Shown here one piece after another: positions 1-64,000 of a stretch of DNA of 64,000 nt. The stretch's first letter is position 1. Every line of letters begins with the position of its first letter. Below the pieces are notes generated by a model. That model did no database searches. It saw only the letters and a list, made by a program, of their open reading frames with translations, and was not told where the DNA came from. Position numbers and translations under genes: made by a program. The stretch comes from an uncultured cyanobacterium (GTDB taxonomy: Bacteria > Cyanobacteriota > Cyanobacteriia > Cyanobacteriales > CAWUOF01), in assembly GCA_963744145.1 (NCBI GenBank), contig CAVUSO010000001.1:6208001-6272000 (forward strand), given 5' to 3'.

Positions 1-135
1 CTCGAATTGAATTGTCCACGCTTTCCCACCTATTGCAAATTAATTCTGATTTAATCTCAGTCTAATCTTTGTGGGTTAAGTGTGCCGACGACAAGCTCCT
101 AACAACTGAAAAACTCTAAGCAGCCATCATGGGTG

Positions 136-2475
136 ATGAAAATCCATTTTTCCTCTTATTTAACAGCATTATCCGCGCTTCTACTTGTCCTGACAGGTGT
201 TTGGTTTGTAGATAAAACCCAACAAGAACGATTTCAACAGCAAAATCGTGCCGATGTTCTCCATCAACTCAGTACAGTTCGGGCTCGACTTGAAGGTGCC
301 TTAGATTCCCGGTTATTTTTATTACGTGGTCTGGTGGCTTTTATTTCCAACTATACCGATGTTGATCAGGTAGAATTTGAAGACTTGGCCAAAATTATCA
401 TTGCCTACCAAACAGGGATTGACAGTATTTATTTAGCTAAAAATACTGTGGTAACTAATATTTACCCACCCCAAAAAAAAGCGGCTTTGGGGCAAAAGCT
501 CATGGAAGAATCAGTCCAGAGACAGGGGATTCAACAAGCGATTGAGCATAAAAAAACTACGATTACTGGTCCAGTTAAAACCGCAACTGGTAGGGTAATT
601 TTTGTGGGTAATACCCCGATTTTTCTTACTCCTCGTGGAAAAGAGCCTGAAAGTGGTGATTATTGGGGTTTAGCAGGAATCGGAATTGATCGGACTACCT
701 TGATGAAAGAAGCAGGAATGTTAAATCCCCTGGTTAAAATTGATTATGGACTGCGGGTACATGATTCTTTATCTAATTCAGAGCGGATGTTGTTTGGACA
801 AGAAAAGATTTTTTATGAAGATCCAGTTTTATTAGATGTGTCTTTACCGAACGGTTGGTGGCAATTGGCTGCAATTCCCCTAGATGGATGGCCATCTAAT
901 TATCCCCATCAATGGTGGGTGCAAAATGGGGGTGTTTTGTTGGCTTTATTAACTGGAATTATTGTGTTTAGATTGGTTAATGCCCCTTTCTATTTGCGCG
1001 AAGCGATCGCTCAGGCAACATCTACTTTAAATGCTAATGAAGCTAAGTATCGTGAACTGGTGGAAAATGCTAATAGTATTATTTTGCGGATCGATCATCA
1101 GGGGAATATTACTTTTTTTAATGAATTTGCTCAAGGTTTTTTTGGGTATTCAGAACAGGAAATTATTGGTAAAAACATCATCGGGACAATTATGGCCCAG
1201 GTTGATGGGGCTGGAAAAGATTTGGGGGTAATGCTAATCAATTGCTTACAAAATCCCGCACAATATACTAGCTATGAAAATGAAAATATTCGTCGTAATG
1301 GTGAACGAGTTTGGATTTCTTGGACAAATAAAGCACTGTTAGATCACCAGGGAATATTTCGCGGTATATTATGTATTGGGACGGATATTAGCGATCGCAA
1401 ATGGGCAGAGCAAGAGTTACAAAGAGCTAATGAAGAATTAGAAACCCGAGTTGAGGAACGGACTACAGAATTAAAACAAAAAGCTTTCCAACTAGAAACA
1501 GCTTTGCATCAACTTCAACTAACTCAAACTCAATTAGTTCACTCTGAAAAAATGTCTAGTCTCGGACAATTGATTGCAGGGATTGCCCATGAAATCAATA
1601 ATCCGGTTAATTTTATTCACGGCAATCTTTCTTATATTATTGATTATACTCAAGACTTTTTGAAATTAATTAATGTCTATCAACAGGAATATTCTCAGAC
1701 TAATCCCCGGATTGAAGCAGTTTTAGAAGAAATTGAGTGGGATTTTATTCGGGAAGATTTAGGCAAAATTGTGTCTTCTATGCAAATCGGTACGGAACGA
1801 ATCCGTCAAATTGTGCTATCTTTAAGAAATTTTTCTCGTTTAGATGAATCAGATATGAAACCGGTGGATATTCATGAGGGGATTGAAAGTACCTTATTAA
1901 TTTTACAAAACCGTCTGAAACCTCATCATAGTGTGACTGATATTCAGATTATTAAGGAATATGGTGATTTGCCTTTAGTAGAATGCTATGCTGGTCAATT
2001 AAATCAAGTATTTATGAATATCCTTAGTAATGCTCTTGATGCTTTACAGACGAAAAGATTTAATTATCTACAAGTCAATTTGGCAGCAATTGAGCAACAA
2101 ATGATTCCAGCTAAACCAGACGAGGGTAGAACTGAAGAAGCAATAAATCAGGAAAGAGGAAATTCAGATTATCCCCAATTTGATCTACCCACAATTCGGA
2201 TTCGGACTAAAGTGATGGATAGCGATCGGATCAGAATTGAAATTGCTGATAATGGGATGGGGATGACCGAGGAAATCAAAAATAATATTTTTAATCCCTT
2301 TTTTACGACTAAAGATGTGGGTAAAGGAACTGGGTTAGGTTTATCCATCAGTTATCAAATTGTGGTGGAAAAGCACTTAGGTGAATTGCAGTGTCGATCA
2401 GCTCCAGAGCTAGGCACACTATTCATAATTGAATTGCCCAGGAAATGTGTCCGGACTCTGGCAGTTCAGAAGTAG
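136..2475 (+). CDS. Membrane sensor histidine kinase (CHASE-like periplasmic domain, PAS/PAC, HisKA, HATPase)
   Basis: Two TM segments flank a periplasmic domain; PAS (YRELVENANSIILRID..GNITFFN); H-box AGIAHEINNP; N-box LNQVFMNILSNA; G-boxes DNGMGM and GKGTGLGLSIS. ATG at 136 (ORF track starts at GTG 133). Confidence 0.9.
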   Translation: MKIHFSSYLTALSALLLVLTGVWFVDKTQQERFQQQNRADVLHQLSTVRARLEGALDSRLFLLRGLVAFISNYTDVDQVEFEDLAKIIIAYQTGIDSIYLAKNTVVTNIYPPQKKAALGQKLMEESVQRQGIQQAIEHKKTTITGPVKTATGRVIFVGNTPIFLTPRGKEPESGDYWGLAGIGIDRTTLMKEAGMLNPLVKIDYGLRVHDSLSNSERMLFGQEKIFYEDPVLLDVSLPNGWWQLAAIPLDGWPSNYPHQWWVQNGGVLLALLTGIIVFRLVNAPFYLREAIAQATSTLNANEAKYRELVENANSIILRIDHQGNITFFNEFAQGFFGYSEQEIIGKNIIGTIMAQVDGAGKDLGVMLINCLQNPAQYTSYENENIRRNGERVWISWTNKALLDHQGIFRGILCIGTDISDRKWAEQELQRANEELETRVEERTTELKQKAFQLETALHQLQLTQTQLVHSEKMSSLGQLIAGIAHEINNPVNFIHGNLSYIIDYTQDFLKLINVYQQEYSQTNPRIEAVLEEIEWDFIREDLGKIVSSMQIGTERIRQIVLSLRNFSRLDESDMKPVDIHEGIESTLLILQNRLKPHHSVTDIQIIKEYGDLPLVECYAGQLNQVFMNILSNALDALQTKRFNYLQVNLAAIEQQMIPAKPDEGRTEEAINQERGNSDYPQFDLPTIRIRTKVMDSDRIRIEIADNGMGMTEEIKNNIFNPFFTTKDVGKGTGLGLSISYQIVVEKHLGELQCRSAPELGTLFIIELPRKCVRTLAVQK

Positions 2476-2558
2476 GGATGGTTATAATATGCTTAGAGAC
2501 TATAACTATACACAGGACTGAAACTGACTCAACTAGATGATGCTGGAATTGGATATTT

Positions 2559-3209
2559 ATGAAAGCTGAACTGACTGGTTTAATACATTTGGGTTGGCGC
2601 TTTTTCTGGCAGAATATTCCATCTATGAGTAGGAATATTTTTTTAGCCTTAATTCCTTTCGGGTTAAGTATTTGGTTGTTCCGACGCGATCGCCCCCGCT
2701 CGGCTTACTGGTGGTTAGGATTGTTGATTTTTATCGCTTTTTTGCCCAATGCACCCTATGTACTCACCGATATTATTCATTTAATCTATCAAATTCAACA
2801 CCGTCCATCGGTGTGGGTGATTACCCTAATTCTCATTCCTCAATATTTTGTGTTTTGTTTATTGGGATTGGAAGCTTATGTACTATCTCTGATGAATCTG
2901 GGCTTTTATTTGCGACGGATTGGTCGAAGTAAATGGATTTTGTGGTCTGAATTGGCTTTACACTTTCTCAGTGCGGTTGGGATTTATTTGGGTAGGTTTA
3001 ACCGGTGGAATACTTGGGACTTACTGACTGAAACTGATGGAGTATTTAATAGTGTCATTGATAATTTAATTGGGGCACGTCCAGCCTTAGTGATTTTCGT
3101 CACAGTTATAGTGATTGCAGGGTTGTATTGGTTGATGAAACAGCTCAGTTTAGCGATCGCAATCCAACATAAACTGGGAAAATTCTATACGGAAGTGAGT
3201 CAAATCTGA
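2559..3209 (+). CDS. DUF1361-like integral membrane protein
   Basis: Multiple hydrophobic helices; motifs FLPNAPYVLTDIIHL and GIYLGRFNRWNTWD typical of DUF1361. Confidence 0.75.
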   Translation: MKAELTGLIHLGWRFFWQNIPSMSRNIFLALIPFGLSIWLFRRDRPRSAYWWLGLLIFIAFLPNAPYVLTDIIHLIYQIQHRPSVWVITLILIPQYFVFCLLGLEAYVLSLMNLGFYLRRIGRSKWILWSELALHFLSAVGIYLGRFNRWNTWDLLTETDGVFNSVIDNLIGARPALVIFVTVIVIAGLYWLMKQLSLAIAIQHKLGKFYTEVSQI

Positions 3210-3234
3210 AGTAGTTTATAGGACAACATACATA

Positions 3235-4935
3235 ATGGAGCTGGACTTAGGCGATCGCATGAACCTGAACATCCTCAATTTTTTGCCACCAGACGCTAAA
3301 CTCTTGCTAGAAATTGGTTGTGGAATCGGGACTCTGGGCAAAGAATACCAACAAATTAATCCCGATTGTCAATATATGGGGATGGAAAGCGATCGGTCCC
3401 AGGCTGAAATTGCTGCCCAAAAACTAGATCGGGTATTTACCTCAAACTGCTGGGAAATCAATGAAACTGACTCCAATTTATTGATGGGTAGAGTAGATTG
3501 CCTGATCTACGGACATATTTTGCCCTATCTGAGCGATCCTTGGGGATTACTTAAGCAACATATAGCCTTACTGAAGGATAATGGTCAAGTGCTAGCGCGG
3601 ATTCCCAATGTCCAACATTGGGGACGATTGCTGAATCTAATCCAAGGAAAATGGGAAGATCAGGAACAAGATTGGTCATCTGGTCAAATTTTACGTTATT
3701 TTACCCTAGATACCATCAACCAAATGTTTACTGAAGCTGGGTTACAGGTTTTTGATATTCAAAATCAGGAAAGTAACTCAGAAGATTTTCAGAAATTACA
3801 GTCTTTACTTGTCCCTGTTTTAAATTTTTTCCAAATCAACCCAAAAACTTTTGCTGAACAATGTAAACCATCTGATTATCTGGTCCGAGCGTTCAAATCT
3901 CCCACCCCACCTCGTCGTTTACTAATTCAAACTCTAATTCGCTCACCGACAGGACGCGATCGAGTGCGTGTTTTTGATCCAGATCGTTTCAGTTCCACAA
4001 TTCCCGGTGTGCGAACTATTGCTTCAATGCAACCTGTTAATTTAAACGCTGCATTACCACAGGAAGAGAAAGTTTTTATTTGGCAAGCGGCAATTCTTGA
4101 ATATCCAAAAGATATTCCGGGACTCAAGAGATTATTAGAATATGGCTATTTAATTGTTGCTGAATTTGATGATGATCCCCTCCATCGTTCTGAGTATGCA
4201 GAGAATCAATTTTTGAGTTTTCGTGGTAGTCACTGTGTGCAGACTACGACTAAACCTTTAGCTAATTATCTGCGAGAACTCAATCCTAATGTCGCGATTT
4301 TTGCTAATCAACTGGCTTATTTACCACCAGTACGAACTTATAGTAATGATAATTCTGTCACCTTATTTTTTGGTGCTTTATTACGGGAAAAAGATTGGCC
4401 CGAAATTATGCCAGCTTTAAATCGGATTTTAGCTGACTATCCCAATCAAGTTAGGGTGAAAGTGATTCATGATCGACTTTTCTTTGATGCTTTACAAACG
4501 GAGCAAAAAGAATTTGAACCATTTTGCCCTTATGAAAAGTATGAAGCAATTATGCGCTCTTGTGATATTGGGATTTTACCTCTTGCTCCCAATCGCTATA
4601 ATAGCATGAAGTCAGATTTAAAGTTTATTCAATGTGCAGGTCATGGAGTCGCAGCATTAGCTAGTCCTACAGTGTATGAAAATTCGATTATTGAAGGAGA
4701 GACAGGATTAATCTATCGTTCCGCAGCAGATTTTGAAGTTAAACTAAGAACCCTGATTGAAAATTGTAGTTTACGTCACCAGTTGACAGCTAATGCTTAT
4801 GAATATGTGCGTCACAATCGTTTACTATCTCAACATTATCGAGAACGTCGTGAGTGGTATTTGCAGATGCGCGATGATTTACCACGCTTGAATGAAGAAC
4901 TCTACAGTCGTTTTCCTGAATTATTTAAAAATTAA
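3235..4935 (+). CDS. Class I SAM methyltransferase fused to a GT-B glycosyltransferase domain
   Basis: N-terminal LLEIGCGIG SAM motif; C-terminal CDIGILPL..N..KSDLKF..GVAALASP glycosyltransferase signature. Confidence 0.75.
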   Translation: MELDLGDRMNLNILNFLPPDAKLLLEIGCGIGTLGKEYQQINPDCQYMGMESDRSQAEIAAQKLDRVFTSNCWEINETDSNLLMGRVDCLIYGHILPYLSDPWGLLKQHIALLKDNGQVLARIPNVQHWGRLLNLIQGKWEDQEQDWSSGQILRYFTLDTINQMFTEAGLQVFDIQNQESNSEDFQKLQSLLVPVLNFFQINPKTFAEQCKPSDYLVRAFKSPTPPRRLLIQTLIRSPTGRDRVRVFDPDRFSSTIPGVRTIASMQPVNLNAALPQEEKVFIWQAAILEYPKDIPGLKRLLEYGYLIVAEFDDDPLHRSEYAENQFLSFRGSHCVQTTTKPLANYLRELNPNVAIFANQLAYLPPVRTYSNDNSVTLFFGALLREKDWPEIMPALNRILADYPNQVRVKVIHDRLFFDALQTEQKEFEPFCPYEKYEAIMRSCDIGILPLAPNRYNSMKSDLKFIQCAGHGVAALASPTVYENSIIEGETGLIYRSAADFEVKLRTLIENCSLRHQLTANAYEYVRHNRLLSQHYRERREWYLQMRDDLPRLNEELYSRFPELFKN

Positions 4936-5025
4936 GCGCTGGCAGCTGATTTTTTTTAAATTAGATATAATCGAAAAGGGGTTGTTGTAGAACTAAATTA
5001 GCCCAAATTATGGAGATGAAAGAAC

Positions 5026-5655
5026 ATGAATCATATATTATCGGCAATTGGACTTTCTTTGTCTTCTAATTCTGACAGTTTTGCGGTTGGAGTTGCTTAT
5101 GGAACGAAAAGAATCAGAATTGGGACATTGAGTAATTTACTCATGGCATTTATTTCGGCACTAGGTACCTATCTTTCCATGAGTCTAGGAGAAAAAATTA
5201 CTCAATTTTTAGATCATGACGTTGCTAATTTTCTTGGTAGTTTTGTATTGGTAGCTATTGGAGTTTGGGGAATTTTAAATACATTAAGAGCTGAGATCAA
5301 AAGCAAAAGAAAAAAAGAAACACCATCATCATTAATAGATGAACTTGATTATGAGGTATTTGTCGAAGATCCAAGTCTAGCTGATTTAGACAATTCTAAA
5401 GTGATTGATGTCCGAGAATCAATTCCTTTAGGTTTGGCTTTAACTATTAATAATTTAGCTAATGGAATTGGAGCAGGGTTGTCAGGTATCAATATTTATT
5501 TAACTACTTTCCTGTGTTTTATATTCAGTATACTCAGCATTGTAATTGGATATATAATTGGGGAAAAGCTTACAGCCCGGCTCTCTGGAAAATGGCTAGA
5601 TTTGATTTCAGGTTCAATGATGATCGCGATCGGGATTTATGAGTATTATAGTTAA
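5026..5655 (+). CDS. YtaF/MntP-family membrane protein (possible Mn efflux)
   Basis: SSNSDSFAVGVAYG and LGLALTINNLANGIG repeated helical motifs; about 6 TM helices. Confidence 0.7.
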   Translation: MNHILSAIGLSLSSNSDSFAVGVAYGTKRIRIGTLSNLLMAFISALGTYLSMSLGEKITQFLDHDVANFLGSFVLVAIGVWGILNTLRAEIKSKRKKETPSSLIDELDYEVFVEDPSLADLDNSKVIDVRESIPLGLALTINNLANGIGAGLSGINIYLTTFLCFIFSILSIVIGYIIGEKLTARLSGKWLDLISGSMMIAIGIYEYYS

Positions 5656-5670
5656 TCTTGGCCTAATTTT

Positions 5671-6819
5671 TCATTTAATTTGTGCGAGCATTCGCGTCAA
5701 AACTTTTTGAGAATCAAAATATTCTTCGGCGATTAATCTGGCGGTATGATAATGTTGAGCATAGTTATTTTCGATCGCTTCTAAAGCAGAGATAGCTTCT
5801 TCTAAATTAGAAAAAACTTGTAATCCTGTCCCAATTGGTAACCAAGTTGAAAAATTAGTATCTTGAGTGATGACTGGACGTCCAGTAGCAAGATATTGAG
5901 CACTACGTTCACTAAACCAACCACAACGTCCCCGGACATATCCATTTTTCGCGATCGCCAATTCTCCCCGAGATAAAGTAATATATTGTTGATATGCTGT
6001 TAAATTTTTAGTAACCTGATTAGCATCAACTATCCTCCATCCTTTTGACTCTAATAACTGTTTTGGAGCACCATTAGCGATCGCTAATTCTAACTCGATA
6101 TTAGTTTGTTGAGGTAAATTCTCATAAACTGCAAATTCAACATCTTTTTGACCATAAATTTGTCCTTGAAATTCCACATTGCGATAACTTTTCCAATTCA
6201 TGACTGTTGTATAAGCACAAGGTGACGGAGCGGGAGGTACAAATTTCCAGAAATCTAAAAATATTGGTTGTGGAGTTTTTAACCAAGTTAAACCTACATC
6301 GGGGATTGGACAATCAGCATCACCTAAATTCATTGCGATCGTAAATCGAAAATCATGTTCTGCATAAAACTGACGAAAATGAGGTTCTTGTAACATCCGA
6401 ATTTGATTAAATCCGGGATCAGTATCAATAATTACAGTACATTGAGCTTGACGATAGCGATCGCGTAAAGGATTGACTCCGGAGACATTAATAAATAAAT
6501 CAGCACTCTGACATAAAGCATCTAATTGTTTTTCGCTCATGCCATAATATTGATTAAAAAACTGACTATAATAACACCAACGTCCATCTAGTCCAAAGTA
6601 GTGAAAAATTGCTTGGATGTATTTTAATCCATAAGCTGGACTTTCATATTCTCCGCAATTATAGGTTTCAGGATTATATACCCAAGAATAATCACCGCTA
6701 TCTTCTAAAAAATAAACATCATGTCCGAGTTGACGTAATCCTAAGATAAAATGTAATCCTTGCCATGTTGGTCCAGCAAAGGGATATGCAACCATATAAC
6801 CAGCGATAATAATTTTCAT
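5671..6819 (-). CDS. Uncharacterised GT-B fold glycosyltransferase-like protein
   Basis: LGLRQLGHDVYFLED N-terminal motif; GWFSERSAQYLATGRPVITQDT C-terminal motif; paralog of 6838..8040. Confidence 0.6.
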   Translation of the reverse strand: MKIIIAGYMVAYPFAGPTWQGLHFILGLRQLGHDVYFLEDSGDYSWVYNPETYNCGEYESPAYGLKYIQAIFHYFGLDGRWCYYSQFFNQYYGMSEKQLDALCQSADLFINVSGVNPLRDRYRQAQCTVIIDTDPGFNQIRMLQEPHFRQFYAEHDFRFTIAMNLGDADCPIPDVGLTWLKTPQPIFLDFWKFVPPAPSPCAYTTVMNWKSYRNVEFQGQIYGQKDVEFAVYENLPQQTNIELELAIANGAPKQLLESKGWRIVDANQVTKNLTAYQQYITLSRGELAIAKNGYVRGRCGWFSERSAQYLATGRPVITQDTNFSTWLPIGTGLQVFSNLEEAISALEAIENNYAQHYHTARLIAEEYFDSQKVLTRMLAQIK

Positions 6820-6837
6820 TTTAATGATATAAGATTG

Positions 6838-8040
6838 TTATAATTGATCTAATAGTTTACCTAAAACTTGATTAGCATCAAAATATTCTCGGGCGATTTC
6901 TCTAGCCCGATCAGCATGAATTGCATAATCGTAACTAACTTTTTCCAGATAAAAAACAGCTTCTTCTAAATTATTAAATCCAAATAATCCGGTTCCGGTG
7001 GGGAGAAATTTTGTCCAAGCTGTATCTTGTACTATTGCTGGTTTACCTGATGCTAAATAACAAGCTGTTCGACAACTAAACCAACCACTACGAGTCGCGA
7101 CATAAGCTTGTTTAGCTACACTCCATTCCCCCATAGAAGCAGAGATATAATCTCGATAATGAGCAGGTGTACGTGAGATCAGATAACCATCTATTATTTG
7201 CCAACCATAAGATTTTAATAGTTGGTGGGGTGCAGCACCGGAAATTGCTATTTCTAAGTTAGCACAGATATTTCTCAATTTTAACCGCTCAGGTAATAGA
7301 AAATAAGCCGGAAATTCTAAATCTTTTCCTCCTAATGTTTGGTGATTGATGATAGGAGGAGTTTCATCAATTTGCCAACTCATTACCGTTGTCCAACTTC
7401 GCGATCGAGTGGGCATGGTTATGGGTAAATTCAGCCACCAATCGAGGACAATTGGTTGATGGGTCGGGTGCCATTTTAATGAATTAGTAGGGATAGTACA
7501 ATCGGGATTATGAATATTTTCAGCAAAGGTGAAAAAATAATCATGGGCTAAAATAGTGTTAACTCGTTCTATTGTTTCTTGATTAGCAGTTCCTGACCTA
7601 ACTGCTGCTATTTTTGATTGACTATAAGCTGGATCGGAATCTAGATAAATTTTACAGGGAATATCTATATATAAATTTCGCAAAGATGCACAACCAGAAA
7701 GATTCAGAAAAATATCTGCACTTTGACACCATTCTTTTACCTGACTCCGTTCTAATCCCCAATAATAATGTTGCAGATCGCGTAATGTCCATAATGCGTC
7801 TGGAGCATAGGTGCGAAATATTTTGGCTAAATAATTAAGATTTTTTGCTGGATTGTCGATATAAGTTTGTAAAACTGGATCATAAAACCAACGTCCGGTA
7901 TCTTCTAAATAAAGCACTTGATGTCCTAAACGCAATAATCCGATAATATAATGTAAGTAATCCCAAGCTAATCCTCCTAAGGGATAGGTAGCAATTAAAC
8001 CTGTAATAATTATCCGCATATTCTTGTAACTAGAATTCAC
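6838..8040 (-). CDS. Uncharacterised GT-B fold glycosyltransferase-like protein (tandem paralog)
   Basis: GLLRLGHQVLYLED and GWFSCRTACYLASGKPAIVQDT; co-linear similarity with 5671..6819. Confidence 0.6.
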   Translation of the reverse strand: MNSSYKNMRIIITGLIATYPLGGLAWDYLHYIIGLLRLGHQVLYLEDTGRWFYDPVLQTYIDNPAKNLNYLAKIFRTYAPDALWTLRDLQHYYWGLERSQVKEWCQSADIFLNLSGCASLRNLYIDIPCKIYLDSDPAYSQSKIAAVRSGTANQETIERVNTILAHDYFFTFAENIHNPDCTIPTNSLKWHPTHQPIVLDWWLNLPITMPTRSRSWTTVMSWQIDETPPIINHQTLGGKDLEFPAYFLLPERLKLRNICANLEIAISGAAPHQLLKSYGWQIIDGYLISRTPAHYRDYISASMGEWSVAKQAYVATRSGWFSCRTACYLASGKPAIVQDTAWTKFLPTGTGLFGFNNLEEAVFYLEKVSYDYAIHADRAREIAREYFDANQVLGKLLDQL

Positions 8041-8855
8041 TCAAATAGAACATTATATCGACTGGGTAAATCAGCATTTTGCTCTAACTGTTCTAAGGTG
8101 TGAAAATAGGTAGGGTAATTTTGACAAAATGATTGTATTAATGGAGCGGTTAAGTCTAACTTGGTGAACAGATTTGGTTGGTAAAGATGATTGAGGATGT
8201 CTGGAGATAAGTCTAATTTGCTTAACCAAGATAACTGCGATCGCAATAAATTGAGAAATTGATCTGGTGAGGTTAATAAACTATTAATATTAACTAATAA
8301 ACATCGAGCGCGGTGAGTTTGATAAAATTTTAATAAATGAGAATTATAATATTGCCAGATTTGCAGAGCATTCAGAGCTTTAAAACAACCAAGTCCACTC
8401 GATCGCTTAATGGAATCAGCAACATCCCAAGGAAAGCGATAAATTAATAAATAATTAGCTTGAGGAATCAATTGATCCCAAAAATCAAGTAATAGAGAAG
8501 TTCTGGGATCTTTCCAACCCCAAATTTCTGCGCGATCGCTTCTAGTGGTGATTAATTGTTGAGCAGATGCTCGATAAGTGGTGAATTGATCTCGATCTAA
8601 CCATTCACTCTCAGTCCAACCCCAATCACTCCAACCCGGTTCTGAGGGATGACAACAAGCTTGGAGGAGCGATCGCTGGAATTTGAGAAAATCGACATCT
8701 TCAAAATAACCTGGAGGATTAAATGAATCACCGACCAGTAAATTCTGACCTAAATCTACCCCTAATGCTTGCATAAATGCTGCGACGAGGGAAGTACCAG
8801 AGCGGTGCATTCCTGTAATAATCAGAACTGAAGACAACATATTGACACTGAACAC
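8037..8855 (-). CDS. Sulfotransferase family protein
   Basis: PAPS-binding motif IITGMHRSGTS, WGWKDPRT and YRFPWDVADS; 4-bp overlap with the next gene. Confidence 0.8.
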   Translation of the reverse strand: MFSVNMLSSVLIITGMHRSGTSLVAAFMQALGVDLGQNLLVGDSFNPPGYFEDVDFLKFQRSLLQACCHPSEPGWSDWGWTESEWLDRDQFTTYRASAQQLITTRSDRAEIWGWKDPRTSLLLDFWDQLIPQANYLLIYRFPWDVADSIKRSSGLGCFKALNALQIWQYYNSHLLKFYQTHRARCLLVNINSLLTSPDQFLNLLRSQLSWLSKLDLSPDILNHLYQPNLFTKLDLTAPLIQSFCQNYPTYFHTLEQLEQNADLPSRYNVLFE

Positions 8856-9899
8856 AAATTATATTATTCCAAATCATACCATCTTGAGCAACTTGGGATG
8901 AATAGATCAACTCTTTTTGGTGTAAAATCTAGAAAGACGAAGGTAGTTTTAATCACCTCGAATTTTTACAAGGTAATATCTAGTGACAAATATCCAAGTC
9001 CTATGCTATAAATATGATTGATTAAACTGCTACTTAATTGCCAGCAGCATTCTCAAGTTAGCAAAAATATAAAAAAATCATATCCTGAGAGAACTTCTAA
9101 AATGTCCAGATCGTCTTCATATCAAGGTTGGGAAATTACTGAAGAACAAAGAGAAGCTTATCGACAATGTTCAAAAGAATCTAGTAAAGCTAAAGCACAA
9201 GCTCTTCGAGGTGAAGGGAGCAAACCGATCCATCCCATTAATAATCCTCAATTAAAACCTGAGCAATTAATGCCACAATTACCCGAAAATGGATGGCGAT
9301 CGCTTTCTTTGTTTAGTGGTGGTGGTGGTTTGGATCTTGGCTTTGATCGAGCAGGTTTCCATCACATCGCTTCCTATGATATTCTCCGCTTCTAAAAATC
9401 TATGTAAACCTACGCAAAGGCAGAAATGAATAGACAAGACTCAGCGGTTTAAGTTTCTGAAGCATTATTTCTTAGTGCTTGCGCTTCCCCAGTATTGAGG
9501 TTGGCCAAGAAATCCCAGTTAGAAACGGTATAATAATCGTGTCTACGTTTGATTACACCGGAATGCTTGATTTGGTTATTTAGTTGATGCCACTGACTCC
9601 AAACGTGCTTAGTTAAGTTCACCTCAACAAAGGCGGTTAAGGAGTCAGGTAATTTTTCCGATAGTTTCATGGCACGTCTGCCAATCACAAAGGCTGCGGC
9701 TTCATCACTGGCGAGGGCATACATCCGCAGATATTTGACCAGGCCAATCACGCTCGAATAAGCAGGATTGACCGTGATTAGTTCAATGCCTCGGTTGGCC
9801 AAGATTGAACTTAGTTGTTTAAAAAACTCAGAATATGCCCAGCCAGAAAGCATCCTGGCATATTTCCGACCAAGTTCTCTCAGCTGTTCTTTCTTAGTA

Positions 9900-11479
9900 A
9901 GTAGTCGGACATAAATAAAGTTAACTATGTTAACTTTATTTAAGAGTAAATTTGACCCACAAATTTACCAGAGAAAAGCATATAAAAGTATTCCCTCCGT
10001 CCAACTGAATAGGTTTCACTAGAGAGTAAGAAAACTGCATTTCCAGATTTTCTATTAACTATAAATATGGTCAGTTTTGCCTCAGCCTCTCATTAAACAA
10101 TTAATGGAATTTTTCCGGTTGACTAGAACTAGAATAAACCCGATTAGGATTTTTGTTCATCCTGGCTAGGCTGACCACCAAATCTAAATCTTTTTACTTC
10201 TAAGCCCTTACTAGTTTGACGAGCTTCGATTGCTGCTCTTACCGCGATGGTTAATTCATATTCATTCTCAAACATTTGACCAGCTAATTCATCTTCTTTG
10301 ATTCTTTCCCACTCCGTTTCAATCAGATTTAATTCGGGAGAGTAACTGGATAATAGGAATATATATAATCCTTGTTTTTCCCATTGATCATAGTTGCTCT
10401 TCGTCAATTTACTTACGTGAACGGAATATTGGTCTTGGACAATTACAGTTATTTTGCCCGTTTCTTTCAATCTAGTTTCCGCTTGCGCGGCTTGCCAATC
10501 CATTAATTTGATATAATTCTTACTGTCAAAACTCTTAAAACTTAATCCATATTCAAAGCTTTCTCCCACGGCCAAAAATCCACATATATTTAATCTTTTC
10601 CCTTTCTTTTTAGGCTGTTTGATCTGTTTCTGTTGGCCGATTTTCCCCCAGGTATATACAGGTTCAGCCCACAGGCTAAATCCTGATTCATCCAAATATT
10701 TTAAACATATTTCACCCGCGGCTGCCGCGAATTCCAACATCTCTAAATCATTTCTTTTAGTTGCTCTTTTTTCCTGGTCTTGCTTTCCTTTTAGAGATGT
10801 TCTCGTTCTTTTCCACCGATAGTTTTTTTTGAGGATTCGACGCAACTGTCTTTGGCTCAGTTTTACTTGCCTTTCCTGGGCTAGATATTTCACTAACTGA
10901 CGACTATTATAAGCTCGTTCCTCTGTCTCTAGTTTTTTTTCAATTTCTGCCAAATCTGCCTGACTCCATTTTCTTTTCCTGCCCGGACGAGGCGCATCCC
11001 ATAATCCTGCTAATCCCTGTTTTTCCCAACGATGTATTGTGGCTCTCACTGTCTTAATTGACCAGTTCAGATACTTGCCGATCTGTTCCACTTTCCATCC
11101 CATTGATGATAATCTCAAGGTCGCAGCCCGATCTCTTGTTCTTAGTGGAACTCCCTCGGCTCTATTTAATTCCCATAAGGTTTGATTTTCCGCAGATGTT
11201 AAAAATATTCTCAAAGGAGGAGATGACATTTTCTTCAAACTTTTAAGTTAGCTCTATAATTATTTCACAATCAGGGTGTTTTTTTTGAAGCTAAAATCGA
11301 CCTCACTTATCCCCTTAATTACCAAAATAAGTCTAATTTTTTGCTCCCATTGTCCAGCCACTTCTTTGGCCAATCTTCCCCAGATTGGACTAATTTTTCG
11401 ATGACTTTGTCCAGCTTATTGCTTGACCCATACGTTTTACAAAAGTTAATACAGTACCTATTACTTTTGTCCGACTACT
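9900..11479 (-). mobile_element. IS630-family element, copy 1 (1580 bp)
   Basis: Terminal inverted repeats AGTAGTCGGACA; TA duplication at 9898-99 and 11480-81; appears identical to 51458..53037. Confidence 0.92.
10144..11229 (-). CDS. IS630-family DDE transposase
   Basis: N-terminal HTH (WEKQGLAGLWDAPRPGRKRK); catalytic YLDESGF, IVQDQYSVH and YSPELNLIE. Confidence 0.92.
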   Translation of the reverse strand: MSSPPLRIFLTSAENQTLWELNRAEGVPLRTRDRAATLRLSSMGWKVEQIGKYLNWSIKTVRATIHRWEKQGLAGLWDAPRPGRKRKWSQADLAEIEKKLETEERAYNSRQLVKYLAQERQVKLSQRQLRRILKKNYRWKRTRTSLKGKQDQEKRATKRNDLEMLEFAAAAGEICLKYLDESGFSLWAEPVYTWGKIGQQKQIKQPKKKGKRLNICGFLAVGESFEYGLSFKSFDSKNYIKLMDWQAAQAETRLKETGKITVIVQDQYSVHVSKLTKSNYDQWEKQGLYIFLLSSYSPELNLIETEWERIKEDELAGQMFENEYELTIAVRAAIEARQTSKGLEVKRFRFGGQPSQDEQKS

Positions 11480-12561
11480 TAGAAAAGTCTAACTGTTCGC
11501 AAACAATGGGGCATTGATATCTGATTGCTAATCTGGCTAGTTGCAGACAAGCCTCAACAATTTGAGCTTGTTGTTGGCCGTTGGGTAATCCAGTTTGTAA
11601 CGAGATCTGACCATGTGCTTTGAGATTACCTTCAGGGTCAAGGTATGCCCATCCAATTGAGCCAGGATTTAGGTCAATGCCGATACATCCATAGTTTACA
11701 GAACGCGATATTTGCTTAACTGGTTTTGGGGTAAATTGGACGGCAGTACACCATTTTCCCTCTTTGTAATAAAAGTGCCAAGTCTTAGCACCTGTTGCTG
11801 GTAATCGGTCAATATTTCTGGGGAAATCACCAATGTTGGACTCAACATATTTACCAAATTGGGACTCTAAACAAGCAGGGACTCTAAACTTTAAATTATT
11901 GCCGTCCCATTGGCAAGATTGATTTCCAAAAGATTCACTCTTAGAGCCAACTACAAAGACTTGATTCCTTGGTACGAAAACCCGAATGGGGATAGTTTTT
12001 AGTTTGGCAATCCTTTGTTGATATCGGAACAGTTTTCGTTTCTTATTGTGGATTTGAAACCGTAAATGTTGCCAATTAGTTTGGCGATATTTTAATGAAC
12101 TGGAGAGTGGAAAACCACAGCCAGTCTTACTATTGACCCAATTCTTTTGACGATAAAACTTCCGGGCATCTTTCAGTTTCTTTTCAGCTTTCTTTAACCA
12201 TTGCTCACAAGACTTCGCCTTACCTTCTAAGGTTTTGATATGTAAATCCCTACATTCCTTAGCACTATCAACTGCCCCCTTAGCTGATGCAACTACACCA
12301 GCAGCATGACGTTTGTTTATTTGATAAATATGCTGTAGATGTCTATTCCAATCGGATTTATTGAACGTTTGTCCTGATAACAAATGATTAACAGTTTCAC
12401 ATACTGCCTGACGGAATATTGGCGCATAAGCATTCAAAAACATCTCGCTTCTGAGTTTTGCCAATGGCGTTTAACTCTTCTAGTGGTGTTGGTAGTCCTT
12501 TGCAGTACGTTAGCCTTGTCATTTAGACTTTTAAATCTTTTTTTATATCTGGATCTTAGCA

Positions 12562-13154
12562 TCATTGCTGAGATTCTGCAAGCTTTTCCAAAAGTTTTTT
12601 ATTTTTGTTTGAGCGAGAGCCATAGAGTCGAGCCGAAAATACAGTGATAATCTCTAAAACATCGGAAGCTAGGTCTTCTTCAAAGGTGGCATCTTCTTTT
12701 TTGTTCAGAATGACAATCTCAATGTCGTGATACTCGCAAACAGCAAAGATCAACTCCGCCCCAAATCGTAGTAATCTATCCTTATGTGTTACTACCAAAC
12801 GGGCGATATCCCCATCTAAAATCGCTGTCAGTAGTTTGGCTAAACCTTTTTTCCGATAGTTCATTCCACTACCTAGATCCCTAATTACCTCATATTCCCA
12901 TCCCTTGGACTGGCAATAACCAGACAGCACGGCATCTTGTCTATCAAGGTCTGCTTTTTGGTCTAGGGTAGAAACACGGGCATAGGCGAGGGTTTTGCCT
13001 GGTTTTTGTTCTACAAAGTCTGATAAACGATCAATCTATGTCCTCCATCAGTCCTGACTGATTTAATTTTCCCGTCATTCTCCCATCGTCTGATGGTGTC
13101 TACGCTGACAGCCTTAAGCTCGGCCAGTTCCCCAATACTAATTAATCTATCCAC
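12562..13154 (-). pseudogene. tnpA: IS607 TnpA (MerR-type HTH + serine recombinase), frameshifted near 13030
   Basis: GTG start gives MDRLISIGELAELKAVSVDTIRRWE..RTDGGHR; after a frameshift, TLAYARVSTLDQKADL..DLGSGMNYRKKGL..HKDRLLRFG..EDLASDVLEIITVFSARLYGSRS. Confidence 0.85.
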
Positions 13155-14147
13155 CGTTTTGCCTAGAATTTATCCTCTCAATTATAGGTAAACCTAGGTA
13201 TTTTGGCAACAGTGATCATCCCCATTGCTGGAATAACTTTAAGTAATGTTAGACCATCCTGGAGGATATTTGCAGGAGAAGAAGGAGATGTCACCAAAAT
13301 AGATTGGTGTCAATATCGCGGTTTAGTTGACATTATTCATGGTGGTCCACCCTGTCAACCTTTTTCTATTGCAGGTCATCAAAAAGGTCAAAATGACAGC
13401 CGAGATATGTTTCCTGAATTTGTTCGAGCTATATTGGCAATAGAGCCAATGGCATTTGTGGCTGAAAATGTTACTGCGTTAGTTAGCCAAAAGTTCAGTC
13501 AATATGTAAAAGAAAATATCGAAACCCCACTTCTGCCCAAGTATAACTTAACTAAATTTATTATAAACGCTTCATCTTTCGGAATTCCCCAAATTAGAAA
13601 GCGTGTTTTTTTTGTCGGATTTCGAGATGAAAAAATTGCTGCTAAATATCAGCCACCTTTACCCACACATTATTGGCCAGATTCAGCAATAAAAGTATTT
13701 AATTCACCTGTTCAGCTAGATTTATTTTCTCTACCAGAACAACCAAATACCTTACAACGTTGTTTCGGAGTTCGGGAAGCTTTAGGATTACCTGATATTG
13801 GATTCGATGCTTTATCACCAACGATTCGGAGTTCTCTAACTGGAATACGTCATACCACATCTGTTTTAAGCAGTGTTTCCGCCCAAAAAACCTGGGCTAA
13901 AATGGAAATATGGCCAAATGGAGTTGCTGCAAATCGTGAACAAGCGCGTTTATTTGTTGCCAAAAATGGTCATTTTCGTTTATCTATACCAGATTGTGCA
14001 ATTTTACAAGGTTTTCCCGAAGATTGGCCTATTTGTGGTGCTGTTTATATGGCTTTAGGTCAAATTGGCAATGCTGTCCCACCTCCAATGGCTTATCGAG
14101 TTGCTCTATCTATTGCTCAATCGTTATTTGGATGTTTCTAGATCAGA

Positions 14148-15755
14148 TTATTTCCTCACTGCTACTAATGATTTTTCTGTAACTGTGAGTGGTGCTGTTA
14201 AAGCTGACTCCAAATCAGCACAACCAAATCTTGCTTCCAAAATTGCCATTACTTCGCGACCAAAATCATGAGGATTCTGATTCCAAGCATCTAGACAAAC
14301 TTCTCCAAATAAGGAACCATTAGGCTCGGGATTCCAGAGTAATTTCCGAGCATTCCACGGCATTAAACTCATCGGATTATAACCCGGTTTGAGGATATTT
14401 TGCTCAAAGGCATATTCTTCTAAAAGAGTATGGGGCTGGAGTCCAATAAAGAAAATCGCAGGTTCAACTTTATCAGCTCCAAAAATCCTTTCTAATTCGC
14501 GATGATAGGCTATTGTTTGCTGAATTGTTTCCGGTCGTTCATCAATTACATTAAAAGAATAATTAACAGAAACTAAATCGTTAAACCCAGCGGCTTTTAA
14601 ATCACGGCAATTTTCCAAAACTATCCGTAAGTTATAGCCCATTCGCATTTTTCTCACCAATTCTTGAGAACCGCTAGTAATTCCGATTTCAAAATAATTC
14701 ATCCCAGTTCTCACCATCAGATCGCATAGTTGGGGAGTGAGATTATCAGCGCGAATATAAGCAGCCCAATGGATGTCTTTCATCCCAGCATCAAGAATTT
14801 TTTGTAATAATTCAATGGTATCGTCAATAAATTTTCGAGCGGGAATAAATTGAGCATCGGTAAACCAGAAATTTCTGATTCCTAGATCATATAGTTGACG
14901 CATTTCTGCTACTACTTCATCCGCAGGATTTAGCCGTACTTGCTTACCTTCGATCACTGTATAGATACAGTAGCAACAATTATGAGGACAACCTCGCTTC
15001 GTTTGGACACCGACATAAAAATCTTCGTCTTGGAGATAATAGGCAAATTCTGACCAAATTGATTGAATATATTGGTAGTTACAAGCAGTTTTTTGGATGG
15101 GAGTGGGGTTTTCGTGGATCATGCGATCGCGTGAGGTAGTTTTTCCCACCACATAACAACGTTCATCGCTAAAATCCTGATTTTTGAGAATTTTTTCTAG
15201 TAACACTTCTCCTTCACCGACCGAAACTATTGTCCCGAACGGTAAACTGTGACCGAGCTGCTCATAGAAAACACTGACAGCTCCACCACCTACCACTAAT
15301 TTTGCTTGGGGGTCATATTTTTGGGCTCGTTTTAACCCCCGTTTAATTAAGTGCAAATTGCCCCACAGCTCAGTATAATAAGAGGTGGCTAAACGCAAAC
15401 CACCTAATGCCCCTTTTAATTTAATCAGGGGATTTTTGGCATAGTAGAATTCAAAAGCATTTTGGAGAGGATTACCCCCACGACCACCAACAGGAGCATA
15501 AATTTGGATATCTCGCCAAGAAAAAACGAGTAAATTGGGTTTAAATTCATCAATACAAGCATCGAGGGCACGGTTAAAATCAAGTGGAGGAACAGTACCC
15601 AAATCAAAAATGCGCTGTTTAATGTCTGGAAACATTTTATGGACATAATCTGCCAGATAAACAACACCAATGGGAAAAATCGGATTGCAGGGAAGACGAA
15701 CGTAGAGAATATGATCAGACATATCTTTATATATAGATTGTTCCAGAGAGTTCAT
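14148..15755 (-). CDS. B12-binding radical SAM protein (cyanobacterial PSII high-light acclimation type)
   Basis: CxxxCxxC motif RGCPHNCCYC; N-terminal LYVRLPCNPIFPIGVVYL. Confidence 0.85.
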   Translation of the reverse strand: MNSLEQSIYKDMSDHILYVRLPCNPIFPIGVVYLADYVHKMFPDIKQRIFDLGTVPPLDFNRALDACIDEFKPNLLVFSWRDIQIYAPVGGRGGNPLQNAFEFYYAKNPLIKLKGALGGLRLATSYYTELWGNLHLIKRGLKRAQKYDPQAKLVVGGGAVSVFYEQLGHSLPFGTIVSVGEGEVLLEKILKNQDFSDERCYVVGKTTSRDRMIHENPTPIQKTACNYQYIQSIWSEFAYYLQDEDFYVGVQTKRGCPHNCCYCIYTVIEGKQVRLNPADEVVAEMRQLYDLGIRNFWFTDAQFIPARKFIDDTIELLQKILDAGMKDIHWAAYIRADNLTPQLCDLMVRTGMNYFEIGITSGSQELVRKMRMGYNLRIVLENCRDLKAAGFNDLVSVNYSFNVIDERPETIQQTIAYHRELERIFGADKVEPAIFFIGLQPHTLLEEYAFEQNILKPGYNPMSLMPWNARKLLWNPEPNGSLFGEVCLDAWNQNPHDFGREVMAILEARFGCADLESALTAPLTVTEKSLVAVRK

Positions 15756-16065
15756 TTATTTTTCTTAATTATACTCCTCAGTGGCAACAATCCGAACTAA
15801 TGCTTACCCGGATGAACCTTTTATTTTTATAAAAAAAATTAATCTTTAGATAATGTTTAGATAATTTTAGCAGAAACATCCTGACTGTCTGAGTTAGGGG
15901 CAACAAATAAAAGCTGAAAAAATAAACGGTCAAAAAAGAATTTGATGATCAAGAAGCTAAAAAAAAATCAGTTGGTAGTCATGTTTACAGCACACGGGGA
16001 TCAGAGAGTGTTAATCTAAAAGAGTAATCCTAAAGTGTTGGCGCAGTTAGCTCCTCAGTATTGTT

Positions 16066-16461
16066 ATGGCTCAAATTCTTGATCCCCTACCATCTGAACA
16101 ACCCAGTGGTATAGTCTGCTGCTATGTAAATGCAACAAGCAAGGTTCAGATTGCTCGGATCTGTAATATTCCCAACTGGTACTTTGAGAGGGTGGTTTTT
16201 CCAGGACAGCGCCTGGTCTTTGAAGCACTGCCAGAAGCTGCGCTAGAAATTCACACTGGTATGATGGCTAGCGCAATTCTATCAGATAAAATTTCTTGCG
16301 ATCGCCTTCGAGTTAGTGAAGACAATAATTCGGTCTTTACTCCTACTCCCGAGGAGAGAGTGCCAGAAATAGATAAGAAACAGCGCATAGAACCAATTTC
16401 TAAAAAACATTGGGCCATCTCCGAGCCTTTAACACTGGCGGTTTTAACCGCAGTTGATTGA
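16066..16461 (+). CDS. DUF1830-like cyanobacterial protein
   Basis: MAQILDPLP..CCYVNATSKVQIARICNIPNWYFERVVFPGQRLVFEA. Confidence 0.75.
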   Translation: MAQILDPLPSEQPSGIVCCYVNATSKVQIARICNIPNWYFERVVFPGQRLVFEALPEAALEIHTGMMASAILSDKISCDRLRVSEDNNSVFTPTPEERVPEIDKKQRIEPISKKHWAISEPLTLAVLTAVD

Positions 16462-16626
16462 GATCCAATTTTAACAAACTGACAATTTTTTTCTAGTCCA
16501 GGAACACTTTTGGGTGTTTCTGGACTTTTAAATTTGTGGAAATTGCACGACTAGCGGCTAAACTACTAAAGGTACAAATCCCAATTGGGAAGACCATACT
16601 TTCCCCCGCAGACGGAGATTGAAGTT

Positions 16627-17268
16627 TTGGCGATCGAACTACGTAGTTATGTCTATTTGGACAATTTACAACCGCAGCACGCTGCTTACATGGGAACGGT
16701 GGCACTGGGATTTTTACCATTACCAGGAGATGCGTCCCTGTGGATTGAGATTTCACCAGGGATTGAAATTAATCGCATTACAGATGTTGCGCTCAAATCA
16801 ACTTCTGTACGTCCTGGAGTACAGGTGGTAGAACGTCTTTATGGTCTTCTGGAAGTTCATTCGAGTAAACAAGGGGAAACCCGTACTGCCGGTAAAGCGA
16901 TTTTGGATGCTTTGGGTGTTCACCAACAAGATTGTCTGAAGCCCCGGGTTATTTCTAGCCAAATTATTCGCAATATTGATGCTCACCAAACTCAATTGAT
17001 CAATCGGACCAGACGCGGTCAGATGATTTTAGCGGGACAAACTCTTTATGTGCTTGAAGTCCAACCAGCTGCTTATGCGGCTTTAGCAGCAAATGAAGCA
17101 GAAAAAGCTGCTTCGATTAATATTTTAGAAATTCAGGCTGTTGGGATTTTTGGTCGTCTCTATTTAGGTGGTGAAGAACGTGATATTATGGCTGGTTCTG
17201 GGGCCGCATTGATGGCCATCAAAAATAGTGTTGGTCGGGAAGAGCATCCGGGCGATCGCCCATCCTAA
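16627..17268 (+). CDS. ccmP: Tandem-BMC carboxysome shell protein CcmP
   Basis: [36 protein letters not shown] and [16 protein letters not shown]; probable TTG start at 16627 after GGAG. Confidence 0.85.
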
Positions 17269-17318
17269 TTCCCATGAATTGCCATTGTTTAGTTGGTGTT
17301 GAATTTTATTAACTCTGT

Positions 17319-18164
17319 ATGAAAGAACATCTTAAGATCCTAAATTCAGGTCCTGTACGTTGGATTGAATGGAGACAAAAAAATCCAGATCTAGAACCAG
17401 ACTTGAGTGCCGCTCACCTAAATGGAGCTAATCTCAGAGGAGCTTATTTAGAAAAAACTTGCTTGAGTCGCGCTAATTTGAGTAAGGCTTTATTGATTAC
17501 AGCTAATCTGAAACAAGCTAATCTTAGTAATGCCAATCTTGAAGCGGCTGAACTAATTGAAGCTAATCTAAGCCGAGCTAATCTGAGCATTGCTAGTTTG
17601 ATCTGTGCTAGTTTGAGTGGAGCTAATCTCAGTGAAGCTAATTTGATTGGGGCTGATTTGAGAGGGGCTAATTTGAGCGATGCTGATCTGGGTGATGCTA
17701 ATTTAATTGGCACTGATCTGACTGGAGCTAATCTGAAAGGAGCAGACTTACAAAGAGCTTTATTAACTAGAACTAATCTCAGCATGGCTGATCTTTATCA
17801 GGCTAATCTTAATCACGCTAACTTAAATAATGCTAATCTTTATGCAGCCGAGTTAAGTGGAGCTTATCTTTATCACGTTGACTTTACTCAAGCTAATCTC
17901 AGTCAGGTTCATCTTAATGGAGCTTATCTATTTGGATCTAATTTCAGTGAGGCTAATTTATTTCGTGCTGATTTGAGATGGACAAATCTTAGTAAAAGTA
18001 ATTTTAATGGTGCTAATCTCAGTTCTGCTAATCTCAGAGGTGCTAACTTAACCAAAGCTAGTATCATCGGTGCTAATCTTCTTGATGCTAATCTTGATGG
18101 TGTAGACCTCAGTAAATGTAATCTTCACGGAACAATTATGCCGGATGGGATCATTCATAATTAA
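17319..18164 (+). CDS. Pentapeptide repeat protein
   Basis: Long A(N/D)Lxx repeat run ending GTIMPDG. Confidence 0.95.
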   Translation: MKEHLKILNSGPVRWIEWRQKNPDLEPDLSAAHLNGANLRGAYLEKTCLSRANLSKALLITANLKQANLSNANLEAAELIEANLSRANLSIASLICASLSGANLSEANLIGADLRGANLSDADLGDANLIGTDLTGANLKGADLQRALLTRTNLSMADLYQANLNHANLNNANLYAAELSGAYLYHVDFTQANLSQVHLNGAYLFGSNFSEANLFRADLRWTNLSKSNFNGANLSSANLRGANLTKASIIGANLLDANLDGVDLSKCNLHGTIMPDGIIHN

Positions 18165-18230
18165 TGTCCTATCGATGGAAAAATCAATCTAGCGATCGCT
18201 GGCAATGATCCGTTAAGTTTAGTAAGCACC

Positions 18231-20522
18231 ATGATTTTTCAATTTTTCCAGAAATATCGCCCATGGCTGTTAATGATCTTACTAACGGGATTAGCAATTT
18301 TATCAATTAAATATATCCCTTTAATTTATGTTCCACAAGCTCCCCAAATATCAACTAATCAAAATCCTGTTTATTTTACGGTTAAAGCCGATCAGATTCG
18401 GATAGATTGGTCTGAAAAAATCGCGAAAATTAGTGAACACCAATTATTTGTCGATGGGAGTAATGGGAATGACGATAACGACGGGGAAACTCTCTTAACA
18501 GCTTTTAAAACTATTCAAAAGTGTGCCGATGCAGCACCTAGTGGTTCTGTTTGTTTGATTCGTGGTGGGGTATATCGCGAAACTGTTATTCCTGCTCATG
18601 ATCAGGTAATTTACCGCAATTATAATCAGGAAAAAGTAACTGTAACTGGTGCTGATTTAATTACTGGATGGCTACCTTTTGATCTTCAGGATCATAAAAA
18701 AATCTATCGCGCTCACCAAGATTGGAATTTAGGGTTAGGTCTGGAGCAAATTATTGTCGATGGGAAAATGATGGTAGCCGCCCGGTGGCCCAATATTTCG
18801 ATCGCTCAGGTTACTACTTTAAAAAATACTGATAAAGCTAGATCTAATGATCGTAATGGTGGAGGACACAGTAGCGATCGGATTGGTTGGTATAATGATA
18901 GTGACCTCAAGGAAGCTGGAGTAAACTGGCAAGGAGGTAAAATTACTTTTGCTCCAGGTTGGTTGTGGAATAATTATACTTGTGATGTGACTAATTCTAC
19001 TCGCGATCGCGTAGATTTTCAATGTCCATTTCCTAGCTTAGAGCAGGAATGGAGTTTTCCTGGTAATAAAGACTATTTTTTTTTATGGGGTAAGTACCAA
19101 GGGTTAGATTATCCGGGGGAATTTTTTCAAGACCCAAAGAACAATAACTTATTTCTTTGGACAGCTGATAGTAGCAATCCGAATACCAAAACAGTTGAGT
19201 CTAAAAAACGCAATTATTGGTTTGTTTTAGATGATCGATCGCAGATTACGATCGAGGGCATAAATTTTATCGCTGGTACTTTCAAATTTAATAATAAAAG
19301 TAACAATAATCTTCTTAATAAGATCAAAGCTAAGTATGTTGGTCACTACATGGATATAGCTCTGATTAACTATACCGATCGCCAGCCAAGAACTATTAAC
19401 ATTCAAGGACATGGTAACCAAATTATTAATAGTGAATTAAGTGACAGCTCAACTAGTATGATATTTTTAGATCATGGCGCTATTAATACTAAAATTGCTA
19501 ATAACATCATCTACAACGTGAATTATAACGGTACAGTTAATGATGGAGCGATCGCTGGAATTGCAACTAATGTGGGAGGAAATGAAACTAATATGGGAGG
19601 AAATGAAACTAATGAGTTTGGGCAAAATACAGTTTTTAATAGTGGCTACAATGGAGTCATGATGGATTCTGGTTTAGATATAAAAAATAATGATGTTTAC
19701 AACACTCATTTTCAAGGTACTGATAGCGGTGCGATTAGTATGAGTCCCGATACAGATGGTAAAGGACTAGAAGTTGCTTATAACTACGTCCATGATGCAA
19801 TGGGTGAAATAGATAAAGATTTAAATCGTTTTGGAGGTCATGGAATTTATGCAGATATTCACACTAAAAACTTTCTTTGGCACCACAATGTAATTTGGCA
19901 TAATTCCGCCGAAAATTTACTAATATTGACCAAGCAAGATGGTCAAACAGGTCTAGTTTATCATAATACATCTGATGGAGAAATAGGTGCTGATGGGAAA
20001 GATATGGACGGGTTAGACTTTAAAAATAACTTAGCGAAAAGCTTTTTGAAAAATTCCCTTGGCTCAGTACCCCAAAGCAATAATTATTGGTACGGTAATA
20101 ATGATCCAAAATTCGTAGACTCAGATCACCATGACTATCGCTTATTACCAAATTCCCCTGCTAAAAATATCGGACAACCAATTCAGATCAACTTCTTCGG
20201 TAAAAATATTAATGTTACTGGTGAATTTGGACAAAATCAACCAGATGTAGGTGCTTTTGAAGGAGAAACCCAAAATTGGGTAGCTGGTGCTATTATATTG
20301 CCGGAAAATGTCGAGAGTTTAAAGATTAATTGTGTTAGCATGGGTAACGATCGGGCTAATTGTGATATTACTAATTTACCAATGGGGCGCAAAATACCTG
20401 CCCAGTTTCAAATGAATGGTTTTGGAGAGATGATTCATTGTATTAATATCACTAACTATACTACTAATATTAGCACTGGTAAATGCTCTAATATCCCAGT
20501 GCTGAAAAAGAAGTTAAACTAA
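18231..20522 (+). CDS. Secreted or membrane-anchored right-handed beta-helix (pectin-lyase-like, DUF1565-type) protein
   Basis: N-terminal TM/signal; FVDGSNGNDDNDG..AFKTIQ..IRGGVYRETV; Asn-rich PbH1-like repeats; DYRLLPNSPA..PDVGAFE. Confidence 0.7.
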   Translation: MIFQFFQKYRPWLLMILLTGLAILSIKYIPLIYVPQAPQISTNQNPVYFTVKADQIRIDWSEKIAKISEHQLFVDGSNGNDDNDGETLLTAFKTIQKCADAAPSGSVCLIRGGVYRETVIPAHDQVIYRNYNQEKVTVTGADLITGWLPFDLQDHKKIYRAHQDWNLGLGLEQIIVDGKMMVAARWPNISIAQVTTLKNTDKARSNDRNGGGHSSDRIGWYNDSDLKEAGVNWQGGKITFAPGWLWNNYTCDVTNSTRDRVDFQCPFPSLEQEWSFPGNKDYFFLWGKYQGLDYPGEFFQDPKNNNLFLWTADSSNPNTKTVESKKRNYWFVLDDRSQITIEGINFIAGTFKFNNKSNNNLLNKIKAKYVGHYMDIALINYTDRQPRTINIQGHGNQIINSELSDSSTSMIFLDHGAINTKIANNIIYNVNYNGTVNDGAIAGIATNVGGNETNMGGNETNEFGQNTVFNSGYNGVMMDSGLDIKNNDVYNTHFQGTDSGAISMSPDTDGKGLEVAYNYVHDAMGEIDKDLNRFGGHGIYADIHTKNFLWHHNVIWHNSAENLLILTKQDGQTGLVYHNTSDGEIGADGKDMDGLDFKNNLAKSFLKNSLGSVPQSNNYWYGNNDPKFVDSDHHDYRLLPNSPAKNIGQPIQINFFGKNINVTGEFGQNQPDVGAFEGETQNWVAGAIILPENVESLKINCVSMGNDRANCDITNLPMGRKIPAQFQMNGFGEMIHCINITNYTTNISTGKCSNIPVLKKKLN

Positions 20523-20609
20523 AAGCGAAGCATTCCGGAACTATTTTTGCGCTCAAGCGATCGCTAAATACCAGTCTATTAATTGCAATTGACAGCCATC
20601 AACATAATG

Positions 20610-21012
20610 TGTAGGGGCGAAGCATTCCGGCAGATCAGTCATAGGTAAACACCAGTAACTTTATCCCGGAATGCTTCGCCCTTCTTTGAGGGTGGTGGAA
20701 TGTAGGGGCGAAGCATTCCGGCAGATCAGTCATAGGTAAACACCAGTAACTTTATCCCGGAATGCTTCGCCCTTCTTGCCGACAGATCAGTTATATGTCA
20801 ATACATTCAGTTAAGAATATTTTGGAGGATACGGGCAAATCAGGGCGAAGCATTCGGATATAATGTTAACCGTTGTGAACGATCGCTTATCGCCCGAATG
20901 CTTCGCCCCTACAATCGATCGCTTGGGGATACGGGCAAATCAGGGCGAAGCATTCGGATATAATATTAACCGTTGTAAACGATCGCTTGTCGCCCGAATG
21001 CTTCGCCCCTAC
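20610..21012. repeat. Composite GTAG-type REP array (left copy): 2 type-A hairpins (period 91) + 2 type-B hairpins (period 100)
   Basis: A = GTAGGGGCGAAGCATTCCGG..CCGGAATGCTTCGCCC; B = GGGCGAAGCATTCGG..CCGAATGCTTCGCCCCTAC; A and B carry GTAG on opposite strands. Confidence 0.9.
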
Positions 21013-21140
21013 AATTAACCGAACCATATTGAGTGCGAAGCGATCGCATTAAATTAATCTCTATCTATAGTATTTTTTTTGAGTGCGATCACCATAAATA
21101 TATCTCAAACTCAATGATATTTGCTTAGGAACTTAGGCTG

Positions 21141-23735
21141 TTAAAAAAAATCAACTTGAAAATTTAATTGACTATCTATTTTTTCAAGCTCTCGAATTTG
21201 TTCAGCAATCCAAGCTTTTTCAGTTTCGCATTGTTTTTGGGTTTGTTGCTCCTGCCGTTCTTGCTGCTCTAATAAATTTTCCCACAGCGAAATAGCTTTT
21301 TCCATTAGATCGCTAGTCGGCTCAAATCGCTCATCAAATATTGCAATAATTCTTTCTTGTATCTGCTCAAAAATAGCCTGAGAAGATTCATTAAATTTCT
21401 GAAACCCTAACTCACAAACTTTTTGTTTTATTTTAGCTTTAACTGTATCGCCATCGAAAGCACTCCAACTCAAACCGCCAACAGTACCTGCTGCTAAACT
21501 AGCTAAAATAAGTGGAATAATACCAATTCCTGTAAACGCAAATAATCCAGCAAGTACGGCTCCACCAATTTTTAAACCACCCCCAAATCCGCCACTCCAT
21601 ACCTCACTAATTGATGAAGCAATTCCGCTTCCTTCGATACCAATTTCTCCCAGACCGCCCACTGTTGCTAAACTACTGAATTGAGCAAGAAGACTAGTGC
21701 TGAGTTGCTGATCATATTTTTGAAACTCTTGTCGAATGGTATAAATATTTTCTCCAATTTCGCTTTCAAAAACTTTCATATTTGGTTGCAATATTGCATT
21801 AACTCTTAGCTTTGCCCAGTCATCAATTTCCTTGGTAATATCTTCTACAAACTGATTGGCATAATCTTTAATCAACTCGTTTTGACTCCAAATATGCGAA
21901 TGTTCAGAAGTCCAGTTAGAAGCTTTTTTGATCATCCGATCGCCCAATCCTTCTACCCATTCATGCCAAGATTTAACAGTTTCTTCTAAACATTGTTGCA
22001 TTAATTTATGTGCTAACAGTTTAATTTTTACGTCGCGACCACTTACTTCGGCTATTAGTTCAAATATTTTCTGCTTATCTTCTTGTGAAACAGTCAATTT
22101 TCCCTCTAATATTTTCCTATATTGACTCAATTTATTGTAACCAGTATCAATTATTTGCTTAATCACTGTGGCTGACTGCTGAAGTGCGATCGCCCCACGT
22201 TCTTCTGTCAAAAAATGTTCAAGGGAGTCGATAAAATCATGAAAAGATTTCAGATAATTATTTTCTGTTCCATCTAAAATAGCATCTAGTGCGGATTGAG
22301 CGGAAATAAAATGAATCCGGTTTTCACCAGCAATCAAATTTTGATTATTGACAATTGTTTCTACCCTCTTTCTTACCTGTTTGCGACTTTCTTCCTGACG
22401 CAGCAAATCGGCAAAATTAACTAAAACAAAAATATTCTTTGCAGCTTCATTATCTCTACCAGGATTCAACTCTTTTTTCAAATACAAAAGCAGTTCCCGT
22501 TCTTTTTCTGTCAAAGCATTTTGAGCATGAGTCAAAAAAATTACTGCATCGCTAGTTTTGAGAACCTGTTCAGTAACTAACGTGCGTTCTGCGTGTTCGT
22601 TTAAACCGGGAGAATCAATAATTTCTACACCATTGCGGCACAATTCGAGATTAGGATGCTCGAAAATTATTTCTTGAAGTTCTGAATTGATAATTTCGTC
22701 CCCAACAGAACCTAAAGCTGCTTCCTCAGAAATTGAAGCTTTATCTTTATATTGCTGCGGTGAAATCTCCTCCTCACGTCCATTTTTGTATTTACAGATA
22801 ACCCGTTGCTTTTTTCCATACTTTAAAATTGTTACTGTACCGCTACAAGGAATATCCCGTACTGGTTGAATTTCCTCACCCAGCAAAGCATTGAGTAAAG
22901 TTGATTTACCTTTGCTAAATTCACCAACAACAGCAATACGAAATCCTTGAGATTTCAATTTGCAAAACTCTTTTGTTACTTCTTCGGTTAAAGTAGAAGC
23001 GATCACATTGCGATCGCTAGCATCTTGCAAAAATAAACATAGATTATAGCAAACTCCATACAGTTGTTTTCGATGATCCTGAAATTTTTTTAACTCTTGA
23101 TATAACGAGACTGCAAGCTTTTGGCTTTTTTGATGTTTCGGTTTTGCTGGTAAATGTTCGATAATGTGACTAGCCGCACGGATAAACAAAGAATCGAGAG
23201 ATTGAAATTGTGATGGATCAAGTAACGAATGAGTTTCCCCTAAAGCTTCTGTATCTCTTATTGCTTGATTGCTAAAACTGGCTTCTAAAACAGTTAAGTA
23301 TCGGGAGTCAAGTTCCAATCTGTTACTGATAAGTGTCAAATATCTTTTTTTATAATTATTAGTTGCCGTGTCTGACGCTGACATTTGATAACCAAAGCTA
23401 ATTAGCAATAGTTTTTCTTTCTCAGAAAAACACTCTGTGATTACTAAAAAATCCTGGATTTTTTGGTAAAATTGCTGATCTCGCACATTCTTAATTATCG
23501 GCCCTAGCAATTGTCGCAAATTGTTATTAGTGGGTATAAGTTTCTTCAAGGTTGTTACAAGTTGCTGCATTTCCTCAGCACTAGCAGTGCCCTTGACATA
23601 GATGACTCCCAGCAACACCGTGATCAGCGATACTAGGAAGAGGATCGATGGACTGACATCTTCTTTGCGAAGTTTTTGCCCAGTAAGAAGCGAAACAAAC
23701 TGAACCGTTTGCAAACTAATTAGCGAAGTATCCAT
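21141..23735 (-). CDS. Bacterial dynamin-like GTPase with an N-terminal TerB-like domain
   Basis: G1 VVGEFSKGKSTLLNALLG; G3 IIDSPGLN; G4-like NFAD; IHFISA; C-terminal hydrophobic paddle GLKIGGAVLAGLFAFTGIGIIPLILASL. N-terminal ~190 aa has the helical TerB pattern. Confidence 0.85.
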   Translation of the reverse strand: MDTSLISLQTVQFVSLLTGQKLRKEDVSPSILFLVSLITVLLGVIYVKGTASAEEMQQLVTTLKKLIPTNNNLRQLLGPIIKNVRDQQFYQKIQDFLVITECFSEKEKLLLISFGYQMSASDTATNNYKKRYLTLISNRLELDSRYLTVLEASFSNQAIRDTEALGETHSLLDPSQFQSLDSLFIRAASHIIEHLPAKPKHQKSQKLAVSLYQELKKFQDHRKQLYGVCYNLCLFLQDASDRNVIASTLTEEVTKEFCKLKSQGFRIAVVGEFSKGKSTLLNALLGEEIQPVRDIPCSGTVTILKYGKKQRVICKYKNGREEEISPQQYKDKASISEEAALGSVGDEIINSELQEIIFEHPNLELCRNGVEIIDSPGLNEHAERTLVTEQVLKTSDAVIFLTHAQNALTEKERELLLYLKKELNPGRDNEAAKNIFVLVNFADLLRQEESRKQVRKRVETIVNNQNLIAGENRIHFISAQSALDAILDGTENNYLKSFHDFIDSLEHFLTEERGAIALQQSATVIKQIIDTGYNKLSQYRKILEGKLTVSQEDKQKIFELIAEVSGRDVKIKLLAHKLMQQCLEETVKSWHEWVEGLGDRMIKKASNWTSEHSHIWSQNELIKDYANQFVEDITKEIDDWAKLRVNAILQPNMKVFESEIGENIYTIRQEFQKYDQQLSTSLLAQFSSLATVGGLGEIGIEGSGIASSISEVWSGGFGGGLKIGGAVLAGLFAFTGIGIIPLILASLAAGTVGGLSWSAFDGDTVKAKIKQKVCELGFQKFNESSQAIFEQIQERIIAIFDERFEPTSDLMEKAISLWENLLEQQERQEQQTQKQCETEKAWIAEQIRELEKIDSQLNFQVDFF

Positions 23736-23822
23736 TTGCAGCGTTATAGATATTGTTTATCTAGAATATAATCATTATAATAGATGAGTTATTCTGTAGA
23801 ATGATGCCAGGATAAAAATTTT

Positions 23823-25106
23823 ATGATGAATTTTGTATTTCCCGCAGCGGTACAGGCTGGAATAGCGGCTGGTAAGTATGTACAAGTGTTTACATCCGCT
23901 GGAGTGCCAATCGGTATGGCCAGAGATGCAGCAACGGGACATTTTGCGGCTCATGCCATTGGTGCGGTTGTCAACAATAGTCCTCTCACACCCTTAGTGT
24001 CTCCCATAAATTTGATCATGGGTGGCTTGCAGATGTACCAAACACACATGGGTTTTCAAGCAGTCCAAGCTAGTTTAGGAGTATTGCAAGCAACAACAGC
24101 TGTTATTGGTGTAGGCACTTTTGCAGGGGTAGCCTTGTCAGCAGTGAATTTATACCAGACATTGCAACTTAAAAAAGCGGTTGAGAGGCTAGAAATTAAA
24201 GTAGAAAATGGTTTCATCAATTTAGAGCAACTTTTGAAAGGCCAAGGAACGGAAATTAAGCAATTAATTTACCAAGTTCTTGAAGAGATGAAATTTGAGC
24301 AGCATCGTCTTGTGCTAGTTCAGGCTTACGGGTTATTTACACAAGCAATTCAACGAATGCGATCAGCCCTGAAACTGCAAGATATTAATCGCAGAAATGC
24401 TGAAATTGATGCTGCACGAGGGATGTTATTTGAAGCTTTAGCTGATTACAGAAATCCGCATTTATTAGAAGAAACTTGTACACCAGGACAGTTGCGTCGC
24501 TTCGAGTGTAGTTGGGTGATCGAACAAAGTATTATCAGCACCTATCAGATCCAAAATGAGTTTGTTGCCGCAAGCGATCGCATTATTCAGCTTCAAAACA
24601 CAATCCGTCAAGATGGGCTAAAAGTAATGGATGGCTGCGATTCTGACGATGAGCTAGATTTTCTCTACCCAGAAATCACAAGGATTCATAATCACGATTT
24701 AGCTTTATTAGACACTTGGCTTCATCAAATTGAATGGACGAAAGCTTTGCCGGAAAAAGAGTTAAAGCAGCTACAAAGTGCGGATTTCAGTGCCAATACT
24801 TCTACCACTGGGGATCAAAAATCAGCAACAACCGCTTTAGCGATCCCAGATGAACAATTACTTTATGAAAATTTGCGATCGAAGTCTCATTTTTACGCCC
24901 TTCGCACTCAACTAGAATTGATGCTAGACCCTCAGAAGCGTTCAGAATATGAAACGTATATTCAGGAGCAAGGGAAAATAGCGGGTCATAAAAGTTTAGT
25001 ACCGTCGAACTTGGAGAAAGCGTCTGATTTCGCTGTTGCTAATCTTTATTACTACTTTAAGGTTCGGGATAACTCGGAAGAACCAGAATTAGTGACTTCT
25101 TCCTAA
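23823..25106 (+). CDS. Uncharacterised protein with Gly/Ala-rich hydrophobic N-terminal helices and coiled coil
   Basis: Intact 427-aa ORF divergent from the dynamin gene; LGVLQATTAVIGVGTFAGVALSAVNLYQ followed by a heptad-rich helical region. Confidence 0.7.
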   Translation: MMNFVFPAAVQAGIAAGKYVQVFTSAGVPIGMARDAATGHFAAHAIGAVVNNSPLTPLVSPINLIMGGLQMYQTHMGFQAVQASLGVLQATTAVIGVGTFAGVALSAVNLYQTLQLKKAVERLEIKVENGFINLEQLLKGQGTEIKQLIYQVLEEMKFEQHRLVLVQAYGLFTQAIQRMRSALKLQDINRRNAEIDAARGMLFEALADYRNPHLLEETCTPGQLRRFECSWVIEQSIISTYQIQNEFVAASDRIIQLQNTIRQDGLKVMDGCDSDDELDFLYPEITRIHNHDLALLDTWLHQIEWTKALPEKELKQLQSADFSANTSTTGDQKSATTALAIPDEQLLYENLRSKSHFYALRTQLELMLDPQKRSEYETYIQEQGKIAGHKSLVPSNLEKASDFAVANLYYYFKVRDNSEEPELVTSS

Positions 25107-25135
25107 TGAAGTATCCTGAATAGGATTCAATTAAC

Positions 25136-25770
25136 TGTAGGGGCGAAGCATTCCGGCAGATCAGTCATAGGTAAACACCAGTAACTTTATCCCGGAATGC
25201 TTCGCCCTTCTTTCTGGTAGATCAGTTATAAACACCAGTAACTTTATCCCGGAATGCTTCGCCCTTCTTTCTGGTAGATCAGTTATAAACACCAGTAACT
25301 TTATCCCGGAATGCTTCGCCCTTCTTTCCGGCAGATCAGTCATAGGTCAATTCAATTAAGAATATTTTGGGGGATACGGGCAAATCAGGGCGAAGCATTC
25401 GGATATCATGTTAACCGTTGTGAACGATCGCTTATCGCCCGAATGCTTCGCCCCTACATTCCCACCTTCCCATATTCCCATCAAATCGTTAATCGATCGC
25501 TTGGGGATACGGGCAAATCAGGGCGAAGCATTCGGATATCATATTAACCGTTGTGAACGATCGCTTATCGCCCGAATGCTTCGCCCCTACATTCCCACCT
25601 TCCCATATTCCCATCAGATCATCAATCGATCGCTTGGGGATACGGGCAAATCAGGGCGAAGCATTCGGATATAGTATTAACGGTTGTGAACAGTAAATTA
25701 TCGCCCGAATGCTTCGCCCCTACATTCCCACATTCCCATATTCCTATCAGATCATTAATCGATCGCTTGG
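25136..25770. repeat. Composite GTAG-type REP array (right copy): A hairpin with 57-bp tandem expansions + 3 B units (period 133)
   Basis: Same A and B units, linker (TTAAGAATATTTTGG) and orientation as 20610-21012. Confidence 0.9.
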
Positions 25771-25831
25771 GTAAATTGAAATACTAAATGATAAAATATC
25801 CTTGTTCTATCTCAGTTATTATCTTTTTATA

Positions 25832-27055
25832 ATGATCCCTACAACCTCTCCTAATATCCCTCAATATGATTTTGCTGTCATTGGTGGTGGAATCGTCGGA
25901 TTGTCGATCGCGATGACATTAGGACGTTATCCTGATGCTCGGATTTTAGTTTTAGAAAAAGAACCCTCTTGGGCTGCACATCAAACTGGAAATAATAGTG
26001 GAGTTATTCATTCTGGTATTTATTATCAACCAGGTAGTTTGAAAGCAACATTTTCTCGTGAGGGAAATCGCTTATTAGCAGAATTTTGTCAACAGTATGG
26101 CATTGATTATGAAATTTGTGGTAAAATAATTGTCGCTACAGATTCAGAGGAATTACCGCTGTTAGAGAAACTTTACCAACGGGGATTAGCTAACGGGCTG
26201 AATGTAAAAAAAATTACGGCTGAAGAAGTTAAGGAAATTGAACCTCACGTTAGTTGTTTAGCTGGTATTCAAGTTAAAAGTACCGGAATTGTTAATTATA
26301 GACAAGTTAGTGAAAAATATGCAGAAATTATCGCTAAACAGGGTGGAGAACTTCGGTTATCGACGAAAGTAATTGGAATCCGGTCAACTTCTCAGGGTTA
26401 TATTATTAAAACTAATCAAGGTGATTTTTTAACTAAGTTTCTGGTGAATTGCGCTGGACTGTTTAGCGATCGCATTGCTCAACTCAGTGGAGTTAATCCC
26501 CAAATTAAGATTGTTCCTTTTCGGGGAGAATATTATGAAATAATCCCGGAAAAACGATATTTAGTTAAACACCTAATTTATCCCGTACCTAACCCTAATT
26601 TCCCCTTTTTAGGAGTTCACTTTACTCGCATGATTGATGGTAGTATTCATGCAGGTCCTAATGCAGTGCTGAGTTTTAAACGAGAAGGATATCAGAAAAT
26701 AGATATTAATTTACGTGATCTGGGGGAAATTATTACCTATCCTGGAGTATGGAAATTAGCTGCTAAATATGCAGACATCGGGTTTGAAGAAATTATTCGT
26801 TCGTTTAGCAAAGCTGCTTTTGTCCGAAGTCTACAAAAATTAATTCCTGCAATTGAAATTGATGATTTAGTTCCTAGTAATGCTGGAGTTCGGGCTCAAG
26901 CATTAACCAATGAAGGAAACTTAGTAGATGATTTTCTATTAATTCAGGAAAAGAATGCAATTCATGTTTGTAATGCACCTTCTCCTGCTGCGACAGCTTC
27001 TTTACCAATTGGTGAGGAAATTGTCAAGCAAATCGATAAAATGAGGTTTAACTGA
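25832..27055 (+). CDS. lhgO: L-2-hydroxyglutarate oxidase (FAD)
   Basis: VIGGGIVG, HQTGNNSGVIHSGIYY, IVPFRGEYY, PFLGVHFT and NAPSPAATAS. Confidence 0.9.
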   Translation: MIPTTSPNIPQYDFAVIGGGIVGLSIAMTLGRYPDARILVLEKEPSWAAHQTGNNSGVIHSGIYYQPGSLKATFSREGNRLLAEFCQQYGIDYEICGKIIVATDSEELPLLEKLYQRGLANGLNVKKITAEEVKEIEPHVSCLAGIQVKSTGIVNYRQVSEKYAEIIAKQGGELRLSTKVIGIRSTSQGYIIKTNQGDFLTKFLVNCAGLFSDRIAQLSGVNPQIKIVPFRGEYYEIIPEKRYLVKHLIYPVPNPNFPFLGVHFTRMIDGSIHAGPNAVLSFKREGYQKIDINLRDLGEIITYPGVWKLAAKYADIGFEEIIRSFSKAAFVRSLQKLIPAIEIDDLVPSNAGVRAQALTNEGNLVDDFLLIQEKNAIHVCNAPSPAATASLPIGEEIVKQIDKMRFN

Positions 27056-28133
27056 TACTTTGGAAATACTTCACTACTTCAGTCGCGATCGATTCACTTC
27101 CATTTTTATCAATCGGTTCTGATTGACGGGGAGGTAACAAAGGTTGATGTAAAAACTCCCAATTACCCTCAGTAAACTCAAGGGGAGTTAAAATTTGATG
27201 GTAACCGTAATTTTGCAAACCTTCTAACAATAAGGGAGCTTCAGCAAAACCTTCCCGTGATAAAGAAATCAAGGGTGTACCCAAACGAATAGCTTCAGCA
27301 AAGGTACTATAACCTGGTTTAGAAATAGCTCTACCACAGAGTAACATAAAATCGACTGGACGGTATTGATGTTCAGTCACTTTAATTAAATTAGGTAAAT
27401 CCGGTGCTTGACGATCGAAAGTAATAAATTGCCAATCAGGGAATAATTTTAGATTATCATAAGGTATTCCAGCTAATCCTAACCCACCAAAAGTTAGCAA
27501 AACTGTCTTTTCTGGAGGTGAATTAATCCCAAACTTAGACCGTAAATCATCTAAATTAAAAGCAGGAGTACCACCCGTCAATCCCACATCTTGAATCACA
27601 GGAAAAGCACTCAGAGACTCATAAAAAGGTAACCGAAATAAGCGATCGCACTGACTAAAACACTCTCCAATCCAATCCGCAATCTCGACAAACTCTCCAC
27701 CCCAATCGCGATAAATAAAATCCCAACCAAAATTACTCATCATCCAACCAGGAATTCCAGCAGTTTTAGCGATCGGTGCTGCTAAGGGAGGAATATCTGC
27801 TAACACTAAACCAACTTTATTTTGATGAATAAACTTCACTTCTCCAGCAATAATCGAATTTTGGTACTGTTGAATTTCCCGTAACTTTACCAAAGTAGCA
27901 CTTCGATCCATCTGTAAACTATCAGCTTGAATCACACCCACATCAAAAGCACGAGGACGGTGAATAAAATCTCCAGGGATATAAGATTCTAACAACCAAC
28001 GGGGTGCAGTTGTGACTAAAATTATCAAAATATCTGGATTTTGTTTTTGAATTTCAGCTACAACTGAAGCAGCTCTCACCGCGTGACCAAACCCATGATT
28101 AGTAACAGCAACATACAAAACTGCTCTAGACAT
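27048..28133 (-). CDS. GT-B glycosyltransferase-like protein
   Basis: TNHGFGHAVR, SNFGWDFIY and ISKPGYSTFAEA. Confidence 0.7.
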   Translation of the reverse strand: MSRAVLYVAVTNHGFGHAVRAASVVAEIQKQNPDILIILVTTAPRWLLESYIPGDFIHRPRAFDVGVIQADSLQMDRSATLVKLREIQQYQNSIIAGEVKFIHQNKVGLVLADIPPLAAPIAKTAGIPGWMMSNFGWDFIYRDWGGEFVEIADWIGECFSQCDRLFRLPFYESLSAFPVIQDVGLTGGTPAFNLDDLRSKFGINSPPEKTVLLTFGGLGLAGIPYDNLKLFPDWQFITFDRQAPDLPNLIKVTEHQYRPVDFMLLCGRAISKPGYSTFAEAIRLGTPLISLSREGFAEAPLLLEGLQNYGYHQILTPLEFTEGNWEFLHQPLLPPRQSEPIDKNGSESIATEVVKYFQSIS

Positions 28134-28156
28134 AAAATTTACCTACTTAACCATTA

Positions 28157-29341
28157 CTAATCTAACATCTGAGCGATCGTATCAATCATCCTGGTCATCT
28201 CTACTTGATTAGTAAAATAATGAACACAAGCACGAATACAATCAGGATGAAGAATAGTTCTCACCATCACATTTTGCTGTTCTAAAAGCTCCACAAACTG
28301 CTGATGGGATTTACCATTAACTAATTGAAAGGAAACTAACCCAGCTTCAGGAGGAGATTGATGTAAACACTTCACCTGGGAAAGTCCAGCTAACCCTGAC
28401 CAGAGAAACTTACTATTTTCACAAATTTGTTGGTAACGTGCTGTAGTTGAACCCCATTGATCATGGAGTGCGATCGCAGCACGTAATCCTGTCAATAAAG
28501 GATAAGCTGAAGTAGCTATTTCAAACCTTCTTCCATCCGGTTTCCAACCTTGAGGAGATCCAGACTGATCAATAACTATACTACGCCACCCAATAAAAGT
28601 TGGATGAATACTCTCTAAAATTTGAGGATGAATATACAAACCTCCCACACCTTCAGGTCCACACCACCATTTATGTCCAGTAAAAGCATAAAAATCTACA
28701 TTCAATTCAGCTAAATTGAGGGGTAACACACCTACTGATTGAGCAGCATCGACTAAAACTTTAATATTCTGAGCATAAGTATGACAAGCATTAATAATTT
28801 CTGCTAAAGGTAAAACCTGACCAGTATTCCAGAGAATATGACTTAAGACTACTAAACGAGTATTAGGGGACAACTGGGACACAATTGCATCAACAGGATT
28901 ACCTTCATTCAAGGTATCCAACAACGGTGCAATGGTAACTTCGATCTGAAAACGACGTTGGAGTTCCTTGACCGTAGCAATAATCCCCTGATGTTCACAA
29001 TCTGTCATTACCAGTCGATCGCCAGGTTGCCAATCTATCCCCCACATGGCAATATTACAACCAACGGTGACATCTTCGGTTAGGGTAATAGTAGCAGGGA
29101 CAACATTTAATTCTTTAGCGATCGCTGCTCGGGTTAAGTTTGTTTCTGCTACGATCCAATTATTTGTTCCCATGGTAAATGGTCCCAAATTTTGAATGTG
29201 CTGATAAGACTGATAAATTGCATCTAATGCGACTTGGGGTAGTGGTCCTTGACCCCCATAATTAAAATAAGCTTTATTAGATAAAGCTGGAAATTGCTGA
29301 CGAAAGTTTTCCATTGGAGGTTTAACGAGGGGAATGATCAT
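28157..29341 (-). CDS. Class V PLP aminotransferase (cystine C-S lyase type)
   Basis: YFNYGGQGPLP, LVDAAQSVG and FYAFTGHKW (PLP lysine). Confidence 0.85.
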   Translation of the reverse strand: MIIPLVKPPMENFRQQFPALSNKAYFNYGGQGPLPQVALDAIYQSYQHIQNLGPFTMGTNNWIVAETNLTRAAIAKELNVVPATITLTEDVTVGCNIAMWGIDWQPGDRLVMTDCEHQGIIATVKELQRRFQIEVTIAPLLDTLNEGNPVDAIVSQLSPNTRLVVLSHILWNTGQVLPLAEIINACHTYAQNIKVLVDAAQSVGVLPLNLAELNVDFYAFTGHKWWCGPEGVGGLYIHPQILESIHPTFIGWRSIVIDQSGSPQGWKPDGRRFEIATSAYPLLTGLRAAIALHDQWGSTTARYQQICENSKFLWSGLAGLSQVKCLHQSPPEAGLVSFQLVNGKSHQQFVELLEQQNVMVRTILHPDCIRACVHYFTNQVEMTRMIDTIAQMLD

Positions 29342-29409
29342 TGTGATCGGGAATCAAAATGTCCAAAAGCGATCGGATTCTAGCAGACAAATTCCTGCTA
29401 GTTTAAATC

Positions 29410-30852
29410 ATGTTAGTAACTTGTAAACGTCTCCTCAATTATCAACGCTGTCAACGTCGGGTATTTCTCGATATCTATGGTGATTTTAGTCAACTCGATC
29501 CCCCTAATGATTTTCTGCGAAAACTCAATCAAGATCGCTTGGTGCATCAACAGCAGGTTATGGTTGACCAAATTTATGAGCAACCAATCTATCCTAAATT
29601 TGATTTCCAAGCTGGAGCTGAAGCTACCCTAGCATTAATGCGTCAAGGAGTTGAGACAATTTACCATGGGGTATTATTAGCACCAGGACCGGAAGGGGTT
29701 ACTTTAGTTAGTTATCCTGATTTATTAAAAAAACATCCTGGTGAATCAGATTTTGGTGATTGGTTATATAGTGTTACGGATATTCAACTCAGTAAGCGTG
29801 CTAAACAGGATTATCAAATTATTGTCGCTTATCATACTTATATCTTAGCCGCAATTCAAGGAGCTTGGCCAGAAAATGGTTGGCTCAATTTACGAGAAAA
29901 AGGTCTTGCTGAGGTAGATTTGTGGAAGCGTTTACCACAAATGCAGGAAATTTTAACCGCATATATTACAACTTTACGTTCTGAACGAGAGCCAGAGATT
30001 TTTATTTCTCGGGAGAAATGTAGTTTATGTGGTTGGTTAAGTAGTTGTTCTGCGATCGCTCAATCCCAGCATCATTTGTCTTTATTACCGGGAGTAACTC
30101 CTAGTCGTTATAAGCGTTTACAATATCTAAATGTTACCTCAGTTGCATCTTTAGCTCATCTCAATCCAGCCGAATTAGAATTTTGGCAAGAATTTGAAAA
30201 TGGGATAGCTAAAAAAGTAGTAATGCAAGCTCAATCTGTGTTAGAAAATAAAGCGATCGTCATTGATAAACCTCAAAATATTGCTGAATCTAAATTATCT
30301 ACAAATCAGATAGAACTATATTTTGATATTGAATCTCAGCCAGATTTAGATTTTATCTATTTACATGGAGTTTTGGTAGTTGATCGAGCAGCTAACACAG
30401 AAATTTTTCATCCTTTTTTAGCTGAAAAAATCGAAGATGAAGGTAAAATTTGGTCAGATTTTCTGAATTTAGTTTGGCAATATCCTCAAGCACCAATTTT
30501 TCATTTTTGTGACTATGAAGTGGAAACCATTAAAAATTTAGCCAAGCTTTATCACACCCCCCAAGAAAAGTGGGAACCACTCTTAAAACGCTTTGTAGAT
30601 ATTCATGCTTTCGTCACCCAAACCACAATTTTACCCATAGAAGGATACGGATTAAAACAAATTGCTCGTTGGTTGGGATTTGAATGGCGCGATCGCAAAG
30701 CTAATGGTGGTCAATGTGTTTTTTGGTATGATACTTGGTTAAAAAATGGTGATCGATCATTTCTCGCAGCAATTCTTAGTTATAATGAAGATGATTGTCG
30801 AGCTACTTATCACGTTAAAGATTGGTTAGTTAAGTTTTTAGATCAGCTGTAG
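29410..30852 (+). CDS. TM0106-family RecB-like nuclease with a C-terminal RNase H-like domain
   Basis: YQRCQRRVFLD, SYPDLL, CSLCGW...C, LYFDIE, YGLKQIARWLGF and YNEDDCRAT. Confidence 0.8.
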   Translation: MLVTCKRLLNYQRCQRRVFLDIYGDFSQLDPPNDFLRKLNQDRLVHQQQVMVDQIYEQPIYPKFDFQAGAEATLALMRQGVETIYHGVLLAPGPEGVTLVSYPDLLKKHPGESDFGDWLYSVTDIQLSKRAKQDYQIIVAYHTYILAAIQGAWPENGWLNLREKGLAEVDLWKRLPQMQEILTAYITTLRSEREPEIFISREKCSLCGWLSSCSAIAQSQHHLSLLPGVTPSRYKRLQYLNVTSVASLAHLNPAELEFWQEFENGIAKKVVMQAQSVLENKAIVIDKPQNIAESKLSTNQIELYFDIESQPDLDFIYLHGVLVVDRAANTEIFHPFLAEKIEDEGKIWSDFLNLVWQYPQAPIFHFCDYEVETIKNLAKLYHTPQEKWEPLLKRFVDIHAFVTQTTILPIEGYGLKQIARWLGFEWRDRKANGGQCVFWYDTWLKNGDRSFLAAILSYNEDDCRATYHVKDWLVKFLDQL

Positions 30853-30906
30853 CAAGTGACCACTAAAACTATGCCACTTGCTAAACGGGCTATATTCTAC
30901 TTTTAA

Positions 30907-31323
30907 CTAAAATGCTTTCGTTACATAAAAATCTTTCAGGGTAACATTTTCCGCCGCAAATTCAATCAGATCAAAGCTAACAGGTAAACGATGCTTATAT
31001 TTATAGCTCCAAGGTGGTTTTCCTGTACCTTCTTCAATCCCTTGAATTTCAAATTCCGTCGAGGAAATAATCACCATAATTGAGATTAGTTGTTTTACTA
31101 CTAAAGGAAACCCAGCTGGTCTTTCTTCTGGTCCCCAACCTCCATTGATGAAAGAGTTAAGCACAACTGTCCCCTCATTCAAACGGGGATTGATATGGAG
31201 TGCAATATTATTACCTACTTTTAGATTCAAGGCAAAACCAGCGCCGTCTAAAGCAGTATAGCCTACTTTGTAAATATAACCTTCTCCCAAACCAGGCAAT
31301 GTTGCTGTAATAATCGCAGCCAT
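30907..31323 (-). CDS. Galectin (galactoside-binding lectin), single carbohydrate-recognition domain
   Basis: IALHINPRL..VVLNS..GGWGPEER..FP and C-terminal YKHRLP; AGGAG SD upstream; 138 aa. Confidence 0.85.
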   Translation of the reverse strand: MAAIITATLPGLGEGYIYKVGYTALDGAGFALNLKVGNNIALHINPRLNEGTVVLNSFINGGWGPEERPAGFPLVVKQLISIMVIISSTEFEIQGIEEGTGKPPWSYKYKHRLPVSFDLIEFAAENVTLKDFYVTKAF

Positions 31324-31499
31324 GATAATTTTCTCCTAATCAGGAACGATCGATTGACCTTTCTCAGGGTACTTTTTTCGTTAATACTTATTTCTAAAAA
31401 AAAGATTAAGATTTATTGTCCAATTAATGCCGATCAGATTCGGAGCAGAAATATTACATCGCCATTGACAATTTATCAGTAACTTTGATTCTACTCCTA

Positions 31500-31533
31500 A
31501 AAAAAGACGCGATCGCCCCAAGGGCGATCGCGT
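31500..31533 (-). terminator. Intrinsic terminator after pirA, stem built from two HIP1 sites
   Basis: ACGCGATCGCCC-CAA-GGGCGATCGCGT hairpin followed by a T-run on the minus strand. Confidence 0.7.
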
Positions 31534-31571
31534 TAATTTCCTTTTTACCTATCCTCTAATTTCCCTGAACC

Positions 31572-31745
31572 TTAATGACCAAATAACTCTTGCCACTCAG
31601 CTTCTAGCTGTTTAACCAATTTTTGATTTCCTTCACTTCTCGCTACTTGGAGACGATGTTCTAAGCTGTTGCGGATATTAGCTTGATGATTTTTGACGAC
31701 TTCTTCGTGAGCAACTTGATTTGGAGCAGAGTTTGGTGTTTTCAT
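31572..31745 (-). CDS. pirA: PII-interacting regulator of arginine synthesis PirA-like small protein (57 aa, below the ORF-track cutoff)
   Basis: MKTPNSAPNQVAHEEVVKNHQANIRNSLEHRLQVARSEGNQKLVKQLEAEWQELFGH has the HxxNIxxxLxxRxxxARxxGxxxL pattern; NtcA box upstream. Confidence 0.7.
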   Translation of the reverse strand: MKTPNSAPNQVAHEEVVKNHQANIRNSLEHRLQVARSEGNQKLVKQLEAEWQELFGH

Positions 31746-31884
31746 AAAAAATCTCTCTGGTAAGACAATCAGCTAATCGACTAGGGGTTACTTATCTATT
31801 TGATGGTCAGATAGGAATTTTTCTGGATACTCTACCCGATTAATATCAAATCGGTCGCTTATGCAGAAACACTTCATTCGTTCT

Positions 31885-31898
31885 GTATCTTTCGATAC
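31885..31898. promoter_or_regulatory. NtcA binding site
   Basis: GTATCTTTCGATAC = GTA-N8-TAC, just downstream of a TATCTT -10-like box on the pirA strand (repressor position). Confidence 0.7.
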
Positions 31899-32028
31899 TT
31901 TTAAGATAACTGATCGAAATTGCCGATAAGTTAATTAAAGATTAAAGAATAGTTAAATTTGAATTAATTTCAAAAAAACTCTTGACAAAATTGGAAAAAT
32001 CAGACATCATGGAAATTGTGTCCAATAA

Positions 32029-32102
32029 GGGATTGTAGTTCAATTGGTTAGAGCACCGCCCTGTCACGGCGGAAGTTGCGGGTTCGAGCCCCGTCAGTCC
32101 CG
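32029..32102 (+). tRNA. tRNA-Asp (GTC)
   Basis: Cloverleaf GGGATTG..CAGTCCC; anticodon loop CTGTCAC; GGTTCGAG T-loop; TTGACA at 31982. Confidence 0.97.
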
Positions 32103-32107
32103 TTAAC

Positions 32108-32220
32108 GTAGGGGCGTATTGCAATACGCCCCATGGCAATATGCCCCATGGCAATATGCCCCATGGCAATACGCCCCATGGCAATACGCCCCATGGCAAT
32201 ACGCCCCATGGCAATATGCC
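32108..32220 (+). repeat. GTAG-REP hairpin followed by about 7 tandem 15-bp repeats (GCAATAYGCCCCATG)
   Basis: Units start at 32121, 32136, 32151, 32166, 32181, 32196 and 32211. Confidence 0.9.
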
Positions 32221-32328
32221 TTATGATAGTATGCCCTATTGCCTCCCTAGGTGATTGGAGCGGATCGGAAAATACCATCTAAAATTTAAAATGCAGATGT
32301 GATTGCTGTATGGGAGAGAAAAGCTGCT

Positions 32329-33777
32329 GTGACCGTGAGAGTTCGTATTGCCCCTAGTCCAACTGGAAAATTACATATAGGTACAGCGCGGACAGCTGTA
32401 TTTAATTGGTTGTTTGCCCGTCACCAAGGTGGGAAATTCATCATCCGGATCGAAGATACAGATCTAGAGCGATCGCGTCCTGAATATACCGAAAATATTC
32501 TGGATGGACTAAAATGGTTGGGGATCGACTGGGATGAAGGACCATTTTATCAATCGCAGCGTACCCAGCTCTATCATCAAGCAATTCAAACCTTAATTGA
32601 TCAAGGATATGCTTATCGTTGCTATACTACCACCGCCGAATTAGAGACCATGCGGGCAGACCAAAAAGCCAACAAACAAGCGCCCCGCTATGACAATCGT
32701 CACCGTGATCTCACCCCAGAACAACAAAGCAAATTTGAAGCAGAAGGAAGAACCGCAGTCATCCGCTTCAAAATTGACGATGAGCGACAAATTTACTGGA
32801 ACGACATGGTCAGGGGAAAAGTGACCTGGAAAGGTAGCGATCTGGGTGGGGACATGGTAATAGCCCGTGCTGCTAACCAAAATGATATTGGTCAACCCCT
32901 CTACAATCTAGCGGTAGTAGTCGATGATATCGATCTGAAAATCACCCACGTAATTCGTGGAGAAGATCATATTGGTAACACTCCAAAGCAAATTTTACTC
33001 TATGAAGCATTAGGTGCTCAAGTCCCTGAATTTGCCCACACCCCTCTGATTTTAAATCAAACTGGACAAAAACTATCCAAACGAGATGGGGTTACTTCCA
33101 TTTCTGATTTCCAAGCTTTGGGTTATACCCCAGCAGCAATGGTTAATTACATGACCCTGTTAGGTTGGACTCCACCTGATGCAACTAAAGAAATTTTCAC
33201 TCTGACCCAAGCTGCCACAGAATTTGGATTTGAGCGAGTTAATCAAGCAGGTGCTAAATTTGATTGGGATAAACTGAACTGGTTAAATAGTCAATATCTA
33301 CGCCATCTACCGATCGATCAATTAACCGAGCAACTGATCCCCTGGTGGCAAAAAGCTGGTTATGAATTTGATCCGATTCGCGATCGGGTTTGGTTAGAGC
33401 AATTAGTTGCTTTAATCGGTCCGAGCTTAGTTCGTCTTCAAGACGCTGTGGTAATGAGCCAAATATTCTTGACTCCAAAGGTTGATTTAAATGAAGAAGC
33501 AACTCAACAACTACAACAAGAAGGTGTCATATCTGTGCTTAGATCTATAGAAGAAGCTGTCACTAGTGAAGAAAATCTCACTGCCACCAAAGCTGAAGAA
33601 ATCTTGCAAAGAGTGACTAAAGCGCAAAAAGTCAAAAAAGGTCTAGTGATGCGCTCTCTGAGAGCTGCTCTGACCGGAGATGTGCATGGTCCGGATCTGA
33701 TCCAATCCTGGGTGCTACTAGCTGAAAAAGGACTAGCTCTACCACGCCTACAAACAGCATTAAAATTGGCTAAGTAA
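32329..33777 (+). CDS. gltX: Glutamate-tRNA ligase
   Basis: [16 protein letters not shown] (HIGH), VIRGEDHI and KLSKR (KMSKS). Confidence 0.97.
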
Positions 33778-33884
33778 GACTTAGCTTCCGCTGATCTGAC
33801 TGTCAGGAACTAGCTGTCCCTGATTACCGTCTTTGTCATCAAGATCGACATTGTAGTCCAAAAACTTAATTTAGAAAAAGCAGA

Positions 33885-34412
33885 ATGCACAAAAAAATGC
33901 TGCATTTAGGGCGATTCTTATCAGTCGCAATCACTCTAATCATGAGGGGAATGTGGCTGAGTGAATCAGCAGGAGCTGAAGTAACTCAAGAACCCTCAGC
34001 ATTTGAAGATGTCAGAATTGGGTCAAGGTTTTCTCCAGACCCATTGACGATTCGCGGTATTGCTGGTGGTCCAGTATCGATCGAAACTTTAGCAGGACTG
34101 AAAGAAACAGCCAATGGGCCATGTGTGGGTTTTACGAATGAACAACCAGCACATACCTTAGTTCTCACTTCTTTTTTTAATTATCTTAGTCTCCAGGTAA
34201 AGAGTCCGGAAGATACTACTCTATTAATTCGTGGTCCTGGTGGGACTTGGTGTAATGATGACTTTGACGGTAAAAATCCTGGAATTGCTGGTCAGTGGCT
34301 ACCGGGAAAATATAGCATTTGGGTAGGTTCTTTTAACTCCAATATCTATCCTCCCTACATAATTAACATCACCGAAGTCCAACTCCTTAATCCTTTACCT
34401 TTTAGACCTTAA
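33885..34412 (+). CDS. Exported hypothetical protein
   Basis: Signal-like N-terminus; DTTLLIRGPGGTWCNDD..PGKYSIWVGS. Confidence 0.6.
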   Translation: MHKKMLHLGRFLSVAITLIMRGMWLSESAGAEVTQEPSAFEDVRIGSRFSPDPLTIRGIAGGPVSIETLAGLKETANGPCVGFTNEQPAHTLVLTSFFNYLSLQVKSPEDTTLLIRGPGGTWCNDDFDGKNPGIAGQWLPGKYSIWVGSFNSNIYPPYIINITEVQLLNPLPFRP

Positions 34413-34429
34413 ATTGCGCTTCGATGACC

Positions 34430-34462
34430 AAAAAAATGGGTGGGAGTTAGCCAATCCCACCC
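34430..34462 (-). terminator. Intrinsic terminator downstream of hetR
   Basis: GGGTGGGA/TCCCACCC stem with an A-run at 34430-36 (U-tract on minus). Confidence 0.6.
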
Positions 34463-34475
34463 TGATGGATAATTA

Positions 34476-35435
<960 letters not shown>

Positions 35436-35821
35436 TCAATCTATACAATATTTTTGATCGCTAGTGTTTTGGCGATCTAGCCAGCTAAGTTAAACCTACT
35501 TAGCTTTGGGCACCCCGATTGTTTTTCAACCACTAATTATCTCTCTTCAGCGTTTACCGCCTTTAGAATATGCCTATTTTATAAGCATTAACTGGCAATT
35601 TGGCAGGTGGAACCAAAAAGAATTGACAAAAGTGTAGAAGCCTACATGGTTTAATCTTATCAAATTGTTTTTGTCACCACCGCAATTTTGGCGTTTTTTT
35701 TACGCCGAAAACCTTTACCCTCTGGTATTTTCAACTCACTCAAAAAATAAAAAATCTCAGCAACAGCAGAACCGACCAAAGGGATAAAGTCCTTTGGTCA
35801 GTAACCATAATTAAATTTCTC

Positions 35822-35850
35822 TTGACAAAATTTTGACCTTAATCTATAAT
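35822..35850 (+). promoter_or_regulatory. Consensus sigma70 promoter with no downstream plus-strand gene
   Basis: TTGACA (35822-27), 17 nt, TATAAT (35845-50). Confidence 0.6.
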
Positions 35851-35959
35851 CAAAAGAAATAACAAACCGTTAGCCACAATTTCCTTGCATCCGCAAAACT
35901 GTTTGACTAAACATCCAAGTTTGCTCAAGCCAAACTAGTGAGTAAAGACGGTTAGACCA

Positions 35960-36283
35960 TTAGGCGTTGTTAAGTGGATGAAAGGAAAATTGACTGATTT
36001 CGTTTGGACAAGCTTGTTCCGGACAGATTCGTCCACTACCACGATGGTCACAAGAATTATTGGCAGATTCTTCGTTTGGTTCGGCTTTATTAGATGAGAA
36101 GAGGAAAAATTCTCTTCTACCATCACCACTCTTAGGAGTGCGATCGCCGGCTTGCTCTGTTTGAACGGATGCTTGTTGATCGGAATTGACAGGATTAATT
36201 GTTGTTTGCTTAGTGCGGAAATTAAGCATACAACCAATTAATAACAGGAAGCTGGCTAAAACCAGTGAAGTTCTAGTAAACAT
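35960..36283 (-). CDS. patX: PatX, RGSGR-containing HetR inhibitor precursor
   Basis: N-terminal hydrophobic signal; DHRGSGR motif; sits between hetR and an FAD oxidoreductase/methyltransferase pair; DIF1 box upstream. Confidence 0.8.
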   Translation of the reverse strand: MFTRTSLVLASFLLLIGCMLNFRTKQTTINPVNSDQQASVQTEQAGDRTPKSGDGRREFFLFSSNKAEPNEESANNSCDHRGSGRICPEQACPNEISQFSFHPLNNA

Positions 36284-36317
36284 GGGAAAATTTCTAGGTG
36301 AGGTGTTCTATTTCCTG

Positions 36318-36345
36318 TTTACGAACTTCAGCTAATCTGTCCGGA
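36318..36345 (-). promoter_or_regulatory. DIF1-type promoter of patX
   Basis: TCCGGA (36340-45), 17 nt, GTAAA on the minus strand; the TCCGGA lies about 57 nt upstream of the patX ATG. Confidence 0.65.
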
Positions 36346-36435
36346 TTAAAATTGGCAGAAAAGCGAATTTATAATTATTAATCGCCAAAAAAATAAATAT
36401 TTTCAGAACTTACTCAGACTAATGTGAAGTCTAAC

Positions 36436-38254
36436 TCACACCAACCCAATCTGAATTTGTTCCACTAAAATCCAAGCACCAGATAAATTTATCTGTCCCC
36501 AGACAATCACAGGTTTTCCAGTTGGACAACTTTGGAGTTTTTGGTCTATTTCTGGACGTAAAGTTACTAATTCTATCACTGATACATTTAACCCTACTGG
36601 CTCAGTCAGGGTCAATGTATAGTTTTGTTCTCCATGAGCATGAAAAATGCCAGAAAATTTTGGACTAGAAAAATCATCAATTCTCTGACTGATGATCCCG
36701 GAGGAGGAAGGACAGTTTCCCTGTATGGGATAATCCTCAGGATGATCTAGATAATAATTTTGCCAGTAAAGCCAATCATTCCGATCGGGAGGCAAATTAA
36801 ACAAGGGAATCACAGCCATTGGTGCGATCGGATCTTGTAACAAAGCGGTTTGTAAGACCCGGACTGATAAATCCCTGGGTTGACAGTCCGATTCAACACA
36901 TAAAGCAGCAGCCATCCCAGCGGCTTGACCAATGCCCATGACTACAGTTTGCAACCGAGTGGCACCATTAGCAATATGGGAGACAGAAATATTTTTTTCA
37001 GCAACTAAGAATCCATCAGTGCTGATCGGTACTAAAGAATCATAGGGGATAGTGAACGGAGTTCCCGTTACACTTCCACCCCAACGAATTGATTTTGGTT
37101 GGAGGGGAAATTCGACTCCTGGATAATGATGATCATTAGCATAATTACCGATAGCGATCGCCCGGACTTGACCATTGATGATCGGTAATTTAGCCACTCT
37201 TCCGGTAGGTATGGGCAAAATATCTTGCTCTTGGATGGTGACTAATCCCTGAAGACGACGACTTTCGCGATAATAGGGACTTAAAGCTAAACCCCCACCA
37301 CCTAGAGCATATTCCCCCACCCAATATCCTTTAATGCTACCTGGGAAGGGAAACACTTGTTGGGCTAATCCATAACGTCGTCCTAATTCTTGTTGGATAA
37401 AGTGAGCAAAACCCTGACTATACCAACAAGCTTCTTGCAGAAACTCAAATCTTGCTGCTTCAGATTTGACTAAACGTCCTAAATCTCGGCCATAATCATT
37501 ACCGGATATAGGCCAGTTGAGCATGAAGAGATTTCCTGGTAATCTACCATAATTAAGAAATTTTTCTGCACCATAACGTGACCAAGCATTGGTAAATGCT
37601 CCAGAACAGTCGAAGGGAGGTGGGGGAATTTCGGTCGCGATCGCATCTGGACCAAAATCTTGTAAAATTGCTACCCAAGTTGGTGCTTGGACTGGATAGG
37701 TTTCGGTTAAAGAATTAGCTGTCTGGGGAGCACTCTGGTTCCTGTCCAAAAGATGCAAATTCCCATCCCCAACGATAGGGAATTTCACCATCCGCTAGGA
37801 GATCTCCTAATTCGGTCGCATCAATGGTAATTTTAGCCAGGATCGTCAAATCCTGAAATCGGACTCCCTGGATGCGATCGCCCGATCGCAAAACTTCTCC
37901 GGGCACCTGTCCAATGATCCAGTGCAAATTAGGTAATTCTTGCACCCAATCCGTCCAAATTTTCGCCCCAATGCGGGGATCAAAAGTAAAAAAACTGACC
38001 CAACTGTGATCTAATCCTTCTGGTTGACGACACTTAAGTTCTTGTAAAAATGCTCCCCAAATACCCGTTTGCCATGCTGCGAGTTCATTCCCATCTGGTG
38101 CAGAAACTCCAGCGGAGGTTAACATTCCTCCTAACCAGCTCCATGTGCTGACTAAGATCGTGTTTGCTCCTCGACGTGCAGCTTGAATAGCTGCTACCGT
38201 TCCCCCAGTCCCTCCACCGACAACTAGGATATCAGTATGAATTTGGTTTTGCAT
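36436..38254 (-). pseudogene. FAD-dependent oxidoreductase split by a single frameshift near 37735
   Basis: N-part VVGGGTGG..IDATELGDL..WGWEF; C-part SAPQTANSLT..PYYRESRR..SHIANGATRLQ; the two ORFs overlap and one extra base separates the frames. Confidence 0.75.
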
Positions 38255-38344
38255 TCTCTTCGATTTAATTATCTGATCATCAGCCTATTGGCGGAGATTA
38301 TACATTAAATCTAATTTTATTATCAAAAGTTAAAGATTTTTAGG

Positions 38345-38385
38345 AGCGTATGGCAATCCGCGGGCGTATGGCAATCCGCCCCTAC
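38345..38385 (-). repeat. Short GTAG-REP related to the 15-bp repeat family at 32108
   Basis: GCGTATGGCAATCCGC twice, ending CCCCTAC. Confidence 0.6.
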
Positions 38386-38454
38386 GAAAATTTTAAGCAG
38401 CGATAAAACAAGTATAATAATCTTATCATACCATCATGATGGCAATTAAATTTT

Positions 38455-39363
38455 ATGGCCGTAACTAAAGACACCATTTTCGAGCGTTTCCTCAAGCCAA
38501 TTTTCGGGTTACTGATTAATGAAGCAGAAATTCGGAATCTTTCTAACAGTATTAATTGGCTAGAAGCGATCGCCCGTTACCAACAACCAAATCTGATTTA
38601 CCCTAACTATTATATTAGTCAAAATTTCCATGGAGTTGAAGGTGGATATCTTACTTCTGATGCAGCAGTTTCCTACGATCCAATTACTCAATATGTCTTA
38701 CCACCAAATGAAATTGTAGCACGTCAAGGCTTAATCGACAATATTCGCTGTCAACCAAGACGAATTCTTGATCTGGGTTGTGGGACAGGTTCAATGACCT
38801 TAATGTTAAAACAAGCTTTTCGGGAAGCAGAAGTAATTGGATTAGATTTATCTCCATATATGTTAGTGATAGCTGATCGGAAAGCTAGCAAAACCGGATT
38901 AAATATCCAATGGGTTCATGGCAATGCAGAAAGTACCAGATTACCTGATAATTCCTTTGATTTAGTCACAGCAGCTTTATTATTTCATGAAACACCAACA
39001 GAAGTATCCCAAGCAATATTAAGAGAGAGTTTCCGACTGTTGAAAGCCGGGGGAGAGATGTTAGTTTTCGATGGTAATCAGAAGACTCTCAAACAACTAA
39101 ATTGGCTTCAAGAAATATTTGAGGAACCTTATATCAAAGATTATTCATCTGGTAATTTAGATGCTTGGATGGGAGGAGCAGGATTTGGAGCAGTGCAAAG
39201 TGAAGAATGGTGGATGATCCATCAGGTAACTCGTGGTGTTAAACCGCTTCCCGTAGATGATCCTAATATAGCAAGCAGGAATCAGGTTAATCTAAATCAA
39301 GACAATAATAATCCTCTAGATGGAGATGATTTACGAGGTTTTCCAGTCCCTGCTTTTAGTTAA
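38455..39363 (+). CDS. Class I SAM-dependent methyltransferase
   Basis: ILDLGCGTGS, GLDLSPYML and LLFHETP. Confidence 0.85.
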   Translation: MAVTKDTIFERFLKPIFGLLINEAEIRNLSNSINWLEAIARYQQPNLIYPNYYISQNFHGVEGGYLTSDAAVSYDPITQYVLPPNEIVARQGLIDNIRCQPRRILDLGCGTGSMTLMLKQAFREAEVIGLDLSPYMLVIADRKASKTGLNIQWVHGNAESTRLPDNSFDLVTAALLFHETPTEVSQAILRESFRLLKAGGEMLVFDGNQKTLKQLNWLQEIFEEPYIKDYSSGNLDAWMGGAGFGAVQSEEWWMIHQVTRGVKPLPVDDPNIASRNQVNLNQDNNNPLDGDDLRGFPVPAFS

Positions 39364-39438
39364 AATTGATGGAGCTATATCCTCAGTTTTATTTCTGGCT
39401 GAAACCAAGTAATTTAAAAGCATGATCGCACAGAAATT

Positions 39439-40167
39439 ATGACTCTCAAAGCAGTTTTATTCGATTTCAATGGGATCATTATTAATGATGAACCGATTCA
39501 TCAACAATTGCTAGAAGATATTCTATTGGGAGAAAACATCCGTCCTAATCCAGAAGAGATTCGTCAAGTTTCTCTAGGAAGGAGCGATCGGGTTTGTCTA
39601 AAAGAATTGTTGATGTTACATGGTCGATTTGTGAGCGAGCAATATTTAGATCAGCTGCTAATCCGTAAAGCTAACGCATATATCGAAAAATTGGCAACTC
39701 TAAATAAATTACCAATTTATCCAACTTTAGCAGACTTGATTTTTAAAGTCCGAGTTAGTAGGTTAAAAATGGCAGTAGTAAGCGGAGCTTTACTTGGTGA
39801 AATTGAGCAAGTGTTAACCAGAGCAGGGATCGCAGAAAACTTTGCTGTGATTGTAGCTGGAGATGAGATTAAAGTAAGCAAACCAGAACCAGATGGTTAT
39901 CTTTTAGCAGTAGAGCGTCTGAATCAAATATACCCAGAACTGAACTTAAAACCTTGGGAATGTCTAGCGATCGAAGATTCTTTTGCAGGAATTCAAGCTG
40001 CTAAAAATGCAGGTATCCCCGTCGTCGGGGTAGCACACACTTATCCGTTTCATATGCTCCACCGTCGAGCTAATTGGACAATCGATTATCTGTCGGATTT
40101 GGATTTGGATCAAGTCCGAGAGGTATATCAAAGAGGTAGATTTCAGTTGAGTGGGAGTAGTCCATAA
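39439..40167 (+). CDS. HAD-family hydrolase
   Basis: AVLFDFNG, KPEPDGY and AIEDSFAGIQAA. Confidence 0.85.
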   Translation: MTLKAVLFDFNGIIINDEPIHQQLLEDILLGENIRPNPEEIRQVSLGRSDRVCLKELLMLHGRFVSEQYLDQLLIRKANAYIEKLATLNKLPIYPTLADLIFKVRVSRLKMAVVSGALLGEIEQVLTRAGIAENFAVIVAGDEIKVSKPEPDGYLLAVERLNQIYPELNLKPWECLAIEDSFAGIQAAKNAGIPVVGVAHTYPFHMLHRRANWTIDYLSDLDLDQVREVYQRGRFQLSGSSP

Positions 40168-40272
40168 ATCCTAGATGGGAAGTGTCCCTGGTACATCGGG
40201 AATCAGAAAAATATTTTCCGATTAGCGATCGCTAATGCCTGAGTTAGTGTTATAGTGGAAATGTGGTTTGCT

Positions 40273-40345
40273 GGGGAATTAGCTCAGTTGGTAGAGCGCT
40301 GCGATCGCACCGCAGAGGTCAGGGATTCGAGTTCCCTATTCTCCA
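40273..40345 (+). tRNA. tRNA-Ala (CGC)
   Basis: GGGGAAT/ATTCTCC acceptor stem with G3:U70; anticodon arm CTGCG-ATCGCAC-CGCAG. Confidence 0.95.
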
Positions 40346-40510
40346 TTAGTCGATAAGCCAAGATTAATGGAAAACCTAACCCCTGTATCCTTTAAAGGTA
40401 CAATGAGCGGGATACCTCACGCACCTCAGAACAATTCTCGATCGCCACCTGAATTAGACGCTATATCATCTGCAAAAATTGTAAAGAACAAATTTATGTC
40501 TATCTGATCT

Positions 40511-42009
40511 TTGATACTCTCAGGTCTAAAGACACTGAGATTCTTGAATAGTCCAGAGTCTGAACTTCAAAGGCGCGTACAAGACACCTCTACTGATTTC
40601 ACTTAGGTCTAGCCCAAGATTCACCGCTACTTTTCTTAAAATATTAGCTGCACCGTTGCAATCGGCATTGATCTTTATGCCTTTAGAACTGACATACAAG
40701 CCTCGCTTCACTCTTTTTCCTGATGCTGTCCATTCTTCGGGTTTTTCACCATAAGTTGGGATGGGGTCAGCGTCTAAAAAACTAGCTTTACTTGTATAGC
40801 TTTCTTCAGTTTCTTCAAACTTAATGTCGTACAACTCACATAGTTGTTGGATTCTTGTTTTGAGTCTAGCTGTAGATATTTGGACAAAGTTTTGATTAGT
40901 TTGCTTACCTAACTCAATGCCATCTTTTTGTCCTTTATTCCAACCAAATACTAAAGTTCCGATGCCATTATTTAAACAGTAATTTATCACTATTCGAGCC
41001 GCTTTGTTGATAGCGTCCCTCATCTGTCTATTCCGTTTCTCAGTCATTGCTGCCAAACGATTAGACCAGAACCCTTTAGGCTTATTAGCTTTGAGTTTGG
41101 CTACTTGTTTGTTATACCATTGATTGACCGATTTTAGATGTTTGCCATCAATTATGAAGCTTGTGCCCACATTACTAACGGCTGTTAGCCAGTTGTTCAA
41201 ACCGTGGTCTAACCCTAAGCATTTAGCTGTGTCTAGAACAGGTTTTTCGACTAAGTTTGGGTAGACAAACTCTGCATAAAAACATCCATTTCTTGGGAGG
41301 ATTCTGACTTCTCTAAGAGACTCAAAATCTAAGTTAGTTGGCCTTGGTAGGAAAAACTCTTTTATGCCAAACCAAGCGTTGATTTGTAACCCTAAAGGAA
41401 ATCTAATCTTTCCATCAATTAACCTTAGCGACCGTTTGGGATAGGCAATTAATTGATAGCCACCAGGTTTCCGATAATTGGGCAAGTTGGGTTTAGTTTC
41501 GAGTTTACCACTCAGCCACAACTCCCTTAACTTGGCAAAGGAGCTAATGGACTCACCTACGGCATTACAAGTTTGTGTTGCGGCATCGGATGGTAGGGCA
41601 GAAAAATGTCTATTTTTAGTTTGTATTAGGTGTGCCCCTATCTCAAACTTCGTTACAAATCTGCGAGTTTTGAACCAGATTTGACGAGCGTAATAGGTAG
41701 CACAATTGTGTAGCTTATTGGACTCTGAGCAAATAAATTCAAGAATTGCTTTTAACTCTGAACCAGCATCAATTAAATTTTGCTGAACACCTAACGGTAC
41801 TTGGGGCTTCTTTTCCGTTTTCTTTCTTTTGACCATTTCATCACTTTCATTTCTCTATATACATCATAGCTTAATGTCGAGAAAAAAGTAAGTCTTTTCT
41901 ACAAAAGCAATGGTAAGATTAAGAAATATTCTCTGGTGGTTAAAACCACTTGGGTCGTTTCCCTCTCAGGTCTAAAGAACCTGAGCTTCCCACAAACCCA
42001 TGTTTTTTT
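40511..42009 (-). mobile_element. tnpB-only IS200/IS605 (IS1341-type) element
   Basis: Matching subterminal hairpins CTCAG(GT/TG)TCTTTAGACCTGAG at both ends; right end TCAA; left end preceded by TCAC; no tnpA. Confidence 0.85.
40526..41836 (-). CDS. tnpB: TnpB RNA-guided endonuclease
   Basis: SNKLHNCATY, LGLDHGLNNW, TEESYTSKASFLD and INADCNGAANI; stop codon lies within the right-end hairpin. Confidence 0.92.
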   Translation of the reverse strand: MVKRKKTEKKPQVPLGVQQNLIDAGSELKAILEFICSESNKLHNCATYYARQIWFKTRRFVTKFEIGAHLIQTKNRHFSALPSDAATQTCNAVGESISSFAKLRELWLSGKLETKPNLPNYRKPGGYQLIAYPKRSLRLIDGKIRFPLGLQINAWFGIKEFFLPRPTNLDFESLREVRILPRNGCFYAEFVYPNLVEKPVLDTAKCLGLDHGLNNWLTAVSNVGTSFIIDGKHLKSVNQWYNKQVAKLKANKPKGFWSNRLAAMTEKRNRQMRDAINKAARIVINYCLNNGIGTLVFGWNKGQKDGIELGKQTNQNFVQISTARLKTRIQQLCELYDIKFEETEESYTSKASFLDADPIPTYGEKPEEWTASGKRVKRGLYVSSKGIKINADCNGAANILRKVAVNLGLDLSEISRGVLYAPLKFRLWTIQESQCL

Positions 42010-42513
42010 GTGATTAAAGATAACAGAATTGCTCATTTTACTCCCTGTGCGATCGCACTTGGTAGTAATCTCGGTAATTCCCATACTATTTTTGCGACTA
42101 CTCTCGCAATTCTTGATACTATCCCAGGGATTACCTTAAAATCTCGCTCTAGTTGGTATCAAACTCTGCCCGTTGGTCCACCACAACCTGATTATTTGAA
42201 TGGTTGTGCGCTCCTTGATGTCCAATTGACTCCCCAGGAATTGTTACAAAATCTACTGGAAATAGAACTAAAATTTGGTCGAATCCGACAGGAACGCTGG
42301 GGACCAAGAACTCTGGATCTAGATTTATTGTTGTTTGGAGACCTAATTTTAACCACTCCCACCCTGCAATTACCCCATCCAGAAATGTGCGATCGCCCGT
42401 TTGTCCTAATTCCTTTAGCCGAAATTGCTCCCGATTGGATCGAACCTGTGAGTGGAAAAGCGATCGCGGAACTTGCTCAAGGGATAGACTCAACTGGAGT
42501 CAAAAAATTGTAA
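42010..42513 (+). CDS. folK: 2-amino-4-hydroxy-6-hydroxymethyldihydropteridine diphosphokinase
   Basis: AIALGSNLG, QPDYLN, RWGPRTLDLDLL and LPHP..RPFVLIPL; GTG start at 42010. Confidence 0.92.
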   Translation: MIKDNRIAHFTPCAIALGSNLGNSHTIFATTLAILDTIPGITLKSRSSWYQTLPVGPPQPDYLNGCALLDVQLTPQELLQNLLEIELKFGRIRQERWGPRTLDLDLLLFGDLILTTPTLQLPHPEMCDRPFVLIPLAEIAPDWIEPVSGKAIAELAQGIDSTGVKKL

Positions 42514-42549
42514 ACTGAATCAGTTATTACTCTGGAGACAAATTGAATT

Positions 42550-42744
42550 ATGGCCATAGAATTGCAAGTCCCTTCGATGGTTTGCGGAAAATGCGTCGAA
42601 ACTATCACTAAAGCCATTAAAACCGTTGATGCGGATGCTACTATCTCTACAGATTTAGAGAAAAAAACTGTAACATTGGAGTCTTCCGCGACAGCAGAAT
42701 CATTTAAAGAAGCCATAATTAACAGTGGTCATACGATCGCTTAG
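42550..42744 (+). CDS. Heavy-metal-associated (CopZ/Atx1-like) chaperone
   Basis: MVCGKC metal-binding motif; 64 aa. Confidence 0.85.
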   Translation: MAIELQVPSMVCGKCVETITKAIKTVDADATISTDLEKKTVTLESSATAESFKEAIINSGHTIA

Positions 42745-42778
42745 GAAAATCTACCGTAATTGTCAAACTTAATTTCCT

Positions 42779-43339
42779 ATGTCCTTGTCCCATGAACCTC
42801 CCCAACTGATTCAACACCGTTTATCTTATTCGGGTCGTAAATTTGGCTTTGATGTTAATCGATATCGTCTTCCTAATGGTGCTGAAGGTGATTGGGAATG
42901 TATCCGTCATCCTGGGGGAGCTTTAGCTGTACCAGTTACTCCCGAAGGTAAGTTAATTTTAGTTAGACAATATCGGTTTGCAGTCCAGGGACGTTTATTA
43001 GAATTTCCCGCAGGTACTTTAGAACCAGATGAAGATGCACAGACCACAATTAAGCGTGAAATTGAAGAAGAAACTGGATATCGCGCTCATACATGGCAAA
43101 AATTAGGAGAATTTTTCCTTGCTCCTGGTTATTCCGATGAAATTATTTATGCTTTTCTAGCTCAGAATTTGGAAAAACTAGAAATTCCTCCCCACCAAGA
43201 TGATGATGAAGATCTAGAAACAGTTTTACTTACTCCTGCTGAACTAGAACAAGCTATTTTTCAAGGAGAGCCGATTGATGCTAAATCAATTACAAGTTTT
43301 TTCTTAGCCCGTCCATTTTTAGGTAAAATCATTAAATGA
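42779..43339 (+). CDS. NUDIX hydrolase (ADP-ribose pyrophosphatase-like)
   Basis: Nudix box PAGTLEPDEDAQTTIKREIEEETGY. Confidence 0.9.
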   Translation: MSLSHEPPQLIQHRLSYSGRKFGFDVNRYRLPNGAEGDWECIRHPGGALAVPVTPEGKLILVRQYRFAVQGRLLEFPAGTLEPDEDAQTTIKREIEEETGYRAHTWQKLGEFFLAPGYSDEIIYAFLAQNLEKLEIPPHQDDDEDLETVLLTPAELEQAIFQGEPIDAKSITSFFLARPFLGKIIK

Positions 43340-43410
43340 GTATTTATACTTAATCTGTTGCTGATTCTTTTTGGTATGCTGACAGAAAGACTAAGTTTCC
43401 TTGTAAAACG

Positions 43411-45798
43411 ATGACCAGTAACCCAGGACTAACTACTGTTGTTAGAAGCAATCCGTACTTAGAGCTAAATAATCAGGGACAGGTTTTCCATGTAGAGTTA
43501 ACCAGAAGTGAACATAGATTAGGACGCGATCGGGATTTTGCTGATTTAGTTGTTCCCCCTGATTGGCAAATTGTTTCTCGTCGTTGTCATGCGATTTTGC
43601 GTCAAGCAAATTCTGATTATTGGATCTATGATGGAGATGGTTATCAACCGAGTAGTAATGGTTTATTTCACGATCATGTTCGGATTACCCCGACAGAAGG
43701 TTTTTATCTGAAAAACGGTACTCAACTGTGGATTGGTCAAAATCCTTATGATAAAATACTGCTCACTTATTTTAACCCTTTAAGTAACTCTATTCTAATT
43801 CCACCAACTCAGAAATCTATTTCTTTAAAAAATCGCTCCGTTTTACTAGGTCGTGATCCGGGTGCAACTCTTCATTTAGATTCTCCGATTGTTTCTCGTC
43901 GTCATGCAACTATTGAACCTCATGCTAAAAGGGGATATATTCTGCAAGACTTTAGTGCTAATGGAGTATTTGTCAATGGACAGCGAGTTCAAGATTCGAT
44001 CCAACTGATTAAGGATGCGACAATTCGGATTGGTCCGTTTACTTTACTATTCCATCAAGATGAATTAAAGGTTCAAGATCAAGGTAATCAAATTCGCTTA
44101 GATGCTGATGATCTGAACATTAAGAAACGTCTTGATCATATTACTTTAGCAATTGAACCAGGTCAATTTGTCGCTTTAGTTGGTGGTAGTGGTGCGGGTA
44201 AATCCACTTTAATGAAAACTCTATTAGGGATTGAAAAAACTCATAGCGGTGTAGTTTATTTGAATGGTGATGATTTACGGAAAAATTTTAATATTTATCG
44301 CACTCAAATTGGTTATGTACCTCAAGATGATATTATTCACCAAGATTTAACTGTCACCGAAGTTTTAAGATATGCAGCTAAGTTACGATTACCACCAGAT
44401 ATTGAAATTGAACAAGTAGTTCAAAAGACTTTAGATGATATTGGAATGCTCCATAAACGCAATGCTTTAGTCAAGAATTTAAGTGGTGGTCAGCGCAAAC
44501 GGGTTAGTATTGGGGTAGAATTAATTGCTGATCCAAAATTATTTTTCCTTGATGAACCGACTTCAGGATTAGATCCTGGTCGCGATTACATGATGATGCA
44601 ACTGATGCGAAAGTTAGCAAATGAAGGTCGTACTGTGATTTTAGTTACTCACGCAACAGCAAATATTAAAATGTGCGATCGCATTGTTTTTTTAGGTAGA
44701 GGTGGTCGTCTTTGTTATTTTGGTCCTCCCCAAGAAGCGCTAGATTTTTTTGAGCTAAAAGATCAAAATTTTGCTGATATTTATATCAAACTAGAACCAG
44801 AAGAAGAGGAAAAAACTGAAGCGATCGTTTTAAACTCTGCTTATAAATTTAGTAAATCTTCCTATTATCAAACCTATATTGAAAATCACCTGAGTCGTCC
44901 CGGGACAATTGCCCAATCAGTAGCTGTTTCCGCTCAACAGGTTAATCCTTCCTTTTTTCAACAATTATTAATTCTGTGTCAGCGTTATGCTCAGTTAATT
45001 TGGCGCGATCGCACTAATTTAGTTCTTTCCCTATTAACAGCACCGATCGGGATTAGTTTAATTACCTTAGCAATTAAAGAGAATCCTTTAATTCCTAGTG
45101 ATCCTTTAGACGCAAAAACAGCACCTTTAGCTCTTCGCGTCTTATTTGTTTTTACCAGTGCTGCTTTATGGGTGGGGTTATCGACTGCTGTCCAAGAAAT
45201 TGTAAAAGAAGCACCGATTTATATCCGGGAAAGATTAGTAAATTTAGGTTTATTTGCTTATTTAGGTTCTAAAGTCTTAATTTTAGGAGGATTAGCGATT
45301 TTCCAAACCTTATTAATGAGTTTGGTAATTATCCTCTGTTTTAAATCTCCATCTCCAGAATTAATTTCCTGGTCTTTAGGTGTAACTATTACGACATTTT
45401 TGACTCTTTTAACCAGTCTTTGTTTAGGATTGATGGTATCTGCGATCGCTAAAAATGGTTCTCAAGCTAATAGTACCTTACCTTTATTATTATTGCCTCA
45501 GATTATCTTTTCTGGAGTATTATTTAAAATGGAAGGATTAGCTAGTAAGGTATCTTGGTTAATGTTAAGTCGCTGGTCTGTTGGTGCTTATGCTTCTTTA
45601 GTCAATGTCAACGCAATGAATCCTAAAGATCCGATTAAGTTACCAGATGGTACAACTATTGATTTTCCCTTTCAACCTACAGGTGCTTACGATCCAACCT
45701 GGGATAATCTTAATCTCAATTGGGGAATGCTGGGTTTGCATTCATTAATTTATTTAACTATTACATGGTTGTTGCAAAAACGCAAAGATATCCTTTAA
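43411..45798 (+). CDS. FHA-FHA-ABC transporter (ATPase + ABC-2 permease)
   Basis: Two FHA domains (LGRD..VSRRCHA..SSNG; LGRD..VSRRHA..SANG); Walker A GGSGAGKS; LSGGQRKR; FLDEPTSG; six TM helices. Confidence 0.9.
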   Translation: MTSNPGLTTVVRSNPYLELNNQGQVFHVELTRSEHRLGRDRDFADLVVPPDWQIVSRRCHAILRQANSDYWIYDGDGYQPSSNGLFHDHVRITPTEGFYLKNGTQLWIGQNPYDKILLTYFNPLSNSILIPPTQKSISLKNRSVLLGRDPGATLHLDSPIVSRRHATIEPHAKRGYILQDFSANGVFVNGQRVQDSIQLIKDATIRIGPFTLLFHQDELKVQDQGNQIRLDADDLNIKKRLDHITLAIEPGQFVALVGGSGAGKSTLMKTLLGIEKTHSGVVYLNGDDLRKNFNIYRTQIGYVPQDDIIHQDLTVTEVLRYAAKLRLPPDIEIEQVVQKTLDDIGMLHKRNALVKNLSGGQRKRVSIGVELIADPKLFFLDEPTSGLDPGRDYMMMQLMRKLANEGRTVILVTHATANIKMCDRIVFLGRGGRLCYFGPPQEALDFFELKDQNFADIYIKLEPEEEEKTEAIVLNSAYKFSKSSYYQTYIENHLSRPGTIAQSVAVSAQQVNPSFFQQLLILCQRYAQLIWRDRTNLVLSLLTAPIGISLITLAIKENPLIPSDPLDAKTAPLALRVLFVFTSAALWVGLSTAVQEIVKEAPIYIRERLVNLGLFAYLGSKVLILGGLAIFQTLLMSLVIILCFKSPSPELISWSLGVTITTFLTLLTSLCLGLMVSAIAKNGSQANSTLPLLLLPQIIFSGVLFKMEGLASKVSWLMLSRWSVGAYASLVNVNAMNPKDPIKLPDGTTIDFPFQPTGAYDPTWDNLNLNWGMLGLHSLIYLTITWLLQKRKDIL

Positions 45799-45815
45799 GA
45801 CTGATTAACTGGAAA

Positions 45816-47489
45816 TTAGGATTGTTTGACACAATTACCAGTAATTCGATTTCCAGCAACCCAACCAATAGATTTAGATTTCTGAATTTTATATCCATAC
45901 CAACCGTCTTTTTCTTGGATCACATTAATTTTAGTACCATTTTTGAGGGTTGTCACAATTGATGAATTAGCATCAGGTTCAGATCGGACATTTAAAGGTG
46001 GATTGGGATCAGTAACTTTAGCTTGACAACCTTGAAAAGTAGCAACTGGTGAACTTGTAGCTATTGGTGTTTGGGGTGAAGGTGGTACTGATGGACTGAC
46101 TGAAGGAGTAGGAAATATAATCGGAGGAGTATTGATCGGGGTGTTTACTACTTGAGGGGATGGGGTTGATCCATTATGATCAGGAGCAGGTGTGATAACA
46201 GAGGGAGAATCCGTTGGTGGTTTCGTGACAGGAGAAACAGTCGGACTAGGAGACTTTTCGCTGACGATATTAGGTGATAAGGTAATATTAATTGTCGGAA
46301 CAGATTGAGGGTGGGAATTCTTTTTGACTGTTGATTTTTTTGGAGATGGAGAAGTTGTTGTTGGTTGAGTTGGTGATGCTGAAGGTAAAGTGGTAGTAGT
46401 TGGTGATTCTAATTGAGATTGAGCAGATGGTGTAGAAGATTTGATTCCGAAAATTATACCGACAATCATTGCACCGATAACTCCCGTTGCGATTAAACCT
46501 CCGATGAGAATTGCTTCTTGAGAATTACTTGGACTTACCGATCGCTGGGGAATATGATTAGGTCGAGGGTAAGTTACTTTCCGAGATGATATTCCTGAAG
46601 TATAGGGAATTGTCTGATTAGATGCTAATCCAGATGTCAATTCAGGTAAAGGGGGAACTGAGGGGTAAATAATTGGGGATAATGCGTTTAACATTGCTTG
46701 AGCAGTAGGAAAGCGATCGCGAGGATGGGATTTAATTGCTTGATCTAGTACCATTGCGAAAGCTGGACTCACTGATGGTGCATAATGTCTCCACAGAATT
46801 TCTGCACTTCCTGGATCTATATCTAACTTTTGCGGCATCTTACCAGTTAACATATAGATCGCAGTTAAACCTAAACTATATAAATCGCTAGCATATACTG
46901 GTCTTCCATTAGCTTGTTCAGCGGGCATAAAACCAGGTGTACCAATCATAATGGTATTACTTTTACCATCGGGAGATGGTAGTACCCCCATGGTTTCTTT
47001 CACAGCACCAAAATCAATTAGAACTGGTTTTCCATCCCGTTGTCTAAGGATAATATTATCCGGTTTGATATCGCGATGAATAATATGTTTACTGTGAATG
47101 TAATCGAGCAGTGTTAATAAACTGACTAAAATATCCAAGACTACATTTTCTGGGAGAATTCCTTGATCTCTCACTTTATGGGTGAGAGTTATACCTTCAA
47201 CCCATTCTTGGACTAAATAAAATTGTCCATTTTCAGAAAAATAAGCATAAAGACGGGGAATTTGATCATTATGTTCACCTAGTTCTTCTAAAACTGCTGC
47301 TTCCCGTGGGAACCGCTCTTGAGCAATATCGGTCATTTGGGAAGTATTGACGATCGGTTTTAGTTGTTTAATCACACAACGGCGATTAGAGGGCATTTGA
47401 GTATCTTCGGCGAGAAAGGTTTCTCCAAATCCACCACGAGCTAAGGATTGCAAAATTTGATAACGGTTGTTTAAGAGTAATTGGGTCAT
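45816..47489 (-). CDS. Membrane Ser/Thr protein kinase with Pro/Ser/Thr linker and C-terminal SH3b domain
   Basis: LARGGFG, HRDIKPDN, DFG; TM; LNVRSEP..GWV. Confidence 0.9.
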   Translation of the reverse strand: MTQLLLNNRYQILQSLARGGFGETFLAEDTQMPSNRRCVIKQLKPIVNTSQMTDIAQERFPREAAVLEELGEHNDQIPRLYAYFSENGQFYLVQEWVEGITLTHKVRDQGILPENVVLDILVSLLTLLDYIHSKHIIHRDIKPDNIILRQRDGKPVLIDFGAVKETMGVLPSPDGKSNTIMIGTPGFMPAEQANGRPVYASDLYSLGLTAIYMLTGKMPQKLDIDPGSAEILWRHYAPSVSPAFAMVLDQAIKSHPRDRFPTAQAMLNALSPIIYPSVPPLPELTSGLASNQTIPYTSGISSRKVTYPRPNHIPQRSVSPSNSQEAILIGGLIATGVIGAMIVGIIFGIKSSTPSAQSQLESPTTTTLPSASPTQPTTTSPSPKKSTVKKNSHPQSVPTINITLSPNIVSEKSPSPTVSPVTKPPTDSPSVITPAPDHNGSTPSPQVVNTPINTPPIIFPTPSVSPSVPPSPQTPIATSSPVATFQGCQAKVTDPNPPLNVRSEPDANSSIVTTLKNGTKINVIQEKDGWYGYKIQKSKSIGWVAGNRITGNCVKQS

Positions 47490-47732
47490 TTTAGTGAGAG
47501 ATTTAATTGATTAGAACTTATTATATTTTATTTTAATCAGGAACATGGATAGATTAAATGTATTTCTCAATTTCTTCATTGGTCATACTGATCCCATTTT
47601 GCCAAATTTCATATTCACTAATACCAACATGATAAATTTGCCATTTTGGTCAATCGTTCCACCTCCGCTTATTTCTCCTTGCTACAATTAGAAATGATTA
47701 GTAATCTAAAGATAAGCTAAGAGAGAAAGCTG

Positions 47733-48407
47733 ATGATATCTGCTAATGCCATTTCTGGGAAATTAACAATTCCGACCTTAGAAAACGGCGATCGGCTCAC
47801 CCGAGTTGAATTTGAGCGTCGTTATCAAGCTATGCCCGATCTCAAAAAAGCCGAATTAATTGAAGGTATTGTCTATATGGCATCCCCCTTGCGAATCAAA
47901 AATCATGGAAATCCTCATGCTCGCATTATTACTTGGTTAGGAAACTATTGGTCAGTGACACCAGGAATTGAATTGGGGGATAATGCTACAGTACGTCTTG
48001 ATCTTGATAACGAACCTCAACCAGATGCACTACTGAGAATTGAAGTTGGTGGACAATCAACCATTAGTCAGGATGGCTATGTAGAAGGTGCCCCGGAATT
48101 GATCGCTGAAATTGCCGCTAGTACAGTTTCTATTGATTTACATAAAAAATTAACAGTTTACCGTCGCCATCAAGTCCAAGAATATTTAATTTGGCGAGTT
48201 GATGATCAAGAATTCGATTGGTTTCGGCTAAATAATGGGGAATATATTCAACTCGAACCGAACTCGGAAGGTGTTATTTGCTCTCAAATCTTTCCCGGTT
48301 TATGGTTAGATAAAGCGGCTTTATTAAGAGGTGATTTGGCGAAAGTCTTAACGGTTTTACACCGGGGTTTGGTAACTAAAGAACATCAAGAATTTGTCGA
48401 GAAATAG
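47733..48407 (+). CDS. Uma2-family PD-(D/E)XK endonuclease
   Basis: LENGDRLTRVEFERRY, EPQPDA and GAPELIAEIAAS. Confidence 0.9.
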   Translation: MISANAISGKLTIPTLENGDRLTRVEFERRYQAMPDLKKAELIEGIVYMASPLRIKNHGNPHARIITWLGNYWSVTPGIELGDNATVRLDLDNEPQPDALLRIEVGGQSTISQDGYVEGAPELIAEIAASTVSIDLHKKLTVYRRHQVQEYLIWRVDDQEFDWFRLNNGEYIQLEPNSEGVICSQIFPGLWLDKAALLRGDLAKVLTVLHRGLVTKEHQEFVEK

Positions 48408-48490
48408 TCAGGTGTTCGCTCCTAATTTAGATTCAGAATTTGAAAGACGATTGCATTTTATTTGTCGAAATTTCCCCATAAGGAGCAAAT

Positions 48491-48634
48491 ATGATGGGAG
48501 CAGTTATGACTAACGTAAAACTAACAAATGCGGTAGATAAAGCATTAGTAAGTCGGGGGTTACTCGCACCCAAGTTGTTACGCGAGTGTGAAGCAGAAGC
48601 TTTAGTCGATCCGGGCGATAATTTGACCTTATGA
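48491..48634 (+). pseudogene. Truncated clan AA (retropepsin-like) aspartic protease fragment
   Basis: MMGAVMTNVKLTNAVDKALVSRGLLAPKLLRECEAEALVDPG; ends right after the degenerate ALVD(T)G catalytic motif; AGGAG SD upstream. Confidence 0.5.
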
Positions 48635-49230
48635 CTTCTACTTCTTACATAGCTCGCACAAATAATGCCTTTATCCTCACCGAAACAGTGCAAGTGGCGC
48701 AACTAATGCACCAAGGAGCTACCCTTGATGAAATTCGCCGACAAGTCATAGTAGAAGACTTATTTCAATTGCGATCGCTAACTTCCCGTCGTCGGGTATT
48801 GAACACAGTCCTACAACGGTTGCAAAAAGTAGATTCTAGTTACATTAAATTGCTAGCCATCAGCAATATTGATATCCGTCGCTTGACCAACTTGTTGTTA
48901 ATTTTGCGATCGGATCGTCTCCTCAGATAACTAATTGATGAAGTATTGTTAGATAAGCTTAAGTGCTTTGTTTTTACAGTTAATTTAGCTGACTTAAGAA
49001 GCTTCTTCGAGATGAAACGCGAACAAAGCCCAACAGTAGCAAAGTGGTCGAATTCAACCTATCAAAAAACTGCAAGTAATACAGTATTAATACTGGTAAA
49101 TGTCCATTTACTTCACCCCATCAAACCTCGTGGGAATTATGAAATTCGACCTGTTCCTATTCCAGAGGCGCTACGTCAACAACTCTTACTTGATGGAGCA
49201 GAACTTTACCTACGTTTGATGCTCAACTAA
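48631..49230 (+). pseudogene. brxA: BREX BrxA (DUF1819) with an internal nonsense codon at 48928-30
   Basis: Two same-frame ORFs: EDLFQLRSLTSRRRV..DRLLR*LIDEVLLDK..FFEMKREQSPTVAKWSNSTYQK. Confidence 0.8.
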
Positions 49231-49500
49231 CCCCTAGTGCTTTGAATGTTGCATCGACAGGATCGGTGTAGAAAGAGGTTTGGAACTTGACAAACAGTTC
49301 AGGAGGTACGGTAGTGTTTTACGGACACCCTGTACATCTCGCTGCTTCAGGTTATTTCCCAGACGAAAATAGCGATCGATCGCATCGCCAAAGCTACGTT
49401 TCCGCATTTCCCGCAGCCATTCAGCTAGATAATCCACAATAAAACCATATTGTTTAGTAAAGTTTTGCGGACTAAATTTAGAAATTTCCCAACCAGGAAT
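49223..49500 (-). pseudogene. brxL: BREX BrxL (Lon-like) remnants: internal piece fused to the extreme C-terminus
   Basis: IPGWEISKFSPQNFTKQYGFIVDYLAEWLREMRKRSFGDAIDRYFRLGNNLKQRD..VRKT, then in another frame TVPPELFVKFQTSFYTDPVDATFKALGVS*. Confidence 0.8.
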
Positions 49501-49850
49501 ATCGCATAAGCTCGTTGTCCAGGGTTAATAAATTGGGCTTTTAAACTATTGGGAAGTGACCCCTGTAACGACTTTTCAAAATGAGTGATCAGAAGTTGCA
49601 CGAATAACTTCTGCAAGCTGGGGGTAGAGTCAGCAAAACCTGTATGTTCCTGTACTATTTGCCAGAAATCTTGGGGATTAACAAAACTTTCAATATTTTT
49701 CCAAAGTAGATTATCTGATTCTAATAAACCCTTTAGCAAAACTTGCCGAATCATTGCACCTGCATCGGGTACTTTTAACCCACTTAGAACTGATAACATT
49801 GCCAAAATTAACCCCCGTTCGTCGGTATCTGAGGGTAAAGCCAATTTCTC
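49501..49850 (-). pseudogene. pglZ: BREX PglZ N-terminal-region fragment
   Basis: TDERGLILAMLSVLSG..NLLWKNIESF..FWQIVQEHTGFADSTPSLQKLFVQLLITHF resembles the type A PglZ N-terminal region; located just before brxL. Confidence 0.6.
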
Positions 49851-50562
49851 CCCGATCGCCATCAAACCACAGGTCTGTAGCATGGGGAATACAGTTTAAA
49901 ATTGCCAATTTGACGACTTGATACCCCGCTCGCATTATTCCTTGATGGTTGATGGCTTCGATCGCTTCTTTTTGAAACCAAGTTTGTAAATCAGCCAGAC
50001 GAATCCGTTCATCTAAACAATCATAAAAAGCTTCCCAACGACGGGAAGGATTGATGGTTTGTTTGGCTTTTTGTTCGCGCTGGTTAGATGGTAACCAAGC
50101 CCGACCTGCGCCATAGTAAGCTATTACTGGAAACCAAATTTTTGACCCATTCCGATCTGCTTCAAACAAATTACTGATAATATCTAAAGCTGTTTTTGCC
50201 TCCTTATTTATGGTTCTTGAACCTAGCTGAGGTATTTGTCGTAACCAATTAATATTTTGCTCATTACCAAGGCTACCTGTAACATTTATTTGCACTGGTT
50301 TACATTCAATAAATTGGATGCGATCGCCTGATTGAATAGCTTTTAAATGGATTTCTTGGGGTAAAATATTTCGCCGACTGTTGGTTAAGGTAGAATCTGG
50401 TGCGTTGACTAACCAAATTCCAGCCGCGATCGCGAGAGCATCAAGAATGGTGGTTTTCCCTGTACCATTATCACCAACTAATATGGTTAGTTGCGGATGC
50501 AGATTAAGGGTTAATTCGGAAAATTTTTTGAAATTTTTGATCCTAATTTGGTCAATTTGCAT
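49851..50562 (-). pseudogene. ABC/AAA-type ATPase (PtuA/AriA-like), C-terminally truncated
   Basis: IRIKNFKKF..LVGDNGTGKTTILDAL..PVIAYYGAGRAW; signature motif and Walker B missing after LWFDGDRGEI. Confidence 0.75.
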
Positions 50563-51129
50563 CTGATTATTTTTAATTTATATAACGTTACAGCGGATTA
50601 CCCGTTGATCAAGTACAGTCAGTTATCTCGTTTGGTTGGACGGGTTGATGATGGCGATCGATTTGGATCAGAATTAATTGGTAAACCCGCCCCTCGCCAA
50701 CCCACCTTGTCATTGCGAGCGATCGCGAAGCAATCTCCAGTAGATGACTTGACTACACTACGTGATCTTTGCTATTATATGATAATTTTTGAATAGAAGT
50801 ATTGATGCTGTAAAATCACTTCATAAAGCATATCAATATCCTGATAAAATTATTAATGAAACGATGTGGAATGAAATTGATTTAGAAAATCTATCAACAG
50901 ATACTATAGAGTTCATTTCTAAAGTTACTAATATAGTATATAATAAACTAGATAATTTTACTAGATAATAATGCTTTATTAAAAGTCAAGATGTTAATAA
51001 AGCATTACGAAATATTTTTGGAAATACTATTGATGCTGATTTTAATACTGTAAGAGAGGGGTTATTCTCATATACAGCCTATTCCAGGTTTATGAAGTAT
51101 AGCAGTGTTGTCTGTAAGATCAGATGGGT

Positions 51130-51295
51130 TATGTCTCGACTACGCCTTGTGTTGAGCGTAGTCGAAACATCGACACAAGAGTTCATTAAGGTGATCTGTG
51201 GGGCAGGGCGGGTTTATCAATACCTCGACTTCGCTCGGCACAAGGGTTATTTGTGTGTGGCAAATTCATCGGTGAACCCGCCCCCACCCACAGAT
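51130..51295. repeat. REP-like palindromes
   Basis: TCGACTACGC..GCGTAGTCGA and GGGCGGGTT..AACCCGCCC hairpins; similar elements at about 50638-50740. Confidence 0.55.
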
Positions 51296-51457
51296 CAATC
51301 CTATCAATGTATCTTCATCATCAATTGGTATTATCATCTTTAAAAGTATTGAATAGGCGAAGTTCTTGACCATCGTAGGAACCAGGGAAAAACATCACCA
51401 ATGGTATGGCGCTCGAGAACTGGGTGTAAATTATTGAGGATAGTATGCTATCCGCTA

Positions 51458-53037
51458 AGTAGTCGGACAAAAGTAATAGGTACTGTATTAACTTTTGTAA
51501 AACGTATGGGTCAAGCAATAAGCTGGACAAAGTCATCGAAAAATTAGTCCAATCTGGGGAAGATTGGCCAAAGAAGTGGCTGGACAATGGGAGCAAAAAA
51601 TTAGACTTATTTTGGTAATTAAGGGGATAAGTGAGGTCGATTTTAGCTTCAAAAAAAACACCCTGATTGTGAAATAATTATAGAGCTAACTTAAAAGTTT
51701 GAAGAAAATGTCATCTCCTCCTTTGAGAATATTTTTAACATCTGCGGAAAATCAAACCTTATGGGAATTAAATAGAGCCGAGGGAGTTCCACTAAGAACA
51801 AGAGATCGGGCTGCGACCTTGAGATTATCATCAATGGGATGGAAAGTGGAACAGATCGGCAAGTATCTGAACTGGTCAATTAAGACAGTGAGAGCCACAA
51901 TACATCGTTGGGAAAAACAGGGATTAGCAGGATTATGGGATGCGCCTCGTCCGGGCAGGAAAAGAAAATGGAGTCAGGCAGATTTGGCAGAAATTGAAAA
52001 AAAACTAGAGACAGAGGAACGAGCTTATAATAGTCGTCAGTTAGTGAAATATCTAGCCCAGGAAAGGCAAGTAAAACTGAGCCAAAGACAGTTGCGTCGA
52101 ATCCTCAAAAAAAACTATCGGTGGAAAAGAACGAGAACATCTCTAAAAGGAAAGCAAGACCAGGAAAAAAGAGCAACTAAAAGAAATGATTTAGAGATGT
52201 TGGAATTCGCGGCAGCCGCGGGTGAAATATGTTTAAAATATTTGGATGAATCAGGATTTAGCCTGTGGGCTGAACCTGTATATACCTGGGGGAAAATCGG
52301 CCAACAGAAACAGATCAAACAGCCTAAAAAGAAAGGGAAAAGATTAAATATATGTGGATTTTTGGCCGTGGGAGAAAGCTTTGAATATGGATTAAGTTTT
52401 AAGAGTTTTGACAGTAAGAATTATATCAAATTAATGGATTGGCAAGCCGCGCAAGCGGAAACTAGATTGAAAGAAACGGGCAAAATAACTGTAATTGTCC
52501 AAGACCAATATTCCGTTCACGTAAGTAAATTGACGAAGAGCAACTATGATCAATGGGAAAAACAAGGATTATATATATTCCTATTATCCAGTTACTCTCC
52601 CGAATTAAATCTGATTGAAACGGAGTGGGAAAGAATCAAAGAAGATGAATTAGCTGGTCAAATGTTTGAGAATGAATATGAATTAACCATCGCGGTAAGA
52701 GCAGCAATCGAAGCTCGTCAAACTAGTAAGGGCTTAGAAGTAAAAAGATTTAGATTTGGTGGTCAGCCTAGCCAGGATGAACAAAAATCCTAATCGGGTT
52801 TATTCTAGTTCTAGTCAACCGGAAAAATTCCATTAATTGTTTAATGAGAGGCTGAGGCAAAACTGACCATATTTATAGTTAATAGAAAATCTGGAAATGC
52901 AGTTTTCTTACTCTCTAGTGAAACCTATTCAGTTGGACGGAGGGAATACTTTTATATGCTTTTCTCTGGTAAATTTGTGGGTCAAATTTACTCTTAAATA
53001 AAGTTAACATAGTTAACTTTATTTATGTCCGACTACT
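51458..53037 (+). mobile_element. IS630-family element, copy 2 (1580 bp)
   Basis: Same TIRs AGTAGTCGGACA; TA at 51456-57 and 53038-39. Confidence 0.92.
51708..52793 (+). CDS. IS630-family DDE transposase
   Basis: Translation identical to 10144..11238 in the ORF track. Confidence 0.92.
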   Translation: MSSPPLRIFLTSAENQTLWELNRAEGVPLRTRDRAATLRLSSMGWKVEQIGKYLNWSIKTVRATIHRWEKQGLAGLWDAPRPGRKRKWSQADLAEIEKKLETEERAYNSRQLVKYLAQERQVKLSQRQLRRILKKNYRWKRTRTSLKGKQDQEKRATKRNDLEMLEFAAAAGEICLKYLDESGFSLWAEPVYTWGKIGQQKQIKQPKKKGKRLNICGFLAVGESFEYGLSFKSFDSKNYIKLMDWQAAQAETRLKETGKITVIVQDQYSVHVSKLTKSNYDQWEKQGLYIFLLSSYSPELNLIETEWERIKEDELAGQMFENEYELTIAVRAAIEARQTSKGLEVKRFRFGGQPSQDEQKS

Positions 53038-54120
53038 TAAACACGCCTTCATATCTGGACAACCAGTACATAAAGTGTAGAGATGGCCAGTCTCAGTAGG
53101 GGCGTATTGCATACGCCCGCGTATAGCAATACGCCCCTGCTACGTTACTTGGGTCATGGCACCTATGAGTGCTTTCCAGCTTGTAGCTCTGCCGTTCAGT
53201 TTTAAACATTCCTATTTAGCTCAAGAAAGTGAACTGAACTTGACAAGCCTAAGTAACATTGACGAGGAAACAATTACCTGAGTAATCAGAGTTTTAAACG
53301 CCATATCGAAGCGGGTCTGAAAAGAACAATATCGTAGCTTCTATCTGTAATGCCAGCAGATATGCCAGAGAGAATCACCACTTTTGAAGCGCAAAGGTGT
53401 TCTTTTTTTTTGATTAAGGTCGTTTAGTCCATATTTGTCCACATATTCGGCGATTAGAGGTGATCCGATCGAAGCAAAGGCCAACTCGCCCCACGCCGGT
53501 CAAAAACACCAGTTGTTCCTGACCACTTAATTTTTTCTGGATCTGGTCAATAACTTGGGCAGGACGCACTAGAGGAAAAATAGTTTTACTCAGAACGGCA
53601 CTACCTTTAGTTGCTTCCAAATCAAATGCTTTCTGCAAAACTCCCCTTCCTTGCAAAATTTTCAGAACGACATAGCAGAGGTTAATCTCCTCTACTTTCA
53701 GATGATGGGAAGAATTTGTCAATTGCGGCATTAAACGAGCAACCTGCTGCTGCACTAATGGCTCATGTTCGGGGTCATAATCAAATATATAAAAGCCAAT
53801 TTCATTACCAATCCCGCGATTGTTAAGTAAGCGAGAGTCTTGTAAAACCAGGAGTAAATTGTCAAGACGTTGCTGAATAGTTGGCGTAGATATATCTTTT
53901 ATGCTGTTGGGTTGATTAAATACCAAACCGTAACATCATGATAAAACATGAGTTCGGGTTAAGCCGCAGACAGTAAGTTGTGGTCAAAAATTGTTGTGAG
54001 AGAGCCTGTTCGGGCTATATGCCAGTTTATTGTGCCAGTTTTTCTCTGTAAGACTTGTCTTATACGTTGATTATGTAGTAAGACTATATTAGCGACTCAT
54101 GTAAGACTAGGTAAAACAAT

Positions 54121-54618
54121 ATGGCCAAATTATTCAATTTTCGTTGTCCCAAGGACTTAATGGGGCAAATCGAAGTGATTGCTAATCAAGAGGGTCTAAA
54201 CAAATCGGGAACTACAATCAAGCTGATCCAGTTAGGGATTGAAGCATTGACCAATGGGGTAAAATCCGAGCTAGAACTAGATCATCAGGATGTAAGACAA
54301 GATCGCGATCGCATCAAACAGCAAGTCCAGCAAGCAGTAAGACAAGAACTAGAAGCTCATTTACTGGGGATGGTGGAGGTTTGTATAAAAAGATTAATTG
54401 AGGGTGAACAGGTCAAAATCAATACTGATTTTCTCCAACTCCCTCCTGAACTAAATCCAATTCCCACTAATCAAATTCCCACTGAACTTACGCAACTGTT
54501 GGACAATTTGCTACTGGAAAACGAAAACCTCAAAAGTAAACTATACAAAGTCCAAATGGAACTGGTTCAACTTCAAGAGGAAAATCACAAGTTGCGAACT
54601 AAACTCAATTCTGCTTAA
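54121..54618 (+). CDS. Ribbon-helix-helix (CopG-like) DNA-binding protein with coiled-coil tail
   Basis: FNFRCPKDLMGQIEVIANQEGLNKSGTTIKLIQLGI beta-alpha-alpha pattern; heptad-rich C-terminus. Confidence 0.6.
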   Translation: MAKLFNFRCPKDLMGQIEVIANQEGLNKSGTTIKLIQLGIEALTNGVKSELELDHQDVRQDRDRIKQQVQQAVRQELEAHLLGMVEVCIKRLIEGEQVKINTDFLQLPPELNPIPTNQIPTELTQLLDNLLLENENLKSKLYKVQMELVQLQEENHKLRTKLNSA

Positions 54619-54804
54619 AAAATAGATAGCGCAATTATTAGTTATGGTGCAACGAGTCCCTCCTAAATATACTGACGATCCAAACTTATTTGCGCTATTG
54701 AACAAAACGAGAAGATAAAATGATTAATTTTCATCTAGTTGCTTGACTTAATCTAAAAAAACAACTAGAGGACCTTGATATAATCAGAAAAAAAATAACC
54801 AAGG

Positions 54805-55587
54805 ATGGTCGAAATGGTAACTCTAGTCACCAATACTCAATCACCTTCAGGAATAGTGATCACTTGGGAACCCTTACCGGATAATTTTGAGCTAGAGGAT
54901 GAACCAGTGGAAAATACAGGACAACCCCTGTTAGCTGGAGCTTTACGGGAAAGTTTAGAAATCGCTGGTTTTATTCAACCCCAGATGTTAATCGCTTCCA
55001 ACCTTGGTCTTGGTGCTACCATTAACGGGGAATTTATTGCCAAAGCACCAGATTGGGTCTATGTCCCATCAGTCAAGGAGATATCAGGAGAACGTCCGAG
55101 CTATACACCCCATTTAGAAGGAGAAATTCCCACTATAGTAATGGAATTTTTATCAAATAAAGATGGTGGTGAATACTCTTTCAAACGTACTTATCCCCCA
55201 GGAAAATGGTTTTTTTATGAACAAATCTTGCAAGTTCCTATCTATATAATCTTTGAGCCAGATGGGGGATTATTAGAATATTATCACCTCGAACAGGGAC
55301 ATTATGAATTAAAGCAACCCGATGAAAATGGTCGTCATTGGATTGAGGAAATGAAATTATTTTTAGGAACTTGGCGAGGGGTAAAAGAGTGCAGAAATGG
55401 GTATTGGTTAAGATGGTGGGATCAAGAGGGGAATTTATTACCTTGGGCAGTGGAAAAAATTACCCAGGAACAACAACGGGCTGAACAGGAAAAACTACGG
55501 GCTGAACGGGCAAGTCAGGAAAAAGATAGGTTGATTGCTTATTTGCAATCTCAAGGTATCGATCCTAATAACTTGCCTAATTTTTAG
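54805..55587 (+). CDS. Uma2-family endonuclease
   Basis: KAPDWVYV, IVMEFLS and WLRWWDQEGNLL..EQQRAEQEK tail. Confidence 0.9.
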   Translation: MVEMVTLVTNTQSPSGIVITWEPLPDNFELEDEPVENTGQPLLAGALRESLEIAGFIQPQMLIASNLGLGATINGEFIAKAPDWVYVPSVKEISGERPSYTPHLEGEIPTIVMEFLSNKDGGEYSFKRTYPPGKWFFYEQILQVPIYIIFEPDGGLLEYYHLEQGHYELKQPDENGRHWIEEMKLFLGTWRGVKECRNGYWLRWWDQEGNLLPWAVEKITQEQQRAEQEKLRAERASQEKDRLIAYLQSQGIDPNNLPNF

Positions 55588-55595
55588 AACAATAA

Positions 55596-55624
55596 GTAGA
55601 GACGTTCCACCGGAACGTCTTTAC
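55596..55624. repeat. GTAG-REP hairpin or bidirectional terminator between convergent genes
   Basis: GTAGAGACGTTCC-ACC-GGAACGTCTTTAC. Confidence 0.6.
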
Positions 55625-55644
55625 TTGATTATTCATATTGATCA

Positions 55645-56736
55645 TCACCAATCCGTATCTTGATATAATTCAGGTAAATTTTGATGTTCAGTCCGACGAG
55701 AAAGACGACGGTATTTTTTAGTTTTCAATCTCGGTTCATATTGGTTTTTGCCGCGCTTATTGGTAGCTTTCAAAGTTGAATCCGGATCACTTTGTTGATG
55801 CAGATATTCTTGATTTATCAGCGCTTCTTCTAATAACTCCAAATAAATATCATATCTTTCCCAATCACCCCGAACAATACAATTAGGTTCATCCCGATGT
55901 AAACAATCACTAAACTGACATCTTCCTGTTGCTAATCGTTGCTGTATTTCTGGAAAATATAAAGCTAATTCCTCCGGGGCACTATCTAGATCCGGTTGAT
56001 TAAACCCAGGAGTATCTGCTAATAAACCCCCAGATGGTAACGGAAATAACTCCACATGACGGGTAGTATGACGACCTCGATTCAATTTCCCAGAAACTGC
56101 GGCTACTCGCAAATTAATACTCGGAATCAGATAATTAATTAAACTAGATTTCCCCACTCCAGATGGACCAGTAATAATCGTAATTTTATCTCCCAATTGA
56201 TGACTAAGTTCTCCTAAACCTAACGCATGATAAATACTAATAAAAATCGGTTCATATCCCCATTCTTGTAAACGATTTTGCCAATCTCTCTTTTCGATAT
56301 CTGTGGCTAAATCACTTTTATTTAAACCTAAACATACTTTTAATTCTGTCGATTCCGCTTTCACCAAAAATCTAGTTAATTGATAAGGATCTAACACTGG
56401 TTCAGCTAAAGCAAAAACTAATAAAATTTGATTGGCATTAGCGACAGGTGGTCGATCAAGTTCGGTTTGACGGGGTAAAACATCTGCGATCGCCCCCCTT
56501 CCCCCAGTCCAATCCGGTTCCTCTACCACCACCCGATCGCCAACCATCACCTGCTGTCCAATTTTCTTCAAACGAGTACGACGGGTGCATAAAAGCCAAG
56601 GAAAAGAAGAAACCACTGGATCTTCTCTTCCCCCATCTAACTGCACTTGGTAGTAATTTGCCTGCACTGCTAGAACTGTACCCAATAGCCGTTCCTCAGC
56701 TGTAGAGGGGCAGATATCTGCGACAGTTGCACTCAT
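55645..56736 (-). CDS. rsgA: Ribosome small subunit-dependent GTPase A
   Basis: NKSDL, GPSGVGKSS, GRHTTR, DTPGF and CQFSDCLHRDEPNC. Confidence 0.95.
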   Translation of the reverse strand: MSATVADICPSTAEERLLGTVLAVQANYYQVQLDGGREDPVVSSFPWLLCTRRTRLKKIGQQVMVGDRVVVEEPDWTGGRGAIADVLPRQTELDRPPVANANQILLVFALAEPVLDPYQLTRFLVKAESTELKVCLGLNKSDLATDIEKRDWQNRLQEWGYEPIFISIYHALGLGELSHQLGDKITIITGPSGVGKSSLINYLIPSINLRVAAVSGKLNRGRHTTRHVELFPLPSGGLLADTPGFNQPDLDSAPEELALYFPEIQQRLATGRCQFSDCLHRDEPNCIVRGDWERYDIYLELLEEALINQEYLHQQSDPDSTLKATNKRGKNQYEPRLKTKKYRRLSRRTEHQNLPELYQDTDW

Positions 56737-57002
56737 GTAGTCGGTGCCGGATGTCTCACTTTAAGAGCAAAAAAACCCATCCGATCTTCAATTTGCTCTA
56801 CTACATAACCTTCCATCGTCAAGCTATCAGGTACTTGCTCGATCGGCTCTCCTGAATCAAGCCAAACTTCTAACAGTTCTCCAGGAGCCATTTTTTCCAA
56901 CCGCAGTTTCGTCCGCACGAAATTAATCGGACAAGGTGTGCCTCGTAGATCTAATTGAGCATCAGGAGTTGTCGATGAGGTAGAGATAGCCGAATTACTC
57001 AT
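56733..57002 (-). CDS. TusA/SirA-family sulfur carrier
   Basis: [16 protein letters not shown] motif. Confidence 0.9.
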
Positions 57003-58117
57003 CCTCGAAAAAACCCTCCTAAAAACCCTTCTAAACCACCTTTTCCAGCGCGATCGCCTTTAATTTTTGCCAATTTCTCCAGTAATTCCCGCTCTTCTGC
57101 GGTCAGACGATTCGGAATCTCAATTCCCACCGTGATCAAATGATTACCACGCTTAACGGGATTACCTAACATCGGTACACCACGATTCTCCATCGTCAGC
57201 ACCGTATTTGGTTGAGTACCTGGAGGAATCGTTAACTCTACTTGACCATCTACCGTGGGGACTTCCAGACGACAGCCGAGAATCGCTTGCAAATAACTAA
57301 TTTTGATTTCCGAGCGAATATTCAGTCCATCGCGCTGAAACTCAGCATCTTCATTAACAAACAAGTAGACATACAAATCTCCAGCCGGACCATTTCTTTG
57401 TCCTGCATCTCCTTCACCAGCAACACGCAAGCGAGTGCCATTATCTACTCCTGGGGGAATACTAATTTTTAATTTCTTAGTAACTTGCTTTTGACCTTTC
57501 CCACCACAAGGATCGCATTTTTCTTCAATTACCTGACCACTACCATTACAAGTGGGACAGACAGAAACTTGAGTAAAGCTACCAAAGGGAGTCCGAGTCG
57601 CACGACGCACTTGACCAGAACCGCTACAAGTTGAGCAGGTAGTGGGTCGCGTTCCGGGTTTCGCCCCAGTGCCGCTACAGACCTCACAGGTTTCTTGATG
57701 ACCAATCCGAATTTCTTTTTCGCCACCAAATACAGCTTCTCGGAATTCCAGTTTCAAGTCTAAGCGTAGATCATCCCCTCTGACCGGACCGGACCGTCGG
57801 CGAGTTTGACTACCCATCCCACCGGCAAAGTTACCAAAGAAGGTTTCAAAGATATCAGCAAAGTTACCAATATCTCCCATATCCCCCATTCCTGCGCCAT
57901 TCAGTCCCGCTTCGCCATAACGGTTATAGCGATCGCGCGTTTCTGGTTCTGAGAGAACTTCATAAGCACGATTAATCTCTTTAAAGTGTTCTTCAGCGCC
58001 AGCTTCTTTATTGACATCTGGGTGATATTTCCGCGCTAGACGGCGGTAGGAGCGTTTTATTTCTTCTTTGTCTGCGTCGCGAGAGACGCCAAGAATTTCA
58101 TAGTAATCGCGGGCCAT
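56999..58117 (-). CDS. dnaJ: Chaperone DnaJ (type A)
   Basis: J-domain HPD; G/F region; four CxxCxGxG zinc repeats. Confidence 0.97.
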
Positions 58118-58196
58118 ATAGCTATTTAGCTGGGGTAAAAAATCAGAAGTTTACAAAACCACCAAAACGATCTCCTTCATCACTGAATTGAAATCG

Positions 58197-60320
58197 CTAT
58201 TTCTTTTCATCAGTATTTCCGGGATCTATCCCAAAGAAATTTTCATAGGAATCTCCCTCCTGTGACCCAAAAGGATTGTTGTTATCTGGGGTTGAGGTGT
58301 TCTCAAAGAAAAATTCCAGTCCATTACCATCACTATTATTAGTTTCTGGGGTGGAAGGGCTTTCAAAAAACAAGTCCACTCCACTCGGATCGCCATTGCT
58401 AGTTGATGGCCCGGTTTTATTCTGATAATTGATCAGAGCTTCACTTGGGCTACTACTAGCGGCTGGATCTGAGTGACCAGATTCTGGCGGGTTGGCCTGG
58501 GGATCTCGGTTTGATTGCTGATAAACTGAAGCCCCTAGTGCATATAATGTCTGTTGAAAGTCATCAATGCGCTGCTTCATTTCCTCATAGCTAATCGACT
58601 GATTGGCGATCGCCGCCCGTAATTCTTGGGCTTTTTGATCAGTTTCAGCTTTAATTTGTTCGGGAATCAAGTCTACATGGTCTCTTAATGTCGCCTCATA
58701 ATTATAAAATAGGCTATCTGCTTGATTTTTCAGCTCAATAGTTTGTTTGCGGACTCGGTCTTCTTCGGCAAATATATCTGCTTCTTGACGCATCCGTTCG
58801 ATTTCGCTTTCGCTCAAGCCACCTGTATTAGTAATTTTAATACTTTGTTCACGACCTGTACCTCTGTCTTGCGCTGACACTTTCAGAATTCCATTAGCAT
58901 CAATGTCAAAGGATACTTCTATTTGGGGCACTCCTCTTGGTGCTGGAGGAATACCAGTTAGTAAGAACCTCCCTAAAGATTTATTATCTTTAGCCATCGC
59001 CCGCTCACCTTGCAACACATGGATTTCTACCGTAGTTTGTCCATCTGTCGCGGTCGAGAACATCTGGGATTTACTGGTCGGGATCGTAGTATTCCGATCA
59101 ATAATTTTTGTGAATACTTCTCCTAAAGTTTCAATTCCCAAGGACAAAGGAGTGACATCCAATAGCAGCACATCTTGGACTTCACCACCTAACACACCAC
59201 CTTGAATTGCTGCACCAAGTGCTACAGATTCATCGGGATTAACTGACCGATCTGGTTCTCTCCCACCAAAAAACTTCCGAATCGCTTCTTGGACTGCGGG
59301 AATTCGGGTTGACCCCCCAACTAAGATGATTTTGTTGATATCTTCTGGATCTAAACTACTATCTTTGAGGGCTTGAATTACTGGTTGCATGGTACTTTCG
59401 ATCAAATGCTTGACCAGTTCCTCAAATTTAGTTTTTGTCAGTTCCATCTCCAGATGTTTTGGCCCGGTTTCATCCGCCGCGATGAAGGGCAAGTTAATGG
59501 AAGTTTTAGCTCTACTCGACACATCGATTTTAGCTTTTTCGGCAGCTTCTCGAATCCGCTGATAGGCCATTTTATCGGTGGACAGGTCAATTCCTTCTTT
59601 TTCGCGGAAATTATCCAGCATCCAATTCAGGACACAAATATCAAAGTCATCTCCTCCTAAGTGGTTATTTCCTGCGGTTGATTTGACTTCAAATACTCCA
59701 TCACCCAATTGCAAAACTGAGACATCAAAAGTACCTCCTCCTAAGTCAAAGACTAGGATTTTCTGGTTTTGATCTTGTTTATCTAATCCGTAGGATAGAG
59801 CTGCTGCGGTAGGTTCATTCACGATCCGCATTACTTCTAATCCCGCGATCGTCCCTGCATCTTTGGTCGCTTGACGTTGGGCATCAGTAAAGTAAGCGGG
59901 TACTGTGATTACCGCTTGGTGAACTGGTTCCCCTAAGTAGTTTTCCGCATCCTGCTTCAGTCTTTGCAAGATCATGGCTGATATTTCTTGGGGAGTATAG
60001 TTGCGTCCTCGAATTTGGACATCAACAGTATCGTCTCTACCTTGGACACATTTATAGGGAACTTGACCCCTTTCTTCTTCTGTGTCTTCCCAACGCCGAC
60101 CAATAAATCTTTTGATACTGTAAACCGTATTATCGGCATTAGTCACTGCTTGCCGTTTGGCCAATTGACCGACCAAGCGATCGCCACCTTTGCCAAAACC
60201 GACTATACTTGGGGTGGTGCGTCCACCTTCTGCGTTTGAAATGACGATGGGTTGACCACCCTCTAAAACAGCTACACAACTATTTGTCGTCCCCAGGTCA
60301 ATGCCAATTACTTTTCCCAT
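58197..60320 (-). CDS. dnaK: Chaperone DnaK
   Basis: [23 protein letters not shown] and LVGGSTRIP. Confidence 0.97.
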
Positions 60321-60463
60321 AGCTTGCGGCGATGAATGGATACAGAACTTTGTCAGGCATGGGCATACCTACTGTCTGGATCATTCCCCATTTTGGTGCA
60401 GAATTTTCTCGAGCAGCTTGGCCTGAACTTATTTACACTTCAGTTGAATCCGAATTTAACCCT

Positions 60464-61228
60464 TCAACTTTCCGAATCTGCCTCCTGATTTTCTTCTGAG
60501 GTTACCACGCTCTCATCTGGAGCTGCAACTTTTACCATGGCATGGCGCAACACCCGATCGCCTAGTACATATCCTCGTCTTAATTCTTCTACCACTGTTC
60601 CTTCTGGATGGTCTTTGGTGGGCAGACGCATTACTGCTTCATGTAAGTTCGGATCAAATGGACTTCCTTCTGGATACATCGCTGATACACCCAATCGCTT
60701 CAAGCCATCTACCAATTGCTTATAAACGCTTTGGTAGCTTTTATGAATGTTTTTTTCCGCTTCCGTTTGGGGTTTAATATGGGCTTTGGCCAATTCAAAA
60801 TTATCGATTACTGGCAATAAATCTTTGATTGTATTTCCTTTAATTTGTTGTTCGAGTTCTTCTTTTTCCTTCTGGTTACGTCTCCGGAAGTTTTCAAAAT
60901 CTGCTGCTAGACGTTTATATTGGTTGGTCATGTCAGCTAATTGCATCTTCAAAAATTCATTTTCTTGAGTCAATTCGGCTATAGCCGCTTGCTGACTGGC
61001 TAGCGTGGCTGCTGTTGCTTCTTGTTTTTTTGTTTCCGAATTCCATTCGGGTACTTGGCCATCTCCTTGGGCAAATGCTTCCGGATTTAATGCCATTGCT
61101 TCATAATCGATTTCTGCTTCCACGTTAGCGTTGGTTTGGACTTCTGGCACCCCAGTTACCGTTTCTACGGATTTTTCTGGATTCTGATTAGGTGCTTGAA
61201 TTGACTCTAGCTGATTTTCCTCGTTCAT
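60464..61228 (-). CDS. grpE: Nucleotide exchange factor GrpE
   Basis: RLAADFENFRRR, FDPNLHEA and GYVLGDRVLRHAMVKVA. Confidence 0.95.
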   Translation of the reverse strand: MNEENQLESIQAPNQNPEKSVETVTGVPEVQTNANVEAEIDYEAMALNPEAFAQGDGQVPEWNSETKKQEATAATLASQQAAIAELTQENEFLKMQLADMTNQYKRLAADFENFRRRNQKEKEELEQQIKGNTIKDLLPVIDNFELAKAHIKPQTEAEKNIHKSYQSVYKQLVDGLKRLGVSAMYPEGSPFDPNLHEAVMRLPTKDHPEGTVVEELRRGYVLGDRVLRHAMVKVAAPDESVVTSEENQEADSES

Positions 61229-61525
61229 TGTGCGCGAATCCCAGTTAAAATGTTGTCGTTAGCTACTCTATATGAACTACCGATTTTTGGTGCAATCTGG
61301 CTGCATCCTGAACTCACCTAGCTTCGCCCCAGGTTAAATCTTTTTTGTCATGATTTAACTTAACTTTACCTTGATTTTACCAGATTTCTGATTCTGGCTG
61401 GCTAATCTGTTGAAAAAAGGCCAGTTTTTGGACGGCGATCGCCAGGATCATCACCAGTTTCCACTAGCTTATAATAGCTTGCTTAGTTATATTACCTAAA
61501 CCTAGTCAAATTTAAGATCTGCTGA

Positions 61526-62188
61526 TTAAGGTTTGATCCGATTTATTTGTGACTGTCGATATTTAACTAATTTTCTTGCGCTTTGCCAGGATGGATAACT
61601 TAGGATAGTTACTAATGGTAGTCCGGTTAAAACTGTTGTCCATAGCCACACTGGCTGTTCTCCCTTAGTTTGTCCAAACAGTCCTAAGCTGATGCCAAAT
61701 AGTGATGCTAAGATCGGCATAGCGAAGGCAAATTCTTTCGGAACTCCTTTCAATTCCATCCACTTGCCAATTTTTCCAATTTCTAAAATTATCGCTAAGG
61801 GCAGGATCAAGATGATCATAAAGGCTGACAGGCTAATTAGCATGGTTGGCAGAATTTTCGCCAATAACATTTTTGTCCCCCAAGAAATAATTAGCCAAGC
61901 TTGACTCATGCCCAATAAAAAAGCGATACTGAGCATAAATAACAGACTGGTAATTAATATTCCCAGCAAAATACCACTGATAATTTCTCCAGGAGCTGAT
62001 TCGGGGTCATTCGTTAAATTAGCATCATTATTGCTTGGTAATGATGTTGTTGTCTGGTGATTTTCTTGGTTAAATTGCTCCGGTTGTTTGTTTAGCTTAA
62101 TCTGAGAATTTTCTGGTAATGGTATCCAACCGCTGCTATTTTCCGCATCTGTCTCAAAATTGGATAGGTTTTGATTATTTTGATCCAT
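61526..62188 (-). CDS. Hypothetical membrane protein
   Basis: Polar N-terminus, then about 4 TM helices; follows the kinase by 13 bp. Confidence 0.6.
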   Translation of the reverse strand: MDQNNQNLSNFETDAENSSGWIPLPENSQIKLNKQPEQFNQENHQTTTSLPSNNDANLTNDPESAPGEIISGILLGILITSLLFMLSIAFLLGMSQAWLIISWGTKMLLAKILPTMLISLSAFMIILILPLAIILEIGKIGKWMELKGVPKEFAFAMPILASLFGISLGLFGQTKGEQPVWLWTTVLTGLPLVTILSYPSWQSARKLVKYRQSQINRIKP

Positions 62189-62201
62189 ATCTTCTCCTAG
62201 T

Positions 62202-63518
62202 CTAATTTGACCAAATTTCTAGCAATTTCTGGATAATAGCTGGTACAAAATTTTGGGAAAATTCAAAATATATTTGTCCCCCAAATCCTAAGAAAAAGGA
62301 AGCAGTTATTAAACCTAATAAAGACCGAATTGGGAAAATTTGATGATTAATTGGTAGGGGTGCAGTCCGCAGATTAATTGTGATTGTCTGCTGTTCAGGA
62401 ACTGAATTTGCTGATAAAATTAATTGTCGGCTATAAATCTTATTTGCCATCAATTTCCGCGTCTGAACAGTAATTTTTAATTTAAGTTGATTCCCCTGAA
62501 AATTTACCGGAGATAAGGAGATCCAAGCATGATGATTGGGTTGATGGGGTGGATCACTCGGATGTGGTGTCACTGACCAAGTACCGATTAATTCAGTTTC
62601 TGGGACAAAATTTCTGACGGTAATTGTTTTTGTTAGTTGTTGATTAAGCTTAGTAGCTGTCAAATTAAGCGTTTTTTCACTTACTCTCATTTCTGGCGAT
62701 CGCCACACATAAATCAGTTTGAGTTTTTCCCAAGCTATTTGAGCATTCTCATACCTTTCTAAGGGATTTGGCTGCACCATTTTTTCCAACCAATCCACCC
62801 AGCGATGGCTCAATTTAGTAGCTAAAGGTTTAAAATTAATCCGATAATTATGATCAATCAAATTCCCAATTTCCACCGATTTAGTATTAGTCAATAAACA
62901 AATTATCGTGGCACCTAAACTATATAAATCTGACGCTTCACTCAAAGGTCGGTTAAACAGTTGCTCTGGGGGCATAAATCCCAAAGTCCCTTTAACCATA
63001 CTACTCATTGCCATTTCTCCTTGACCAATTTGAGCAAAGCCAAAATCTACTAAGTAAACATTAATCTGATCATCAATTAAAATATTTTCTGGTTTAATAT
63101 CCCGATGAATTATTGGAGGAATCCGATTTTGCAGATAAATTAAAATTTCTAAGATCGAGAGGGCAATTTGTTTAATTTCTGTAGGAGAATAAGTCCGGGG
63201 AATGGAGAGCGATCGCGCTTCTTTATATTCCTGAACCAAGCAAAAACCCGTCTCCGTTTCCACCGAATCCAAATAACGGGGAATACCCGGATGATTTAAA
63301 CCCTGTAAAACCTGAATTTCTCGTTGATAAGCATCATAAGCTGACCAACTAGTATGATGGGAAGCAAACTGAAATTGTTTAATCACAACTAGGTCGGTCC
63401 CAAGAGTTTCCGGATGGAGGGAAGTTGCTAAGTAGGTCACCCGACCACCGACTCGATTATGTCCAAGTTCAGCTTGAACTTGATAACCGTAGCTGGACAA
63501 ATCTGGAAATTCGCTCAT
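62202..63518 (-). CDS. Ser/Thr protein kinase with a C-terminal beta-rich domain and TM
   Basis: VVIKQF, HRDIKPEN, DFG and GTLGFMPPEQ. Confidence 0.9.
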   Translation of the reverse strand: MSEFPDLSSYGYQVQAELGHNRVGGRVTYLATSLHPETLGTDLVVIKQFQFASHHTSWSAYDAYQREIQVLQGLNHPGIPRYLDSVETETGFCLVQEYKEARSLSIPRTYSPTEIKQIALSILEILIYLQNRIPPIIHRDIKPENILIDDQINVYLVDFGFAQIGQGEMAMSSMVKGTLGFMPPEQLFNRPLSEASDLYSLGATIICLLTNTKSVEIGNLIDHNYRINFKPLATKLSHRWVDWLEKMVQPNPLERYENAQIAWEKLKLIYVWRSPEMRVSEKTLNLTATKLNQQLTKTITVRNFVPETELIGTWSVTPHPSDPPHQPNHHAWISLSPVNFQGNQLKLKITVQTRKLMANKIYSRQLILSANSVPEQQTITINLRTAPLPINHQIFPIRSLLGLITASFFLGFGGQIYFEFSQNFVPAIIQKLLEIWSN

Positions 63519-63544
63519 AAAAAGGTAACTGTTAATTCACTAAC

Positions 63545-64000
63545 CTAATTATTCAATAAACTTTTAACTGCTGTTTCCTCTACTACCCGCTTGCTTTCTA
63601 CCAGCAGATAATCGAAAAAGGTCTTTGCTAGCACGGAAAGATGTTTACCCGTAGGATACATCACATACCATTGTCGTCGGATCGGAAAGCATTCGACATC
63701 TAATGGTACTAATTTCCCAGTGGCACCTTCTAAAGCTAAAGTATGTAGAGAGAGGACTGAGATCCCCAATCCTCCAGCGATCGCTTGTTTAATGGCTTCA
63801 TTACTTCCCAATTCTAGCCTGACTTTCACAGTAATGCCCTTTTCCTCAAATAGTTTTTGGACTGCTTGTCGAGTTCCTGATCCAGTTTCGCGCATAATAA
63901 AGGGTTCATACGCGAGACGCTCAATCGGGATATTTTTCTCTTTACTTAAGGGATGATTTACTGATGCTAAGACAACTAAAGGGTTTTCCAGAAATGGGTA
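63545..64000 (-). CDS. LysR-family regulator (CbbR/CmpR/NdhR-like), 5' end outside the window
   Basis: RETGSGTR..LELGSNEAIKQAIAGGLGISVLS. Confidence 0.85.
   Translation of the reverse strand, partial: YPFLENPLVVLASVNHPLSKEKNIPIERLAYEPFIMRETGSGTRQAVQKLFEEKGITVKVRLELGSNEAIKQAIAGGLGISVLSLHTLALEGATGKLVPLDVECFPIRRQWYVMYPTGKHLSVLAKTFFDYLLVESKRVVEETAVKSLLNN

Follow-up and report, generated by a model that had tools for sequence, protein, structure and literature searches.

A dynamin-like protein and its constant partner as a putative two-component membrane module of patchy distribution in cyanobacteria

The window, a stretch of 64,000 nucleotides from the genome of an uncultured cyanobacterium, contains a head-to-head gene pair set between two arrays of repetitive extragenic palindromes (REP). 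Both genes lie as the preliminary description had placed them, divergent and of 864 and 427 codons. The features, in window coordinates, are as follows.

20610..21013, no strand: left GTAG-type REP array, ordered A, A, linker, B, B; an internally amplified inverted REP doublet
21141..23735, minus strand: dynamin-like protein of 864 aa (Dynamin_N match, E=1e-27), with a TerB-like domain (aa 37-145), a G domain and a trunk (aa ~488-864)
22017..22076, minus strand: trunk helix aa 554-573 with an EVSGRD motif, the docking site of the partner as predicted from the complex model and conservation
23736..23822, no strand: divergent intergenic region, 87 bp
23823..25106, plus strand: partner protein of 427 aa, open reading frame confirmed, with an N-terminal beta domain (2-50), hydrophobic helices (62-121), a linker (122-155) and a helical bundle
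24849..25076, plus strand: helical domain at the C terminus of the partner (aa 343-418), with KSH and ANL motifs, predicted to dock on the trunk
25136..25769, no strand: right GTAG-type REP array, ordered A, a', a', linker, B, B, B; a direct copy of the left array

The flanking elements are GTAG REP doublet arrays, by their GTAG-tagged hairpins, their inverted doublet and their high copy number. In the left array the tags of the A hairpins stand at 20611 and 20702 (plus strand) and those of the B hairpins at 20912 and 21012 (minus strand); the right array is made of one full A unit, two partial A repeats of 57 nt, the linker and three B units of 133 nt. That one and the same array stands on both sides, as had been proposed, is borne out by the shared orientation and by the A loop, but not in full: the linkers share only 85% identity across 67 nt, 35 of 36 positions agree in the B loop, and the arrays differ in unit numbers. 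Because the 37-nt A loop occurs exactly three times in the 7.7-Mb genome, always within these two arrays, and because their first 78 nt are identical, the arrays are locus-specific relatives and not chance neighbours. The composite array is indeed found nowhere else in the window; genome-wide, it is the A loop that is confined to this locus, whereas the hairpin family itself is common (328 matches, 231 arrays, 120 inverted doublets), and GTAG REPs are abundant in the host and in other cyanobacteria (31/151 genomes). GTAG-tagged hairpins, inverted doublets and tandem reiteration are likewise features of the GTAG REPs, doublets (REPIN/BIME) and REPtrons treated in PMC3733652; unlike the REPtrons described there, the arrays bracket non-transposase genes, with no RAYT gene between or beside them.

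By its GTPase domain motifs (Walker A GEFSKGKS at aa 271, DSPG at aa 374) and by a trunk with a Gly-rich hydrophobic paddle, seen in the alignment and as a hydropathy peak of 2.36 at aa 727, the 864-aa protein is classed as a bacterial dynamin-like protein; it scores 97 bits against PF00350 (Dynamin_N), for which the cut-off is 27. The TerB-like N-terminus claimed for it stands for the family, in which 29 of the 48 aligned members match at E<=0.001 (best 3e-14), but this copy stays below the cut-off (PF05099, 16.6 bits against 24.4, E=0.01). The best solved match is the Nostoc punctiforme BDLP (PDB 2J68; 'Tandem B' cBDLP, Jilly et al., PMC5827413; E=3e-24), which shares the extended P-loop GxxxxGKSTLLNALL and the Gly-rich hydrophobic paddle in the trunk. 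It differs in that the partner here is not a second dynamin, the N-terminal domain is TerB-like, the genes are divergent, and trunk-only forms devoid of the GTPase exist. PMC5827413 (section 7) describes six clades of cyanobacterial dynamins, none of them defined by such a partner, and calls their cellular roles largely unknown; the pairs described there and for Eleos consist of two dynamins, or of a dynamin with KGK, HSR1 or DnaK neighbours. The 87-bp region that separates the two genes is alignable with the 77-86 bp of Microcoleus-type pairs, and no sigma-70 consensus promoter was found in it.

The 427-aa protein has no match in the Pfam, PADLOC and NCBIfam family libraries, hence neither a GTPase nor a Leo match there, and the sole result of a sequence search of the PDB was UspA1, matched through a coiled coil (E=0.04). 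A first model, built on 39 close homologues, proved weak (pLDDT 63) and gave way to one from 79 sequences (pLDDT 87, pTM 0.89). With this model, the part between aa ~55 and ~355 aligns with domain I of Cry toxins and with JukB: the longest matches of a wide search are Cry2Aa (Z 10.5, rmsd 4.1, 194 aligned, chain 54-283), Cry7Ca1, Cry1Da, Cry11Aa, Cry5B, IPD113 and JukB (Z 10.1, rmsd 3.7, 161 aligned), and in a second fold comparison seven of the top eight matches are Cry or JukB. Overall these matches span Z 9-10.6, rmsd 3.2-4.7 and 161-203 aligned residues, below the helical noise level of ~13; the top match of the wide search is TTYH3 (Z 12.2), and TPR/Rap proteins tie. Foldseek against the PDB and viral structures gave nothing at E<=0.001, the sequence searches gave no link to Cry or JukB, and matches in the ESM Atlas to CTXL_M, DUF3944 and MukF clusters (0.75-0.81, those to DUF3944 below 0.8) are leads only. 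The modelled resemblance of the partner core to Cry domain I and JukB, at Z~10, is thus suggestive only. The supplements of the Juk preprint are said to mention fusions of JukA with a coiled-coil domain of unknown function, which may bear on this link. As regards the Cry proteins (Cry2Aa, Cry3Aa, Cry7Ca1 and the fern IPD113), the likeness consists in a helical bundle with ~185-195 residues aligned over the domain-I part; unlike them, the partner is without the receptor-binding domains II and III, shares at most 10% identity at a Z under the helical noise, and bears no sign of secretion or of an animal target. With Juk (10.1101/2022.09.17.508391; PMC13434031; PDB 9JHT) the module would share a two-component logic with a pore-forming helical effector, a role that is inferred here, along with the 161 residues aligned to JukB; it differs in having 8% identity, an extra beta domain, a C-terminal docking domain and a dynamin trunk as second component, and neither protein matches the YaaW-type family of the JukA sensor.

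Across the phylum, the 427-aa family is present in 44 of 301 genomes and the dynamin in 30, all of which fall among the 44; the two are adjacent in 27 of the 30. A partner gene lies beside every near-full-length homologue of the 427-aa protein (62/62 loci, 68 loci having been examined, 28 of them close Microcoleus kin and therefore non-independent), and 55 of 56 cleanly called pairs are divergent. The pairing of the 427-aa protein with the dynamin, or with its trunk, is obligate. In 13 loci (11 genomes, four families) the partner gene encodes a trunk-only protein of ~340 aa that aligns to aa ~492-858 of the dynamin (HMM E 1e-14 to 1e-36) and lacks GTPase, TerB and membrane paddle, the maximal hydropathy being 0.94-1.38 in the seven tested against 2.36 in the 864-aa dynamin. 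TerB can be ruled out as the determinant of pairing, for five dynamins without it and the 13 trunk-only proteins all retain the 427-aa partner; the core of the system is the trunk, not TerB. Remote homologues of the 427-aa protein cover mostly aa ~75-305 and occur in fusions with TPR, WD40 or MORN repeats; such a layout looks modular and effector-like. A 345-aa gene in another dynamin block, considered as a homologue of the partner, was rejected as not homologous.

Modelling of the complex gave an ipSAE of 0.71, as compared with 0.00 for the best of three controls; this value is a confidence of the model, from alignments built in this analysis, and not a measurement. The mark that it passes is reached by 116 of 157 solved pairs and by 2 of 215 mismatched ones, and the runs agree in at least 96% of contacts, with a partner pLDDT of at least 72. 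The C-terminal domain of the partner is predicted to dock on helix aa 554-573, which is the most conserved 20-aa window of the trunk and is retained in the trunk-only paralogues. Conservation at the trunk interface is 0.59, against 0.39 (0/20000 draws); on the partner side it is not significantly raised (0.65 vs 0.58, p=0.07). The natural deletion variants, some devoid of TerB and others of both GTPase and paddle, show that the trunk by itself serves a binding function. The earlier suggestion of a two-component membrane-acting system is thereby backed by co-occurrence and by a complex model, and the pair is best read as a two-component membrane module, conserved and patchily distributed among cyanobacteria.

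As to what such a module does, the partner may do no harm and act as an anchor or adaptor at the membrane, bringing in the dynamin through the trunk so that membranes can be repaired or remodelled (thylakoid, septum, envelope stress), with neither a pore nor any need of restraint. The stable housekeeping neighbourhoods, the absence of a defence island, the Nostoc BDLP as nearest solved relative and one hydrophobic segment that could act as an anchor are all in keeping with this, and the same predicted trunk interface would be required. On the other hand, where the trunk comes without GTPase or paddle there is no motor to recruit, the family is patchy, horizontally exchanged and often fragmentary, and both the repeat-fused homologues and the Cry/JukB-like fold suit an effector better, so that a mere adaptor appears possible but doubtful.

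The pair probably reached the host by horizontal transfer from the Microcoleus lineage, both genes together. DNA identity to Microcoleus (76-79%) extends over exactly the pair, the identity at fourfold sites is 0.51-0.58 for the pair as compared with 0.22-0.45 for housekeeping genes, and both gene trees (quick, unrooted runs) place the host inside a Microcoleaceae clade. The gain of a two-gene unit, part of the original proposal, is in this way upheld for the host. The other part, a mobile cassette directed by REPs, is not: among the 58 other loci with usable flanks, only one has a long direct bracket, and it is formed by a different element.

A cassette bounded by the arrays, which RAYT activity or recombination between them would insert or excise, is accordingly unlikely, even though the arrays are reciprocal best matches, the stretch that they share extends precisely from GTAG to CTAC, the inner flanks follow the family consensus and the outer ones are rare, as would result from a single crossover, the pair seems to have been acquired, and it is missing from the host's aroF/rpsO site. 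The exceptional locus, in genome L087, carries a trunk-only pair closely flanked on both sides by direct GTAG elements; these, however, belong to a different GTAG element with dozens of copies, and the flanks are not mutual best matches. Nine reciprocal near pairs of arrays in the host are all direct, yet in a screen with two-copy 24-mers, whose list does not include the pair locus itself, local direct duplications number 257 against 2 inverted ones and involve REP arrays in 8 of the 257, where 7.7 are expected by chance; they are generic in this genome, and an enrichment of REPs among them was rejected. Of the 17 Y1_Tnp matches in the host, 10 stretches were inspected: the RAYT-like gene at C1:6661951 is flanked by the GTAGGGGCGGGT REP class, and no RAYT flanked by the bracket's class was found among them. 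Moreover, the pair differs by ~22% from the nearest relatives sampled, whereas the two arrays are almost identical to each other; this fits homogenisation at a later time. A divergent pair offers two 3' ends, the positions that REPs prefer according to PMC3733652. None of the 28 Microcoleus-type loci has the bracket arms. In the search for an empty site, which turned up none, the nearest genome compared was related only at the level of the family; a metagenome search with lhgO gave a best match of 77%, with neither the pair nor the beta-helix gene near any of 37 loci, and no joint across the pair was seen in one low-depth contig set (X1, depth ~4-6). The best explanation is that the bracket is no part of the system and arose locally in the host, where either an insertion at a REP doublet was assisted by homology, or conversion or duplication later took place between two arrays lying near each other. 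Direct-repeat brackets are common in such genomes and, alone, no mark of mobile cassettes.

Returning to function, the reading preferred here, at a probability of about one half, is that of a latent membrane-permeabilising effector held by the dynamin trunk, with GTPase and TerB as optional modules. The 427-aa protein would be the membrane-inserting effector, its hydrophobic N-terminal helices set on a Cry-domain-I/JukB-like bundle and its C-terminal domain docked on the trunk. The trunk, as the constant half, would most likely restrain the effector as a chaperone or antidote, whereas GTPase, paddle and TerB, all optional, may couple release or delivery to GTP and to the target membrane, stress or infection being the putative trigger.

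A dedicated anti-phage system is a specific case of this latent-effector explanation: the dynamin would act as in Eleos/Leo or DynA and, with a JukB-like pore former, attack a phage-induced membrane structure or abort infection. Along this line, the dynamin has partial PADLOC matches to LeoA and LeoBC (E 3e-22 and 6e-15), JukB is among the fold matches of the partner, other locally bracketed blocks of the host carry IetAS-like and PDC-M21-like genes, and C-terminal fusions to the partner match PDC-M09A. Eleos (10.1101/2022.05.11.491447) is an operon of two dynamin-like genes that protects against jumbo phages, needs its GTPase motifs and adjoins defence systems in 60% of cases; JukB, according to a review, permeabilises the early phage vesicle. 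The likeness to Eleos/LeoABC lies in a dynamin-like GTPase in a two-gene unit with partial LeoA/LeoBC HMM matches; here a single dynamin is divergent from a non-GTPase partner, with no defence-island context, and the NCBIfam LeoA model (NF041922) scores 25.5 bits against a cut-off of 325. The unit holds no second dynamin and no JukA. Among 110 neighbouring proteins, mostly housekeeping or signalling, PADLOC revealed no defence island, with matches (E<=1e-8) in 10, a count without a background rate, and in Microcoleus the pair occupies stable positions next to aroF/rpsO, unlike typical defence cargo. Because these neighbour matches are few and mostly to generic domains (TnpB-like, ABC ATPase etc.), the defence role stays a candidate, and a rather unlikely one.

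The latent-effector reading may, tentatively, be taken further, to an undescribed membrane-attack module in which the trunk serves as antidote or delivery scaffold to a pore former resembling Cry domain I and JukB, the effector is freed when GTP drives opening at a target membrane, the GTPase-less trunk-only versions act as pure antitoxins, and the two divergent genes pass horizontally between cyanobacteria as one unit. In the literature searched, mostly outside subscription papers, no description of a TerB-dynamin or a trunk-only protein with such a partner was found.

To sum up, the family gives cyanobacterial dynamins an obligate non-dynamin partner and a predicted interface at residue level. 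Should the partner prove to be a pore former, this would tie dynamins directly to controlled membrane permeabilisation, and two themes of bacterial immunity, that of Eleos/DynA and that of JukB, would be joined.

The locus consists of two head-to-head genes, 87 bp apart, between two repeat arrays (positions in the window, G000:C1:6208001-6272000 of the 7.7-Mb host genome, which homologues and the labels in the trees mark as cyanobacterial):

20610-21013, no strand, left array, an inverted GTAG-REP doublet
21141-23735, minus strand, 864-aa dynamin-like gene (gene call)
23823-25106, plus strand, 427-aa partner gene (gene call)
25136-25769, no strand, right array, an inverted GTAG-REP doublet

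The best solved relative of the dynamin is the Nostoc BDLP. The partner has no match in Pfam, PADLOC or NCBIfam; 8000 scored candidates yielded 840 homologues, those with names being cyanobacterial. Among 301 genomes of the phylum, the partner family occurs in 44 and the dynamin (E<=1e-40) in 30, all 30 lying within the 44 and 27 having the genes adjacent. The loci examined numbered 68, made up of a set of 28 and one of 40, and covered 11 of the 14 partner-bearing genomes without a dynamin match; five loci hold partner fragments only and one is a TerB-only control. In each of the remaining 62, a dynamin or trunk-type gene adjoins the partner, and 55 of the 56 cleanly called pairs are divergent (one is tandem); co-occurrence and divergent synteny, both named as checks in the preliminary description, are thus observed. 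The literature searched contained no description of the pair, and the sections consulted of PMC5827413 distinguish six clades of dynamins, none defined by a partner of this type.

The constant half of the pair is the trunk, the helical part of the dynamin (residues ~488-864). At 13 loci (11 genomes, four families) the partner's neighbour is not a full dynamin but a protein of ~340 aa (275 aa in one case), whose homology is limited to dynamin residues ~492-858 and in which no TerB, G domain or hydrophobic paddle is found; in the tree, the nine of them that were included group as a single clade. TerB is also absent from five full dynamins. The partner was therefore predicted to bind the trunk, and a model of the complex (partner 1-420 with trunk 488-864; paired alignments, 48 rows) supports such binding, in agreement with the two-component system first suggested. 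Its ipSAE is 0.71, against 0.00 for the best control; the pass mark, which 116 of the 157 solved pairs and 2 of the 215 mismatched ones attained, is roughly applicable here, the alignments being self-made. At least 96% of the contacts are common to the runs, with a partner pLDDT of at least 72. The predicted interface sets partner residues 353-359 and 389-414 against trunk residues 554-573 and 815-823. No other 20-residue window of the trunk is as conserved as helix 554-573, which is kept in the trunk-only proteins; on the partner side, conservation is only slightly above average (p=0.07).

The partner itself, modelled from 79 sequences, is confidently predicted (pLDDT 87, pTM 0.89) to comprise a small beta domain, a stretch of hydrophobic helices (62-121), a bundle of helices and a C-terminal docking domain. 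Foldseek returned no significant match to this model. In a wide structural search the highest Z belonged to TTYH3 (12.2, 120 residues), and the longest alignments (161-203 residues, model ~55-355; Z 9.0-10.5) to Cry2Aa, Cry7Ca1, Cry11Aa, Cry1Da, Cry5B, IPD113 and JukB, the last treated in parts of PMC13434031 (Juk system: 10.1101/2022.09.17.508391); in a second search, Cry toxins or JukB made up seven of the eight best matches. Because these Z values lie below the noise level for helical proteins, a Cry/JukB-type pore-former fold for the core is considered about as likely as not, or a little more so. Remote homologues align mostly to partner residues ~75-305, ending before the docking domain; in P0223, P0234, P0247 and P0253 the core is fused to WD40, TPR or MORN repeats, and these may constitute a distinct family of repeat-sensor effectors. 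C-terminal extensions are frequent in Microcoleus copies and variable (L003:7998-10511, L024:7998-10397, L025:8001-9737), being acyl-carrier-like, glycine-zipper (PDC-M09A match) or, in one protein, GUN4-like.

As to its history, both host genes fall in 100-support clades otherwise of Microcoleus type (quick, unrooted trees), that of the partner additionally containing genome G214; the host belongs to a family other than that of these Microcoleus-type relatives. DNA identity to Microcoleus is 76-79% over 21168-25092, intergenic region included, and stops at the gene ends. At fourfold sites, identity is 0.51-0.58 for the pair, compared with 0.36-0.44 for the pair in other families and 0.22-0.45 across six housekeeping genes nearby. 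The aroF/rpsO site, where the pair lies at many Microcoleus loci and also in genome G115, does not have it in the host. Judged from these comparisons, the simplest reading is transfer of the pair as a two-gene unit, as initially surmised, presumably into the host.

The preliminary description had further ascribed this mobility to the arrays (GTAG REPs are covered in parts of PMC3733652), each composed of A hairpins, a linker and B hairpins. Both are indeed direct copies of one doublet, differing in internal amplifications, and the A loop is exact at three sites genome-wide, every one within them; linker identity, however, is 85% and the B loop agrees at 35 of 36 positions, so that an identical linker was an overstatement. 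Hairpins of this family number 328 in the host, and within the order the family was found in 31 of 151 genomes. Thirty of 231 host arrays have their best match less than 25 kb away (1.6 expected), and all nine reciprocal near pairs, the window locus included, are direct. A REP-bracket system, suggested by these pairs, was dropped, for a REP-blind screen revealed generic duplications: 257 local direct ones (0.8-30 kb apart) versus two inverted. The host genome is very active in tandem duplication.

At several other array pairs the shared stretch continues for 180-930 bp into unique sequence or the ends of genes; at the window locus it spans exactly GTAG to CTAC, with consensus inner and rare outer flanks. 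This pattern fits a single crossover at the REP doublet, as a REP-borne cassette would have it, and is explained just as well by later conversion between the two adjacent arrays. Such a cassette, an account of the DNA only, is nonetheless improbable: REP arrays occur in 8 of the 257 duplications (7.7 by chance), the arms are absent from all 28 Microcoleus-type loci, and the GTAG elements beside the host RAYT-like gene belong to a different class. Among 58 other loci whose flanks reach 300 bp or more, a tight direct bracket was seen at one (L087:7357-10460, genome G247), where a trunk-only pair lies between two direct ~200-bp GTAG-tagged elements, not of the host array type; G247 contains dozens of copies of this element, and the two at the pair are not mutual best matches. 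Two further loci show inverted GTAG repeats, and short tandem repeats occur at one more. The bracket around the window pair is real yet incidental.

Other features of the host include a REPtron (G000:C1:6661501-6662857) with a RAYT-like gene (NF047646, 79.7 bits; cut-off 80) between inverted GTAGGGGCGGGT REPs. A 19-kb block (G000:C1:2294561-2313865) between ~260-bp direct repeats containing a REP hairpin encodes a CrfC-like dynamin, an AAA ATPase (PDC-M07A/HEC-01A matches), a patatin, a Tiamat TmtA-like protein and PDC-M21A/B, and is a probable defence island. At G000:C1:2802345-2815502, a 1447-aa gene and an IetAS-like pair (AAA ATPase with S8 peptidase) sit inside a direct duplication of ~870 bp, in which a REP and the 3' end of a gene are contained. 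Within the window, 9898-11482 and 51455-53039 are 1585-bp copies, 100% identical and mutually inverted, each bordered by imperfect terminal inverted repeats of ~51 bp and probably representing an insertion sequence; 32088-32252 carries tandem 15-bp repeats starting at a GTAGGGGCGTATTGCAAT REP-like arm, 5' of a glutamate-tRNA-ligase-like gene; and 18231-20522 encodes a 763-aa protein, initially labelled beta-helix, with no Pfam match and two genomic paralogues (C1:645167-646828, 59%; C1:5961449-5963353, 37%).

With regard to function, I would give a probability of roughly one half to the partner being a latent membrane-permeabilising effector that the dynamin trunk restrains, the optional GTPase, paddle and TerB modules setting where and when it would act. 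The main rival, less probable, sees in the partner a benign membrane-repair anchor. An anti-phage role, a sub-case of the restrained effector, appears rather unlikely (Eleos and TerB systems: parts of 10.1101/2022.05.11.491447). PADLOC matches occur in 10 of 110 nearest neighbours (28 diverse loci), mostly to generic domains, and the Microcoleus pair sites are housekeeping regions, so a defence role is at most putative. The dynamin-trunk/partner module is real and apparently undescribed; its predicted interface can be tested, and its partner may have the fold of a pore former.
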